Source of the DNA: Geobacter sulfurreducens PCA
Lineage (GTDB): Bacteria > Desulfobacterota > Desulfuromonadia > Geobacterales > Geobacteraceae
Assembly: GCF_000007985.2 (NCBI RefSeq)
Contig: NC_002939.5
Span: forward strand, 180,001-212,000
DNA length: 32,000 bases
Direction of reading: 5' to 3'
Positions 1 through 32,000 of the stretch are shown in pieces (positions within the stretch are counted from its first letter, which is position 1; each line of letters begins with the position of its first letter). Position numbers and translations under genes: made by a program. The notes beneath the pieces were generated by a model that saw only the letters and a list, made by a program, of their open reading frames with translations, had not been told where the DNA came from and made no database searches.

Positions 1-573
<573 letters not shown>

Positions 574-576
574 ATT

Positions 577-620
577 AAAGAAGGGCGGCCGATGAGGTCG
601 CCCTTCTTTATTTATCTTCT
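577..620 (+). terminator. Intrinsic terminator of dapL
   Basis: An 11-bp stem, AAAGAAGGGCG (577-587) paired with CGCCCTTCTTT (599-609), is followed by T-rich ATTTATCTTCTT. Confidence 0.7.
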
Positions 621-639
621 TGCCGGTGAGATTCCCCTG

Positions 640-673
640 TTGACGCGGATGTGAATTGTGTTATCTAATAACA
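640..673 (+). promoter_or_regulatory. Candidate sigma70 promoter plus operator palindrome for the TumE-like/HTH pair
   Basis: -35 TTGACG (640-645), 16-nt spacer, -10 TATCTA (662-667). The inverted repeat TGTTAT-CTA-ATAACA (659-673) overlaps the -10. Confidence 0.4.
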
Positions 674-694
674 TATGTTTCGGGAGGTAAGACT

Positions 695-982
695 GTGGGA
701 GCAACGCTTGTTCTCAGGAACAAGAAAGTCAGAGAAGGGATCATCATCGAATTGGCGGTCTGGATACTCGATGCCCCCGTAGATGGTTGCAGCCACCGAT
801 TTAAGTACCGTCTTTTCTGCGGCGTCCTGGAAACCGGTTCATCTTTGGTCAGGTACGACAACGAACGGGGGAAGGGCGACCACCGGCATGTCGTTGATGG
901 CGAACAGCCGTACGTTTTTACCAGTCTGGAGAAGTTGTTCGCTGACTTTGAAGGGGATGTCAGGGAGGTGTTGAAAAAATGA
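695..982 (+). CDS. DUF6516/TumE-like putative toxin component
   Basis: The ORF track gives 656-982. I prefer GTG 695, which has GGGAGG 7 nt upstream and lies downstream of the predicted promoter. The motif FKYRLF...VRYDNERGKGDHRH...PYVF resembles the TumE/DUF6516 family as I recall it. The stop overlaps the next start (ATGA at 979-982). Confidence 0.55.
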   Translation: MGATLVLRNKKVREGIIIELAVWILDAPVDGCSHRFKYRLFCGVLETGSSLVRYDNERGKGDHRHVVDGEQPYVFTSLEKLFADFEGDVREVLKK

Positions 983-1341
983 AACGGGACATCAAGATAG
1001 GAATCAAGTCCGACGACGAATTCTTTTCCGAGGCACGGGATTTAGCTCGCAGCATCGACAATGGATGGCGGCCGGAGCAGCCGGTGGAACGCCTCTACTT
1101 CGAGGACCTCCCCACGCTGCTCAAATACCTCACTCCGAAACGGTTCGAACTGCTCAATACCCTGCACGCCATGGGTCATGTGAGCATCAACGCCTTGGCG
1201 AAGAAACTCCACCGGCAGTACCGCAACGTCTTTGACGACGTGAAGACCCTGGAGCGGCTGGGACTGGTGGAGAAGGATGAAGAGAGCCGGTTCTTCGTCC
1301 CTTGGGACGAGATTGATGCTACCTTTCGTCTGGCGGCGTAA
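979..1341 (+). CDS. Winged-HTH DNA-binding protein (COG4190/HVO_A0114-like), putative antitoxin/regulator partner
   Basis: 120-aa ORF coupled to the upstream gene by an ATGA overlap. LTPKRFELLNTLHAMGHVSINALAKKLHRQYRNVFDDVKTLERLGLV reads as a MarR/ArsR-type wHTH. Confidence 0.6.
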   Translation: MKRDIKIGIKSDDEFFSEARDLARSIDNGWRPEQPVERLYFEDLPTLLKYLTPKRFELLNTLHAMGHVSINALAKKLHRQYRNVFDDVKTLERLGLVEKDEESRFFVPWDEIDATFRLAA

Positions 1342-1408
1342 GGGAGTTAAGTAAACTGTCCCCGGAACTCCCGGAACTCGTCCCAAAGTGTTAAGGAGTG
1401 TCACGGCT

Positions 1409-2764
1409 ATGAAAACGAGCGTTAAAACAATAAGCAAGAAACTACAGCACTCTTTGCAAAAAGGAATAACTGAATTGTCAGTTGCTGGCTATAAGTCAAT
1501 TGGCAGGCTACAAACAATTGATTTAAAGCCGCTTACAATATTATCTGGATCAAATAGCTCTGGTAAATCTAGTATAATGCAACCACTACTACTGTTAAAA
1601 CAAACATTAGAGGCCGGATATGATCCTGGTCCGTTATTGCTTAATGGACCAAACCTAAAGTATAATTCTGCAAGTGACATTTTGACTCAATGTAAGAACA
1701 ATAAACTGAATTCATTTTCTGTTGGAATTCGAGTTGCTAAAAATGAACTACTCACTACATCATATAAAAAACAGATTAATAAAGGGTTCAAAATAGACGA
1801 AATGACTTACGGTGATAAAAATGAAATTCATTTCAATCAAAGTATGTCGGCATCAGATACAGAAAGAATCGTACCAAACGAATTTAAAGATCTTTACAAA
1901 GTATTGCCTAAAAAATACAGGCCAGAGATAGAGTGGCATATTACGCGAAATAGGTGTTTTCTTGAGGCAGTACCAAAGTCTAAAGATGGTTCACAAATGG
2001 GACCAAACGTTTCGCCTAGTTCAATTGTCGCAAACGCAATACGAAATATTATTCATTTGCCTGGTCTGAGAGGAAACCCAGCAAGAACATATCCTATTAC
2101 AGCGGTGGGGAGAAGTTTTCCTGGTACGTTTGAAACTTATTCAGCGAGTATTCTTGCAGACTGGCAAGATAGTAAAAACAATAAATTGAGAGAGCTGTGT
2201 GCTGATCTTGAAAGATTAGGATTAACCTGGAAGGTTGCCGCAAGTCGAATTAATGACACTCAAGTTGAACTAAAAGTAGGCCGCCTGCCTCACGCTACTA
2301 GGGGTGGCGCAATGGATTTAGTCAATATTGCTGATGTTGGTTTTGGCGTTTCTCAGACGTTACCAGTTGTTGTTGCACTACATGTTGCAGCGCCAGGCCA
2401 AACAGTTTATCTCGAACAACCAGAAATTCATCTTCACCCGAGAGCACAAGCTGTAATGGCAGAAGTCATAACTGACGCAGTGAATAGAGGTGTAAAAGTA
2501 GTTGTTGAAACACACAGTTCAATATTTCTCTTGACCATGCAGTCATTGGTAGCGGAAGAGAAATTGCCTTCTGACGTCGTTAGCTTACATTGGTTTTCTC
2601 GGGATGATGACGGCCTTACGATTGTGACAAGTGCATCACTTGATAGCTCTGGAAGCTTTGGGCAATGGCCTGAAGACTTCGGTGCAGTAAATTTGGAGAT
2701 CGAAAGTAGATATTTAGATGCGTTCGAGTCTAAATTAGGAGTGGATTCTAGTGGCTGCAAATAA
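1409..2764 (+). CDS. ABC/AAA-type ATPase with a DUF3696-like C-terminus (AAA_15/AAA_21 class)
   Basis: ATG 1409 follows AAGGAG (1393-1398). Walker A is GSNSSGKSS (1547-1573). The Walker B region is VYLEQPEIHLHP, the H-loop is ETHSS, and the C-terminal motif is WPEDFG. GC is far below the surroundings (22/60 G+C at 1441-1500 by hand count). Confidence 0.8.
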   Translation: MKTSVKTISKKLQHSLQKGITELSVAGYKSIGRLQTIDLKPLTILSGSNSSGKSSIMQPLLLLKQTLEAGYDPGPLLLNGPNLKYNSASDILTQCKNNKLNSFSVGIRVAKNELLTTSYKKQINKGFKIDEMTYGDKNEIHFNQSMSASDTERIVPNEFKDLYKVLPKKYRPEIEWHITRNRCFLEAVPKSKDGSQMGPNVSPSSIVANAIRNIIHLPGLRGNPARTYPITAVGRSFPGTFETYSASILADWQDSKNNKLRELCADLERLGLTWKVAASRINDTQVELKVGRLPHATRGGAMDLVNIADVGFGVSQTLPVVVALHVAAPGQTVYLEQPEIHLHPRAQAVMAEVITDAVNRGVKVVVETHSSIFLLTMQSLVAEEKLPSDVVSLHWFSRDDDGLTIVTSASLDSSGSFGQWPEDFGAVNLEIESRYLDAFESKLGVDSSGCK

Positions 2765-3302
2765 ATCTCGTATTTTTGTCGTTGATACTTGTGTGGTTAG
2801 GTCAGCTGGGGGCGAAGATGCTGTTTTTCCGACTTCCAAACATTGTAGAGATTTCTTAAAAAATATTTTAACAATCTGCCACCGGGTAGTTCTTACATCA
2901 GAAATTGGAACTGAGTGGCATAAGCATGCTTCTGGATTTGCCAGAAAATGGCGAGTACAAATGGAATCGAGAAAAAAAATTTGTCGCCCAATAGTTGCTT
3001 CGAGACCTGAATTACTTAAAAAAATCAAGGATCTTCCCTTTTCAGAAGCTGAGCGGGAAGCATTAGAAAAAGATTTCATGTTAATCGAGGCTGCGTTATC
3101 AACTGATTGTTGCATTTCTTCGATGGACGAAATCGTAAAGCAACTGCTTGTAAAAGCTGCTTCAAATGTTGGCGAACTTAAACAAATTATTTGGGTTAAC
3201 CCCGATAAATCTCCTCAAGAGCTTACTGATTGGTTGGCAGAAGGTGCCTTACCATCAAAAGGTCCAACTTTGGGGGAAGGCAAAGGGGACGTTGCTTGCT
3301 AA
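2751..3302 (+). CDS. Hypothetical 183-aa protein, tentatively PIN-like; partner of the DUF3696-type ATPase
   Basis: GTG 2751 has AGGAG 9 nt upstream and overlaps the ATPase gene by 14 nt. It shares the same low GC (26/60 at 2881-2940). Acidic residues sit in PIN-like contexts (IFVVDTCVV, DFMLIEAAL, ISSMDE). I recognise no family with certainty. Confidence 0.6.
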   Translation: MAANKSRIFVVDTCVVRSAGGEDAVFPTSKHCRDFLKNILTICHRVVLTSEIGTEWHKHASGFARKWRVQMESRKKICRPIVASRPELLKKIKDLPFSEAEREALEKDFMLIEAALSTDCCISSMDEIVKQLLVKAASNVGELKQIIWVNPDKSPQELTDWLAEGALPSKGPTLGEGKGDVAC

Positions 3303-3329
3303 TTAGCTGACTCCTGTTACCCTTCCCCC

Positions 3330-3635
3330 ATGCCCCGCCAACCACGCCTCGACATACCAAATATCTTGCATCACGTCATCGTCCGCGGTATCGAACGCCG
3401 CGACATCTTTGACGATAACCACGACAGGGCGCGTTTCGTCTCCCGTCTGTCGGAACTTCTCACCCAGAGCGGCACCAGATGCTTTGCCTGGGCGCTCATG
3501 TCCAATCACTTCCATCTGCTGCTGATGCCCACCACGGTTCCCCTGGCGCAGACCATGCGCCGCCTGCTCACCGGCCATGCCGTTTATTTCAACCGCAGAC
3601 ACAAACGCACCGGCCATCTGTTCCAGAACCGCTAG
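3330..3635 (+). pseudogene. Truncated REP-associated tyrosine transposase (RAYT, IS200/IS605 Y1 family)
   Basis: MPRQPRLDIPNILHHVIVRGIERRDIF...SNHFHLLL (HUH motif)...RRHKRTGHLFQNR then stop. Family members continue with YKS..., which carries the catalytic Tyr, and that part is absent here. The gene is followed directly by a REP-like hairpin. Confidence 0.7.
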
Positions 3636-3668
3636 AACGAATTCCTGGGACACCATACTCAGTCTCGC

Positions 3669-3690
3669 AAGGCGGCCAGTCGGCCGCCTT
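3669..3690. repeat. REP-like GC hairpin (AAGGCGGCC-N4-GGCCGCCTT) with a conserved TGCTGTT..TGCCAAT tail
   Basis: AAGGCGGCC (3669-3677), AGTC, GGCCGCCTT (3682-3690), then TGCTGTTCCTGCCAATAACC. This is nearly the same as the copy at 7851-7873. Confidence 0.7.
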
Positions 3691-3733
3691 TGCTGTTCCT
3701 GCCAATAACCTCGTACAAACAATTCAGCTAGCA

Positions 3734-3753
3734 AACGAAAATCATGTTTCGTT
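3734..3753. promoter_or_regulatory. Inverted repeat upstream of fic (candidate operator)
   Basis: AACGAAA-ATCATG-TTTCGTT is a perfect 7-bp inverted repeat. Related half-sites are AAACGAAAA at 3847-3855 and TCGTTAC at 3749-3755 and 3821-3827. Confidence 0.3.
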
Positions 3754-3880
3754 ACATAAGCCTCTTGTCTAATAAACGATGCTGCCGTATAGTTTGTTAG
3801 CGCGTTGAGCTATGAAGCTATCGTTACGTAGCAACCGCGCCTAAGAAACGAAAACCCTCCAAACATTACGAGGTGTCCCC

Positions 3881-5047
3881 ATGTTTACGGAAGTATCGCC
3901 GCGCGGCGGCAGGCTGGTGGTACAGCAAAAAGGTGCAGAAGGTTACAGCGCTTTTGTGCCACATCCGCTACCGCCCAATCCACCGCTGCAGATCGACGAC
4001 GAAATGGGATGGCTGATGGAGCGGGCCAACCGTGCCTTGGGCCGGCTGGACGGCTGCACCTATACCCTCCCCAACCCTGACCTGTTCCTCTACATGTACG
4101 TGCGCAAGGAGGCGGTGCTAAGTTCCCAGATCGAGGGGACGCAGGCGTCATTGGACGATCTTCTGGAGTACGAAGGAGAGATTGAGGGTAAGAGCTCACC
4201 GGACGATATCAATGAGGTGTCCAATTATGTGGATGCCATGAATTACGGCCTGGAGCGGTTGCAAGAGCTGCCCCTGAGTCTGCGGCTGATCAAAGAGATT
4301 CATGCCCGGCTGATGGCCGGCATCAGGGGGGGGCACAAGAGTCCTGGCGAGTTCCGGACATCCCAGAACTGGATCGGTGGCACAAGGCCGGGTAATGCCG
4401 CCTTCGTGCCGCCGCCGGCCAATGAGGTAGTTACCTGTCTGGGCGACTTGGAGAAATTTCTGCACGATGAGTCAGTTCCGCCGCTGCTCAAGGCTGGCCT
4501 GGCCCATGCCCAGTTTGAGACCATCCACCCGTTTCTGGACGGCAACGGCAGAATGGGGCGGCTGTTGATAGCCTTTATTCTCTGCCATGATCAGGTACTG
4601 GAAAAGCCACTGCTCTACTTGAGTCTCTTTTTCAAAAAGCACCGCCAGGAGTACTACGAGCGGCTCAACGCGGTCCGGCGAGACGGCGACTGGGAGGGGT
4701 GGATCAAGTACTACCTGCAGGGGGTATACGAGATATCGAAACAGGCGACCGATGCCGCCAAAGCGATCATGGACCTGATGGCGCGGGACAGACAGAAGGT
4801 AACCGGCCTGGGCAAAGCAGCACCAACGGCGTTGGCTCTTCTGGAGATGCTCTATCGCAAGCCCTACGTCACCATCCCGTACGTGGCGCGGGAACTCCGA
4901 ATCAGCTCCCCGGCAGCAAGTAAGGCAGTGAACAATCTTGCGGCACTCGGCATTCTGATCGAGGTGAGCGGCAAGAAGCGCGATCGGGTGTTCCTGCACG
5001 AATCCTACCTGTCCATCATCCGGGAAGGGACTGAGCTATACCGGTAG
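3881..5047 (+). CDS. Fic family protein (AMPylase-type) with an N-terminal inhibitory motif and a C-terminal wHTH
   Basis: The Fic motif is HPFLDGNGRMGR. The inhibitory-helix motif [ST]xxxE[GN] appears as SSQIEG. The C-terminal ARELRISSPAASKAVNNLAALGIL looks like an HTH. Confidence 0.85.
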   Translation: MFTEVSPRGGRLVVQQKGAEGYSAFVPHPLPPNPPLQIDDEMGWLMERANRALGRLDGCTYTLPNPDLFLYMYVRKEAVLSSQIEGTQASLDDLLEYEGEIEGKSSPDDINEVSNYVDAMNYGLERLQELPLSLRLIKEIHARLMAGIRGGHKSPGEFRTSQNWIGGTRPGNAAFVPPPANEVVTCLGDLEKFLHDESVPPLLKAGLAHAQFETIHPFLDGNGRMGRLLIAFILCHDQVLEKPLLYLSLFFKKHRQEYYERLNAVRRDGDWEGWIKYYLQGVYEISKQATDAAKAIMDLMARDRQKVTGLGKAAPTALALLEMLYRKPYVTIPYVARELRISSPAASKAVNNLAALGILIEVSGKKRDRVFLHESYLSIIREGTELYR

Positions 5048-5069
5048 GTGAAAGAAAAAAAGGTAGTCA

Positions 5070-5099
5070 TTGCCCGGCCAAGGCATAGTATGCTATAGC
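5070..5099 (+). promoter_or_regulatory. Candidate sigma70 promoter of the ABC-F gene
   Basis: -35 TTGCCC (5070-5075), 18-nt spacer, -10 TATAGC (5094-5099). Confidence 0.35.
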
Positions 5100-5112
5100 T
5101 AAAGTGCACCTG

Positions 5113-5146
5113 AACCGCAGGGAGACCCCCTGCGGTTTTCTTTTGG
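5113..5146 (+). terminator. Intrinsic-terminator hairpin 31 nt upstream of the ABC-F start. It is either the fic terminator or a leader attenuator.
   Basis: A 10-bp stem, AACCGCAGGG (5113-5122) paired with CCCTGCGGTT (5128-5137), is followed by TTCTTTTGG. It is near-identical to the hairpin at 21901-21931. Confidence 0.65.
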
Positions 5147-5168
5147 CAGCAGAAAGAGAGAGTTCATC

Positions 5169-6806
5169 ATGATCAGTACCAGCAACATCAGCTTGGCCTA
5201 TGGCAAGCGGGTCATCTTCAAGGACGTGAACATCAAGTTCGTGCCCGGCAACTGCTACGGCCTGATCGGCGCCAACGGCGCCGGCAAGTCCACCTTCCTC
5301 AAGATTCTGGCGGGTCTGTCCGAGCCCGATTCCGGCACGGTCAGCGTCGGCCCGCGCGAGCGGATTTCATTCCTGAAGCAGGATCAGTTCGCCTTTGACG
5401 AGCACACGGTCTTCAATACCGTTATCATGGGCAATCCCCGGCTGTACGAGGTGATGCACGAGCGTGAGGCGATCTACGCCAAGGCGGAATTCTCCGAGGA
5501 GGACGGCATCCGCTCCGCCGAGCTGGAGGCTGAGTTTGCCGAGATGGACGGCTACGAGGCGGAGTCCGAGGCGGCGGTGCTGCTGAACGGCCTGGGGATT
5601 CCGGAAGAGCTGCGCCACAAGCAGATGAAGGAGCTGGAGGGGGGCGAGAAGGTGCGGGTGCTGCTGGCCCAGGCGCTGTTCGGCAACCCGGATGTGCTGC
5701 TGTTGGACGAGCCCACCAACCACCTGGACCTGAAGACCATCACCTGGCTGGAGGATTTCCTGGCCCGGTTCAATAACACGGTGATCGTGGTATCCCACGA
5801 CCGGCACTTTCTCAACCAGATCTGCACCCACGTGGCGGACATCGACTTCGGCCGCATCCAGGTCTACGTGGGCAACTACGATTTCTGGTACCAGGCCAGC
5901 CAGCTGACCCTGAAGCAGAAGCAGGACGAGAGCCGGAAGATCGCCGACAAGGCGGCCGAGCTGAAGGAGTTCATCCAGCGCTTCAGCTCCAACGCCTCCA
6001 AGGCCAAGCAGGCCACCTCCCGCAAGAAGCTGCTGGAGAAGCTGACCGTGGAGGAGATGCCGGTGTCGTCCCGCAAGTACCCCTACGTGGTCTTCAAGCC
6101 CGAGCGCCCCTGTGGCGACGTCATCCTGGAGATCAGCGGCCTCTCCAAGGAGATCGACGGGGTTCAAGTGTTCAAGGACCTGGACCTGATCGTGGGGAAA
6201 GGGGACAAGATCGCCTTTGTGGGCGCCAACAGCCTGGCCAAGACCACCCTGTTCCAGATCCTGGCCGGCGAGCTGGAGCCTGACGCGGGTTCGTTCCGCT
6301 GGGGGGTGACCATCACCAGCGCCTACTTCCCCAAGGAGAACGGCAGCTATTTCGACAACGACCTGAACCTGATCGAGTGGCTGGGGCAGTTTGCTCCGCC
6401 GACGGAAGGGGAGAGCTTTGCCCGGGGCTTTCTCGGTAGGATGCTCTTCTCCGGCGACGAGGCCACCAAGAAGGCCTCGGTCCTTTCCGGCGGCGAGCGG
6501 GTCCGCTGCATGCTGGCGCGGATGATGCTGCTGGGCGCCAATGCCCTGGTGCTGGACGAGCCGACCAACCACCTGGACCTGGAGTCCATCACCGCCCTGA
6601 ACAACGGCCTGATCGCCTTCAGCGAGGTGGTGCTCTTCAGCTCCCACGACCACGAGTTCGTCAACACCCTGGCCAACCGGATCGTGGAGTTCACCCCCGG
6701 TGGGATCATTGACCGGAAGATGACCTTCGACGACTACCTGGAGAGCGCCGAGGTGGCCGAAGAACGGGACCGGCTCTGCCAGGGGCACTGCGACCTGACG
6801 CTCTAG
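5169..6806 (+). CDS. ybiT: ABC-F family ATPase, YbiT-like
   Basis: 545 aa with two ABC cassettes (GANGAGKST and GANSLAKTT Walker A; LSGGE signatures; LLLDEPTNHLD twice). It is collinear with E. coli YbiT as I recall it (QDQFAF, ISHDRHFLN, RFSANASKAKQATSR). Confidence 0.85.
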   Translation: MISTSNISLAYGKRVIFKDVNIKFVPGNCYGLIGANGAGKSTFLKILAGLSEPDSGTVSVGPRERISFLKQDQFAFDEHTVFNTVIMGNPRLYEVMHEREAIYAKAEFSEEDGIRSAELEAEFAEMDGYEAESEAAVLLNGLGIPEELRHKQMKELEGGEKVRVLLAQALFGNPDVLLLDEPTNHLDLKTITWLEDFLARFNNTVIVVSHDRHFLNQICTHVADIDFGRIQVYVGNYDFWYQASQLTLKQKQDESRKIADKAAELKEFIQRFSSNASKAKQATSRKKLLEKLTVEEMPVSSRKYPYVVFKPERPCGDVILEISGLSKEIDGVQVFKDLDLIVGKGDKIAFVGANSLAKTTLFQILAGELEPDAGSFRWGVTITSAYFPKENGSYFDNDLNLIEWLGQFAPPTEGESFARGFLGRMLFSGDEATKKASVLSGGERVRCMLARMMLLGANALVLDEPTNHLDLESITALNNGLIAFSEVVLFSSHDHEFVNTLANRIVEFTPGGIIDRKMTFDDYLESAEVAEERDRLCQGHCDLTL

Positions 6807-6835
6807 GAGCCTGTCGGGGTATCTCTTCCGCGAAT

Positions 6836-7318
6836 ATGACCAAACAGCACCTCGTTGCCACTATTATTGCCCGGCTTGAGGCCGATCTTGCCCTGTTCAC
6901 CGCGGCGGCCCTCCATGCCCATGCCGCTGCTACCCATGAAGAGTGCCAGCCGGATAACAAGTACGATACCACTGCGCTGGAGGCATCCTATGTCGCCCAG
7001 GGGCAGGCCAACCGGGCACAGGAGATCCGCCAGAGCCTGGAGGCATACCGCTCCCTGGAACTGCAGGAGTTCGACGCCGGTGCGCCGGTGCGCTTGAGCG
7101 CCCTGGTGACCCTGGAGGACGAGGCGGGCAGGACGCGGCGGCTGTTCATCGGTCCCCAGGCAGGCGGGATGAAGCTGGCCGACCCGGCGGGCGAGATTGT
7201 GGTCATTACCCCTGCTTCTCCCCTGGGGAACAGGCTGCTCGGTCTTGCGGCGGGCGATGAAGTGCAGGGGGTAGACGCCGGCAAGGGGAAGTTTTACACC
7301 ATCGTGGCTGTTACCTGA
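6836..7318 (+). CDS. GreA/GreB-family-like protein (C-terminal Gre domain)
   Basis: 160-aa ORF. The N-terminal half is predicted helical. The C-terminal [27 protein letters not shown]...[20 protein letters not shown] resembles the GreA/B C-terminal domain. Confidence 0.55.
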
Positions 7319-7338
7319 GAAGAATCGTTGGGAGCAGT

Positions 7339-7794
7339 ATGAAGATCTGGATCGATGCCGATGCCTGCCCGCGGGCAGTGAAAGAAATCCTCTTCCGGGC
7401 CTCGACCCGGCTGCGGGTACCGCTCTGCCTGGTGGCCAACAGGAGCCTCGCCAAGCATGCCGGCCCGCTGGTGGAGAGCGTGGTGGTGGCCGATGGCTTC
7501 GACGTGGCAGACGATTACATCGCCGAGCACGCCGCCCCGACCGACCTGGTGGTAACCGCCGACGTGCCGCTGGCCGCCCGGATCGTGGCCAAGGGGGGCG
7601 TGGCGCTCGACCCGCGCGGCGAGCTGTACAGCGAGGAATCCATCGGCGAGCGGCTGGCCATGCGCGATCTGCTGAGCGAGCTGCGCGACACCGGCATGAT
7701 CCAGGGGGGCGGCCCGGCGCCGTTCAGCATGAGCGACCGCAACCGCTTTGCGTCGGCCCTGGACAGCCTGCTGCATCGCATGCTCAGACGCTAG
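7339..7794 (+). CDS. yaiI: YaiI/YqxD family protein (UPF0178, DUF188)
   Basis: [22 protein letters not shown]... and ...[13 protein letters not shown] are typical of UPF0178. Confidence 0.8.
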
Positions 7795-7850
7795 TCTGTT
7801 GCCACGCCTCAGGGGGGGCAAGATTCCCCACGCAATTCAAAAGGCGGCCC

Positions 7851-7873
7851 TCTCGGCCGCCTTTGCTGTTTCT
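7851..7873. repeat. REP-like GC hairpin / terminator after yaiI
   Basis: AAGGCGGCC (7851-7859), 5-nt loop, GGCCGCCTT (7865-7873), then TGCTGTTTCTACTGCCAATCC. It shares the upstream AATTCAAAAGGCGGCC with the copy at 8415. Confidence 0.7.
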
Positions 7874-7998
7874 ACTGCCAATCCTTTTCCGTATCCCCCG
7901 CAGGTAGCCTACCTTCGAGCGCGCGAGGGGCTAACACAATGGGACCACCACCGGCTGATCGGGTGTATAATGTTAACTAAAGAAGGAGGTGTTCCATA

Positions 7999-8376
7999 AT
8001 GACAAACAATCCGATCGTCTGGTTCGAAATTTACGTCCAGGACATGGAACGCGCGAAGAAGTTCTACGAGTCGGTGCTCGGGCTCAGTCTGACCCAGCTG
8101 GAGAGCCCGATTCCGGGTATGGAGATCTGGTCCTTCCCGATGCTGGAGAACGCCCCCGGCGCGAGCGGCGCCCTTGTCAGGATGGAGGGAAAGCCTTCCG
8201 GCGGTAACGGCACCCTCGTCTACTTCAGTTGCGCCGATTGCAGCGTTGAGGCGAGCAGGGTCGTAGCAAGCGGCGGCCAGATCTTCAGGGAGAAGTTCCC
8301 GATCGGGCAGTATGGCTTCATTGCCCTGGTTATTGACACGGAAGGGAACATGATCGGTCTCCACTCGATGGAATGA
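7999..8376 (+). CDS. VOC family protein (glyoxalase/bleomycin-resistance fold)
   Basis: 125 aa; IVWFEIYVQDMERAKKFYESVLG...GFIALVIDTEGNMIGLHS; AAGGAGG lies 9 nt upstream of the ATG. Confidence 0.75.
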   Translation: MTNNPIVWFEIYVQDMERAKKFYESVLGLSLTQLESPIPGMEIWSFPMLENAPGASGALVRMEGKPSGGNGTLVYFSCADCSVEASRVVASGGQIFREKFPIGQYGFIALVIDTEGNMIGLHSME

Positions 8377-8414
8377 CGGTGAAGAAATCCGGGGAGACCA
8401 CGGGTAATTCAAAA

Positions 8415-8432
8415 GGCGGCCGAAGGGCCGCC
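8415..8432. repeat. REP-like GC hairpin / terminator after the VOC gene
   Basis: GGCGGCC-GAAG-GGCCGCC followed by GTTGTTGTTTTCGG. Confidence 0.65.
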
Positions 8433-8622
8433 GTTGTTGTTTTCGGGCGCAGGGCGGCGTGCACAGGGGTTCAAGGGGGCAGTCAGGCTCCAGCTGTTCG
8501 GGAATGCAGAGGACAGGCGTGCGACTGATTGAGCAGGTTTTGCAAAAGTATGGCATGATGCCTTCGGGCGTACCGCAATCAAACTACAACCGTTTCTGCC
8601 GTGCAGAGAGGAGGACGTTTCC

Positions 8623-9354
8623 ATGTACCAAGAACCGGAGCCGGGGCTCTACCGGCACTACAAGGGGGGTGAGTACCGGGTGGTCGGCACGGCCCGCCAC
8701 AGCGAGACGGACGAACCCATGGTGGTCTACCGCTGCCTCTACGACAACAATTCCCTCTGGGTGCGGCCATTGGCGATGTTCCTGGGAACGGTGGCCGTGG
8801 ACGGTGCCGAACGCCCCCGTTTCAGCCTCGTGGCCCCCGACCGGTCCGGCGGACCGGCCGCCGCGGAGCTGATTGCCGGCCTTGGCCTGGAGCGTCATCC
8901 GGAGGGTGGCTGGTACCGGGAAACCTACCGGGCGGCCGGGACCATTCCCGGCACGCTTCTGCCGGGACAGGTCGGCGGCGAGCGCTCCTTTTCGACGGCC
9001 ATCTACTTTTTGCTGGAGCGGGGCGATATTTCGGCCCTGCACCGGATCAGGTCCGACGAATTGTGGCACTTCCATGCCGGTGCGCCCCTGATCGTGCATG
9101 TGATCACCCCGGCGGGCGGCAGCTATGCCCTGACGTTGGGGAGCGATCCGGCGTCAGGGGAAACGTTCCAGGCGGTGGTGCCAGCGGGCTGCTGGTTCGG
9201 CGCCGAGACCACGGGCGATTATTCCCTGGTGGGGTGCACCGTGGCCCCCGGGTTCGATTTCGCCGATTTCGAAATGGGAAGCCGCGCCGATCTGCTTGGC
9301 CGATTCCCGACCCATGCCGGCATCATCCGGCGGCTGACCCGGGACGGGGACTGA
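8623..9354 (+). CDS. Fusion protein: DUF1653 domain plus DUF985-type cupin
   Basis: The N-terminus YRHYKGGEYRVVGTARHSETDEPMVVYRCLYDNNSLWVRPLAMF looks like DUF1653. The C-terminus LERHPEGGWYRETYR...STAIYFLL...LHRIRSDELWHFHAGAPL looks like a DUF985 cupin. AGGAGG is upstream. Confidence 0.7.
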   Translation: MYQEPEPGLYRHYKGGEYRVVGTARHSETDEPMVVYRCLYDNNSLWVRPLAMFLGTVAVDGAERPRFSLVAPDRSGGPAAAELIAGLGLERHPEGGWYRETYRAAGTIPGTLLPGQVGGERSFSTAIYFLLERGDISALHRIRSDELWHFHAGAPLIVHVITPAGGSYALTLGSDPASGETFQAVVPAGCWFGAETTGDYSLVGCTVAPGFDFADFEMGSRADLLGRFPTHAGIIRRLTRDGD

Positions 9355-9498
9355 AGGGACTGCGAAATTCCGGGTACGACATCCGGACCAAAAAGGAAGG
9401 GAGGGGCTTGCTCTTCGCGGAATCCGCCGCGAGGGAAACCTGAGGCACGTTCGAAATCCTCGGCCGTCAGCCTGTCGCGTGTTGCCGTCGAGAAACGC

Positions 9499-9522
9499 AA
9501 ACGGCGGCCCGGAGGCCGCCGT
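9499..9522. terminator. Bidirectional GC hairpin between convergent genes (same REP-like family)
   Basis: AACGGCGGCC-CGGA-GGCCGCCGTT forms a perfect 10-bp stem. Confidence 0.7.
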
Positions 9523-9550
9523 TGTCACATCAATATCTGCTTTCAACCGA

Positions 9551-11113
9551 CTAGATATCCCAGTTGTCGATCTTCATTGTTCCGTTCTTGGCCAGGTTCA
9601 CCTGCATCTTGAACACCCGGTCCAGCAACTGGGGCTCATGCCCCGCCTTGCGGGCCATGCAGTCCCTGGTGGCCATCTCCAGGTACTCGGTGAGGAGGGG
9701 CTTGTAGTCCGGGTGGGCGCACTTGGCGATGATCTCGCGGGCGCGGTCCTTGGGGGCCAGGCCCCGCAGGTCGGCTAGGCCCTGCTCGGTGACCAGCACG
9801 TCAAGGTCGTGCTCGGTATGGTCAACGTGCGGGACGTGGGGCACGACGCAGGTGATGCCGGTGGGGTCGGTCTTGGTGGGGCGGGCCGACGGGGTGTGCA
9901 TGATGGAGAGGTAGGCGTTGCGCAGGAAATCGCCGGAGCCGCCGATGCCGTTGATCATGCGCGTGCCGCCGACCAGGGTGGAGTTGGCGTGGGCGTAGAT
10001 GTCGAACTCCACGGGAGTGTTCATGGCAATGCATCCCAGGCGCCGGATGGGCTCCGGGTGGTTGGCGATGGAGAGGGGGCGCATGATGACCTTGTCGCTG
10101 TACTTGTCCCAGTCGCCGTAGAAGCGCTTGAAGCCGTCCACGGAGAAGGAGAGGGAGACGGTGGAGGCGAAATCGAGCTTGCCGGAGTCGAAGAGGTCAA
10201 GCATGGTGTCCTGCAGTACCTCGGTCCAGACCCTCAGGCCGGAGAAGGGGCCCTTGGCCAGACCGCCGATAACGGCGTTGGCGATGGAGCCGACGCCGGA
10301 CTGGAGCGGCAGCAGGTTCTTGGGGAGGCGTCCCGCCTTCACCTCTGCCTGGAAGAAGTCCAGGATATTGTTGGCAATGGCCTCGGAGGTGTCGTCCTGC
10401 TCGGCAAAAGCGCGGCCGTTGTCCGGATGGGTGGACTCGACGATGGCGACGATCTTGTCGGTATCGACGCGGACGTAGGGAGATCCGGCCCGGTCATCCA
10501 CCCGGCTGATGAGGTAGGGGAGCCGGTTGGGAGGGCTGACGGGTTCGATGATGTCGTGCAGGCCTTCATAGTTGGGGATGGCGGTGTTGATCTCGATGAT
10601 GATCTTGTCGGCGATCTGGACGATCTCGGGGACGGCGCCGCAGGAGGCGGTCAGCACCAGACCGCCGTTCTCGGTGATGGCGGAGCACTCGATGATGGCC
10701 AGATCCAGCCGGCCGCCGTTCTCCTTGGTGTAGAAGCCGTACCCCAAATCCTGGGCGAACATTGAGAGGTGGCGGTCACCCATGCGGATGCGGCCGGAGT
10801 TGATGCCGGCCTGGATGTTCTTGCCGGTCTGGTAGGGCCAGCGGCGGTCGATCATGTCCAGGGAGGCCCAGCGGTCTTCCGTCTCGACGCCCACGGAGGC
10901 GCCGATGAAGAGGTTGAAGCGCAGCTTCCCCTGCAGCCCGTTCTTCTCCACATGGTCCGCCAGGGCGATGGGTACCGCCTTGGGGTAGCCGGCGGGGGTG
11001 AAGCCCGACCAGCCCAGGTTCATGCCGTCCTGGAAGAGGGGGATGACCTCTTCTACCGTCCTGATCCGCTCATGGAGATTCGTCTTCCTGATTCTTCTGT
11101 GCAATTCCGACAC
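9551..11113 (-). CDS. Acetyl-CoA hydrolase/transferase family enzyme, likely succinyl-CoA:acetate CoA-transferase type
   Basis: [15 protein letters not shown] near the N-terminus and overall collinearity with the AarC/Cat1/Ach1 family. The ORF track extends to 11155, but GTG 11113 has GAGGAGGAAGGGA upstream, so I prefer it. Confidence 0.8.
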
Positions 11114-11196
11114 GGTTCCCTTCCTCCTCACCCTGCATTGTGTTGTCCGTGGCACCGGGTTGGCGGTGTCGTCGGTGAATGCGAGCGCTCGACATG

Positions 11197-11214
11197 ATCG
11201 AACGTTCGTTCGAT
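11197..11214. promoter_or_regulatory. Perfect palindrome in the divergent intergenic region (candidate TetR operator)
   Basis: ATCGAACG-TT-CGTTCGAT lies between the CoA-transferase gene (minus strand) and the TetR gene (plus strand). Confidence 0.45.
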
Positions 11215-11346
11215 TGCATCATAGCAATAGCATTGTCGAGGGTGCAACAATATTCGGTAAACAGTATGTGTAGTGGGATTGGATTTGGCTTTCGGCGGCG
11301 GCTTTGATACTCTTTGTCACTGACAACGTAAGGGGGGCGGAACGGG

Positions 11347-11958
11347 ATGACCAGAGCGGACTGTCGCAGCAGGCTGATGGAGGTGGCAACGGAGCTCTTC
11401 GCCCAGAAGGGGTTCTACGGCGTCAGCATCCGGGAGCTCGCCCAGGCCGCCGGCGCCAGCATCTCAATGATCTCCTACCACTTCGGCGGCAAGGAGGGGC
11501 TCTACGCGGCGGTGCTCCAGGAGCAGTTCGCCTGCTTCGGCCAGTTGGACGACATCCGGGGCCAGGCGGGGGATCCCCTGGCGGTCATGACAGCCTACCT
11601 CCGCTGGACCATCCAGCGCCACCGGAACAACCCCCAGCTCCTCCGCTTCTACACCAGTGAACTCACCAACCCAACCCCCTGCTTCGCTGCAATCGTTTCC
11701 CCCGCCATCGCCTCCGTGATCCGCCTGCTGGCGGAGAGCATCGAGGCGGGGATGACGCGCGGCCTCTTCCGCCGGGATCTCCACGCCGTGAACAGCGCCC
11801 TGGCCCTGGCGGGTATGGTCAACTACTTCTTCCTCAGCACCCTGGCCACGGAGGGGCTCACCAGCCACTCGCCGGACCAGGACGAGGAACTGATCCGCCA
11901 GTACGTTGCCATCTTTACCCGGGGGATCATGGCCGACGGCGGGGCCGCGCCGGCATAG
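11347..11958 (+). CDS. TetR/AcrR family transcriptional regulator
   Basis: The N-terminal HTH is RLMEVATELFAQKGFYGVSIRELAQAAGASISMISYHFGGKEGLY. Confidence 0.85.
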   Translation: MTRADCRSRLMEVATELFAQKGFYGVSIRELAQAAGASISMISYHFGGKEGLYAAVLQEQFACFGQLDDIRGQAGDPLAVMTAYLRWTIQRHRNNPQLLRFYTSELTNPTPCFAAIVSPAIASVIRLLAESIEAGMTRGLFRRDLHAVNSALALAGMVNYFFLSTLATEGLTSHSPDQDEELIRQYVAIFTRGIMADGGAAPA

Positions 11959-12079
11959 GCCCGCAGCCGTCACCTCCGTGCCATCCGGCATCCGGTGGTC
12001 AGAGCGCCGCGGTCTCCGCATTCGGGCTTGTAATATCGAAGCAAACTGGGCCACAATGACGCCCGGGAGCTTGTCACTC

Positions 12080-12454
12080 ATGGACATTCTGGCAACCATG
12101 GCGGAACGAAAGATCCAGGAGGCAATGGCGCGGGGAGAGTTGAGCAACCTCGTCGGCGCGGGCAAGCTGCTGGCCATGGACGAGGACCTTTCCGGCGTGC
12201 CGGCCGAGCTCCGCATGGCCTACCGGATTTTGAAGAATGCGGGTTTTGTCCCGCCCGAGGTGGAGTTGCGCAAGGAGATCGTCTCGCTCCGTGAGCTGGT
12301 GAACTCCCTGGAGGAGAGCGAGGAGCGCCGTCAGCGGCGACGGGAGCTGGACTTCAAGCTGCTCAAGCTCGCCATGATGCGTAACCGCCCCATGAACCTG
12401 GACGACTTTCCCGAGTACCGGGATAAGGTCGCCGCAAAGCTCGGCGGCGAATAA
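12080..12454 (+). CDS. DUF1992 (DnaJ-C28-like) domain protein
   Basis: AERKIQEAMARGELSNLVGAGKLL...LRMAYRILKNAGFVPPEVELRKEI. The start is uncertain (ATG at 12056, 12080 or 12098). The longer ORF from 11906 overlaps the TetR gene and looks spurious. Confidence 0.6.
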   Translation: MDILATMAERKIQEAMARGELSNLVGAGKLLAMDEDLSGVPAELRMAYRILKNAGFVPPEVELRKEIVSLRELVNSLEESEERRQRRRELDFKLLKLAMMRNRPMNLDDFPEYRDKVAAKLGGE

Positions 12455-12463
12455 AGGATAGAA

Positions 12464-12985
12464 ATGAAGATTCAGAAACCGGCCATCGAGGCCCGTCCCA
12501 AGATCTACGCGCTTCTGCGCAGCTCCTTTCCCGGCAGCGAGTATGAAGCCGCGCTGGTACAGAAACTCCACGAAAACGACAGGTCCATCCACGAATGGGC
12601 CTGCATCATCGGCGGCAAGGTCATCGCCTACATCGCCTTTACCAATGCCTACCATGGCCGCGACGTCTGCGGCCTGCACCTGGCCCCCATGGCCGTGGCC
12701 CCGGAGTTCCAGGGGCGCGGGGTAGGGCTGGAGCTGCTCAGGTTCGCCCTGCGCCAGGAGGCAATCAGCAGCCGGACCCTCTTCGTTCTGGGTGAACCCG
12801 CCTATTACAGCCGGTTCGGTTTCGAACCGTGCAGCACGCCCATCTGTCCCTTTGACAAGAACAACGAGCATTTTCTGGGCATGCGCAACACGGCCACCGA
12901 CAGTTTCGTGGTGGGCTATGAGCCCGAATTTACCACCGCCGCGCCGACCGCCGCGACCAAGGGGAGAAAGCGCGGGAGACGGTAA
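12464..12985 (+). CDS. GNAT family N-acetyltransferase (YhbS-like)
   Basis: LAPMAVAPEFQGRGVGLELLRFAL...FVLGEPAYYSRFGFEP. Confidence 0.75.
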   Translation: MKIQKPAIEARPKIYALLRSSFPGSEYEAALVQKLHENDRSIHEWACIIGGKVIAYIAFTNAYHGRDVCGLHLAPMAVAPEFQGRGVGLELLRFALRQEAISSRTLFVLGEPAYYSRFGFEPCSTPICPFDKNNEHFLGMRNTATDSFVVGYEPEFTTAAPTAATKGRKRGRR

Positions 12986-13029
12986 GCTGCGGGCAGACAC
13001 GCATCCCGGAGACGTCACGTCTCATGAAG

Positions 13030-13051
13030 AAGGCGGCCACGGGGCCGCCTT
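13030..13051. terminator. Bidirectional GC hairpin (REP-like family) between the GNAT and hxlR-like genes
   Basis: AAGGCGGCC-ACGG-GGCCGCCTT followed by TACTGTTATTC. Confidence 0.65.
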
Positions 13052-13090
13052 TACTGTTATTCATACAACGAGGTCCTTCCCGGCGCCCTC

Positions 13091-13435
13091 TCAATCCCGC
13101 AAATGTTCACGCGCCCAGCTGCACATCTGCTGGAGGATGGGATAAATGCTCATCCCTTTTGGCGTGAGGGAGTATTCGACTTTGGGCGGCACCTGGGGAT
13201 AGACCTCCCGGTGTACCAGTCCGTCGGTTTCCAGTTCGCGCAGCTGCTGGGTCAGCATCTTGCGCGTGGTGTCCGAGAACTGCCGCTGCAGATCGGAAAA
13301 GCGCATGGTCTGTTGGGCCAGGTGCCAGAGGATCGAGGCCTTCCATTTTCCACCAACCACCGCCAGGGTGACGTCGATGCCGCAGGTGTACTCTTTTCCC
13401 CGATAGACCAGGCGGTCTGACGATGTCGTGCTCAT
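13091..13435 (-). CDS. HxlR family transcriptional regulator
   Basis: CGIDVTLAVVGGKWKASILWHLAQQTMRFSDLQRQFSDTTRKMLTQQLRELETDGLVHREVYPQVPPKVEYSLTPKG. Confidence 0.85.
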   Translation of the reverse strand: MSTTSSDRLVYRGKEYTCGIDVTLAVVGGKWKASILWHLAQQTMRFSDLQRQFSDTTRKMLTQQLRELETDGLVHREVYPQVPPKVEYSLTPKGMSIYPILQQMCSWAREHLRD

Positions 13436-13452
13436 TGCCGCGCTCCATGATG

Positions 13453-13508
13453 GTTCCTAAAAAGGAACTATGTATCTTTGAAATAACTACGTATCGAATA
13501 AGTACGTA
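13453..13508. promoter_or_regulatory. Repeats in the hxlR/flavoprotein divergent region (candidate operators)
   Basis: GTTCCT-AAAA-AGGAAC (13453-13468), plus two TACGTA palindromes (13488-13493 and 13503-13508) 15 bp apart. Confidence 0.3.
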
Positions 13509-13589
13509 ATTGACGGATTAGCACCTATGGGCAAAGATAGCCCAATCGGTTGGGAAAGTGAACCGCAATTTGCACGGGAGGGTAGCGAT

Positions 13590-14225
13590 ATGAAGGTGGT
13601 CGCGTTTAACGGCAGTCCCAAGGCGGATGGGAATACCTGGCATGCGCTGAAGATGGTGACTGCGGAACTGGAAAGTGAAGGGATCGAAACCGAGATCGTC
13701 CACGTGGGCAACAAGGTTGTCCGGGGCTGTATTGCCTGCGGCCAGTGCGCCAAGAACAAGAACGAGCGCTGCGTGCTGCCGGGCGACGAGGTCAACGAGT
13801 GGATCCAGAAGATGAAGCAGGCCGACGGGATCATCATCAGTTCGCCGGTCTACTATTCCGCCATTGCCGGCACGATGAAGTCGTTCCTGGACCGGGCCTT
13901 TTACGTGACCGGCGTCAACGACGGCATGCTGCGGCACAAGGTCGGCGCGTCGGTGGTGGCGGTGCGCCGTTCGGGCGGCATCCCGACGTTTAACCAGTTG
14001 AACAACTTCCTGACCTATGCCGAGATGCTGGTGCCGACGTCCAATTACTGGAACGTGATCCACGGCCGGGCTCCGGGCGAGGCGACCCAGGACGAGGAAG
14101 GGGTCCAGATCATGCGGGTGCTGGGGAAAAACATGGCCTGGCTGCTGAAGCTGGTGGAGCACGGCAAGGGTGCGGTCACCCCGCCGGAGCGGGAAACGAA
14201 GACGTACATGAGCTTCATCCGCTGA
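13590..14225 (+). CDS. Flavodoxin-fold NAD(P)H-dependent FMN reductase, iron-sulfur flavoprotein (Isf)-like
   Basis: MKVVAFNGSPKADGNT...; compact Cys motif GCIACGQCAKNKNERC (CX2CX2CX7C); ...IIISSPVYYSAIAGTMKSFLDR. ATG 13590 has GGGAGGG upstream. Confidence 0.75.
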   Translation: MKVVAFNGSPKADGNTWHALKMVTAELESEGIETEIVHVGNKVVRGCIACGQCAKNKNERCVLPGDEVNEWIQKMKQADGIIISSPVYYSAIAGTMKSFLDRAFYVTGVNDGMLRHKVGASVVAVRRSGGIPTFNQLNNFLTYAEMLVPTSNYWNVIHGRAPGEATQDEEGVQIMRVLGKNMAWLLKLVEHGKGAVTPPERETKTYMSFIR

Positions 14226-14244
14226 TGCCTATGGGAATGTGCAT

Positions 14245-14262
14245 GGCGGCCGATCGGCCGCC
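14245..14262. terminator. GC hairpin (REP-like family) after the flavoprotein gene
   Basis: GGCGGCC-GATC-GGCCGCC followed by AGTGCCGTTTCTTTCGTT. Confidence 0.6.
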
Positions 14263-14380
14263 AGTGCCGTTTCTTTCGTTGAAATGCGGGAGCCGGCTGA
14301 ATCACAATGGGAAAGAAGCGTGGTCGCCCGGCGGACACGCACGATCCGCGCGGCAACAACCGGGAAGGGAACACCTGCAG

Positions 14381-14890
14381 ATGCATCGTTTGAAGTATTT
14401 GACCGGCTACCCGCCGCAGCTGACGGCCCAGGTGGCACACCTGGTAACGGAGAACCGCCTGGGCGAAGTCCTGGTGCAGAGGTATCCGACGGTGCACGAC
14501 GTGAGGACCGACCGGGCCCTCTATGACTTCACCGTCGCGGTCAAGAACGAATTCATGCGCACCGCCCAGCCGCTCAGCCGGGTCTTGTATGATGGCAAGA
14601 TCCATGCGATCAAGAATGCCCTGGGAACCCACACCTTTGTCTCGCGGGTGCAGGGGGGAAAGCTCAAGGCAAAGCACGAGATCCGCATCGCGTCCATTTT
14701 CCGGGAAGCACCCCTGGAGTTCCTGAAGATGATTGTGGTGCACGAGCTGGCGCACCTGAAGGAAAAGGAGCACAACAAGGCGTTCTACCAGCTCTGCGAG
14801 TATATGGAGCCCCGCTATCACCAACTGGAGTTCGACACCCGGCTCTTCCTGACCCAGGTGGAAATAGCCGGATCACCCTACCTGCCCTGA
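14381..14890 (+). CDS. YgjP-like (DUF45/M48-type) metal-dependent hydrolase
   Basis: The zinc motif is VVHELAHLKEKEHNKAFYQLCEYMEP. ATG 14381 is preferred over the extended ORF from 14225. Confidence 0.65.
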   Translation: MHRLKYLTGYPPQLTAQVAHLVTENRLGEVLVQRYPTVHDVRTDRALYDFTVAVKNEFMRTAQPLSRVLYDGKIHAIKNALGTHTFVSRVQGGKLKAKHEIRIASIFREAPLEFLKMIVVHELAHLKEKEHNKAFYQLCEYMEPRYHQLEFDTRLFLTQVEIAGSPYLP

Positions 14891-14935
14891 CCCGGGGGTA
14901 CCGAAGCGGCTGCTTCTTGGCCGTGGCAGTCTCTG

Positions 14936-15865
14936 CTATGGCCTGATCTCGACCACCGTCCCGTTGGGCGCCGCCTCTGCAATTTCCTCAATCTCTTCGT
15001 CGGTTACGGCGATGCACCCCTGGGTCCAGTCCACCTCGGCGTGCGCGGCGCCGACCTGCGAGAGCCCGTTCTTGATGCCGTGAATCATGATGTCCCCGCC
15101 CGGAGAGACTCCCATCTCCCGTGCCCGCTTTTTATCTTTTTCGTTCGGATAGGAGATGCGCAGGGACAGGTGATAGCGGCTGCCCTTGTTCCTCCCCTCG
15201 ATGACGTAGGACCCCTCCGGGGTCTTGTTGTCGCCCTGCCGTTCCTTGGGGCCCACCGGGTTGCCCCCCAGGGCTACCTTGTAGGTCCTGATCACCTCGC
15301 CCATTGAGAGCAGCGACAGCCTGCGGTCTTTCTTTTCAATCAGGATTTTGTCCACCGCCCCCTTCCGGGTGGCAATGGCAAATACCTTTTGCTCGAGGAT
15401 TTTAATCGTTTCCCGCAGGGCGGCGATGTCCTTGTTTCTGTCGTCGAGATCCTGCCTGAGCGCTTCGATGCGGGCCTGCTGCGCGGCAATGGTGCCGTCC
15501 TTGAGCACGACGGTGTTGATGCCGAAGATCATCCGCTCGCTGTCCTGCCGGTACCTGCTCTCCGGGAACTCCCTGACCAGCTGTTCGAAGCACTCCAGGG
15601 CTTTCTGGTAATCCTTGTGTTCATTCCTGGGATAGGCATGGATGAATCCCTTTTCGAACAGCACCCGGTCTTTCGCGGCGGGATGGGTTTCGCCAATACG
15701 GGTATATGCGTCGAGGGAGGCGCTGTAGTTCCCCTGGGAGAACAGGTCGTTCGCCTCCTGGAAGATCGACGCGGCCCGATGGTGGCTGCAGCCGCAGAGA
15801 AGCAGCATGCAGCAGATGCAGACCGGGAAAAAGCGCGCAGCCATCCTGTGTCGTGTGAATGTCAT
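14936..15865 (-). CDS. YafK/DpaA-like L,D-transpeptidase-fold lipoprotein with N-terminal TPR-like and coiled-coil regions
   Basis: Lipobox LLLCGCS. Catalytic-domain motifs are GDNKTPEGSYVI, YHLSLRISYPNEKDKKRA, GGDIMIHG and WTQGCIAVTDEEIEEI (COG3034/YafK pattern). Confidence 0.75.
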   Translation of the reverse strand: MTFTRHRMAARFFPVCICCMLLLCGCSHHRAASIFQEANDLFSQGNYSASLDAYTRIGETHPAAKDRVLFEKGFIHAYPRNEHKDYQKALECFEQLVREFPESRYRQDSERMIFGINTVVLKDGTIAAQQARIEALRQDLDDRNKDIAALRETIKILEQKVFAIATRKGAVDKILIEKKDRRLSLLSMGEVIRTYKVALGGNPVGPKERQGDNKTPEGSYVIEGRNKGSRYHLSLRISYPNEKDKKRAREMGVSPGGDIMIHGIKNGLSQVGAAHAEVDWTQGCIAVTDEEIEEIAEAAPNGTVVEIRP

Positions 15866-15961
15866 AGATGCCGTTACTCCATGGCGGAAGCATCAGGAAT
15901 ATGATGTGCCGGGAACCGGCCGTCCCGGCAGGTGTGAGTGGCTCGAACGGGTTCAGCCGGC

Positions 15962-16006
15962 GGGCAGCGACGAGACGGGGATTTCGGCCTCGGCACGTCG
16001 CTGCCC
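15962..16006 (-). other. Strong hairpin just downstream of the lpp-like gene (intra-operon attenuator or stabiliser candidate)
   Basis: An 11-bp stem, GGGCAGCGACG (15962-15972) paired with CGTCGCTGCCC (15996-16006). No U-tract follows on the minus strand. Confidence 0.35.
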
Positions 16007-16020
16007 GGAGCGGAGAGACG

Positions 16021-16323
16021 CTATTTCCTCATGGATTTCTGGAACACGGCATCGGCCTTTTTCGCCTTTTCATCGGCGAGCCGTTCCCGTTCCTGGGCGG
16101 CCTTTTCGGCGCTTTCGGCACGGGTGGTGGCGTCCTGCGCCTCCAGTTTTGCCGCGTCTGCCGCGGCTTTGGCGGCCTGCGCTTCCTGCAGCGCCTGTTC
16201 GATCTTCGCGTCGAGCAGGCGCTGGTCGGCCTGTACCTGCTCCATTTCCCTGGATGTCGCGCAGCCGGCCAAGGCAGCGGCGAGAATCAGCGTCACCGAG
16301 ATTACCGATAGTCTTGTCTTCAT
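16021..16323 (-). CDS. Lpp-like alanine-zipper lipoprotein with a C-terminal ...MRK
   Basis: ATG 16323 has AGGAGGT upstream. MKTRLSVISVTLILAAALAGC provides the lipobox. The rest is an A/E/K/Q-rich helical repeat that ends in FQKSMRK-stop. E. coli Lpp ends in YRK. Confidence 0.7.
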   Translation of the reverse strand: MKTRLSVISVTLILAAALAGCATSREMEQVQADQRLLDAKIEQALQEAQAAKAAADAAKLEAQDATTRAESAEKAAQERERLADEKAKKADAVFQKSMRK

Positions 16324-16421
16324 AACACATACCTCCTGTTTGTGTAGTGTACTCCGAGGGTTGCCGAGGGACGTCCCGTTGTCCCGCATCACCTCCCTTC
16401 GGTTCGATAGGGCGGGGCAGG

Positions 16422-17729
16422 TCAGATGGTCCTGCCGGGTTCGATCACGATGCCGTCTATGTCAAGGTCGATTTTCAACCGTTTGGCCGCATCCCTGGCC
16501 TTGCCGTCGTCACTGAACGGGCCGGCGATGATCCGGTAGCTCGAATCCTTCGACAGCACCCGGGCCGGGATCGGCGGCCCCTGATGGTTGATGATGGCGG
16601 CCATCCTCCGGGCTTCCATTTCGTCGCGCATGTCGCCGACCATGACATACCATGCGTCCAGCTTGAGCGCCGGCAGCTCCGGCCTGCCATACAGCGCTGC
16701 CGGGTGCTCGATTCTCAGGGGCGAGGCCGCCTCTTGCTCCGCTCCCGGCCTCAGCTCCAGAATAGGGACGGGAATCCCCCGGGCCTCGGCCTGGACTTGT
16801 TTGATCTTGTCCCAGTCAAGCGTTCGCGCCGATGCGCTTTCAAAGGATTTCAGCTTCGCATGGATCCGGGCCAGTTCACTGGTGCCCGAATCCTCCAGGG
16901 GGGTGTGGGCTTCCATGTAGAGCACGCCGTCGCGCTGGCCGATGAGATAGGGCTGATTGACTATGAGCACCGGGGTGTTGACCGCCGTATCCCGGAACAG
17001 CACCTCGATATGTTCCGGATAGAGCCTCATGCAGCCATTGGATGCCTTCAGGCCGATGCTGGCCGGTTTGTTGGTGCCGTGGATCAGGTAGCCCGACCTG
17101 CTCAGATAGAGCGCGTAGTCTCCCAAGGGGTTCTCCGGCCCCGGCGGTACCCGGGCAGGGAGAATGTCCCCCTTTTTCCGGTGATCTTCGGCGATGGAGG
17201 CGGGCACATACCAGGTCGGCCGGCTGGCCTTGCGCGCCACGCGTGTCGGTCCCTGGGGGGTGGGCCGCTCCTTGGTCCCGATTCCGACCGGGTAGGTCGA
17301 CACGGCCAGGGCTCCGCCGTTTTCCTTGAACTGAAAGAGCCGCATGGTGGCCAGGTTGATCACGATTCCCTTCCGGGGGGCATCCGGCAGGATGAAGTTC
17401 AGGGGCAGGGTAATGCGTTGGCCTGCCTTGGGCAGCCACACATCAACCCCCGGATTGGCTGCGCTGATGGCATTGATGCCCACGCTGAAGTGCCGCGCCA
17501 CATCCGGCAGCGTATCCCCCTCTTCGAGTTTGACCAGCCCCAGTCGGCCGATGACGTCAGTTCCCGGCGCAACCTGGAACCGGTTCCGTTCAAGTTCGCT
17601 TTCAGGGTGGACCGGTGAGAACCAGGCTTGCCGGGTGGCGGCACAGCCCGTGAGGGCAATGACGCAGATGCCCAGGACAGCGGAACGAAGCCAGTAGGCC
17701 ACGGTTGGCAGCGTAACGATTCTGCGCAT
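16422..17729 (-). CDS. L,D-transpeptidase (YkuD/ErfK/YbiS/YcfS family) with LysM and C-terminal SPOR domains; lipoprotein signal
   Basis: Signal and lipobox VIALTGCAA. LysM-like GDTLPDVARHFSVGINAISAANPGV. Catalytic YLIHGTNKPASIGLKASNGCMRLYPEHIEVLF. SPOR-like YVMVGDMRDEMEARRMAAII...YRIIAGPFSDDGKARDAAKRL. Confidence 0.85.
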   Translation of the reverse strand: MRRIVTLPTVAYWLRSAVLGICVIALTGCAATRQAWFSPVHPESELERNRFQVAPGTDVIGRLGLVKLEEGDTLPDVARHFSVGINAISAANPGVDVWLPKAGQRITLPLNFILPDAPRKGIVINLATMRLFQFKENGGALAVSTYPVGIGTKERPTPQGPTRVARKASRPTWYVPASIAEDHRKKGDILPARVPPGPENPLGDYALYLSRSGYLIHGTNKPASIGLKASNGCMRLYPEHIEVLFRDTAVNTPVLIVNQPYLIGQRDGVLYMEAHTPLEDSGTSELARIHAKLKSFESASARTLDWDKIKQVQAEARGIPVPILELRPGAEQEAASPLRIEHPAALYGRPELPALKLDAWYVMVGDMRDEMEARRMAAIINHQGPPIPARVLSKDSSYRIIAGPFSDDGKARDAAKRLKIDLDIDGIVIEPGRTI

Positions 17730-17756
17730 GGGTTACACGGGTACCTTTCTGTCTCA

Positions 17757-17870
17757 TGAAAATAAACAAGCCGGGGCCGAATATTCTGTGATAGTTCGGC
17801 AACCCGGCTGTCTCGGTGAGACCCTGTAGGCTTTCCGCCCCATCCTCGCGGATGGTTTAGTATTATCGTT
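17757..17870 (-). promoter_or_regulatory. GEMM-I-type cyclic-dinucleotide riboswitch, proximal copy (aptamer plus intrinsic terminator)
   Basis: The minus-strand RNA reads ACUAAACCAUCCGCGAGGAUGGGGCGGAAAGCCUACAGGGUCUCACCGAGACAGCCGGGUUGCCGAA. It matches the GEMM-I pattern: a GNRA-capped hairpin, G(C/G)AAAGCC, and CAGCCGGGUUGCCGA. The 3' aptamer strand can instead pair with UUCGGCCCCGGCU, which is followed by UUGUUUAUUUU. Confidence 0.8.
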
Positions 17871-17957
17871 TATCACCAGCAGTTGTCGTGCCGTGTTCGT
17901 TGTCGATGGGAACCGGCACGATCCGGTGCCTGTTCGGGCGCACCTCTCACTGACTCG

Positions 17958-18068
17958 CGCAACAAAAAAGCCGGGGCCGATATCCTGTGATATTTCGGCA
18001 ACCCGGCTGTCTCGGTGAGACCCTGTAGGCTTTCCGCCCCATTCTCGCGAATGGTTGAGTATTGTCGT
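17958..18068 (-). promoter_or_regulatory. GEMM-I-type cyclic-dinucleotide riboswitch, distal copy (aptamer plus intrinsic terminator)
   Basis: This is about 90% identical to the proximal copy: ACUCAACCAUUCGCGAGAAUGGGGCGGAAAGCCUACAGGGUCUCACCGAGACAGCCGGGUUGCCGAAAUAUCACAGGAUAUCGGCCCCGGCUUUUUUGUU. Confidence 0.8.
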
Positions 18069-18091
18069 CTATCGCAACTGATTTTTCCGCA

Positions 18092-18120
18092 TGGATAGCA
18101 CTGCAATGAGAATTTGTCAA
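18092..18120 (-). promoter_or_regulatory. Candidate sigma70 promoter driving the tandem riboswitch leader
   Basis: On the minus strand: -35 TTGACA (18120-18115), 17-nt spacer, -10 TATCCA (18097-18092). Confidence 0.5.
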
Positions 18121-18313
18121 CATTTTTCCGGAGTTCGCCGGTGCCGCACACCGATTTCAGAGCGCGACCCATCGGCTGCCGTTGCGGGTAGACCGTCCGG
18201 GTGCGGAGCGTGCGTTGCCGGGACATTGGGCCTTGACTGACAAACGCGGAGGATTTTAAGCTTGATGGTGGCGTCGCTTCAACGCCACCTGCCAAACGGG
18301 ATAGGGGAGATTT

Positions 18314-18961
18314 ATGTTCGACGGTATTTTCTGGGACAACGACGGGGTGCTGATGGAGACCGAGCACCTCTACTACCGTGCCAATGCCGAGGCCCTGGCA
18401 CGGGTGGGCGTAGAGCTTTCCCTCGACGACTTCTGCCGGATCTCCCTGCGCCGGGGTGAGAGCGTGCTCGATCTCGCCGCCGGGCCGGGGCGGGACGACA
18501 GGGCAGCGGATGACCTGCGCCTGGTCCGCGACGAGATATACTTCCGGCTGCTGGGGGAAGAGGCGCGGGTAATGCCGGGGGTCCTTGATACCCTGGAGCG
18601 GCTCCACGGCCGGCTCCCCATGGCGATCGTCACCAGCTGCCGGCGGGTGAATTTCCTGCAGATGCACCGTGGGAGCGGGTTGCTCCACTATTTCGATTTC
18701 ATCCTCACCCGCGAGGACTACGGCGCGTCGAAGCCCGATCCCGAACCGTACCTGGCGGCCTGTGCCCGCGCCGGGCTCGACCCCGGCCGCTGCCTGGCCA
18801 TCGAGGATTCGGAACGGGGCGTCACCTCCGCGGCCCGGGCCGGGCTTGCCGTGGCCGCGATCCCGGGCACCATGAATCAAGGGGGCGATTTCGGCGCGGC
18901 ACGGTGGCTGTTGGACGGCATTCACCAATTGCCGCCGCTCCTGAATCTCGACGAAGAGTGA
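18314..18961 (+). CDS. HAD-IA family hydrolase (phosphatase / beta-phosphoglucomutase-like)
   Basis: Motif I is IFWDNDGVLMETE. Also present: VTSCRR..., YGASKPDPEPYL, and IEDSERGVTSAARAGL. Confidence 0.8.
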   Translation: MFDGIFWDNDGVLMETEHLYYRANAEALARVGVELSLDDFCRISLRRGESVLDLAAGPGRDDRAADDLRLVRDEIYFRLLGEEARVMPGVLDTLERLHGRLPMAIVTSCRRVNFLQMHRGSGLLHYFDFILTREDYGASKPDPEPYLAACARAGLDPGRCLAIEDSERGVTSAARAGLAVAAIPGTMNQGGDFGAARWLLDGIHQLPPLLNLDEE

Positions 18962-18986
18962 GGAGCACGGTGCCGCCGTGCGGAAC

Positions 18987-20192
18987 TCAAGTCCCGCCCT
19001 TGCAGGCAGAGGAGCCATCCGCGTGCAGGTGCCTGAAGAAGAGATAGACCAGCGGCGGCAGAACGAGCAGGTAGGCTGCGGCGAGGAGACGGAAGGTGCC
19101 GCCCGCGCCAGCGGCATCGGCATAGCGTCCCACCAGGGGGGCGGTGCAGGCGAACAGGAGCCGGAAGCAGAGGGACTGCAGCGACAGCATCCCGGCCCGG
19201 TTGGCCGAGGGGATTTCGTCCTGGACCAGGTGGAGGAGGAGTGGCCCCCGCATCCCCCGCATGGCCGTGAGCAGGTAGTAGAAGAGAAAGCTCCATGCCC
19301 CCGCCGTCCAACCCAGCCCCAGGTAGCCGACCCAGACCAGCAGCACCAGGAGCAGGAGCATCGGGCGGTCCCCCAGCCCGGCCCGCACCCGGTGGCTCAG
19401 TACGGCAAAGAGGGCCACGACCAGGTTAGCCCCGGCCCAGATCGGGCCGAAGGAGGCGAGGGGCACGCCGCTGTCGCGCATGTAGGGCTGGATCAGCCAG
19501 ACCGGATAGAAGGAGGCGAGGCCGAGCGCGATGCTGAGCAGGATGGTGGCGCGCAGGCGCCGGTTGCGGACGAAAACGTAGCTGGCCGAGGCAAGTGCCT
19601 CCTTCAGATGGCTGGCCTGGTGGTGCCGCTCCCGTGCGGGCTCGGTCAGTCTGCGCGTCAGGAAAAGGGCCAGCACCCAGACCCCCACCTGCAGAAAAAA
19701 TGGAAGAAGGGGATAGCGGGCATAGAGGACGCCGGCAAAGAGCGCCCCGGCTGCCTCACCGGTCTGGCCGAAAAAGGTGGAGCGCCCTTCGTGGCGGGCA
19801 TAGGCCGTTTCTTCCCCCTGTTCCTTGAGGGATTCATAGAGGAGTGCACTGTCAGTGCCGCTGATGAACGAGGTGGCAATGCCGAGGAGGATCTCGGCGA
19901 TAAGGACGTCCCTGAACGATGTGGCCGCCGTATAGACCGCCCATCCCGCGATTCCCAGGGCCGAGGCCGCGGTCAGGGCCGCCCGGTAGCCGATCCGGTC
20001 GCTGATATAGCCGGAGGGGTATTCCATCACCGCCATGGCCACGGCGAAGATGCTCTGCAGAAGCAGGATTTCGGACAGGCTCAGCCCGATCTGGTCCTTC
20101 CAGAAGAGCGTGATGACCGCCATGGGGAACAGGGTCATCTGCAGGAAGGAGAAGGCATAGAGCAGGGGAATGTTGCGCCGGAGGGAGGTCAT
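18987..20192 (-). CDS. MFS transporter
   Basis: About 400 aa of hydrophobic protein with MFS-like loops (GYISDRIGYR). The ORF track extends to 20207. I prefer ATG 20192, because the duplicated copy at 21314-21523 shares sequence only from about 10 nt upstream of this ATG, and the upstream small ORF stops in an ATGA overlap here. Confidence 0.8.
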   Translation of the reverse strand: MTSLRRNIPLLYAFSFLQMTLFPMAVITLFWKDQIGLSLSEILLLQSIFAVAMAVMEYPSGYISDRIGYRAALTAASALGIAGWAVYTAATSFRDVLIAEILLGIATSFISGTDSALLYESLKEQGEETAYARHEGRSTFFGQTGEAAGALFAGVLYARYPLLPFFLQVGVWVLALFLTRRLTEPARERHHQASHLKEALASASYVFVRNRRLRATILLSIALGLASFYPVWLIQPYMRDSGVPLASFGPIWAGANLVVALFAVLSHRVRAGLGDRPMLLLLVLLVWVGYLGLGWTAGAWSFLFYYLLTAMRGMRGPLLLHLVQDEIPSANRAGMLSLQSLCFRLLFACTAPLVGRYADAAGAGGTFRLLAAAYLLVLPPLVYLFFRHLHADGSSACKGGT

Positions 20193-20284
20193 GGCTGTGT
20201 AGAACATTTCTGGCAGAACATTTCACCGGCAGCGGCGGGTGCCGCCAGCACCAGCAGCACCAACCCGAGGATCGTGTCCCTCAT
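20189..20284 (-). CDS. Candidate 31-aa small hydrophobic/secreted peptide translationally coupled to the MFS gene
   Basis: GGAGAGGAAAGGA lies upstream of ATG 20284. The translation is MRDTILGLVLLVLAAPAAAGEMFCQKCSTQP. Its TGA overlaps the MFS ATG (ATGA at 20192-20189). It is below the ORF-track size cutoff. Confidence 0.35.
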   Translation of the reverse strand: MRDTILGLVLLVLAAPAAAGEMFCQKCSTQP

Positions 20285-20366
20285 GGTCCTTTCCTCTCCC
20301 GTCCCAGGATTACGGCCGGCTTGTCAAAGGACTCGTTCAGCCCCCCCTGCGCACCGTTTTCCCCCT

Positions 20367-20883
20367 TCAAGCAACCCTCCGGTAGCGTGCCGTCATGACC
20401 CGCAGCCACGTGCCGTCGCCGGTCAGCATGTACGAGGTGAGAGTGCGCTCGTCGCGGCTCTTGAGCTCGATCACGTCCCGGAACGCCGTCATTTTCCCTT
20501 CGGCGGAACAATCAGGGCCCTCGCTGTTTAGGGTCAAGGTCTTCCCGTCCTTGTCCAGTTCGCCGTCATACACCCAGAGATGGGTCATCATCGACCCGAC
20601 CCAGGTTCCCACATACCGTTGCTTCTGCGGATTATAGCCTAGGGTAAGCAGCATGGTCGCGTCTCCCCCCCCCGGGCATCCCGCCCGTTCCCTCGGCCAG
20701 AATCCAGAGACCTCCCACGGGGCGAACGGTTTCGCTCCCCGTGCATGTTTCGGAGGGTTTGTCCGGTTCAATCAGTGCTTCGGCTTCGTAGGTCCAGTCG
20801 CCGACCAGTTGCTGCAGCCAGAGGTGCTCTTGCTGGGGCTCGGCCTGCATCGTCGGCTCATGAATTTTTTCGCCTTGCGACAT
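20367..20883 (-). pseudogene. DUF1579 domain protein interrupted by a +1 frameshift in a G9 homopolymer
   Basis: Two overlapping ORFs (20632-20919 and 20367-20771) together give MSQGEKIHE...WLQQLVGDWTYEAE...GLWILAEGTGGMPGGG / DATMLLTLGYNPQKQRYVGTWVGSMMTHLWVYDGELDKDGKTL...YRR. The junction is the C9 run at 20665-20673 (G9 on the coding strand). Removing one G gives a 171-aa ORF. Confidence 0.7.
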
Positions 20884-20950
20884 GACGATCATCTCCTTTC
20901 CATGGTTCCATTGTATCACTGTCGCGGCGGGAGGGATGCGGGAAGATGAC

Positions 20951-21352
20951 CTATTCCCTGCTGCGATCCTCCCGCCGGCGGATTGCGAACAGCGGCTCGA
21001 AGATGAACTCGTCCCGGCAGACGGGACATCTGCCGGGCGGGGTGAGGCGGTCGCGTTTGGAGAACACGAAGCCGCAGGAGCGGCACTCGGCTGGGGTTAT
21101 TTCCAGGAACTCCCCGGTGGCGTGAATGCTGAGGCGGATATGCTCCAGGTGGCTGTAGACATCTTTTTCCGTCATGTGTGCCTGCCCCGAGATATCCCTG
21201 GCCGAGAGGGGGTGGTTGCGGATCAGCGTGATGACGGCACGGCGTGCCGTTTCCTGCGCGGGACGCGGGACAGCCGGCTTTCTCGCCCTCCGGTTCACGG
21301 GGCCTTGCTCCGCCGGTAGCTGATCCGGTCTCTGAAGTAGCCGGAGGGGCAT
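20951..21352 (-). CDS. HTH plus zinc-ribbon transcriptional regulator (COG3357-like)
   Basis: RRAVITLIRNHPLSARDISGQAHMTEKDVYSHLEHI (HTH), then PAECRSCGF...PGRCPVCRDEFIFEP (CxxC...CxxC). The true start may be GTG 21298, because the first 18 codons lie inside the duplicated MFS fragment. Confidence 0.6.
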   Translation of the reverse strand: MPLRLLQRPDQLPAEQGPVNRRARKPAVPRPAQETARRAVITLIRNHPLSARDISGQAHMTEKDVYSHLEHIRLSIHATGEFLEITPAECRSCGFVFSKRDRLTPPGRCPVCRDEFIFEPLFAIRRREDRSRE

Positions 21353-21523
21353 TCAATCACCACCATGGCCACGGCGAAGATGCCCTGCAGGAGCAGGATC
21401 TCGGACAGGCTCTGTCCGATCTTCCAGAAGAGCGTGATGACCGCCATGGGGAACAGGGTCATCTGCAGGAAGGAGAAGGCATAGAGCAGGGAGATGTTGC
21501 GGCGGAGGGAGGTCATGGCTGTG
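21314..21523 (-). pseudogene. Duplicated 5' fragment of the MFS transporter gene
   Basis: About 90% nucleotide identity to 19984-20199, with a 6-nt deletion. It translates as MTSLRRNISLLYAFSFLQMTLFPMAVITLFWKIGQSLSEILLLQGIFAVAM..., compared with MTSLRRNIPLLYAFSFLQMTLFPMAVITLFWKDQIGLSLSEILLLQSIFAVAM... in the intact gene. Confidence 0.8.
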
Positions 21524-21858
21524 CCGGGCTCTCGGGTGGTACGGTGTGGTTCGGGAGCGTGCGGGTGATGACAAGGTCTCTCTTGGTGGAGGTCATTGAT
21601 TCCGCTATCGTGTTCATGGTGCAGCTTCTTTCCGGACACCAAATCAGTATCCTGCCAGGATTTCAATTGCTTCGGGTTCGCCTGTCAGAGCGCAGGGGCG
21701 CCCCGAGGGTTCTGGCCTTTGCTGGCTTATTGGTAGCCAGTTCCACATGGACGAATGGATTTGCCATGATCTGATATCCCTTTTGTCTGCGCTGAACCGT
21801 CTTGATTCAACTATATCTCGTTCCGGGGGAAGGTCACCACATTGATTGGCTTATTGGA

Positions 21859-21887
21859 TTGATCCCTTGGTCGCAGCGTGGTATATC
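21859..21887 (+). promoter_or_regulatory. Candidate sigma70 promoter of dbpA
   Basis: -35 TTGATC (21859-21864), 17-nt spacer, -10 TATATC (21882-21887). Confidence 0.45.
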
Positions 21888-21900
21888 TGGCAAGCGTCTG

Positions 21901-21931
21901 AACCACAGGGCCGGCCCTGTGGTTTTTTTGT
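21901..21931 (+). terminator. Intrinsic-terminator hairpin in the dbpA leader (attenuator candidate)
   Basis: AACCACAGGG-CCGG-CCCTGTGGTT followed by TTTTTGTGG, 30 nt upstream of ATG 21955. It is homologous to 5113-5146. Confidence 0.6.
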
Positions 21932-21954
21932 GGGCGCAGAACGGGAGTGTCCCC

Positions 21955-23337
21955 ATGAATCCGAAAGCATTTTCGTCGCTTCGCCTGAAAGCCCCCATGC
22001 TCAGGAACCTGGCCTCCCTCGGCTATGCCGAGATGACACCGATTCAGGCCCACAGCCTGCCGCTCATCCTGGCCGGCAAGGATGTGATCGCCAGGGCCAA
22101 GACCGGTAGCGGCAAGACCGCGGCTTTTGGCATCGGACTGCTGTCGCGTCTGGATGCATTATCCTTCCGGGTGCAGGCGTTGGTGCTCTGCCCGACCCGT
22201 GAGCTGGCCGATCAGGTGGGCAAGGAACTGCGGCGTCTGGCTCGATTCACCGACAACATCAAGATCTTGACCATCTGTGGCGGTGTTCCCTTCGGGCCCC
22301 AGCTGGGTTCGCTGGAGCATGGGGCCCATGTGGTGATAGGCACACCCGGCCGCCTGCTGGATCACTTGCGGCGCGGCAGCCTTGACCTCTCCGCGCTGCG
22401 GACCCTGGTATTGGACGAGGCGGACCGGATGCTCGACATGGGGTTCCAGGATGACATCAGTGCCCTGATCGCCGCCGCCCCGCCCAAGAGGCAGACTCTC
22501 CTCTTTTCCGCCACCTACCCGGACTCCATTGCCGCCATGAGCGCCGGGGTCCAGAGGGAGCCGGTGGAGGTCAGCGTGGACGAGGTCCATGGGGAGGGGG
22601 CCATCGAGCAGGTATTCTACGAGGTGGACAGCGGCCAGCGGATCGAAGCGGTCGAGCGGATTCTCGGGCACTATCGTCCCGAGTCTGCTCTCATCTTCTG
22701 CAACACGAAGCTGGAGTGCCAGGAGGTGGCCAATGCCCTGGCCGTCCGGGGGTATGCCGCACTGGCCATCCATGGTGACCTGGACCAGCGGGAGCGGGAC
22801 CGGGTGCTGGTCCGGTTTGCCAACAGGAGCGCATCGGTGCTGGTAGCAACCGACGTTGCCGCCCGGGGGCTGGACATCAAGGAGCTTTCGGCGGTGATTA
22901 ACTACGAGTTGACCCGCAATCCGGAGGTCCATACCCACCGCATCGGCCGCACCGGTCGCGCCGGGGAGCGGGGGCTGGCCGTAAGCTTGGTAACGCCCCG
23001 GGAAAGCCGTCTGATTGCAGCCATCGCGGATGTGCCCGGCAGCATTATCGCCCGTGGCGACCTGTCCACGCTGGCACCGCTAACGGCGAAGCCGCCGCTG
23101 CCCCCCATGGTGACGCTCTGCATCGACGGGGGCCGCAAAAACAAGCTGCGGCCCGGTGATATTCTGGGGGCACTCACCGGAGAGGGAGGTATGCCGGCCA
23201 GCGAGGTGGGGAAGATTGATGTGTTCGATTTCTTTACCTACGTGGCCATTGCGCGGCAGAGCAGTGAGCAGGCCTTGAACTTTCTGAGGGGACACAGGAT
23301 CAAGGGGCGTTTCTTCAAGGTGAGGAAAGCAGTCTGA
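21955..23337 (+). CDS. dbpA: ATP-dependent RNA helicase DbpA (DEAD-box, 23S rRNA-specific C-terminal domain)
   Basis: Q-motif and AKTGSGKTAAF, DEAD (VLDEADRM), SAT, HRIGRTGRAG. The C-terminal region TLCIDGGRKNKLRPGDILGALTGEGG...GKIDVFDFFTYVAI is typical of DbpA. ATG 21955 gives 460 aa. Confidence 0.9.
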   Translation: MNPKAFSSLRLKAPMLRNLASLGYAEMTPIQAHSLPLILAGKDVIARAKTGSGKTAAFGIGLLSRLDALSFRVQALVLCPTRELADQVGKELRRLARFTDNIKILTICGGVPFGPQLGSLEHGAHVVIGTPGRLLDHLRRGSLDLSALRTLVLDEADRMLDMGFQDDISALIAAAPPKRQTLLFSATYPDSIAAMSAGVQREPVEVSVDEVHGEGAIEQVFYEVDSGQRIEAVERILGHYRPESALIFCNTKLECQEVANALAVRGYAALAIHGDLDQRERDRVLVRFANRSASVLVATDVAARGLDIKELSAVINYELTRNPEVHTHRIGRTGRAGERGLAVSLVTPRESRLIAAIADVPGSIIARGDLSTLAPLTAKPPLPPMVTLCIDGGRKNKLRPGDILGALTGEGGMPASEVGKIDVFDFFTYVAIARQSSEQALNFLRGHRIKGRFFKVRKAV

Positions 23338-23468
23338 CGATATGGGTTTTCTGGAAGAGAAGCGGGGCATGCGTGGCAATCTGCTGACCATGCCGTTCTC
23401 CCGAGACTCCGCTGAAGCCTTGCGGTGTTAAGGTGAACGAAAGGCGGTCAACCGGTCTGTTGCCGTTG

Positions 23469-23618
23469 TCATTCGGTTTCCCCGCCGGGAGAGGTGCTCT
23501 CGATGCTGCCAGGCAGACGATCTTTTTTTGCGAGCTTTCGCTGCTGCTTTTCCTCCATTTTTTTCTTCCGTTCCAACTCTTTCTGCCTTTTCTGAAACTG
23601 AAAATTGGGTTTAGCCAT
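23469..23618 (-). CDS. Candidate 49-aa highly basic small protein
   Basis: AGGAGTG lies 9 nt upstream of ATG 23618. The translation is MAKPNFQFQKRQKELERKKKMEEKQQRKLAKKDRLPGSIESTSPGGETE, with stop TGA at 23471-23469. It is below the ORF-track cutoff. The longer ORF at 23315-23629 is in another frame. Confidence 0.45.
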   Translation of the reverse strand: MAKPNFQFQKRQKELERKKKMEEKQQRKLAKKDRLPGSIESTSPGGETE

Positions 23619-23708
23619 TGAATCATCACTCCTGTGCAGGGTTAGCCGGGATTTCCATCAAGGAAACCGATGCTGCCGCGGATTTAATGTCGTGGACCGA
23701 AATTTCAG

Positions 23709-23748
23709 AGACAAAAAAGCCCCGGGGGTACCCGGGGCTTTTTTGTCT
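23709..23748. terminator. Bidirectional intrinsic terminator downstream of csp
   Basis: Perfect palindrome AGACAAAAAAGCCCCGGG-GGTA-CCCGGGGCTTTTTTGTCT. Confidence 0.85.
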
Positions 23749-23763
23749 GCTGGGGACAAGCGG

Positions 23764-23964
23764 TTACGCTCTGGTCACGTTTGCAGCCTGGAGGCCTTTC
23801 GGCCCCTTGGTGATTTCAAACGTTACTCTATCGCCTTCAGTAAGGGATTTGAATCCGTCACCCGAAATGGCGGAAAAATGACAAAACACGTCTTCACCAT
23901 TTTCCTGCTCAAGAAAACCAAACCCCTTGCTGTCGTTGAACCATTTTACCGTACCGTTTACCAT
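23764..23964 (-). CDS. Cold-shock protein (CspA family)
   Basis: [33 protein letters not shown]... carries the RNP1 (KGFGF) and RNP2 (VFCHF) motifs. Confidence 0.95.
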
Positions 23965-24027
23965 GTGTGTACTTTCTCCTGATACTTCCTGTTGTTTTTG
24001 TCAGGCGTCATGCCGAACTTGTATCGA

Positions 24028-24056
24028 ACCTAACAGTTTTGTTCCAGGTAAGTCAA
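24028..24056 (-). promoter_or_regulatory. Candidate csp promoter with an AT-rich upstream element
   Basis: On the minus strand: -35 TTGACT (24056-24051), 17-nt spacer, -10 TTAGGT (24033-24028). AAATAATATAAATA lies upstream. Confidence 0.35.
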
Positions 24057-24366
24057 CCTATTTATATTATTTAGAGGGAGCAAATAGGGCTATTTTGAGT
24101 AGATTGCCAATACATCATGAAGGGATTTTTCTTTCATTAGCTTGATGTGGCTATTGAAAATTCCTAGTATATTGAGAGTGTTGTAAGTATTTTATGGATA
24201 ATAAATAGATTGTATATAACATTAATTGATCGATAGAAATATTATTGTATGGTTTTAAACTAAATAGGAGTATTGTTGGATTCTAGGATTTGTTTTCTAC
24301 GCATTATCAGGTTCCGGAGGTTTTGACAAATCATTCACCTCAATAAAAGAAAGCGGGGTTACTCAA

Positions 24367-24609
24367 ATGACTATTAAAGTCGGTAATATTGTTAGTCACA
24401 CTGGTGGGCTGGGATGGGGCTCCGGCAAGGTTCTGGAAGTGACGGCTACCTTGGCAATGATCCAGTTCAGTGACGGAAAAAGCCGCAAGATAGCGGCATC
24501 GTACTTCTGTACGCTCGAACCCGCTGCCCCGGACTCATATGTTCCTCCACCTGAAGCTGCTGTTGTGGCAAAGCCTTCTCGCCCCCCCCGGATGACCAAA
24601 AAAAAGTAA
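24367..24609 (+). CDS. Small protein, DUF3553-like N-terminal domain with a Pro/Lys-rich tail
   Basis: MTIKVGNIVSHTGGLGWGSGKVLEVTATLAMIQFSDGKSRKI... The family call is from memory and tentative. Confidence 0.55.
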   Translation: MTIKVGNIVSHTGGLGWGSGKVLEVTATLAMIQFSDGKSRKIAASYFCTLEPAAPDSYVPPPEAAVVAKPSRPPRMTKKK

Positions 24610-24648
24610 GTATCGCGGAGAGTGCCTCGGCGACATCTTGTGTTAAGA

Positions 24649-24671
24649 CAGGCGGCCCATCAAGGACCGCC
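24649..24671. terminator. Imperfect GC hairpin (REP-like family) between convergent genes
   Basis: AGGCGGCCC-CATCAA-GGACCGCCT (one mismatch) followed by TTGTCATTG. Confidence 0.45.
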
Positions 24672-24849
24672 TTTGTCATTGTGTGTCGGGTGCCATGGTG
24701 TCCCCTCTTTCTTTAGGAACGGAATACAAGCGTGTGCCGGCATTTGTGGCGGTTTGATCCTGCGGCTCGTGCAACGTGGCAAAGATCGGCTGCAACGGCC
24801 CCAAGCGGGTGATCCCTTCGCAGGGGGGCTAAGTATGCAGGAGATGCAC

Positions 24850-25989
24850 TCACTGCGCGCCATGGGCCAGCGGCTGTTGCCGGTAGCTGATGCGGTAGAT
24901 GGCCCCGGCCTTGTCGTCGGAAACGAGCAGGCTGCCGTCGGGCATTACCTGCACATCAACGGGCCGGCCCCAGACCTTGTCGTTGTCAAGCCATCCCTCG
25001 GCAAAGGGCTCGTAGGAGACGGCGCGGTTCCCTTCGAGGCGCACCAGGACGACGCGGTAGCCGATCCGTTCGCTCCGGTTCCAGGAGCCGTGTTCGGCGA
25101 TGAAGATCTGGTTGCGATAGCGTTCGGGGAACATGGTGCCGTTGTAGAAGCGCATGCCCAGGGCTGCCACGTGGGGGCCAAGCTCCATCTCCGGCGCCAC
25201 GAGTTGGTCGGGCTTGCGCTTTGCGTCGAATTCGGGGTCGGGGATGTCGCGGCCGTGCCGATAGGGAAAACCGAAGTGGAGACCGGACCGGGGCGCCCGG
25301 TTGAGCTCGTCCGGCGGCAGGTCGTTCCCCAGCCAGTCGCGGCCGTTGTCCGTGAACCAGAGTTCGCCGGTGCGGGGGTGCCAGTCAAAGCCCACCGTGT
25401 TGCGGACTCCGTTGGCGAAGATCTCCAGGCCGGTGCCGTCCGGATTCATTCGCATGATGGTGGCGAAACGGGGGTCCTTTTCCTCGCAGACGTTGCACGG
25501 GGCCCCCACCGGCACGTAGAGCCTGCCGTCGGGGCCGAAACGGATGAATTTCCAGCCGTGGTGGGTCCTGTCCGGGAAGGAGTCGTTGACGACGACCGGC
25601 GGCGGGGGATTTTTCAGGCGCTCTTCGATGGCGTCGTACCGCAGCACCCGGCTCACCTCTGCAACGTAGAGGGAGCCGTTTCGGAAGGCCACACCGTTGG
25701 GCATCTGCAGCCCCTTGGCGATGGTGATTACCTCGTCGGCCACCTGGTCGCTGTTGCGGTCCGCCAGGGCGTAGACCTTGCCCTCCCCACGGCTCCCCAC
25801 GAACAGGGTCCCCTTGGCGCCGAGGGCCATGGAGCGGGCCCCCGGCACGTTGTCGGCATAAACGGCGATGCTGAATCCGGGGGGGAGCGTGATGGCGGCC
25901 GGCAGCGTCCGGGCGGCGTTGCAGCCCGTGGCAGCAGCCAGCAGGAACAGGTGGGCAAGCAGGAATCGAAGGGTTTTGATCGGGTGCAT
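24850..25989 (-). CDS. PQQ-dependent sugar/sorbosone dehydrogenase family beta-propeller protein, secreted lipoprotein
   Basis: ATG 25989 has GGGAGG upstream. The signal is MHPIKTLRFLLAHLFLLAAATGC. Also present: PNGVAFRNGSLYVAE, HGWKFIRFGPDGRLYVPVGAPCN, ELWFTDNGRDWLGNDLPPDELN and FGFPY. Confidence 0.8.
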   Translation of the reverse strand: MHPIKTLRFLLAHLFLLAAATGCNAARTLPAAITLPPGFSIAVYADNVPGARSMALGAKGTLFVGSRGEGKVYALADRNSDQVADEVITIAKGLQMPNGVAFRNGSLYVAEVSRVLRYDAIEERLKNPPPPVVVNDSFPDRTHHGWKFIRFGPDGRLYVPVGAPCNVCEEKDPRFATIMRMNPDGTGLEIFANGVRNTVGFDWHPRTGELWFTDNGRDWLGNDLPPDELNRAPRSGLHFGFPYRHGRDIPDPEFDAKRKPDQLVAPEMELGPHVAALGMRFYNGTMFPERYRNQIFIAEHGSWNRSERIGYRVVLVRLEGNRAVSYEPFAEGWLDNDKVWGRPVDVQVMPDGSLLVSDDKAGAIYRISYRQQPLAHGAQ

Positions 25990-26158
25990 GGAAACCTCCC
26001 GCGACAGCTTGTTCGTGTCCCTCAAGTGTACCACGGCGGGACGATGCGCAAGGCTTCGTTGACTGATGCCCCGTCCTTGTTATCCTTCCATAACGACCGG
26101 TGTCTTTGTCCGCGGGCCGAGGTCGGTCCCGCGTCTCCACCGGAGAGGGAGGGTCAGC

Positions 26159-27241
26159 ATGTCTGAAGCAACCACCATCCGGGACCGGGCCGCGGGCGCC
26201 GTCATGGGCGCCTTCGTGGGCGAGGCCCTGGGCCTGGGGCCCCACTGGTATTACGATCTCGATGAGATGCGCCGGGACTTCGGCCCGTGGATCTCCGACT
26301 ATACCGACCCCCGGCCGGACCGCTACCATGCAGGACTGAAAGCTGGCCAGCTTTCCCAGGCGGGGTACATCCTGAAACTGCTGCTTCGTTCCCTGGTGGC
26401 GTGCGGCGGCTATGACGAGGCGGATTTCTGCCGCCGCCTGGATGAGGAGTTGCTGCCGCTGCTGGACGGGACCCCCGTGTGCGGTCCGGGCGGCTATACC
26501 AGCCAGTCCATCCGCGAGTTGTGGCGGCAGCGGGTGGAGCTGAAACTTCCGTGGGGCAGGACCGGCGGCCATGCCGACACCACCGAGGCGGCGGAGCGGA
26601 CCCTCGCCCTTGCGGTGCGCTACGCATGCGAGCCCGCGCGCCTTGCCGCCGCCGTGGCGGGCAACTGCGTCCTTACCCAGATCGACGACACCGTCGTGTC
26701 AATGACCACCGCCTACGGTGCGGTGCTGGGGATGCTGGTGCGGGGGCATCCCCTCGACGCAGACCTGTCGGCCAGGCTCATGGCGCTGGTTGCGCGCGGG
26801 GAACTGCCGTTTCACGCAGTCACCACCGGCAACCTGCAGCCGCCCCGCCCCGGTGAGCCGGATCCCCCCCGGGCGGGCAAGTTCGCTTCTCCCGACGCCC
26901 TGCTGACCCCGTCCTACATGGCGGCAGCCGCGGCGGACCCCCAGGTCCGGATCGAGCCAGCATGGAAGGTCTCTGTCGTCTACGGCATGCCCTGCGCCAT
27001 CTACCACATTCTGCCGGCGGTCTACTATCTGGCGGCCCGTTTCCGCGACGATTTCGAGGCCGCGGTCCTCCATGCCGTCAACGGCGGCGGCCAGAACCAG
27101 GCCCGGGCCATGCTTGCCGGTGCCCTGGTCGGCGCCCAGGTCGGCCTTTCGCGCATCCCCTGGCGCTTTATCGACAGCCTGGAGGAATCCGCCACCCTGT
27201 GCCGGCTGGCCGACGACCTGGCCGCACAGGTTTGTGCCTGA
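26159..27241 (+). CDS. ADP-ribosylglycohydrolase family protein
   Basis: ATG 26159 has GGAGAGGGAGGG upstream. IRDRAAGAVMGAFVGEALGLGPHWYY and the C-terminal AVNGGGQNQARAMLAGALVGAQVG resemble the DraG/ARH fold motifs. Confidence 0.75.
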   Translation: MSEATTIRDRAAGAVMGAFVGEALGLGPHWYYDLDEMRRDFGPWISDYTDPRPDRYHAGLKAGQLSQAGYILKLLLRSLVACGGYDEADFCRRLDEELLPLLDGTPVCGPGGYTSQSIRELWRQRVELKLPWGRTGGHADTTEAAERTLALAVRYACEPARLAAAVAGNCVLTQIDDTVVSMTTAYGAVLGMLVRGHPLDADLSARLMALVARGELPFHAVTTGNLQPPRPGEPDPPRAGKFASPDALLTPSYMAAAAADPQVRIEPAWKVSVVYGMPCAIYHILPAVYYLAARFRDDFEAAVLHAVNGGGQNQARAMLAGALVGAQVGLSRIPWRFIDSLEESATLCRLADDLAAQVCA

Positions 27242-27295
27242 ACGAACGGGCAGAGTCCCGTAGCAGCCGCCCCTCGGGGATGAAAGGAGGCAGTC

Positions 27296-27514
27296 ATGTA
27301 CGGCAAGGACAGAATCTACAAGAAGGTGGAGATCATCGGCGTGTCTGGCGTGAGCATCGAGGGGGCCATCGAGACGGCCCTGGTCAGGGCCCGGAACTCC
27401 CTTGACAAGCTCTCTTGGTTCGAGGTGCAGGAAGTCCGCGGTCACATCGGTGCCGATGGCAAGGTGGCTGAATACCAGGTGGTGTTGAAGGTTTCCTTCG
27501 AGCTGAAGGACTGA
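27296..27514 (+). CDS. Dodecin family flavin-binding protein
   Basis: 72 aa; IYKKVEIIGVSGVSIEGAIETALVRA...WFEVQEVRGHI..GKVAEYQVVLKVSF. Confidence 0.85.
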   Translation: MYGKDRIYKKVEIIGVSGVSIEGAIETALVRARNSLDKLSWFEVQEVRGHIGADGKVAEYQVVLKVSFELKD

Positions 27515-27548
27515 CGGAGCTTTCCGGCCGGCGGGCATTCGGGGGGGG

Positions 27549-27587
27549 CGGAACCCGGGGGAGGGCGGCTGACCGTCCGGGTTCCGC
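27549..27587. terminator. GC hairpin between the convergent dodecin and thioesterase genes
   Basis: An 11-bp stem, GCGGAACCCGG (27549-27559) paired with CCGGGTTCCGC (27577-27587). There is no clear U-tract. Confidence 0.4.
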
Positions 27588-27607
27588 CGGAGATGGGGAC
27601 TGCCCGG

Positions 27608-28096
27608 TCAGCGCCCCGGCAGGGTGATGCAGAGGCACTCCCCTTCCGCATAGACCGCATCGCCGCAGAAGAGCCGGCCGTGAACCATGACCTTCCGGCC
27701 CTGGGCGGAGACGACGCGGCTTTCCACGGTGACTACCTTCTGGAGGGGGAGCATGGTGCGGAAGCTGATGTTGAGGTTCCCCACTACAATGGGGTAGCCG
27801 GCGGCCCATGCGGCAAGGCCCAGTGCTTCGTCCATCACGGCGGAGACCGCCCCGCCGTGGGCGTGGCCCGGCGGGCCTTCGGTCTCGGGGCCGAACCAGA
27901 TGCGGGCATGGAGATGCTGTTCGCTGTCGCGATAGTAGCGAACCCGGAAGCGGTTGCCGTCGGGCTCTCCGGAAACAAAGCGGAGCGATTCGCCGACCAG
28001 CGACGGTGCATCAAAGGGGACCCAGCCGGCATCACCGCTCAGGTCGACAGGCGGGCAGATGCTTTCGGCACCCTGTTGAGGTGATGTTTCTGACAC
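27608..28096 (-). CDS. PaaI/hotdog-fold thioesterase
   Basis: GPPGHAHGGAVSAVMDEALGLAAW...GNLNISFRTMLPL. GTG 28096 has GGAGGAAA upstream and is preferred over the longer ORF to 28216, which would overlap the SDR gene. Confidence 0.7.
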   Translation of the reverse strand: MSETSPQQGAESICPPVDLSGDAGWVPFDAPSLVGESLRFVSGEPDGNRFRVRYYRDSEQHLHARIWFGPETEGPPGHAHGGAVSAVMDEALGLAAWAAGYPIVVGNLNISFRTMLPLQKVVTVESRVVSAQGRKVMVHGRLFCGDAVYAEGECLCITLPGR

Positions 28097-28176
28097 GATT
28101 AGTTTCCTCCGTAGCGTACGCATCCCGGCGCGGGATGCGGTGATAATGCAGTGCGGCGATACGGGCGGGCGGGGGG

Positions 28177-28941
28177 TCAGTTCGCCCCATCCCGATGGAC
28201 CGCCAGCGGCCCCCACGACTGATAGATCGACATGACCTCCAGGGCGTTGACGTTCACATGGGGCGGGAGTTCCGTCACCCAGGCGACGATGCCCGCGATG
28301 TCCTCGGCCGTGAGGGCCTGGGTCCCGGCGTAGACCTGGGCCGCCCGTTCCGCATCGCCCTTGAAGCGGACCATGGAGAACTCGGTTTCGGCCATCCCCG
28401 GCGCCAGGCAGGTGACCCGCACCTGCTTCCCCAGCAGATCGGCCCGGAGGTTACGGGAAAACTGCTCCACGAACGCCTTGGTGCCCCCGTAGACGTTGCC
28501 GCCGGGATAGGGCCAGGAACCGGCCACCGACCCGATGTTGACGATATGTCCCCGGTTGCGGGCCACCATGCCCGGAAGGAGAAAGCGGGTGCAGTAGATC
28601 AGCCCCTTGATGTTGGTGTCGACCATGGCGTCCCAGTCGTCCGGGTTCGTCTCGTGGGCCGGCTCCAGTCCCAGCGCGAGCCCCGCGTTGTTGACGAGGA
28701 TGTCGATTTGGCTGAAAGCGTCGGGCAGCCCCTCAATCGCATCCTGCACCGCCTTGCGCCGCCGCACGTCAAGGGTGACGGCGTGCACCTCCGTCCGCGG
28801 CGCCAATTCGTCCCTGAGCGCCAGGAGCGGTTCCTCCCGGCGGGCCGCCAGAACCAGCCGGTCTCCCCTGTCGGCGAAGAGCCGGGCGCATGCCGCGCCG
28901 AACCCCGCCGACGCCCCGGTGATGAATACCGTTCTGCTCAT
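28177..28941 (-). CDS. SDR family oxidoreductase, YdfG-like NADP-dependent 3-hydroxy acid dehydrogenase
   Basis: ATG 28941 has GGGGAGGA upstream. TGASAGFG (cofactor motif), NNAG, and YGGTK (YxxxK). Confidence 0.85.
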   Translation of the reverse strand: MSRTVFITGASAGFGAACARLFADRGDRLVLAARREEPLLALRDELAPRTEVHAVTLDVRRRKAVQDAIEGLPDAFSQIDILVNNAGLALGLEPAHETNPDDWDAMVDTNIKGLIYCTRFLLPGMVARNRGHIVNIGSVAGSWPYPGGNVYGGTKAFVEQFSRNLRADLLGKQVRVTCLAPGMAETEFSMVRFKGDAERAAQVYAGTQALTAEDIAGIVAWVTELPPHVNVNALEVMSIYQSWGPLAVHRDGAN

Positions 28942-29123
28942 GTGATCCTCCCCTGAGGTTGCAGTGATGCCAGAGACTATGCACCGTATTTTCGCGGTGC
29001 GCAAGCCACTGATGAATATTCCCGGCGTTTCGGGCCAGGCAGGCACAACTCCGGAGATGTCAATTGCCGTCTGCGTGCCCTCGGAATTCCAGCATCTCCC
29101 TCACTCTCTTTCGGAGGACTCAC

Positions 29124-29654
29124 TTGAAAAGAATCCTGCTGCTCAGCATGGTGATGCTAGCCCTGGCCGGCTGCATCTCCGGAAAGGATTGGCGCACCGC
29201 CAGTCGTGAGCCTGCGGGCATCGCGCCGGACCCGGCGGTGACGAAGGAAGCGGTGCTCCAGGTGTACGGCGCCCGGGCGTGGGGCTGGCGAGGATGGTTT
29301 GCGATCCACACATGGATCGCCGCTAAGGGTACCGGTGAGCCTGGGTACACCGTGTACGAGGTGGTGGGGTGGCGATTGCATCGGGGGCAGCCGGTGGTGC
29401 GCATCGAAAAGGACCTGCCCGACCGCTTCTGGTTCGGTGAAAAACCCCGGCTGCTCAAAGAGCATCGGGGCGCAGGGGTTGATGAACTGATCGACGCGGT
29501 GGACCGGGCGGCCCGCTCCTATCCGTGGGCCGGTACCTACCAGGCTTTCCCGGGACCCAACAGTAATACGTTCACGGCCTGGATTTCCCGGCAGGTACCC
29601 CAACTCGACCTGGACCTCCCCTTTTCCGCACTCGGCAGCGGCTACGGCGACTGA
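29124..29654 (+). CDS. DUF3750 domain lipoprotein
   Basis: TTG 29124 has GGAGGA 5 nt upstream. The lipobox is MLALAGC. Also present: HTWIAAKG...YEVVGW...YQAFPGPNSNTFTAWI. Confidence 0.65.
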   Translation: MKRILLLSMVMLALAGCISGKDWRTASREPAGIAPDPAVTKEAVLQVYGARAWGWRGWFAIHTWIAAKGTGEPGYTVYEVVGWRLHRGQPVVRIEKDLPDRFWFGEKPRLLKEHRGAGVDELIDAVDRAARSYPWAGTYQAFPGPNSNTFTAWISRQVPQLDLDLPFSALGSGYGD

Positions 29655-29724
29655 GCGCGGGGCCCAGGATGGCGGCGCCCCCTTGCCCCCAACCGTGATA
29701 CAATAATTATATGGAAGGGGGTGC

Positions 29725-29940
29725 ATGGTCATGTTGGACACACGCAAAACAACAACCGGCAGTCCGTCCACGGAGAGATGCGACATCAAGACGTGGAGCG
29801 GAGCATGCGGACATGATTCCTACACGGCCATCGGTGACAAATACCGGTGTGATCTGTGCGGGACCATTGCCGACCTGAGCCATGAAGTGAAGCACGATAC
29901 GTTCCCCTACACGAGCGGCGACTACGACAACCTGAGTTAG
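29725..29940 (+). CDS. Hypothetical small Cys-rich protein (possible zinc ribbon)
   Basis: GGAAGGGGG is upstream. 71 aa with C19, C28, H30 and C42-x2-C45. No family recognised. Confidence 0.35.
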   Translation: MVMLDTRKTTTGSPSTERCDIKTWSGACGHDSYTAIGDKYRCDLCGTIADLSHEVKHDTFPYTSGDYDNLS

Positions 29941-30176
29941 GGGGAGAAAGGCAGGAACTTCTGCCGATGCGCATGAAGGTTGCGTGAAAACGGCGATGCG
30001 TGGTCACGGAAGGCTTCGGAGGAATCCGGGGCATTTTTTTTGTCCACCAGCGGAGGATAGGCTGAGCTCTCCAGCGGAGTTTTTTGCCTTATTTTAACTG
30101 TTTGTTGCGGCACCCCTGCTGAGCGTTATACTTTTCTCCGGATCTCTGCGGAGACTCGGGGAAAAGGAGGCGCGTC

Positions 30177-30647
30177 ATGATTGTTTTTCTGGTGAACGGA
30201 AAAGAGCAGCGAGTGGACGTGAGCCCGGACACACCTCTCTTGTGGGTGCTGCGCGATAAGCTGGGGCTTACGGGAACCAAGTACGGATGCGGCGAGGGGC
30301 TCTGCGGAGCCTGCACAGTCCACATCGACGGTCGCCCCGAGCGCTCCTGCATCACCCCGGTCGGTGACGTGCAGGGGAAAAAGGTAGTCACCATCGAAGG
30401 CATCCCGGAGAACCATCCGGTCAAGAAGTCCTGGCTGGCCCAGGATGTGTCCCAGTGCGGCTATTGCCAGCCGGGCCAGATCATGTCCGCCGTGGCCCTG
30501 TTGGCCAGCAAGCCCAGCCCCACCGACGCCGACATCGACAGCGCCATGAGCGGCAATCTCTGCCGCTGCGGAACCTACGGCCGCATCCGCCGTGCAATTC
30601 ATGCCGCCGGCGGCAGAAGGGCCCGGAAGGGAGGGAGCCGGTCATGA
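30177..30647 (+). CDS. (2Fe-2S)-binding small subunit of an aldehyde oxidase/xanthine dehydrogenase-family enzyme (IorA-like)
   Basis: [12 protein letters not shown] and [10 protein letters not shown]...GNLCRCGTY are the cluster motifs. AAGGAGG is upstream. Confidence 0.9.
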
Positions 30648-32000
30648 GCAATGACAATGGAGTGAGTCGCCGACAGTTCATGAAGACCAGTGCCCTGGCT
30701 GCCGGCGGGCTGCTGCTGGCCTGCCATCTCCCCCTGGGGCGACGAGATGCCGCTGCTGCAACGGCGGAGGCATTCACGCCCAACGCCTTTCTGCATATCG
30801 GCACTGACGAACGCGTAACCGTCATTGTCAACAAGTCTGAAATGGGGCAGGGTGTCTACACTTCGCTCCCCATGCTGGTGGCCGAGGAACTTTGCTGCGA
30901 CTGGAAGCGGGTGACCTTCAGGCCCTCGCCGGTGGCGCCGGAATACAACCACACCCAGTTCGGGCCGATCATGGTCACCGGCGGCAGCACCAGCGTCCGC
31001 TCCGAGTGGTCCCGGCTTTCTCTTGCCGGCGCGGCGGCGCGCGAGATGCTGATCGCGGCGGCGGCGCAGGAATGGCGAGTGGAGCCGGCTGCCTGCCGGG
31101 CCGAGAAGGGGTTCGTGCTCGGTCCCGGGGGCCGGAAGCTCAGCTTCGGCACCCTGGCCCCCAAGGCAGCCTCCCTGCCCGTACCCAAGGAGCCGAAACT
31201 GAAACCGGGCGCCAAGACCCTTCTCGGGAAGCCGCTCAAACGTCTGGACAGTCCGGCCAAGATCAAGGGTACGGCCGTATTCGGCATCGATGTCCGGGCT
31301 CCCGGCATGCTGACCGCCCTCATAGCCCGGCCGCCGGTCTTTGGCGGCACGGTGAAAGGCTTCGATGCTGCCAAGGCTAAGGCGGTGCCGGGCGTTCTGG
31401 ACGTGGTGGCGGTGGATGCGGGGGTCGCGGTGGTGGCCGACGGCTTCTGGCCGGCACTGAAGGGACGGGAGGCTCTGGCGATTTCCTGGGACGAAGGGGA
31501 CGGGGCGCGGGTCTCGACGGACGCCATGAGAGAGGAGTATGCCCGCCTGGCAGCCACCCCGGGCGCCGTGGCCCGGAAGGACGGCGACGCCCCGGCCGAG
31601 TTGGCGAAAGCCGCCCGGCGGTTCGAGGCTGAGTACGAGGTTCCCTACCTGGCCCATGCCACCATGGAGCCCCTGAACTGTTTCGTGGATTTACAGAGCG
31701 ACAGCTGCCTCATCCGTACCGGCAGCCAGTTTCAGACCGGCGACCGCAATGCCGCGGCCCGGGTGGCCGGACTCAAGCCCGAGCAGGTCACTCTGGAGAC
31801 CACTTTTCTGGGGGGCGGCTTTGGCCGCCGGGCCTGCCCGGCATCTGATTTCGTGATCGAGGCGGTACAGGTGGCCAAGACCGTCGGCAAACCGGTCATG
31901 GTGATCCGCACCCGGGAGGACGACATGCGGGCCGGCTTCTACCGCCCCCTGTGGCGCGACCGCGTGGCAGCCTGTCTGGACGGGAGGGGGTATCCGCTGG
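30644..32000 (+). CDS. Molybdopterin-dependent large subunit (IorB-like) with a Tat signal; the 3' end is outside the window
   Basis: ATG 30644 overlaps the upstream stop (ATGA). The translation is [26 protein letters not shown]... (twin-arginine), then ...[22 protein letters not shown]...VTGGSTSV. The frame stays open to the window end, so it is absent from the ORF track. Confidence 0.85.

Follow-up and report, generated by a model that had tools for sequence, protein, structure and literature searches.

A low-GC ABC ATPase-PIN gene pair of Geobacter sulfurreducens related to the two-gene anti-phage system HEC-03

Two overlapping genes of Geobacter sulfurreducens PCA, located at positions 1409 to 3302 of a 32,000-nucleotide stretch of DNA (contig NC_002939.5, positions 180,001 to 212,000; referred to here as the window), code for an ABC-type ATPase (ORF1) and a small PIN-like protein (ORF2), and probably represent a horizontally acquired two-gene anti-phage module of the HEC-03 type, which would act in an abortive-infection-like manner (probability about 0.6). 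HEC-03 (Hma-embedded candidate 03) is a two-gene anti-phage system which protects E. coli against phages, requires both of its genes and is toxic on induction (Payne et al., 2024, preprint; bioRxiv 10.1101/2024.01.29.577857). As judged from the sequences, the cassette of G. sulfurreducens is a new branch of this HEC-03-like kind and not a new kind of system. The preliminary description of the locus had presented the pair as an uncharacterised module, which is not supported: its architecture maps onto the named and validated HEC-03, to whose two components ORF1 and ORF2 are remotely homologous. We infer a defence function for the ORF1-ORF2 family, next to the anatomy, obligate pairing, intact catalytic motifs and remote HEC-03 homology that are observed.

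ORF1 (451 aa; positions 1409..2764, + strand) starts with an ATG at 1409, 10 nt behind a Shine-Dalgarno sequence read off as AAGGAG (1393..1398, +), and ends with a TAA at 2762-2764. ORF2 (183 aa; 2751..3302, +) starts with a GTG at 2751, 9 nt behind another Shine-Dalgarno sequence, AGGAG, which lies within the 3' end of ORF1 (2737..2741, +). The resulting 14-nt overlap (2751..2764, +) points to translational coupling. Homologous loci, of which about 85 were compared, nearly all have similarly tight junctions of -14 to +7 nt, with a modal value of -4. The co-directional frames, their overlap and the positions of AGGAG and of the upstream stop had been described correctly before, as had the tight coupling. 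The cassette shows a GC content of 39.6%, compared to 61.9% in the remainder of the window, and the GC3 value is 0.288 for ORF1 and ORF2 alike, versus 0.73-0.92 for the flanking wHTH, SoFic and ABC-F genes; a scan of the window revealed no stretch of 1894 nt with less than 50% GC outside the island. The foreign composition proposed for the pair is thus borne out, and the hand counts of G+C given for it were exact (22/60 at 1441-1500, 26/60 at 2881-2940 and 39/60 at 5281-5340).

The cassette is preceded by genes for a TumE toxin (656-982, +; Pfam TumE, 9.4e-12) and a wHTH protein of the HVO_A0114/MarR type (979-1341, +; Pfam HVO_A0114, 1.5e-22), which form a TA-like pair (656..1341) and serve as context only, since this pair is not kept beside the cassette elsewhere. 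It is followed by the remnant of a truncated IS200/Y1 (RAYT-like) transposase gene (3330..3635, +; Y1_Tnp, 7e-9, profile positions 4-98 of 121) and by the gene for SoFic, a Fic AMPylase assigned to defence (3881..5047, +; PADLOC SoFic, 9e-130; Pfam Fic_N and Fic). A strong intrinsic terminator past an aminotransferase gene (576..610, +) and a further terminator at 5112-5138 bracket the island. The TumE pair, the ATPase-PIN pair and SoFic make up a small defence/TA island between dapL and an ABC-F gene in G. sulfurreducens. The defence-island context suggested earlier applies to this locus, where the TumE/wHTH pair, the transposase remnant and SoFic adjoin the cassette, but it is not general: elsewhere (about 60 loci) the cassette is directly flanked by housekeeping genes for the most part and by only a few R-M genes, which makes guilt by association a weak argument. 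The pair lies between hsdR and hsdM at one locus (L005), and hsdR and hsdM homologues are found nearby at two others (L050 and L071).

The pairing of the two genes is near-obligate. An ATPase gene is present upstream of the ORF2 homologue in 10/10 genomes from six phyla when the search is seeded on ORF2, and searches seeded on the ATPase retrieve a downstream PIN gene in 74 of 76 metagenome loci and in 11 of 12 close viral or prophage loci from IMG/VR; the co-occurrence check proposed at the outset accordingly finds both genes together. No conserved third gene was detected among about 95 loci, the largest cluster of neighbouring genes occurring in 5 of about 46 loci. A profile search indicates a family size of about 2,300 clusters at 50% identity, distributed patchily over phyla and prophage-like contigs, mainly in Acidobacteriota, Chloroflexota, Planctomycetota, Cyanobacteria, Myxococcota and Geobacter, while HEC-03 is known from Pseudomonas and Burkholderia. 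Two observations count against a defence role: no homologue was found in the plasmid records of PLSDB or the phage records of INPHARED, and all sampled G. sulfurreducens contigs carry the cassette, which is fixed rather than variably present.

ORF1, which is identical to the G. sulfurreducens entries AAR33500.1 and AJY69900.1, belongs to the SMC/PtuA-like ABC ATPases and ends in a tail of the DUF3696 type. It matches the Pfam families AAA_15 (1.7e-21) and AAA_21 (4.2e-18), and its AF2 model (pTM 0.81) yields 224 Foldseek matches at E<=1e-3, among them the SMC head 4i99 (1.1e-12), Septu PtuA (8eea, 2.6e-11; also 8ee4), OLD (6p74, 1.5e-9) and retron PtuA; the top structural relatives are the heads of the DNA-binding proteins SMC, Rad50, OLD and PtuA. 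The Pfam match to DUF3696 stays below the curated cut-off (E=0.001; 19.7 versus 22 bits), and the DUF3696-type assignment is retained because the homologous HEC-03 ATPase and P0121 carry PF12476. With this qualification, the ATPase class named in the preliminary description is confirmed by the AAA_15/AAA_21 matches, the type of the tail and the ABC fold, and the motifs quoted there (GSNSSGKSS, VYLEQPEIHLHP, ETHSS and WPEDFG) are all found in the translation.

Walker A, Walker B, the signature and the H-loop, which are the features of the ABC ATPase superfamily (SMC/Rad50/OLD-ABC branch), do not vary in the alignment of the family (A3) and are placed on an ABC head fold with inserts. The P-loop GSNSSGKSS (residues 47-55; 1547..1573, +) contains the invariant residues G47, N49, S50, S51, G52, K53, S54 and S55. 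It is followed by the loop HLPGLRGNP (residues 216-224; 2054..2080, +; H216, P218, G219, L220, R221, G222 and N223 invariant), which carries an arginine where the Q-loop of ABC proteins has glutamine, and by a derived ABC signature, DVGFGVSQ (residues 309-316; 2333..2356, +; D309, G311, F312, G313 and S315 invariant), with GxG instead of SGG. The Walker B and D-loop region TVYLEQPEIHLHP (residues 332-344; 2402..2440, +) shows the invariant E336 and an E-Q dyad, and the H-loop ETHS (residues 367-370; 2507..2518, +) the invariant E367, T368 and S370. The DUF3696-type C-terminal module comprises residues ~387-447 including the terminal helix (2567..2749, +) and contains the motif WPEDF (2666-2680, +), of which all residues are invariant (W420, P421, E422, D423 and F424). 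In contrast to the catalytic core, where the commonest residue reaches frequencies of 0.75-0.86 among 90 homologues, the corresponding values are as low as 0.23-0.38 in Insert-1 (residues ~101-200; 1709..2008, +), and this hypervariable region is a candidate for a trigger-sensing surface.

Among the PADLOC models, NsnB is the best single match of ORF1 (4.8e-54), followed by the HEC-03 ATPase (4.3e-40) and PDC-M55A (1.8e-37); lesser matches are AriA (4.6e-25), HEC-01A (4.6e-16), PD-T4-4_A (4.8e-13), Mad3 (1.2e-10) and GajA (3.9e-10). The systems behind these lesser matches and Septu, i.e., PARIS (AriA-AriB), Septu (PtuA-PtuB), HEC-01, MADS (Mad3/Mad4), PD-T4-4 and Gabija, follow the same general logic of an oligomeric ABC ATPase binding and regulating a small nuclease effector. 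However, their effectors are of the Toprim/DUF4435, HNH or DUF4276 types whereas ORF2 is a PIN-like protein, and the likeness of their ATPases to ORF1 is confined to the ABC core, the tails and docking surfaces being different.

The PIN-like nature proposed for ORF2 is supported by its modelled fold, by its acidic residues and by its relatives. The AF2 model (pLDDT 91.8, pTM 0.87) predicts a single domain with the Rossmann-like alpha/beta/alpha architecture and parallel sheet of the PIN superfamily. PIN proteins dominate the top 35 Foldseek matches, all of which are weak (E-values above 1e-3, TM 0.43-0.51): the best one in the PDB is HARP (7og5, E=2.3e-3, prob 1.0), and others include VapC (7vwo, TM 0.51), Nob1 (2lcq), ZC3H12C (7ndi), PAE2754 (1v8o), 3zvk and 4chg. 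The predicted catalytic tetrad consists of D12 (2784-2786, +), E55 (2913-2915, +), D108 (3072-3074, +) and D126 (3126-3128, +), and is conserved to 96-100% among 75 homologues (D12 in 71/72, E55 in 71/74, D108 in 73/73 and D126 in 73/73). In the model, D12 follows strand beta1 (residues 8-11), E55 lies in the helix past beta2, D108 at the N-terminus of helix 109-116 and D126 behind strand 121-123, which are the canonical secondary-structure positions of the PIN tetrad. The tetrad of VapC is located roughly at D5, E42, D98 and D117. The three motifs of ORF2 pointed out before (IFVVDTCVV, DFMLIEAAL and ISSMDE) are present in the translation. ORF2 itself matches no Pfam or NCBIfam model, and no curated Pfam PIN model reaches its threshold; weak Pfam matches appear among 60 of its relatives, to PIN_3 in two (best 4.7e-5), PIN_12 in two (4.5e-4), PIN_10 in three, PIN in two and NYN in one. 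The UniRef label of ORF2 is 'PIN domain-containing protein', and this name together with the remote homology to the PIN protein of HEC-03 disagrees with the earlier statement that ORF2 matches no family that could be named.

A comparison with the HEC-03 reference pair of Pseudomonas cichorii (WP_025259138.1 and WP_025259137.1, included in PADLOC-DB v2), for which the anti-phage activity in E. coli has been demonstrated, suggests that ORF1-ORF2 should be regarded as a sister family of HEC-03 which forms a separate sequence family. Both systems share the gene order, with an ATPase (annotated as 'DUF3696 domain-containing protein' in HEC-03) followed by a small, single-domain, VapC-like PIN protein, both are two-gene operons without a further obligatory gene, and the HEC-03 genes (322707-324092 and 324079-324552) even show the same 14-nt overlap. 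Both also occur in variable contexts, not always embedded in Hma. For the ORF1 family against the HEC-03 ATPase, hhalign gives 99.8% (E=1.7e-27); the 213 aligned columns contain WPxxF and indicate homology from the arginine loop through the tail. The motifs DVGFGVSQ, EQPEIHLHP, E[ST]HS and WP[ED]xF are common to both ATPases, HLPGLRGNP of ORF1 aligning to GPLREPP and WPEDF to WPDSF of HEC-03, whereas the insert of the HEC-03 ATPase is unalignable with that of ORF1 (residues ~90-205). The match of ORF1 to the PADLOC model of the HEC-03 ATPase (PDLC04148) is partial and split into two stretches, and its score of 136 bits is exceeded by that of NsnB (182 bits), showing that ORF1 is not a close HEC-03 member.

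The PIN proteins of the two systems are more distant from each other. BLASTP of ORF2 against the HEC-03 PIN gives no match, and the kinship is detected by profile-profile comparison only (93.2%, E=2.8e-7, over the N-terminal 88 columns). The families share the motifs VV[DE]T.V..A.G, C..FL and E[WY]..H.S as well as a D/E-E-D-D tetrad. The PADLOC model of the HEC-03 PIN (PDLC04147) does not match ORF2 at E<=0.1 and matches only 2 of 60 members of its family (E 0.0047), whereas Pfam recognizes PIN in 17/30 and PIN_3 in 12/30 members of the HEC-03 PIN family. The HEC-03 PIN (157 aa, compared to 183 aa of ORF2) ends with a CPxHGC motif absent from ORF2, which instead carries a tail with W148-x-N-P ... 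WL..GA. The assignment to an already named system, which had been listed as an argument against a new module, is thus touched by the kinship with HEC-03, but the PADLOC PIN model misses ORF2 and would therefore leave the pair uncalled. The authors of HEC-03 have likened its PIN protein to VapC (bioRxiv 10.1101/2024.01.29.577857).

If the pair works in the manner of a HEC-03-type module, the ATPase would serve as sensor and the PIN protein as effector, as had been suggested from the start. An oligomer of ORF1 would keep the ORF2 nuclease inactive through the C-terminal DUF3696/WPEDF module, which is predicted to be the docking site of the PIN partner by analogy to AF3 models of NsnB-NsnC. The hypervariable Insert-1 may sense a cue of infection, whereupon ATP binding or hydrolysis would release or activate the PIN domain. 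Its intact D-E-D-D metal site would then cut RNA, most likely tRNA, rRNA or mRNA, and thereby halt the growth of the infected cell. The RNA substrate is an assumption, because the PIN-like superfamily also contains 5' flap DNA nucleases.

The high score of NsnB raises the question of how the pair relates to Menshen (NsnABC), a system reportedly going back to Millman et al. 2022. NsnB is an AAA_15 plus DUF3696 ABC ATPase in which arginine replaces the glutamine of the Q-loop, GxG replaces SGG and the glutamate of Walker B precedes an amide residue, and NsnC combines an N-terminal inactive PIN domain (inPIN) with a BECR, Toprim or PLD nuclease; D-E-D-D is missing from all 35 inPIN families, and AF3 places the PIN-like domain of NsnC between two DUF3696 tails of NsnB in 23/24 models (Li et al., NAR 2025; PMC12065111). 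ORF1 shares these derived features of NsnB, whose downstream partner likewise has a PIN-like domain, at its N-terminus, so that the pair might be viewed as a decayed Menshen system in which NsnA, the sensor, and the effector part of NsnC are gone. We consider this highly improbable. The alignment of the ORF1 family with a genuine NsnB (locus L130; 99.6%, E=1.9e-23) covers the C-terminal 122 columns only, and the signature, Walker B and tail motifs of ORF1 (GFGVSQ, EQPEIHLHP and WPEDF) match those of the HEC-03 ATPase instead of the NsnB variants (GAGMS, ENPEIQLHP and FPLGFF). ORF2 consists of a single domain with an intact D-E-D-D and lacks a C-terminal effector, it is not matched by the PADLOC model of NsnC, and its family is unlike the NsnC of L130 (E=0.38). 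NsnA (ParB-DUF262 plus ParBDB) is not present upstream in the window, where the TumE and wHTH genes lie, and no DUF262/GmrSD_N gene is conserved among the loci that extend 1.5 kb or more upstream (about 46). The true Menshen locus L130, used as positive control, shows GmrSD_N at 1.6e-24. The two-gene state across about 95 loci is stable rather than decayed. With NsnA absent and ORF2 unrelated to NsnC, membership in Menshen is effectively refuted.

Other explanations start from the nuclease. The pair may be an addiction module of the toxin-antitoxin type without a dedicated anti-phage role, i.e., a selfish two-gene element consisting of a VapC-like toxin and the ATPase as large antitoxin or regulator. 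The VapC-like fold of ORF2 with its canonical acidic tetrad and spacing, the tight operon, the highly variable and mostly non-defence neighbourhoods befitting a self-sufficient mobile pair, the toxicity of induced HEC-03 and the adjoining TumE pair all agree with this; yet the small DNA-binding antitoxin of the VapB type is absent, and ORF1, a large ABC ATPase (451 aa) encoded ahead of the toxin, whose catalytic apparatus is fully conserved and which carries a hypervariable insert, would be an atypical antitoxin. The homologous HEC-03 pair moreover confers phage defence, and the explanation, which we regard as unlikely, overlaps with the main one in that many TA-like modules defend anyway. A DNA-targeting, restriction-like version appears quite improbable, in which the SMC/Rad50-like ATPase would read DNA ends or structures of the invader and the PIN protein act as FEN-type or other DNA nuclease. 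It would fit the DNA-binding relatives of ORF1 and the flap nucleases of the PIN-like superfamily, and the ATPase-nuclease systems Septu and Gabija do act on DNA (PMC12065111), but the best fold matches of ORF2 are RNases (HARP RNase P, VapC, Nob1 and Regnase) and not FEN/Exo domains, the weak Pfam matches go to the VapC-type families PIN_3 and PIN, and the predicted secondary structure of the 183-aa protein shows neither the helical arch nor the H3TH elements that FEN nucleases possess; the comparison of the HEC-03 PIN to VapC points the same way. Since HARP, a minimal protein-only RNase P, and Nob1 are among the top matches, a housekeeping role in RNase P-like RNA processing or rRNA maturation with the ATPase as chaperone may also be considered, but has very little probability in view of a GC3 of 0.29 inside a 62% GC genome, the sporadic occurrence across phyla and prophage contigs, the variable context, the obligate defence-type partner and the homology to HEC-03; the fold E-values are weak and fit VapC equally.

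Beyond the reading as a HEC-03-type module, it is conceivable, albeit rather doubtful, that the family of about 2,300 clusters is a distinct anti-phage system, widespread among environmental phyla, and at the same time represents the ancestral 'active-PIN' state of the DUF3696-ATPase/PIN module. HEC-03 and the ORF1-ORF2 clade may have retained the catalytic PIN as effector, with Insert-1 of the ATPase itself as phage sensor in the two-gene form, and Menshen may have arisen from such a pair by inactivation of the PIN to a docking or RNA-binding adaptor (inPIN), fusion of new nucleases and recruitment of NsnA as external sensor. The DUF3696 ATPase scaffold appears to be combined with an intact PIN in HEC-03 and the ORF1-ORF2 family, and with an inactivated one, the adaptor NsnC, in Menshen; this offers a natural comparison set and suggests a route from a two-gene to a three-gene system. 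If the family defends against phages, it would be a large and currently unannotated addition to the class of ABC ATPase plus nuclease systems, and since its effector is missed by the present PADLOC, Pfam and NCBIfam models, censuses of defence systems in soils and sediments undercount it. In G. sulfurreducens, which serves as a model of electroactive bacteria, the cassette flags a small island of defence and TA genes.

The low-GC cassette of Geobacter sulfurreducens PCA consists of two co-directional genes: ORF1 (+; 451 aa) extends from ATG 1409 to TAA 2762-2764 and ORF2 (+; 183 aa) from GTG 2751 to 3302, with AAGGAG at 1393-1398 and AGGAG at 2737-2741 ahead of their respective starts; as both the ORF listing and the raw sequence show, the two genes overlap by 14 nt. 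An alternative start of ORF1 at GTG 1388 is possible, while the aligned N-termini of homologues favor ATG 1409. The cassette contains 39.6% GC against 61.9% in the remaining window, and both genes show a GC3 of 0.288, compared to 0.73-0.92 for the wHTH, SoFic, and ABC-F genes around them; outside the island, the window contains no stretch of equal length below 50% GC. The three GC values counted by hand in the preliminary description were reproduced exactly, and all peptide motifs quoted there are present in the ORF translations. A perfect tandem duplication CCCGGAACT-CCCGGAACT at 1361-1378 lies within the GC-rich spacer just ahead of the low-GC cassette, at its left composition boundary. Neither a sigma-70-like promoter directly upstream of ORF1 nor a terminator directly after ORF2 was detected in the respective scans. 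An imperfect 19-nt inverted repeat (3271-3289 and 3312-3330; 79% complementary, 22-nt spacer) covers the stop codon of ORF2 and reaches as far as the start codon of the next ORF, which encodes a truncated Y1/IS200-type transposase; the repeat might act as a weak terminator or be a hairpin of the REP type.

ORF1 matches the Pfam families AAA_15 and AAA_21, with DUF3696 scoring slightly under the curated cut-off, and its AlphaFold model (pTM 0.81) resembles the ABC heads of SMC (4i99, 1e-12), Septu PtuA (8eea), retron PtuA (9n6b), Rad50, and OLD proteins. Invariant across the aligned homologues are the Walker A motif (K53), the arginine loop HLPGLRGNP, the signature variant DVGFGVSQ, the Walker B motif LEQPEIHLHP, the H-loop ETHS, and the WPEDF motif ahead of the terminal helix. 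Insert-1 (residues about 101-200) is hypervariable, as indicated by a frequency of the commonest residue of 0.23-0.38 versus 0.75-0.86 in the core (90 sequences). The protein is identical to AAR33500.1 (PCA), ADI83003.1, AJY69900.1, and others, and is encoded on about 130 contigs. Among the PADLOC models, it is matched best by NsnB of the Menshen system (4.8e-54), followed by the HEC-03 ATPase (4.3e-40), PDC-M55A (1.8e-37), and AriA (4.6e-25).

ORF2 had been regarded as a protein matching no nameable family, while public annotation already lists it as a 'PIN domain-containing protein' (UniRef; identical to ADN78310.1 and AJY69901.1). Searches of Pfam, NCBIfam, PHROGs, PADLOC, and PDB sequences (single sequence and 30-sequence profile) returned nothing usable, tblastn against PLSDB plasmids and INPHARED phages gave no match, and a Foldseek comparison with the viral structures of BFVD was uninformative (best E=0.03, a DUF1308 protein). 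In a Foldseek search of the PDB, the confident AlphaFold model (pLDDT 91.8) retrieved nearly exclusively PIN nucleases, at E-values that are weak throughout (best 2.3e-3; TM 0.43-0.51), including the HARP protein-only RNase P, VapC (7vwo, 3zvk, 4chg), Nob1, ZC3H12C, and PAE2754. Individual family members also match Pfam PIN models weakly (PIN_3 at 4.7e-5, PIN_12 at 4.5e-4, PIN_10, PIN, and NYN). In the predicted secondary structure, D12 follows beta1, E55 lies within the helix following beta2, D108 lies where the 'D..IEAA' helix begins at its N-terminal end, and D126 follows the next strand. As judged from this model, these residues are the predicted canonical PIN tetrad with VapC-like spacing, and they are conserved in 71/72, 71/74, 73/73, and 73/73 cases, respectively, among 75 locus-derived homologues. 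A spacing of 53 residues between the positions matching E55 and D108 is normal for VapC, and the same spacing in ORF2 rules out a HARP-like helical insertion. The family comprised 64 clusters in a word-indexed search and 2,308 representatives at E<=1e-3 in an exhaustive profile search; the best 150 of these 2,308 are all single-domain proteins of 168-233 aa.

The two genes occur together almost without exception. Scanning species-representative genomes with an alignment of 8 ORF2-family sequences yielded ten loci, in every one of which the gene just upstream, in the same orientation, encodes an ORF1 homologue of about 50% identity; the loci derive from Acidobacteriota, Blastocatellia, Anaerolineae/Chloroflexi, Thermomicrobiales, Planctomycetota, and Oscillatoria. 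Conversely, seeding with the ORF1 family retrieved 80 metagenomic loci (47-56% identity), 76 of which extend 200 nt or more past the ATPase; in 74 of these, an ORF2-family gene follows immediately. Among IMG/VR viral and prophage contigs, the same holds for 11 of 12 close ATPases, the twelfth locus stopping at the ATPase stop codon. The two metagenomic exceptions (L045, 320-1747, and L062, 185-1555; L numbers denote homologous loci or contigs from other collections) encode ATPases of one diverged sublineage, with an alpha/beta-hydrolase-like ORF located 300 nt past the solo ATPase in L062, and could reflect either loss of the partner or a solo-ATPase variant. The distance from the ATPase stop to the PIN start is -14 to +7 nt at nearly all loci, most commonly a 4-nt ATGA overlap. 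All-against-all clustering of flanking ORFs on both strands, at 11 and then about 90 loci, revealed no conserved third gene: the largest neighbor cluster was confined to 5 loci out of about 46 with sufficient flanking sequence, and the antisense 'clusters' are shadows of the ORF1 and ORF2 genes. The strict pairing and the lack of a conserved third gene thus indicate a self-contained two-gene module.

The anatomy and the functional guess of the preliminary description, an ATPase combined with a PIN-like protein in defense, were largely right, but as a type of system the cassette is not 'uncharacterised', because an ABC ATPase with a VapC-like PIN protein is the named and validated architecture of HEC-03 (Payne et al., bioRxiv 10.1101/2024.01.29.577857). 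The HEC-03 pair of P. cichorii (ATPase WP_025259138.1, a 'DUF3696 domain-containing protein', 322707-324092; PIN protein WP_025259137.1, 324079-324552; Table S2 of the same preprint) has a gene order and a 14-nt overlap identical to those of ORF1 and ORF2. BLASTP of ORF1 against the HEC-03 ATPase aligned a 79-aa Walker B/signature block with 49% identity, and hhalign of the ORF1 family against the full protein extended this to 213 columns from the arginine loop through WPxxF (99.8%, E=1.7e-27). The PIN proteins gave nothing by BLASTP, and alignment of the ORF2 family (60 sequences) with the HEC-03 PIN family (30 sequences) by hhalign reached 93.2% (E=2.8e-7, 88 columns), pairing the first Asp/Glu, a conserved Cys, and the E[WY]..H.S helix. 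The HEC-03 PIN family matches Pfam PIN in 17/30 and PIN_3 in 12/30 members; the PADLOC model of the HEC-03 PIN protein does not match ORF2 and hits only 2 of 60 members of its family, at about 0.005. Note that the names of PDLC04147 and PDLC04148 in PADLOC-DB look swapped relative to the preprint: the 458-position model 'HEC-03B' matches the ATPase, which is HEC-03A in the preprint, HEC-03B being the PIN protein.

Menshen consists of the ParB-DUF262 sensor NsnA, the AAA_15 plus DUF3696 ATPase NsnB with R-for-Q, GxG-for-SGG, and E-N Walker B variants, and NsnC, an N-terminal inactive PIN domain fused to a C-terminal nuclease; D-E-D-D is absent from all 35 'inPIN' families, and in AF3 models of an NsnB tetramer, two DUF3696 tails hold the inPIN domain between them (Li et al., NAR 2025, PMC12065111). 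The underlying mining was seeded on DUF262, placing NsnA-less pairs outside its scope, and HEC-03 is not mentioned (PMC12065111). One bona fide Menshen locus, L130, turned up by chance (NsnA with GmrSD_N, then NsnB, then NsnC, PADLOC 1.6e-72) and served as control. The ORF1 family aligned with its NsnB over 122 columns only (E=1.9e-23) and differs in the motif variants, while the ORF2 family showed no similarity to its NsnC (E=0.38). With no NsnA gene and an ORF2 unrelated to NsnC, the cassette does not belong to Menshen. Taken together, the profile comparisons place it closest to HEC-03 and as a more distant relative of the NsnB-NsnC module, and it represents a sequence family of its own. More distant DUF3696-like ATPases of 500-667 aa were also observed on IMG/VR contigs (L105-L135; for example L106 2817-5692, L111 4923-7935, and L122 4953-7583). 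In each case, a gene for a protein of 295-368 aa comes next, either overlapping or no more than about 15 nt away. Pfam does not match these proteins, and PADLOC yields one weak hit, to PDC-M55B in L117 (9.8e-6); they may represent additional, so far unexplored families that partner this ATPase scaffold on phage or prophage contigs.

The neighbors had been listed correctly as a TA-like pair, a decayed transposase, and a Fic gene. The TumE toxin and wHTH genes (656-1341, +) overlap each other by 4 nt and form a separate TA-like pair, 67 nt upstream of the cassette with no terminator between; the wHTH protein is of the HVO_A0114/MarR type with a weak CasR/Csa3 C-terminal HTH likeness (PADLOC about 5e-6). 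The truncated transposase ORF (3330-3635, +) and the SoFic gene (3881-5047, +; PADLOC 9e-130) follow, and strong terminators at 576-610 and 5112-5138 flank the island. Elsewhere, hsdR and hsdM flank the pair on either side in L005, homologues of both these genes are close by in L050 and L071, and a type I specificity subunit precedes a distant relative in L134. However, when 106 ORFs next to the pair at about 60 loci were compared with PADLOC and Pfam, mostly housekeeping functions (thioredoxins, oxidases, transporters, regulators), only a few R-M genes, and no general enrichment of defense genes emerged. Some of the chosen ORFs are probably spurious antisense shadows in high-GC contigs, which makes this a lower bound, yet the proposed defense-island context is not demonstrated as a general association. 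A strain-specific island is ruled out by the exact proteins occurring in PCA, KN400, AM-1, and about 130 contigs; the island is present on every G. sulfurreducens contig with the adjacent ABC-F gene, in the intact order dapA, dapB, aminotransferase, TumE, wHTH, ATPase, PIN, Y1_Tnp remnant, SoFic, and ABC-F in L138-L140. In AM-1 (CP010430, L137 4183-6879), an IS21-type element (IstB at L137 4183-4932) splits SoFic, leaving its last 84 aa. No convincing target-site duplications or terminal repeats flank the island. Horizontal origin is argued for by the composition and the patchy phyletic spread, while presence/absence polymorphism lends it no support. Elsewhere in the window, two tandem c-di-GMP-I (GEMM-I) riboswitch aptamers (17795-17871 and 17994-18070, both -; Rfam 47.4 and 41.1 bits, both over the gathering score) lie upstream of a YkuD L,D-transpeptidase gene with LysM and SPOR domains (16422-17729, -).

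In E. coli, HEC-03 reduces phage plaquing, requires both genes, and is toxic upon induction (bioRxiv 10.1101/2024.01.29.577857). By analogy to these genetic data, the AF3 models of NsnB-NsnC, and the structures of Septu and PARIS, an oligomer of the ATPase may sequester the PIN nuclease via the DUF3696/WPEDF tail. Once the ATPase detects infection, probably through Insert-1, its nucleotide state would shift; the PIN domain would then be released or activated to cut RNA, and growth of the infected cell would halt. This picture of an ATPase-held nuclease causing growth arrest through infection-triggered RNA cleavage, to which we assign a probability of about 0.6, draws on the obligate operon, the complete and strongly conserved catalytic motifs of both proteins, the hypervariable ATPase insert, and the homology to a validated defense pair. 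It appears unlikely that the cassette is instead a selfish TA-like module without a defense role, and quite unlikely that the identical two-component logic is directed against DNA. Housekeeping RNA processing of the HARP or Nob1 type, both represented among the fold matches of ORF2, is very improbable, as is descent by decay from Menshen, whose NsnB is the best PADLOC match of ORF1.

What is new is the family itself, which is separate, very large (about 2,300 clusters at 50% identity), and found mainly in environmental phyla and on prophage-like contigs. Neither Pfam nor NCBIfam includes it, and PADLOC fails to detect it. In evolutionary terms, this family is intermediate, with HEC-03 on one side and the NsnBC module of Menshen on the other.

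Follow-up and report, generated by a model that had tools for sequence, protein, structure and literature searches.

Two described systems in which a lipoprotein tethers the outer membrane covalently to peptidoglycan come closest to the locus discussed here. In E. coli, Lpp is served by LdtA/B/C and by DpaA (YafK/LdtF) (PMC8263019, PMC10653827): a YkuD enzyme with a Cys/His site joins the terminal lysine to meso-diaminopimelate, and the lysine is detached again by a YkuD paralogue in which Ala replaces the active-site Arg. In P. aeruginosa, OprI is anchored by LdtPae2 and released by LdtPae3, and anchoring rises in biofilm (Hugonneau-Beaufet et al. 2023, PMC10434034). The attachment residue of both Lpp and OprI is the C-terminal lysine. 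Two surveys found Braun-type covalent tethering confined to a subclade of Gammaproteobacteria, and both searched with the Lpp model PF04728 only.

Comparison of these systems with three genes of Geobacter sulfurreducens PCA, GSU0183, GSU0182 and GSU0181, may extend this picture. The genes lie within the 32,000-nucleotide stretch of DNA that we analysed as a whole (NC_002939.5, 180001-212000; hereafter the window), where they take up positions 14936-17729 of the minus strand, downstream of two GEMM-I aptamers (Table 1). The same genes are called in public G. sulfurreducens assemblies and are already annotated as a murein lipoprotein and transpeptidases; in the literature, GSU0182 is met only as a 'murein lipoprotein' in two transcriptome tables. 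The original prediction, made from the sequence, described three minus-strand reading frames behind tandem riboswitches. The frames are present at the coordinates it gave, and both aptamers, on the same strand as the genes, exceed the Rfam gathering score of 35. All three products are predicted lipoproteins, probably of the outer membrane. We consider that GSU0183-0181 most likely encode an inducible tether of the outer membrane to peptidoglycan that can be attached and detached (probability about 0.6). It would be homologous to the Lpp/LdtA-C/DpaA and OprI/LdtPae2/LdtPae3 systems, and we infer for it the same chemistry as in E. coli.

Table 1. Features of the GSU0183-0181 locus, in window coordinates
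Feature	Position	Strand	Description	Basis
Possible sigma-70-type promoter	18092..18120	-	Perfect TTGACA (18120..18115), 17-nt spacer, weak -10 TATCCA (18097..18092)	Read by eye
Distal GEMM-I aptamer GSUR3002	17994..18070	-	cGAMP type	RF01051, 41.1 bits
Distal expression platform	17961..18007	-	Terminator hairpin GCCGGGUUGCCGA...UCGGCCCCGGC, then UUUUUUGUU	Fold -30.2 kcal/mol, z-score -3.5
Proximal GEMM-I aptamer GSUR3001	17795..17871	-	cGAMP type	RF01051, 47.4 bits
Proximal expression platform	17759..17808	-	Terminator hairpin, then UUGUUUAUUUU	Fold -25.8 kcal/mol, z-score -3.75
GSU0183	16422..17729	-	Predicted 435 aa lipoprotein L,D-transpeptidase; LysM-like, YkuD and SPOR domains	Profile matches, alignment
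GSU0182	16021..16323	-	Predicted 100 aa Lpp/OprI-family alanine-zipper lipoprotein	Family models, alignment
Intergenic 11-bp hairpin	15962..16006	-	GGGCAGCGACG/CGUCGCUGCCC, directly after the GSU0182 stop codon	Fold
GSU0181	14936..15865	-	Predicted 309 aa lipoprotein; BamD-like TPR region, helix of ~63 residues, DpaA/YafK-type YkuD domain	Profiles, model

GSU0182, which starts with an ATG preceded by AGGAGG, matches both the Alanine_zipper family PF11839 (53.1 bits, cutoff 23.1) and the Lpp/OprI model NF040598 (70.8 bits, cutoff 43), the lipoprotein family to which OprI also belongs. Pfam places Lpp elsewhere, in the leucine-zipper family PF04728, and its identity to GSU0182 is 28% over 71 residues. 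The lipobox LAGC and the C-terminus FQKSMRK are both present as predicted: the lipidated residue, Cys21, is invariant in the lipoprotein alignment (A1), as are F94, S97, M98 and K100 near the end of the mature chain of 80 residues. Compared with OprI, GSU0182 is longer, and its tail reads SMRK where OprI has Arg-Lys. The terminal residue is a lysine in 120 of the 120 close homologues listed and in 114 of 150 more distant representatives (50% identity); in the Lpp/OprI family it mostly follows an Arg or a Lys. Where the lipoprotein is longer or shorter, the difference is a whole number of heptads (multiples of 7 residues). The hairpin behind the gene is the positional counterpart of one conserved in other genomes. 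The earlier likening of GSU0182 to Lpp had overlooked the OprI branch (Pseudomonas, 2023), the existing annotation and the published regulation. A literature search on PF11839 and alanine-zipper lipoproteins returned nothing relevant. By analogy with Lpp and OprI, GSU0182 would be bound covalently, through its lysine, to meso-diaminopimelate.

For GSU0183 the predicted LysM-YkuD-SPOR architecture was largely recovered, with Pfam matches to YkuD (PF03734, 77.1 bits) and SPOR (45.8 bits) and a LysM score of 18.9 bits, slightly below the cutoff of 20.9. Its lipobox is LTGC, with Cys29 predicted to be lipidated, and the expected SNGC belongs to an arginine-type motif, SNGCMR (general form S-x-G-C-h-R), the catalytic residues being His217, Cys233 and Arg235. 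The complete Ldt sequences from related loci have the form [ST]NGC[MILVF]R; the lipobox L-x-G-C is kept in the family as well, and nearly all members can be aligned across the LysM and SPOR regions. Over LysM and YkuD, GSU0183 shares 41% of its residues with E. coli LdtE. Subtyping by NCBIfam models proved uninformative as to anchoring or 3-3 cross-linking, since the scores are about equal and each lies far below its cutoff (LdtE 186, PRK10190 173, PRK10260 165 bits). This is to be expected, because anchoring and cross-linking Ldts do not form separate lineages and phylogeny does not give their function (PMC10434034). Only gene context argues for the anchoring subtype.

That context is strongly conserved. 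Among 78 assessable loci found from the lipoprotein, 77 carry the triad of Ldt, lipoprotein and DpaA-like gene, 76 of them in this order, and the lipoprotein adjoins an arginine-type Ldt in 77; loci found from the DpaA-like protein have the same triad in the same order in 3 of 3 cases. The loci found from the lipoprotein bear the labels Geobacterales, Desulfuromonadales, Syntrophorhabdus, Desulfobacterales and Nitrospirota, so that the triad, for which a survey of Desulfuromonadales had been suggested, is kept beyond that order too. On these counts we reject a chance clustering of the three genes. The riboswitch is limited to the subset labelled Geobacter or Desulfuromonas: aptamers are missing from 28 of 71 loci, most of which bear the label Nitrospirota, Syntrophorhabdus or Desulfobacterales, and this indicates that the operon predates its riboswitch. 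Weak aptamer-like matches 5' of the Ldt gene in two loci (L020 and L036, 50 and 31 bits with our own model) are doubtful, and an Rfam search of L020 gave no GEMM match at E up to 1. Two further loci (L050 and L051) have extra aptamers downstream of the triad; the reading frames after the L051 match are uninterpretable. The gene annotations and the cGAMP control of the operon were already known. What the comparison of sequences adds is the conservation of the triad far outside gammaproteobacteria, the invariant terminal lysine, the lengths in heptad steps and the restricted occurrence of the riboswitch.

GSU0181 is lipidated, by prediction, at Cys26 and combines N-terminal TPR/BamD-like matches with a YkuD domain (Pfam, 65.3 bits). 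The motifs PEGSY, HLSLRISYPN and GCIAV, singled out beforehand, are each found in it, the last within TQGCIA. This motif places Ala at Cys+2, the signature of the Lpp-releasing amidase DpaA, whose type carries Ala or Asn instead of the transpeptidase Arg; Ala replaces Arg there in 74 of 75 family members. The pairing resembles the OprI system, in which a single arginine-type Ldt of the ErfK/YbiS/YcfS/YnhG lineage likewise goes with a single YkuD protein that has alanine at Cys+2. By mutagenesis, K83, Y109 and Y131 of the DpaA cleft are essential or nearly so (4% activity is left in Y131A), and Q86, R108 and K130 also contribute (PMC8263019, PMC10653827). Equivalents of K83, Q86, R108 and Y109 occur in 75, 69, 46 and 67 of the 75 family members, respectively. 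GSU0181 itself keeps all four, together with that of M133 (key residues: Lys207, Gln210, Arg230, Tyr231, Met260, His262, Cys284 and Ala286). Those of K130 and Y131 are absent, with Gly for the former and Asp or Asn for the latter. Unlike DpaA, which is a single compact domain, GSU0181 has additional domains and a 14-residue insertion between HG and GC, before the catalytic Cys. On the DpaA equivalog NF040599 it scores 37.7 bits, the cutoff being 365. GSU0181 is best described, by these comparisons, as a distant relative of DpaA and no orthologue by NCBI's criterion. An AlphaFold2 model built on a 34-sequence alignment is confident for the N-terminal TPR region and the 63-residue helix and of low confidence for the catalytic domain (pLDDT 41-86). 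A Foldseek search of the PDB with it returned only generic YkuD transpeptidases (rmsd 5-9 A), and DpaA was not in the top 50 for this low-confidence model. With a weak model and generic matches, the structural route is uninformative on amidase versus carboxypeptidase versus transpeptidase, and likewise on the shallow, single-entrance active site that characterises DpaA.

Ala at Cys+2 is also found in the LD-carboxypeptidases Pgp2 (C. jejuni), Csd6 (H. pylori) and Bd1075 (B. bacteriovorus), which share with GSU0181 the meso-diaminopimelate-binding Lys and the length of the HG-GC region. It could be argued that GSU0183 anchors GSU0182 and that GSU0181 does something else, as an LD-carboxypeptidase, as a glycine-specific carboxypeptidase or by acting on other wall-linked proteins. 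An LD-carboxypeptidase would trim tetrapeptides to tripeptides and so deplete the donor stems needed by the Ldt. Such a division of roles is consistent with the lack of K130 and Y131 equivalents, with an equivalog score of a tenth of the cutoff, and with the second half of the catalytic domain, which aligns with Pgp2, not DpaA, TQGCIA resembling the Pgp2 motif TRGCIA. Winkle et al. moreover allow for a carboxypeptidase role of DpaA-like proteins where the bacterium has no Lpp. We nevertheless regard it as unlikely. In the LD-carboxypeptidases the D-Ala pocket contains a Trp at the position of DpaA M133 (criteria from PMC8263019 and PMC10653827; the Trp of Pgp2 is seen in our alignment), whereas the GSU0181 family has Met in 75 of 75 members. 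In a profile search with GSU0181, DpaA (8IKR) was the best solved relative at 47.3 bits, ahead of the likewise detectable Bd1075 (24.8) and Pgp2 (21.4) by more than 20 bits. In the orders and phyla sampled, moreover, genes of the GSU0181 type keep strictly beside the lipoprotein gene, as would more readily be expected of an enzyme whose substrate is that lipoprotein.

Wall remodelling without any covalent tether would demand a reinterpretation of all three proteins: GSU0183 would form 3-3 cross-links, guided by SPOR to the septum, GSU0181 would trim stems, and GSU0182 would be a non-covalent spacer or structural lipoprotein. Among the NCBIfam models GSU0183 does score highest with the cross-linking LdtE, and Ldt phylogeny, as said, does not reveal function. 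SPOR domains bind denuded septal glycan, and this binding fits wall maturation. We find this explanation improbable, as a non-covalent spacer has no obvious use for a lysine kept in every listed homologue, or for the invariant tail F-x-x-S-M-x-K, when that lysine is the attachment residue elsewhere. LdtPae2, moreover, belongs to the lineage containing LdtE and anchors OprI (PMC10434034). As regards the attach-and-detach tether as originally proposed, the attaching half is strongly supported by the comparison (OprI/Lpp family, terminal lysine, adjacent Ldt). The detaching half has the DpaA signature and DpaA as best solved relative in its favour; against it stand the low equivalog score, the two missing cleft residues, the extra domains and the uninformative model. 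The detaching role of GSU0181 is plausible but weaker, and is the weakest link of the tether reading.

The leader accounts for the inducible nature of the proposed tether. A possible promoter, read by eye, precedes the distal aptamer by some 20 nt; it is not among the calls of a consensus scan. In both units the 5' arm of the terminator is the 3' strand of the aptamer, so that a folded aptamer should block termination and act as an ON switch. At the ligand-specificity position, as mapped by our own reading of the Rfam alignment, both aptamers have A (AAUA-CU-AAACC) where the consensus has G. An A replacing G20 (numbering of the Vc2 aptamer) reportedly marks the cGAMP-type GEMM-Ib (Kellenberger 2015, Nelson 2015). 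Both aptamers are in the cGAMP riboswitch list of Hallberg 2019, where RNA-seq showed a 16-25-fold drop of all three mRNAs on deletion of gacA, which encodes the cGAMP synthase GacA. The log2 changes were -4.14, -4.64 and -4.42 for GSU0183, GSU0182 and GSU0181, and the flanking genes were flat. RNA levels in wild type, esnD mutant and gacA mutant were 53/96/3, 175/286/7 and 128/219/6 in the same gene order, and the aptamer RNAs fell from 47 to 7 (GSUR3002) and from 56 to 7 (GSUR3001) between wild type and gacA mutant. It follows that the genes depend on the riboswitch leader, with cGAMP as ligand. The predicted cyclic-dinucleotide control is thus correct and had already been published. Transcription independent of the leader, named beforehand as an outcome that would speak against the proposal, is contradicted by the same data. 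Aptamer class, terminator-based ON switch and GacA dependence are common to the GEMM-Ib regulon of Geobacter (pgcA, omcAHG, omcST and others; Hallberg 2019), and omcAHG likewise has tandem aptamers upstream. The cargo elsewhere in the regulon is cytochromes, whereas at GSU0183-0181 it is envelope architecture.

Put together, the tether might work as follows. cGAMP made by GacA binds the tandem GEMM-Ib aptamers, as shown by others, and the folded aptamers would prevent termination, two serial switches being expected to lower leakage. The three products would then be lipidated, judging from their lipoboxes, and probably reside in the outer membrane. Homology, the invariant lysine and synteny suggest that GSU0182 forms an 80-residue alanine-zipper coiled coil. 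GSU0183, kept at the wall by LysM and SPOR, would link the epsilon-amino group of GSU0182 Lys100, through its Cys233/His217/Arg235 site, to the meso-diaminopimelate of a stem peptide. In the least certain step, GSU0181, hung from the membrane by its TPR module and long helix, may hydrolyse the bond as DpaA does, which would make the tether dynamic.

The proposed system differs from that of E. coli in being switched and in having its enzymes lipid-anchored and encoded together; Lpp is made constitutively and in extremely large amounts, and the genes for its enzymes, which have no lipid anchor, are scattered over the genome. Anchoring of OprI in Pseudomonas is condition-dependent, being higher in biofilm, and in this respect resembles the switched Geobacter operon. 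The differences from the OprI system lie in the single operon of three genes, in the extra domains of both lipoprotein enzymes (SPOR in one, TPR and a long helix in the other) and in the control of expression by cGAMP riboswitches. A literature search for Geobacter muropeptides, wall-bound lipoproteins or biochemical reports found nothing relevant.

As the surveys of Braun-type tethering used PF04728 only, and an OprI-type family with adjoining, predicted attaching and releasing enzymes is found in many genomes labelled Desulfobacterota or Nitrospirota, the distribution of covalent tethers may be underestimated. One might tentatively go further and see in the Ldt, the OprI-like lipoprotein and the DpaA-like hydrolase an old operon-encoded tether module of Desulfobacterota and Nitrospirota, not a late gammaproteobacterial invention. 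Its length would be set in heptad steps and its ratio of tether to enzyme by the conserved hairpin, and it would have been captured by cGAMP riboswitches in the Geobacter/Desulfuromonas lineage, where a tightening or re-spacing of the envelope would be confined to the metal-respiring, particle-associated state. For Geobacter itself, GSU0183-0181 are among the strongest cGAMP-dependent units and the only one of the regulon that points to envelope mechanics, not cytochromes. The compact operon may be a handy system for studying the balance of attachment and release. [quoted passage not shown]

The original prediction read the operon GSU0183-GSU0181 as an attach-and-detach module tethering the outer membrane to peptidoglycan, in which GSU0183, an L,D-transpeptidase (Ldt), would attach the lipoprotein GSU0182 and GSU0181 would release it. 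On comparative evidence from sequence, the attachment half is well supported and the release half moderately so. The described arrangement of three minus-strand lipoprotein genes after tandem riboswitches is present in the sequence with all its features.

Features of the operon in the window (window coordinate = genome coordinate of Hallberg et al. 2019 minus 180,002)
Feature	Coordinates	Strand	Remarks
Distal terminator hairpin	18007..17961	minus	fold z-score -3.5
Proximal terminator hairpin	17808..17759	minus	fold z-score -3.75
GSU0183	17729..16422	minus	435 aa
GSU0182	16323..16021	minus	100 aa, read from ATG with AGGAGG in front
Hairpin after the lipoprotein gene	16006..15962	minus	sequence differs from that in other loci
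GSU0181	15865..14936	minus	

Two GEMM-I aptamers lie upstream of the operon (47.4 and 41.1 bits; gathering score 35). The segment GCCGGGUUGCCGAA forms the 3′ end of each aptamer and doubles as the 5′ arm of a hairpin (...UUCGGCCCCGGC) with a U-run behind it. Because aptamer and terminator share this sequence, the two are mutually exclusive, and the element works as an ON switch. At the position where c-di-GMP aptamers have G, both have A, the mark of the cGAMP-selective GEMM-Ib class. In published expression values (Hallberg et al. 2019, supplementary table; wild type/esnD mutant/gacA mutant), the two riboswitch segments are at 56/115/7 and 47/91/7, GSU0183 at 53/96/3, GSU0182 at 175/286/7, the GSU0182-GSU0181 spacer at 242/372/9 and GSU0181 at 128/219/6. 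The operon flanks, GSU0180 and GSU0184, do not change across the strains. The proposed cyclic-dinucleotide control is thus borne out as cGAMP dependence, and the collapse of all three genes in the mutant of the cGAMP synthase GacA answers one refuting condition of the original prediction: their expression is not independent of the riboswitch leader. This regulation is already published, and the annotation of the gene families is likewise known. Wild-type read counts are lower for the first gene, GSU0183 (53), than for the downstream GSU0182 (175) and GSU0181 (128), and all collapse without GacA. The unevenness is better explained by differences in mRNA stability or processing than by an independent internal promoter.

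The putative tether, GSU0182, has the lipobox LAGC (Cys21) and ends in FQKSMRK. It passes the curated cutoffs of both Pfam Alanine_zipper (53.1 bits; cutoff 23.1) and the NCBIfam "Lpp/OprI family alanine-zipper lipoprotein" (70.8 bits; cutoff 43), and shares 28% identity with E. coli Lpp across 71 residues. A word-indexed search returned 143 relatives. The best 120 of the 143 are 57-99% identical to GSU0182, and several of these carry the source names "murein lipoprotein" or "Lpp/OprI family". Lysine is the last residue in 120/120, in a tail that reads F-x-x-S-M-[RK]-K; F94, S97, M98 and K100 are invariant in the alignment of homologues (A1). Searching 1.84 billion representatives with a profile yielded 177 clusters, and 114 of the best 150 have a C-terminal K within the motif [IMLAV]F-x-K-x-M-x-K. 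Most representatives lacking the terminal K align to no more than the N-terminal portion of the profile and appear to be truncated. Mature lengths among the lipoprotein genes of loci L007-L086 from other genomes are only 73, 80, 87, 94 and 101 residues, and in one relative (L090 3328-3759) tandem AEEKxKx heptad repeats extend the chain to 122 residues. A coiled-coil spacer would be expected to vary in exact heptad steps of this kind, which suggest selection on tether length acting in whole heptads.

The candidate attaching enzyme, GSU0183, has the lipobox LTGC (Cys29), YkuD (77.1 bits) and SPOR (45.8 bits) domains, and a LysM match below threshold (18.9 bits; cutoff 20.9). Across the LysM-YkuD region it shares 41% identity with E. 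coli LdtE, and its catalytic residues are His217, Cys233 and Arg235 (motif SNGCMR). An identical copy of the 435-aa protein is encoded on the complete G. sulfurreducens chromosomes AP028967.1 and CP074693.1. Its best solved relative is a recent entry, PDB 9tyw ("L,D-TPase catalytic domain-containing protein"; 243.6 bits, residues 54-325), far closer than any E. coli-type structure. Anchoring and cross-linking Ldts do not form separate lineages (Hugonneau-Beaufet et al. 2023, PMC10434034). GSU0183 scores alike against LdtE and two other Ldt models, so its sequence does not distinguish the two subtypes; the anchoring type is argued from the conserved position of its gene beside that of a lipoprotein whose C-terminal lysine is invariant.

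GSU0181 combines a lipobox (Cys26) with BamD-like TPR matches, and its YkuD domain (65.3 bits) contains the motifs GPKERQGDNKTPEGSY, HLSLRISYPN and TQGCIAV. In DpaA, the Lpp-releasing amidase of E. coli, K83, Y109 and Y131 are critical, Q86, R108 and K130 contribute, and Met133 takes the position of the D-Ala-pocket Trp of LD-carboxypeptidases (Wang et al. 2023, PMC10653827). Two residues past the Cys, DpaA-like proteins have Ala or Asn, whereas transpeptidases have Arg (Winkle et al. 2021, PMC8263019). In an alignment of E. coli DpaA (from NC_000913.3) with 75 members of the GSU0181 family, K83 and M133 are kept in 75/75, C143 and A145 each in 74/75, Q86 in 69/75, Y109 in 67/75 and R108 in 46/75. 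K130 is replaced by Gly and Y131 by Asp or Asn, and GSU0181 has a 14-residue insertion ahead of the catalytic Cys relative to DpaA. The best solved relative of GSU0181 is DpaA itself (8IKR), which scores 38.3 bits in a search with the single sequence and 47.3 bits in one with a profile, compared with 24.8 bits for the LD-carboxypeptidase Bd1075 and 21.4 bits for Pgp2. However, the protein falls below the NCBIfam DpaA equivalog cutoff (37.7 bits versus 365), and a Foldseek search of the PDB with its AlphaFold2 model, in which the catalytic domain is of low confidence, was uninformative: it returned only generic YkuD transpeptidases, without DpaA in the top 50. Taken together, GSU0181 is classed as DpaA-like and not as a DpaA orthologue, and its putative action as an amidase is the weakest point of the attach-and-detach reading. 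In the model the TPR module is confident and a single helix spans residues 106-168; the two could serve as a spacer keeping the catalytic domain off the membrane.

A synteny scan with one genome per species and the lipoprotein as the only seed gave 80 loci, whose ORFs were searched with GSU0183 and GSU0181. All three genes occur in 77 of the 78 assessable loci, the remaining two of the 80 beginning at the lipoprotein gene. The exception, from a Nitrospiraceae MAG (L068; 2500-5400), has the lipoprotein and DpaA-like genes without an adjacent Ldt; in L069 (2255-5303) the order is DpaA-like, Ldt, lipoprotein. Record titles include Geobacter, Pelobacter, Desulfuromonadales, Syntrophorhabdus, Desulfobacterales and Desulfatitalea, and a further 15 MAGs bear the label Nitrospirota or Thermodesulfovibrionia, with contigs that in some cases measure 0.1-2.8 Mb. 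These labels are the submitters' own, and those of Actinomycetota, Betaproteobacteria, Ignavibacteria and Acidobacteriota sit on short contigs and are not trusted. The motifs [ST]NGC[MILVF]R in the Ldt and T-x-GC[IV]A in the third protein recur across loci. An L-x-G-C lipobox is present at every listed Ldt N-terminus that the end of a contig does not truncate, and Ldt matches align through the SPOR region in 72/74 cases and through the LysM region in 71/74. Reciprocally, with the DpaA-like protein as seed, 3/3 loci encode, in this order, YkuD-SPOR, small lipoprotein and TPR-YkuD proteins, the lipoprotein ending in F[RQ]KSMKK.

In most loci, across the sampled lineages, a strong hairpin lies ~45-95 nt past the lipoprotein stop codon (for example L022 2094-2137, L047 2110-2150). 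The sequence of its core, GGAAGUGGCAGGG-loop-CCCUGCCACUUCC, is conserved, as is that of another segment, GGGAGC...GCUCCGG, ahead of it. RNAalifold on 45 sequences predicted 13 pairs, 8 with compensatory changes; at gathering scores the hairpin has no match in Rfam. The hairpin at the equivalent place in G. sulfurreducens differs in sequence, and there the spacer read count exceeds that of each of the three genes (Hallberg et al. 2019). The hairpin may be an mRNA-stability or stoichiometry element.

By Rfam, GEMM-I precedes the Ldt gene in 15/15 Geobacter-like loci and in 2/15 distant loci tested. With a model built from 31 aptamers, the 71 loci having at least 300 nt upstream divide into 22 with one aptamer, 20 with two, 1 with three and 28 with none; the single matches of L020 and L036 are weak, and that of L020 is without Rfam confirmation. 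Aptamer-bearing loci are labelled Geobacter, Pelobacter, Desulfuromonadales, unresolved "delta" and, once, Acidobacteriota (L044); among the 71, no aptamer was found in loci labelled Nitrospirota, Syntrophorhabdus or Desulfobacterales. In L035, three aptamers follow one another (3024-3524). The proximal aptamers of L024 (3467-3543) and L035 have G, not A, at the ligand-specificity position, and that of L008 (3334-3409) scores as the variant family RF03167 (c-di-GMP-I-GGC), so that in some species two different dinucleotide signals may be integrated on the operon. Further GEMM-I-like aptamers occur a few kb downstream of the triad and share its strand (L050 8180-8256, L051 5210-5291); they presumably control the next gene.

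The mechanistic archetype is E. coli Lpp with LdtA-C and DpaA, and the closest characterised system is P. aeruginosa OprI, of the same lipoprotein family as GSU0182 and with an Arg-Lys tail, together with LdtPae2 and LdtPae3 (PMC10434034). OprI anchoring was demonstrated for LdtPae2, whose expression in E. coli lacking all six ldt genes was part of that study; the SxGChA motif of LdtPae3 led to its assignment as the releasing enzyme, and biofilm cells anchor more OprI (PMC10434034). The Tri-Lys-Arg muropeptide has a monoisotopic mass of 1,154.567 in the same study. In contrast to these systems, Geobacter has all three genes in a single operon, the enzymes are predicted to be lipid-anchored and carry SPOR or TPR-helix additions, the putative tether is longer and varies in whole heptads, and expression is inducible, not constitutive. 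Two surveys confining Lpp to a gammaproteobacterial subclade used PF04728 as their only model, so the Lpp/OprI alanine-zipper family of GSU0182 was invisible to both. As the aptamers are confined to part of the triad-bearing loci, the three-gene module is older and broader than its cGAMP control.

Follow-up and report, generated by a model that had tools for sequence, protein, structure and literature searches.

Why should the leader of a single operon carry two nearly identical riboswitches one behind the other, and which cyclic dinucleotide do they read? This question is raised by the minus strand of the DNA analysed here, a 32,000-nt stretch of Geobacter sulfurreducens PCA that we refer to as the window. 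We consider it very probable that both copies are transcription-terminating ON switches of the GEMM-Ib type (responding to 3',3'-cGAMP), and that they are complete, act independently of each other and lie in series in the leader of GSU0183-GSU0182-GSU0181. The evidence for the individual parts of this reading is set out below, together with three other explanations of the locus.

Identity of the locus

The ends of at least ten genes in the window agree with the G. sulfurreducens PCA gene table that Hallberg et al. published (2019; eLife 8:e43959, PMC6456294), at a constant offset of 180002. The matching features belong to the GSU0179-GSU0189 region and include GSU0179, GSU0180, GSU0185, GSU0187, dbpA, GSUR3001 and GSUR3002. 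The table places GSU0183 at 197731-196424, GSU0182 from 196325 (start) to 196023 (end), GSU0181 at 195867-194938 and GSU0184 at 198316-198963; GSUR3001 is listed at 197761-197876 and GSUR3002 at 197961-198075 (PMC6456294). The common offset puts the window at 180003-212002 of PCA, or of an identical strain, in the coordinates of that table and identifies the two elements as GSUR3002 and GSUR3001.

These riboswitches are annotated and published and so are not new. G. sulfurreducens has 17 GEMM-I riboswitches, several of them in tandem (PMC6456294), and the pair in question was described by Hallberg et al. as the tandem GEMM-Ib cGAMP riboswitches 'GSU0183a/b' of the cGAMP regulon. Locus, coordinates, operon and tandem description are the same as ours, and nothing differs. 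A full-text literature search for GSUR3001, GSUR3002 and GSU0183 found only this paper and its preprint. What is added here are comparative data on the array, its promoter and the distal and proximal types of switch.

Two GEMM-I aptamers in series

When the whole window was scanned with Rfam 15, two matches to RF01051 (c-di-GMP-I) and no others exceeded the gathering score. Both are on the minus strand and cover the model completely (positions 1-87 of 87). The match at 17994-18070 scored 41.1 bits (E 6.4e-5) and that at 17795-17871 scored 47.4 bits (E 1.9e-6), the gathering score being 35. The original prediction, made from the letters of the sequence, had claimed two GEMM-I aptamers in series on this strand and had proposed a search with the RF01051 covariance model as a check; the two matches bear the claim out, and both copies are members of the GEMM-I (c-di-GMP-I) family. 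Including the P1 helix, the distal aptamer (GSUR3002, 'GSU0183a') extends over 17989..18073, with GAUA at 18073-18070 pairing with UAUC at 17992-17989. The proximal aptamer (GSUR3001, 'GSU0183b') extends over 17790..17874, and its P1 is formed by GAUA at 17874-17871 and UAUC at 17793-17790. The helices of both are further supported by an alignment of 53 homologous copies, which is described below.

The two copies were also recovered by a repeat finder as a direct repeat of 110 nt with 87% identity and a start-to-start distance of 199 nt, and a gapped MAFFT alignment of the distal with the proximal copy over 131 nt showed 92% column identity. These values agree with the predicted identity of about 90% and distance of 200 nt. 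The prediction was only partly right about the GNRA-capped hairpin CCAUCC-GCGA-GGAUGG. The GCGA cap occurs in both copies, but the stem quoted is that of the proximal copy, while the distal copy reads CCAUUC-GCGA-GAAUGG. One P2 pair, U-A in the distal and C-G in the proximal copy, accounts for this; the change is compensatory and is the sole difference between the stems of the two aptamers. Both contain GCGGAAAGCC and CAGCCGGGUUGCCGA, and in both P3 has the form GGGUCUC-ACC-GAGAC with an AG bulge.

The 11-nt tetraloop-receptor motif is missing from P3, the second helix, in both copies. In the original description of GEMM the receptor was a feature of members with a GAAA loop, and members with a GYRA loop commonly do without it. 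Its absence therefore does not exclude membership in GEMM-I. Compared with Vc2, the c-di-GMP-I aptamer of Vibrio cholerae, the Geobacter copies belong to the same covariance-model family and have the same three-helix junction and GNRA-capped helix, and the conserved cores GCxAAAGCC and CAGCCGGG...GCCGA are common to all three. They differ in P3, which has 4 inserted nucleotides as against 16 in the consensus and, unlike that of Vc2, no receptor motif. A second difference concerns position 20, which is G in Vc2, whose ligand is c-di-GMP, and A in the Geobacter copies.

Terminators and mutually exclusive folds

As predicted, each copy has an intrinsic terminator of its own. The distal one (17961..18008, minus strand) consists of a hairpin at 17969-18008 and the U-run UUUUUUGUU, the proximal one (17759..17808, minus strand) of a hairpin at 17770-17808 and the U-rich tail UUGUUUAUUUU. 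The hairpins have calculated energies of -23.4 kcal/mol (z = -2.7 against shuffled controls) and -24.5 kcal/mol (z = -6.0), respectively. They share the pattern GCCGGG..GCCGA..//..UCGGC-CCCGGC, in which the 5' arm is CAGCCGGG-UU-GCCGA(A)AUAUC and the 3' arm GAUAUCGGC-CCCGGC, followed by the U-tracts UUUUUUGUUG and UUGUUUAUUUU; the proximal tract is interrupted. A terminator consensus scanner flagged neither of them, their loops and bulges lying outside its rules. Two 'terminators' that it reported on the plus strand are the reverse complements of aptamer and terminator hairpins and look spurious.

The 5' arm of the distal terminator (CAGCCGGGUUGCCGAAAUAUC) is at the same time the 3' strand of P3 and P1, and about 20 nt are common to the terminator and aptamer folds. 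Since one and the same stretch serves as 3' strand of P3 and P1 in the aptamer and as 5' arm in the terminator, the two folds are mutually exclusive. By nearest-neighbour energies the terminator state of the distal copy has -44.9 kcal/mol as against -15.4 kcal/mol for the secondary structure of the ligand-free aptamer; the corresponding values of the proximal copy are -48.3 and -18.0 kcal/mol. As the terminator is favoured over the ligand-free aptamer by about 30 kcal/mol, termination should be the default and read-through should need an aptamer stabilised by its ligand. A calculated gap of this size is as expected of a default-OFF kinetic switch.

This mechanism has precedents in the genus. 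In the pilM cGAMP riboswitch of Geobacter metallireducens, experiments showed that the ligand-pairing cytidine is sequestered in the terminator. In the pgcA riboswitch, mutations that weaken the terminator bypass the need for cGAMP (Hallberg et al. 2019, PMC6456294). The shared strand and these two cases support the predicted re-pairing of the 3' aptamer strand into a terminator, by which ligand binding should favour read-through. Gs1761 (pgcA, GSUR3008) and the G. metallireducens pilM element are GEMM-Ib members which, like both GSU0183 copies, combine an A at the G20 equivalent with a terminator-based ON switch, and in all of them the terminator captures the 3' aptamer strand together with the C that pairs with the ligand. 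Gs1761 and pilM are, however, solitary switches that precede cytochrome or pilus genes, and binding data exist for them, whereas the GSU0183 leader has two switches in series in front of genes for the cross-linking of peptidoglycan and lipoprotein.

Ligand selectivity

In the Infernal alignments, position 11 of the RF01051 model, an unpaired consensus G just 5' of the first helix, corresponds to A in both copies, at 18060 in the distal and at 17861 in the proximal one. In place of the consensus G-C and C-G, the next two pairs are C-G and U-G. We take model position 11 to be G20 of Vc2. This mapping is supported by the homologues, in which no other core column alternates between A and G, and the predicted A at the G20 equivalent is thus found in both copies. 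The remainder of the pocket is conserved: the segments GCGGAAAGCC and GUUGCCGAA are invariant or nearly so in 53 of 53 aligned copies, and both the A-rich GCxAAAGCC and, within ...GCCGA, the C partner of G-beta are present.

The importance of this position is known from other members of the family. G20 of Vc2 recognises one of the two guanines of c-di-GMP by its Hoogsteen face; in the structure of Gs1761, A14, the G20 equivalent, pairs isosterically with the adenine of cGAMP. The Vc2 mutant G20A and the natural aptamer Cbe 1-2 bind both dinucleotides by way of a protonated adenine, so A20 is necessary but not sufficient for selectivity. Those Geobacter A20 aptamers that have been tested so far prefer cGAMP about 1000-fold (PMC6456294), and a passage in PMC8835794, citing Kellenberger 2015, counts GSU0183 among 13 GEMM-Ib leaders of G. 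sulfurreducens that were 'characterized for cGAMP binding activity'. The two aptamers studied here would be expected to show the same preference.

Published RNA-seq data on deletions of gacA and esnD, which encode a cGAMP synthase and a c-di-GMP synthase, respectively, bear directly on the signal (PMC6456294). Expressed as log2 of mutant over wild type, deletion of gacA changed GSUR3002 by -2.75 and GSUR3001 by -3.0, and GSU0183, GSU0182 and GSU0181 by -4.14, -4.64 and -4.42, that is 16-25 fold down. Deletion of esnD gave +0.7 to +1.0 for the riboswitch RNAs and the genes taken together and +0.7 to +0.9 for GSU0183-0181, which thus went up about 1.7-fold (PMC6456294). Loss of cGAMP thus switches the operon off and loss of the c-di-GMP synthase does not, and it is these genetics that decide the ligand at GSU0183. 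Together with A20 they support cGAMP as the signal for the operon, and with it the original assignment.

That the aptamers answer to c-di-GMP, or are bispecific, so that the operon reads c-di-GMP besides cGAMP, is on these data improbable. The PCA table does annotate a 'cyclic diguanylate-responsive riboswitch', both matches are to the c-di-GMP-I model, and the protonated adenine of Vc2 G20A and Cbe 1-2 shows how an A20 variant can bind c-di-GMP. Against this stand the opposite responses of the operon to loss of GacA and EsnD and the roughly 1000-fold selectivity of the tested Geobacter A20 aptamers (PMC6456294). Moreover, where relatives have G at this position it is confined to one copy per array (one G-G doublet apart), which points to selection on the A/G state.

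One detail of the expression data does not follow from cGAMP-dependent read-through. The distal riboswitch RNA is itself 6.7-fold down in the gacA deletion (PMC6456294). Pure attenuation downstream would not predict this drop, which points either to rapid decay of the terminated transcripts or to an added effect on the promoter or on initiation.

Conservation of the tandem arrangement

For comparison, 80 orthologous loci were collected from species-representative genomes by means of back-translated GSU0183 protein patterns. G. sulfurreducens itself is absent from this set. Rfam scans covered 60 of the 80 loci and a custom covariance model all 80. An array of two copies directly upstream of the gene was found at 21 further genome loci, an array of three copies at two and a single copy at seven, and all loci with an array or a copy are from Geobacterales-like genomes. 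Each copy has a terminator hairpin and a U-run behind it. The tandem layout, these terminators and the -35 box of the promoter recur in the 23 related arrays.

Distal copies are more similar to distal copies of other species (86%), and proximal to proximal ones (88%), than the distal copy of an array is to its proximal neighbour (83%). One position in P1 is diagnostic of the type: 22 of 23 distal copies have A there, and 21 of 23 proximal copies have G. Since the distal and proximal types are conserved separately across Geobacteraceae, the duplication must be old and both copies have been kept; the design with two switches is an old and maintained one.

The helices were examined in 53 homologous copies, using the Rfam helices together with the apical extension of P3 and the P1 pairing GAUA/UAUC, 25 pairs in total. 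Paired combinations made up 95.8% of the cells, as against 37-47% when the partners were slid by 1-3 columns. At alignment columns 33-40, which form a P2 pair, 23 sequences have U-A and 27 have C-G, with 100% pairing. Changes on both sides were seen in only 4 of the 25 pairs, and most other pairs are invariant and hence uninformative; the covariation is thin because the aptamers are so highly conserved.

These data also bear on the idea that only one of the two copies functions, the other being a decaying duplicate, so that the leader would behave as a single switch. An identity of 87-92% could suggest a recent duplication, and the interrupted U-run of the proximal terminator might be taken for a first sign of decay. 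Yet both copies exceed the Rfam threshold and retain P1, P2, P3 and the terminator, and the one difference between their stems is compensatory. The two types have been kept separately in 23 arrays from several genera, and in the gacA deletion the RNA falls stepwise along the leader (PMC6456294). Decay of one copy is therefore very unlikely, and two functional switches remain the preferred reading.

A different motif, picked up through weak matches to the custom model, was seen in front of the same gene in five non-Geobacter metagenome-assembled genomes (MAGs). It keeps the 3' half of the aptamer, while its 5' half is unrelated. Rfam gave no match to it even at E <= 1, and RNAalifold found no convincing common fold for the five sequences. 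In 4 of the 5 MAGs the motif abuts the ribosome-binding site and is not followed by a terminator.

Promoter and spacer

Upstream of the distal aptamer lies a putative promoter (18092..18120, minus strand) with the -35 box TTGACA at 18120-18115, a 17-nt spacer and the -10 box TATCCA at 18097-18092. The latter is weak, matching the consensus at 3 of 6 positions, which explains why a sigma-70 consensus scanner did not flag TTGACA-17-TATCCA. The -10 box is, however, preceded by TG at 18100-18099 and so belongs to the extended type (TGCTATCCA, 18100-18092). In an alignment of about 25 orthologous leaders TTGACA(A) and the A-rich AGAAAAAT upstream of it are nearly invariant and occupy the same place, and boxes resembling TAAAAT or TATGAT are found at the same distance as the -10 box. 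The conserved -35 region backs the promoter originally proposed, and we accept TTGACA/TATCCA as the likely promoter of the operon; transcription would start near 18085. Another promoter reported by the scanner, ACGACA-16-GATAAT, overlaps the conserved 5' sequence of the aptamer and looks spurious.

The two switches are separated by a spacer (17875..17960, minus strand). An alignment of this region revealed a helix GUGCCG...CGGCAC, which relatives keep as AUGCCG...CGGCAU, but RNAalifold retained only 5 bp of helix in the spacer, with weak support. Inspection of the spacer for a conserved structure or a small open reading frame yielded nothing beyond this weak helix, which was rejected as a defined element.

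Cooperation of the two aptamers on one shared expression platform, in the manner of glycine riboswitches, can hardly be credited. The close spacing and the conserved spacer would suit such an arrangement. It is contradicted by the strong hairpin and U-run that each aptamer has behind it, here and in every orthologous copy examined, and by a spacer in which a weakly supported helix of 5 bp is all that was found. We therefore return to two switches, each with its own platform, which would act independently of each other.

Proposed tandem control of the operon

The following course of events is proposed. Transcription would begin at the TTGACA/TG-TATCCA promoter. As each aptamer emerges, cGAMP produced by the Hypr-GGDEF enzyme GacA would lock P1 and the base of P3 and thereby hold the CAGCCGGGUUGCCGAAAUAUC strand. 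In the absence of ligand this strand would pair with ...GAUAUCGGCCCCGGC to give the far more stable terminator hairpin, and at the U-run RNA polymerase would stop. The polymerase would have to pass two such checkpoints, and read-through would be roughly the product of two occupancies. Compared with a single switch, two checkpoints in series should lower the basal level, widen the dynamic range and steepen the response.

Sherlock et al. (2022; PMC9481103) list 347 doublets and 12 triplets of c-di-GMP-I riboswitches, and they class tandems with separate expression platforms as pseudo-cooperative, a design held to give more digital control, in keeping with the steeper dose response that the original prediction expected. 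The GSU0183 leader, with two aptamers of the same class that each have their own expression platform, is such a tandem; it is one of these doublets and does not differ from them in kind.

The regulon table of PMC6456294 allows tandem and single leaders to be compared. Deletion of gacA lowered the first downstream gene by a mean of 3.92 log2 units (15-fold) for the four tandem leaders (GSU0183, 1945, 1948 and 2885) and by a mean of 2.23 log2 units (4.7-fold) for the nine single leaders of PCA (one-sided Mann-Whitney p = 0.038, n = 4 vs 9). The larger drop behind tandem leaders is suggestive of a larger dynamic range, though not proof of it. In another of the tandems, GSU2885a/b, deleting gacA causes a loss of RNA by the second switch (PMC6456294).

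The regulated operon

The first regulated gene, GSU0183, lies on the minus strand at 16422..17750, including its Shine-Dalgarno sequence AGAAAGG (17750-17744). According to the list of open reading frames and Pfam it encodes an L,D-transpeptidase lipoprotein of 435 amino acids with a YkuD (2.7e-21) and a SPOR domain (7.7e-12). It is followed on the same strand by GSU0182 (16021..16323), whose product is an Lpp-like alanine-zipper outer-membrane lipoprotein (Pfam Alanine_zipper, 3.8e-14); the translation shows a lipobox LAGC and the C-terminus ...MRK, with a terminal lysine. The last gene of the operon, GSU0181 (14936..15865, minus strand), codes for a second L,D-transpeptidase lipoprotein, of 309 amino acids, with YkuD (1.2e-17) and TPR.

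By analogy to the Ldt enzymes and Braun's lipoprotein of Escherichia coli, the operon appears to be a module for attaching the outer membrane to peptidoglycan via a Braun-type lipoprotein. The leader would thus connect cGAMP, which in Geobacter governs growth on particles of Fe(III) oxide, with an operon whose probable function is to anchor such a lipoprotein to peptidoglycan. GSU0183-0181 is among the most strongly cGAMP-dependent transcription units of G. sulfurreducens.

Arrays with A and G at the selectivity position

Of the 53 copies taken from genomes, 51 have A at position 20. The other two have G, and they lie in the two arrays with three copies. A scan of metagenomes for the G version of the aptamer yielded 14 contigs. 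In these the custom model recognised seven doublets in which the distal copy has A and the proximal one G, two A-G-A triplets, one G-G doublet and fragments. Among uncultured relatives, triplets of the form A-A-G occur as well.

Both types of switch are ON switches in series, and an array with A and G copies would therefore require cGAMP and c-di-GMP together. The table of natural logic gates in PMC9481103 lists no pair of these two ligands. It is possible, though we put it forward only tentatively, that the GSU0183 leader is no simple redundant doublet but represents one state of a modular and evolvable array of cyclic-dinucleotide switches, in which combinations of A20 and G20 versions would form a two-input AND gate. 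The A/A array of strain PCA would then be the cGAMP-only setting, which elsewhere may have been rewired by a single nucleotide. The mixed A/G arrays of uncultured relatives are the only lead in this work that might be new. The natural A/G changes at the selectivity position within arrays would offer a testable system for the action of two second messengers in one leader. Five of the metagenome contigs extend far enough to include the region behind the array; in each of them the transpeptidase orthologue follows the array directly.

Riboswitch arrays in relatives

In the orthologous leader of uncultured Geobacteraceae, the switches within one array differ from each other at the selectivity position (equivalent to G20 of Vc2), where A is associated with the cGAMP subclass and G with c-di-GMP. 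Seven doublets from metagenomes (L081, L082, L084, L088, L089, L090 and L094) combined a distal A20 copy with a proximal G20 copy. Triplets were of the type A-A-G in the genome locus L004 (2425-2949) and A-G-A in the genome locus L009 (2425-2946) and the metagenome contigs L087 and L093, and the metagenome contig L092 carried a G-G doublet. Each copy in the mixed arrays was followed by its own terminator, and in L082, L084, L087, L088 and L093 the transpeptidase orthologue lay directly 3' of the array. Mixed arrays are candidates for a gate that would require cGAMP and c-di-GMP together. A pair of cGAMP and c-di-GMP riboswitches is absent from the list in a 2022 review of tandem riboswitches (Sherlock et al. 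2022, PMC9481103).

The spacer between the two switches of G. sulfurreducens (window 17875-17960, minus strand) was also conserved across species. It can form a helix, GUGCCG...CGGCAC, weakly supported by RNAalifold; relatives have AUGCCG...CGGCAU, so that the end pair covaries. The spacer may keep the two near-identical switches from interfering with each other's folding.

A conserved motif was observed 5' of the transpeptidase orthologue in MAGs from outside Geobacter (CSP1-8, Deferrimicrobiaceae and others; L013:818-923, L016:2824-2925, L017:2846-2951, L021:1912-2017 and L028:2753-2866). It keeps the 3' half of the aptamer, GCCUACAGGGUCUCACUGAGACAGCCGGGUUGCCGA, joined to an unrelated 5' half, CACUAAGAUAUAGAUGGACCGAUCACAGGGGUCAGGUCAGG..., and an Rfam search with it gave no match, even at E <= 1. 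Four of the five motifs had no terminator and led straight into GAGAAAGG and AUG. Possible readings of the motif are a variant, a relic and another kind of regulator.

Expression and products of the operon

In the gacA (cGAMP synthase) deletion, RNA of the distal riboswitch GSUR3002 fell 6.7-fold; for pgcA, RNA of the single riboswitch fell only 1.6-fold and that of the gene 7-fold (Hallberg et al. 2019, PMC6456294). The drop in RNA of this first aptamer is not accounted for by attenuation alone. A 'predicted RNA' between GSU0182 and GSU0181 (PCA 195868-195943; window 15866-15941, minus strand) had a greater read density than any other part of the operon, with 242 in the wild type and 9 in the deletion (PMC6456294).

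The genes GSU0183-GSU0181 were termed uncharacterised in the same paper (PMC6456294). GSU0182 (16021-16323, minus strand) looks like a Braun-type lipoprotein from its alanine-zipper domain, lipobox LAGC and C-terminal lysine (...MRK). On either side of it a YkuD L,D-transpeptidase is encoded (16422-17729 and 14936-15865), one with a SPOR and the other with a TPR domain, and therefore this cGAMP-controlled operon may set the tethering of the outer membrane to peptidoglycan.

Other features of the window

GSU0184, a divergent HAD hydrolase gene that starts at 18314 (plus strand), has a strong inverted repeat at 18262-18295, GGTGGCGTCGCTTCAACGCCACC, just 5' of its ribosome-binding site. Comparison of 21244-21700 with about 20050-20530 showed that GSU0188 (21295-21666, minus strand) repeats the N-terminal ~40 residues of the MFS transporter GSU0185 (MTSLRRNI.LLYAFSFLQMTLFPMAVITLFWK), indicating that the 5' end of the transporter gene was partly duplicated.
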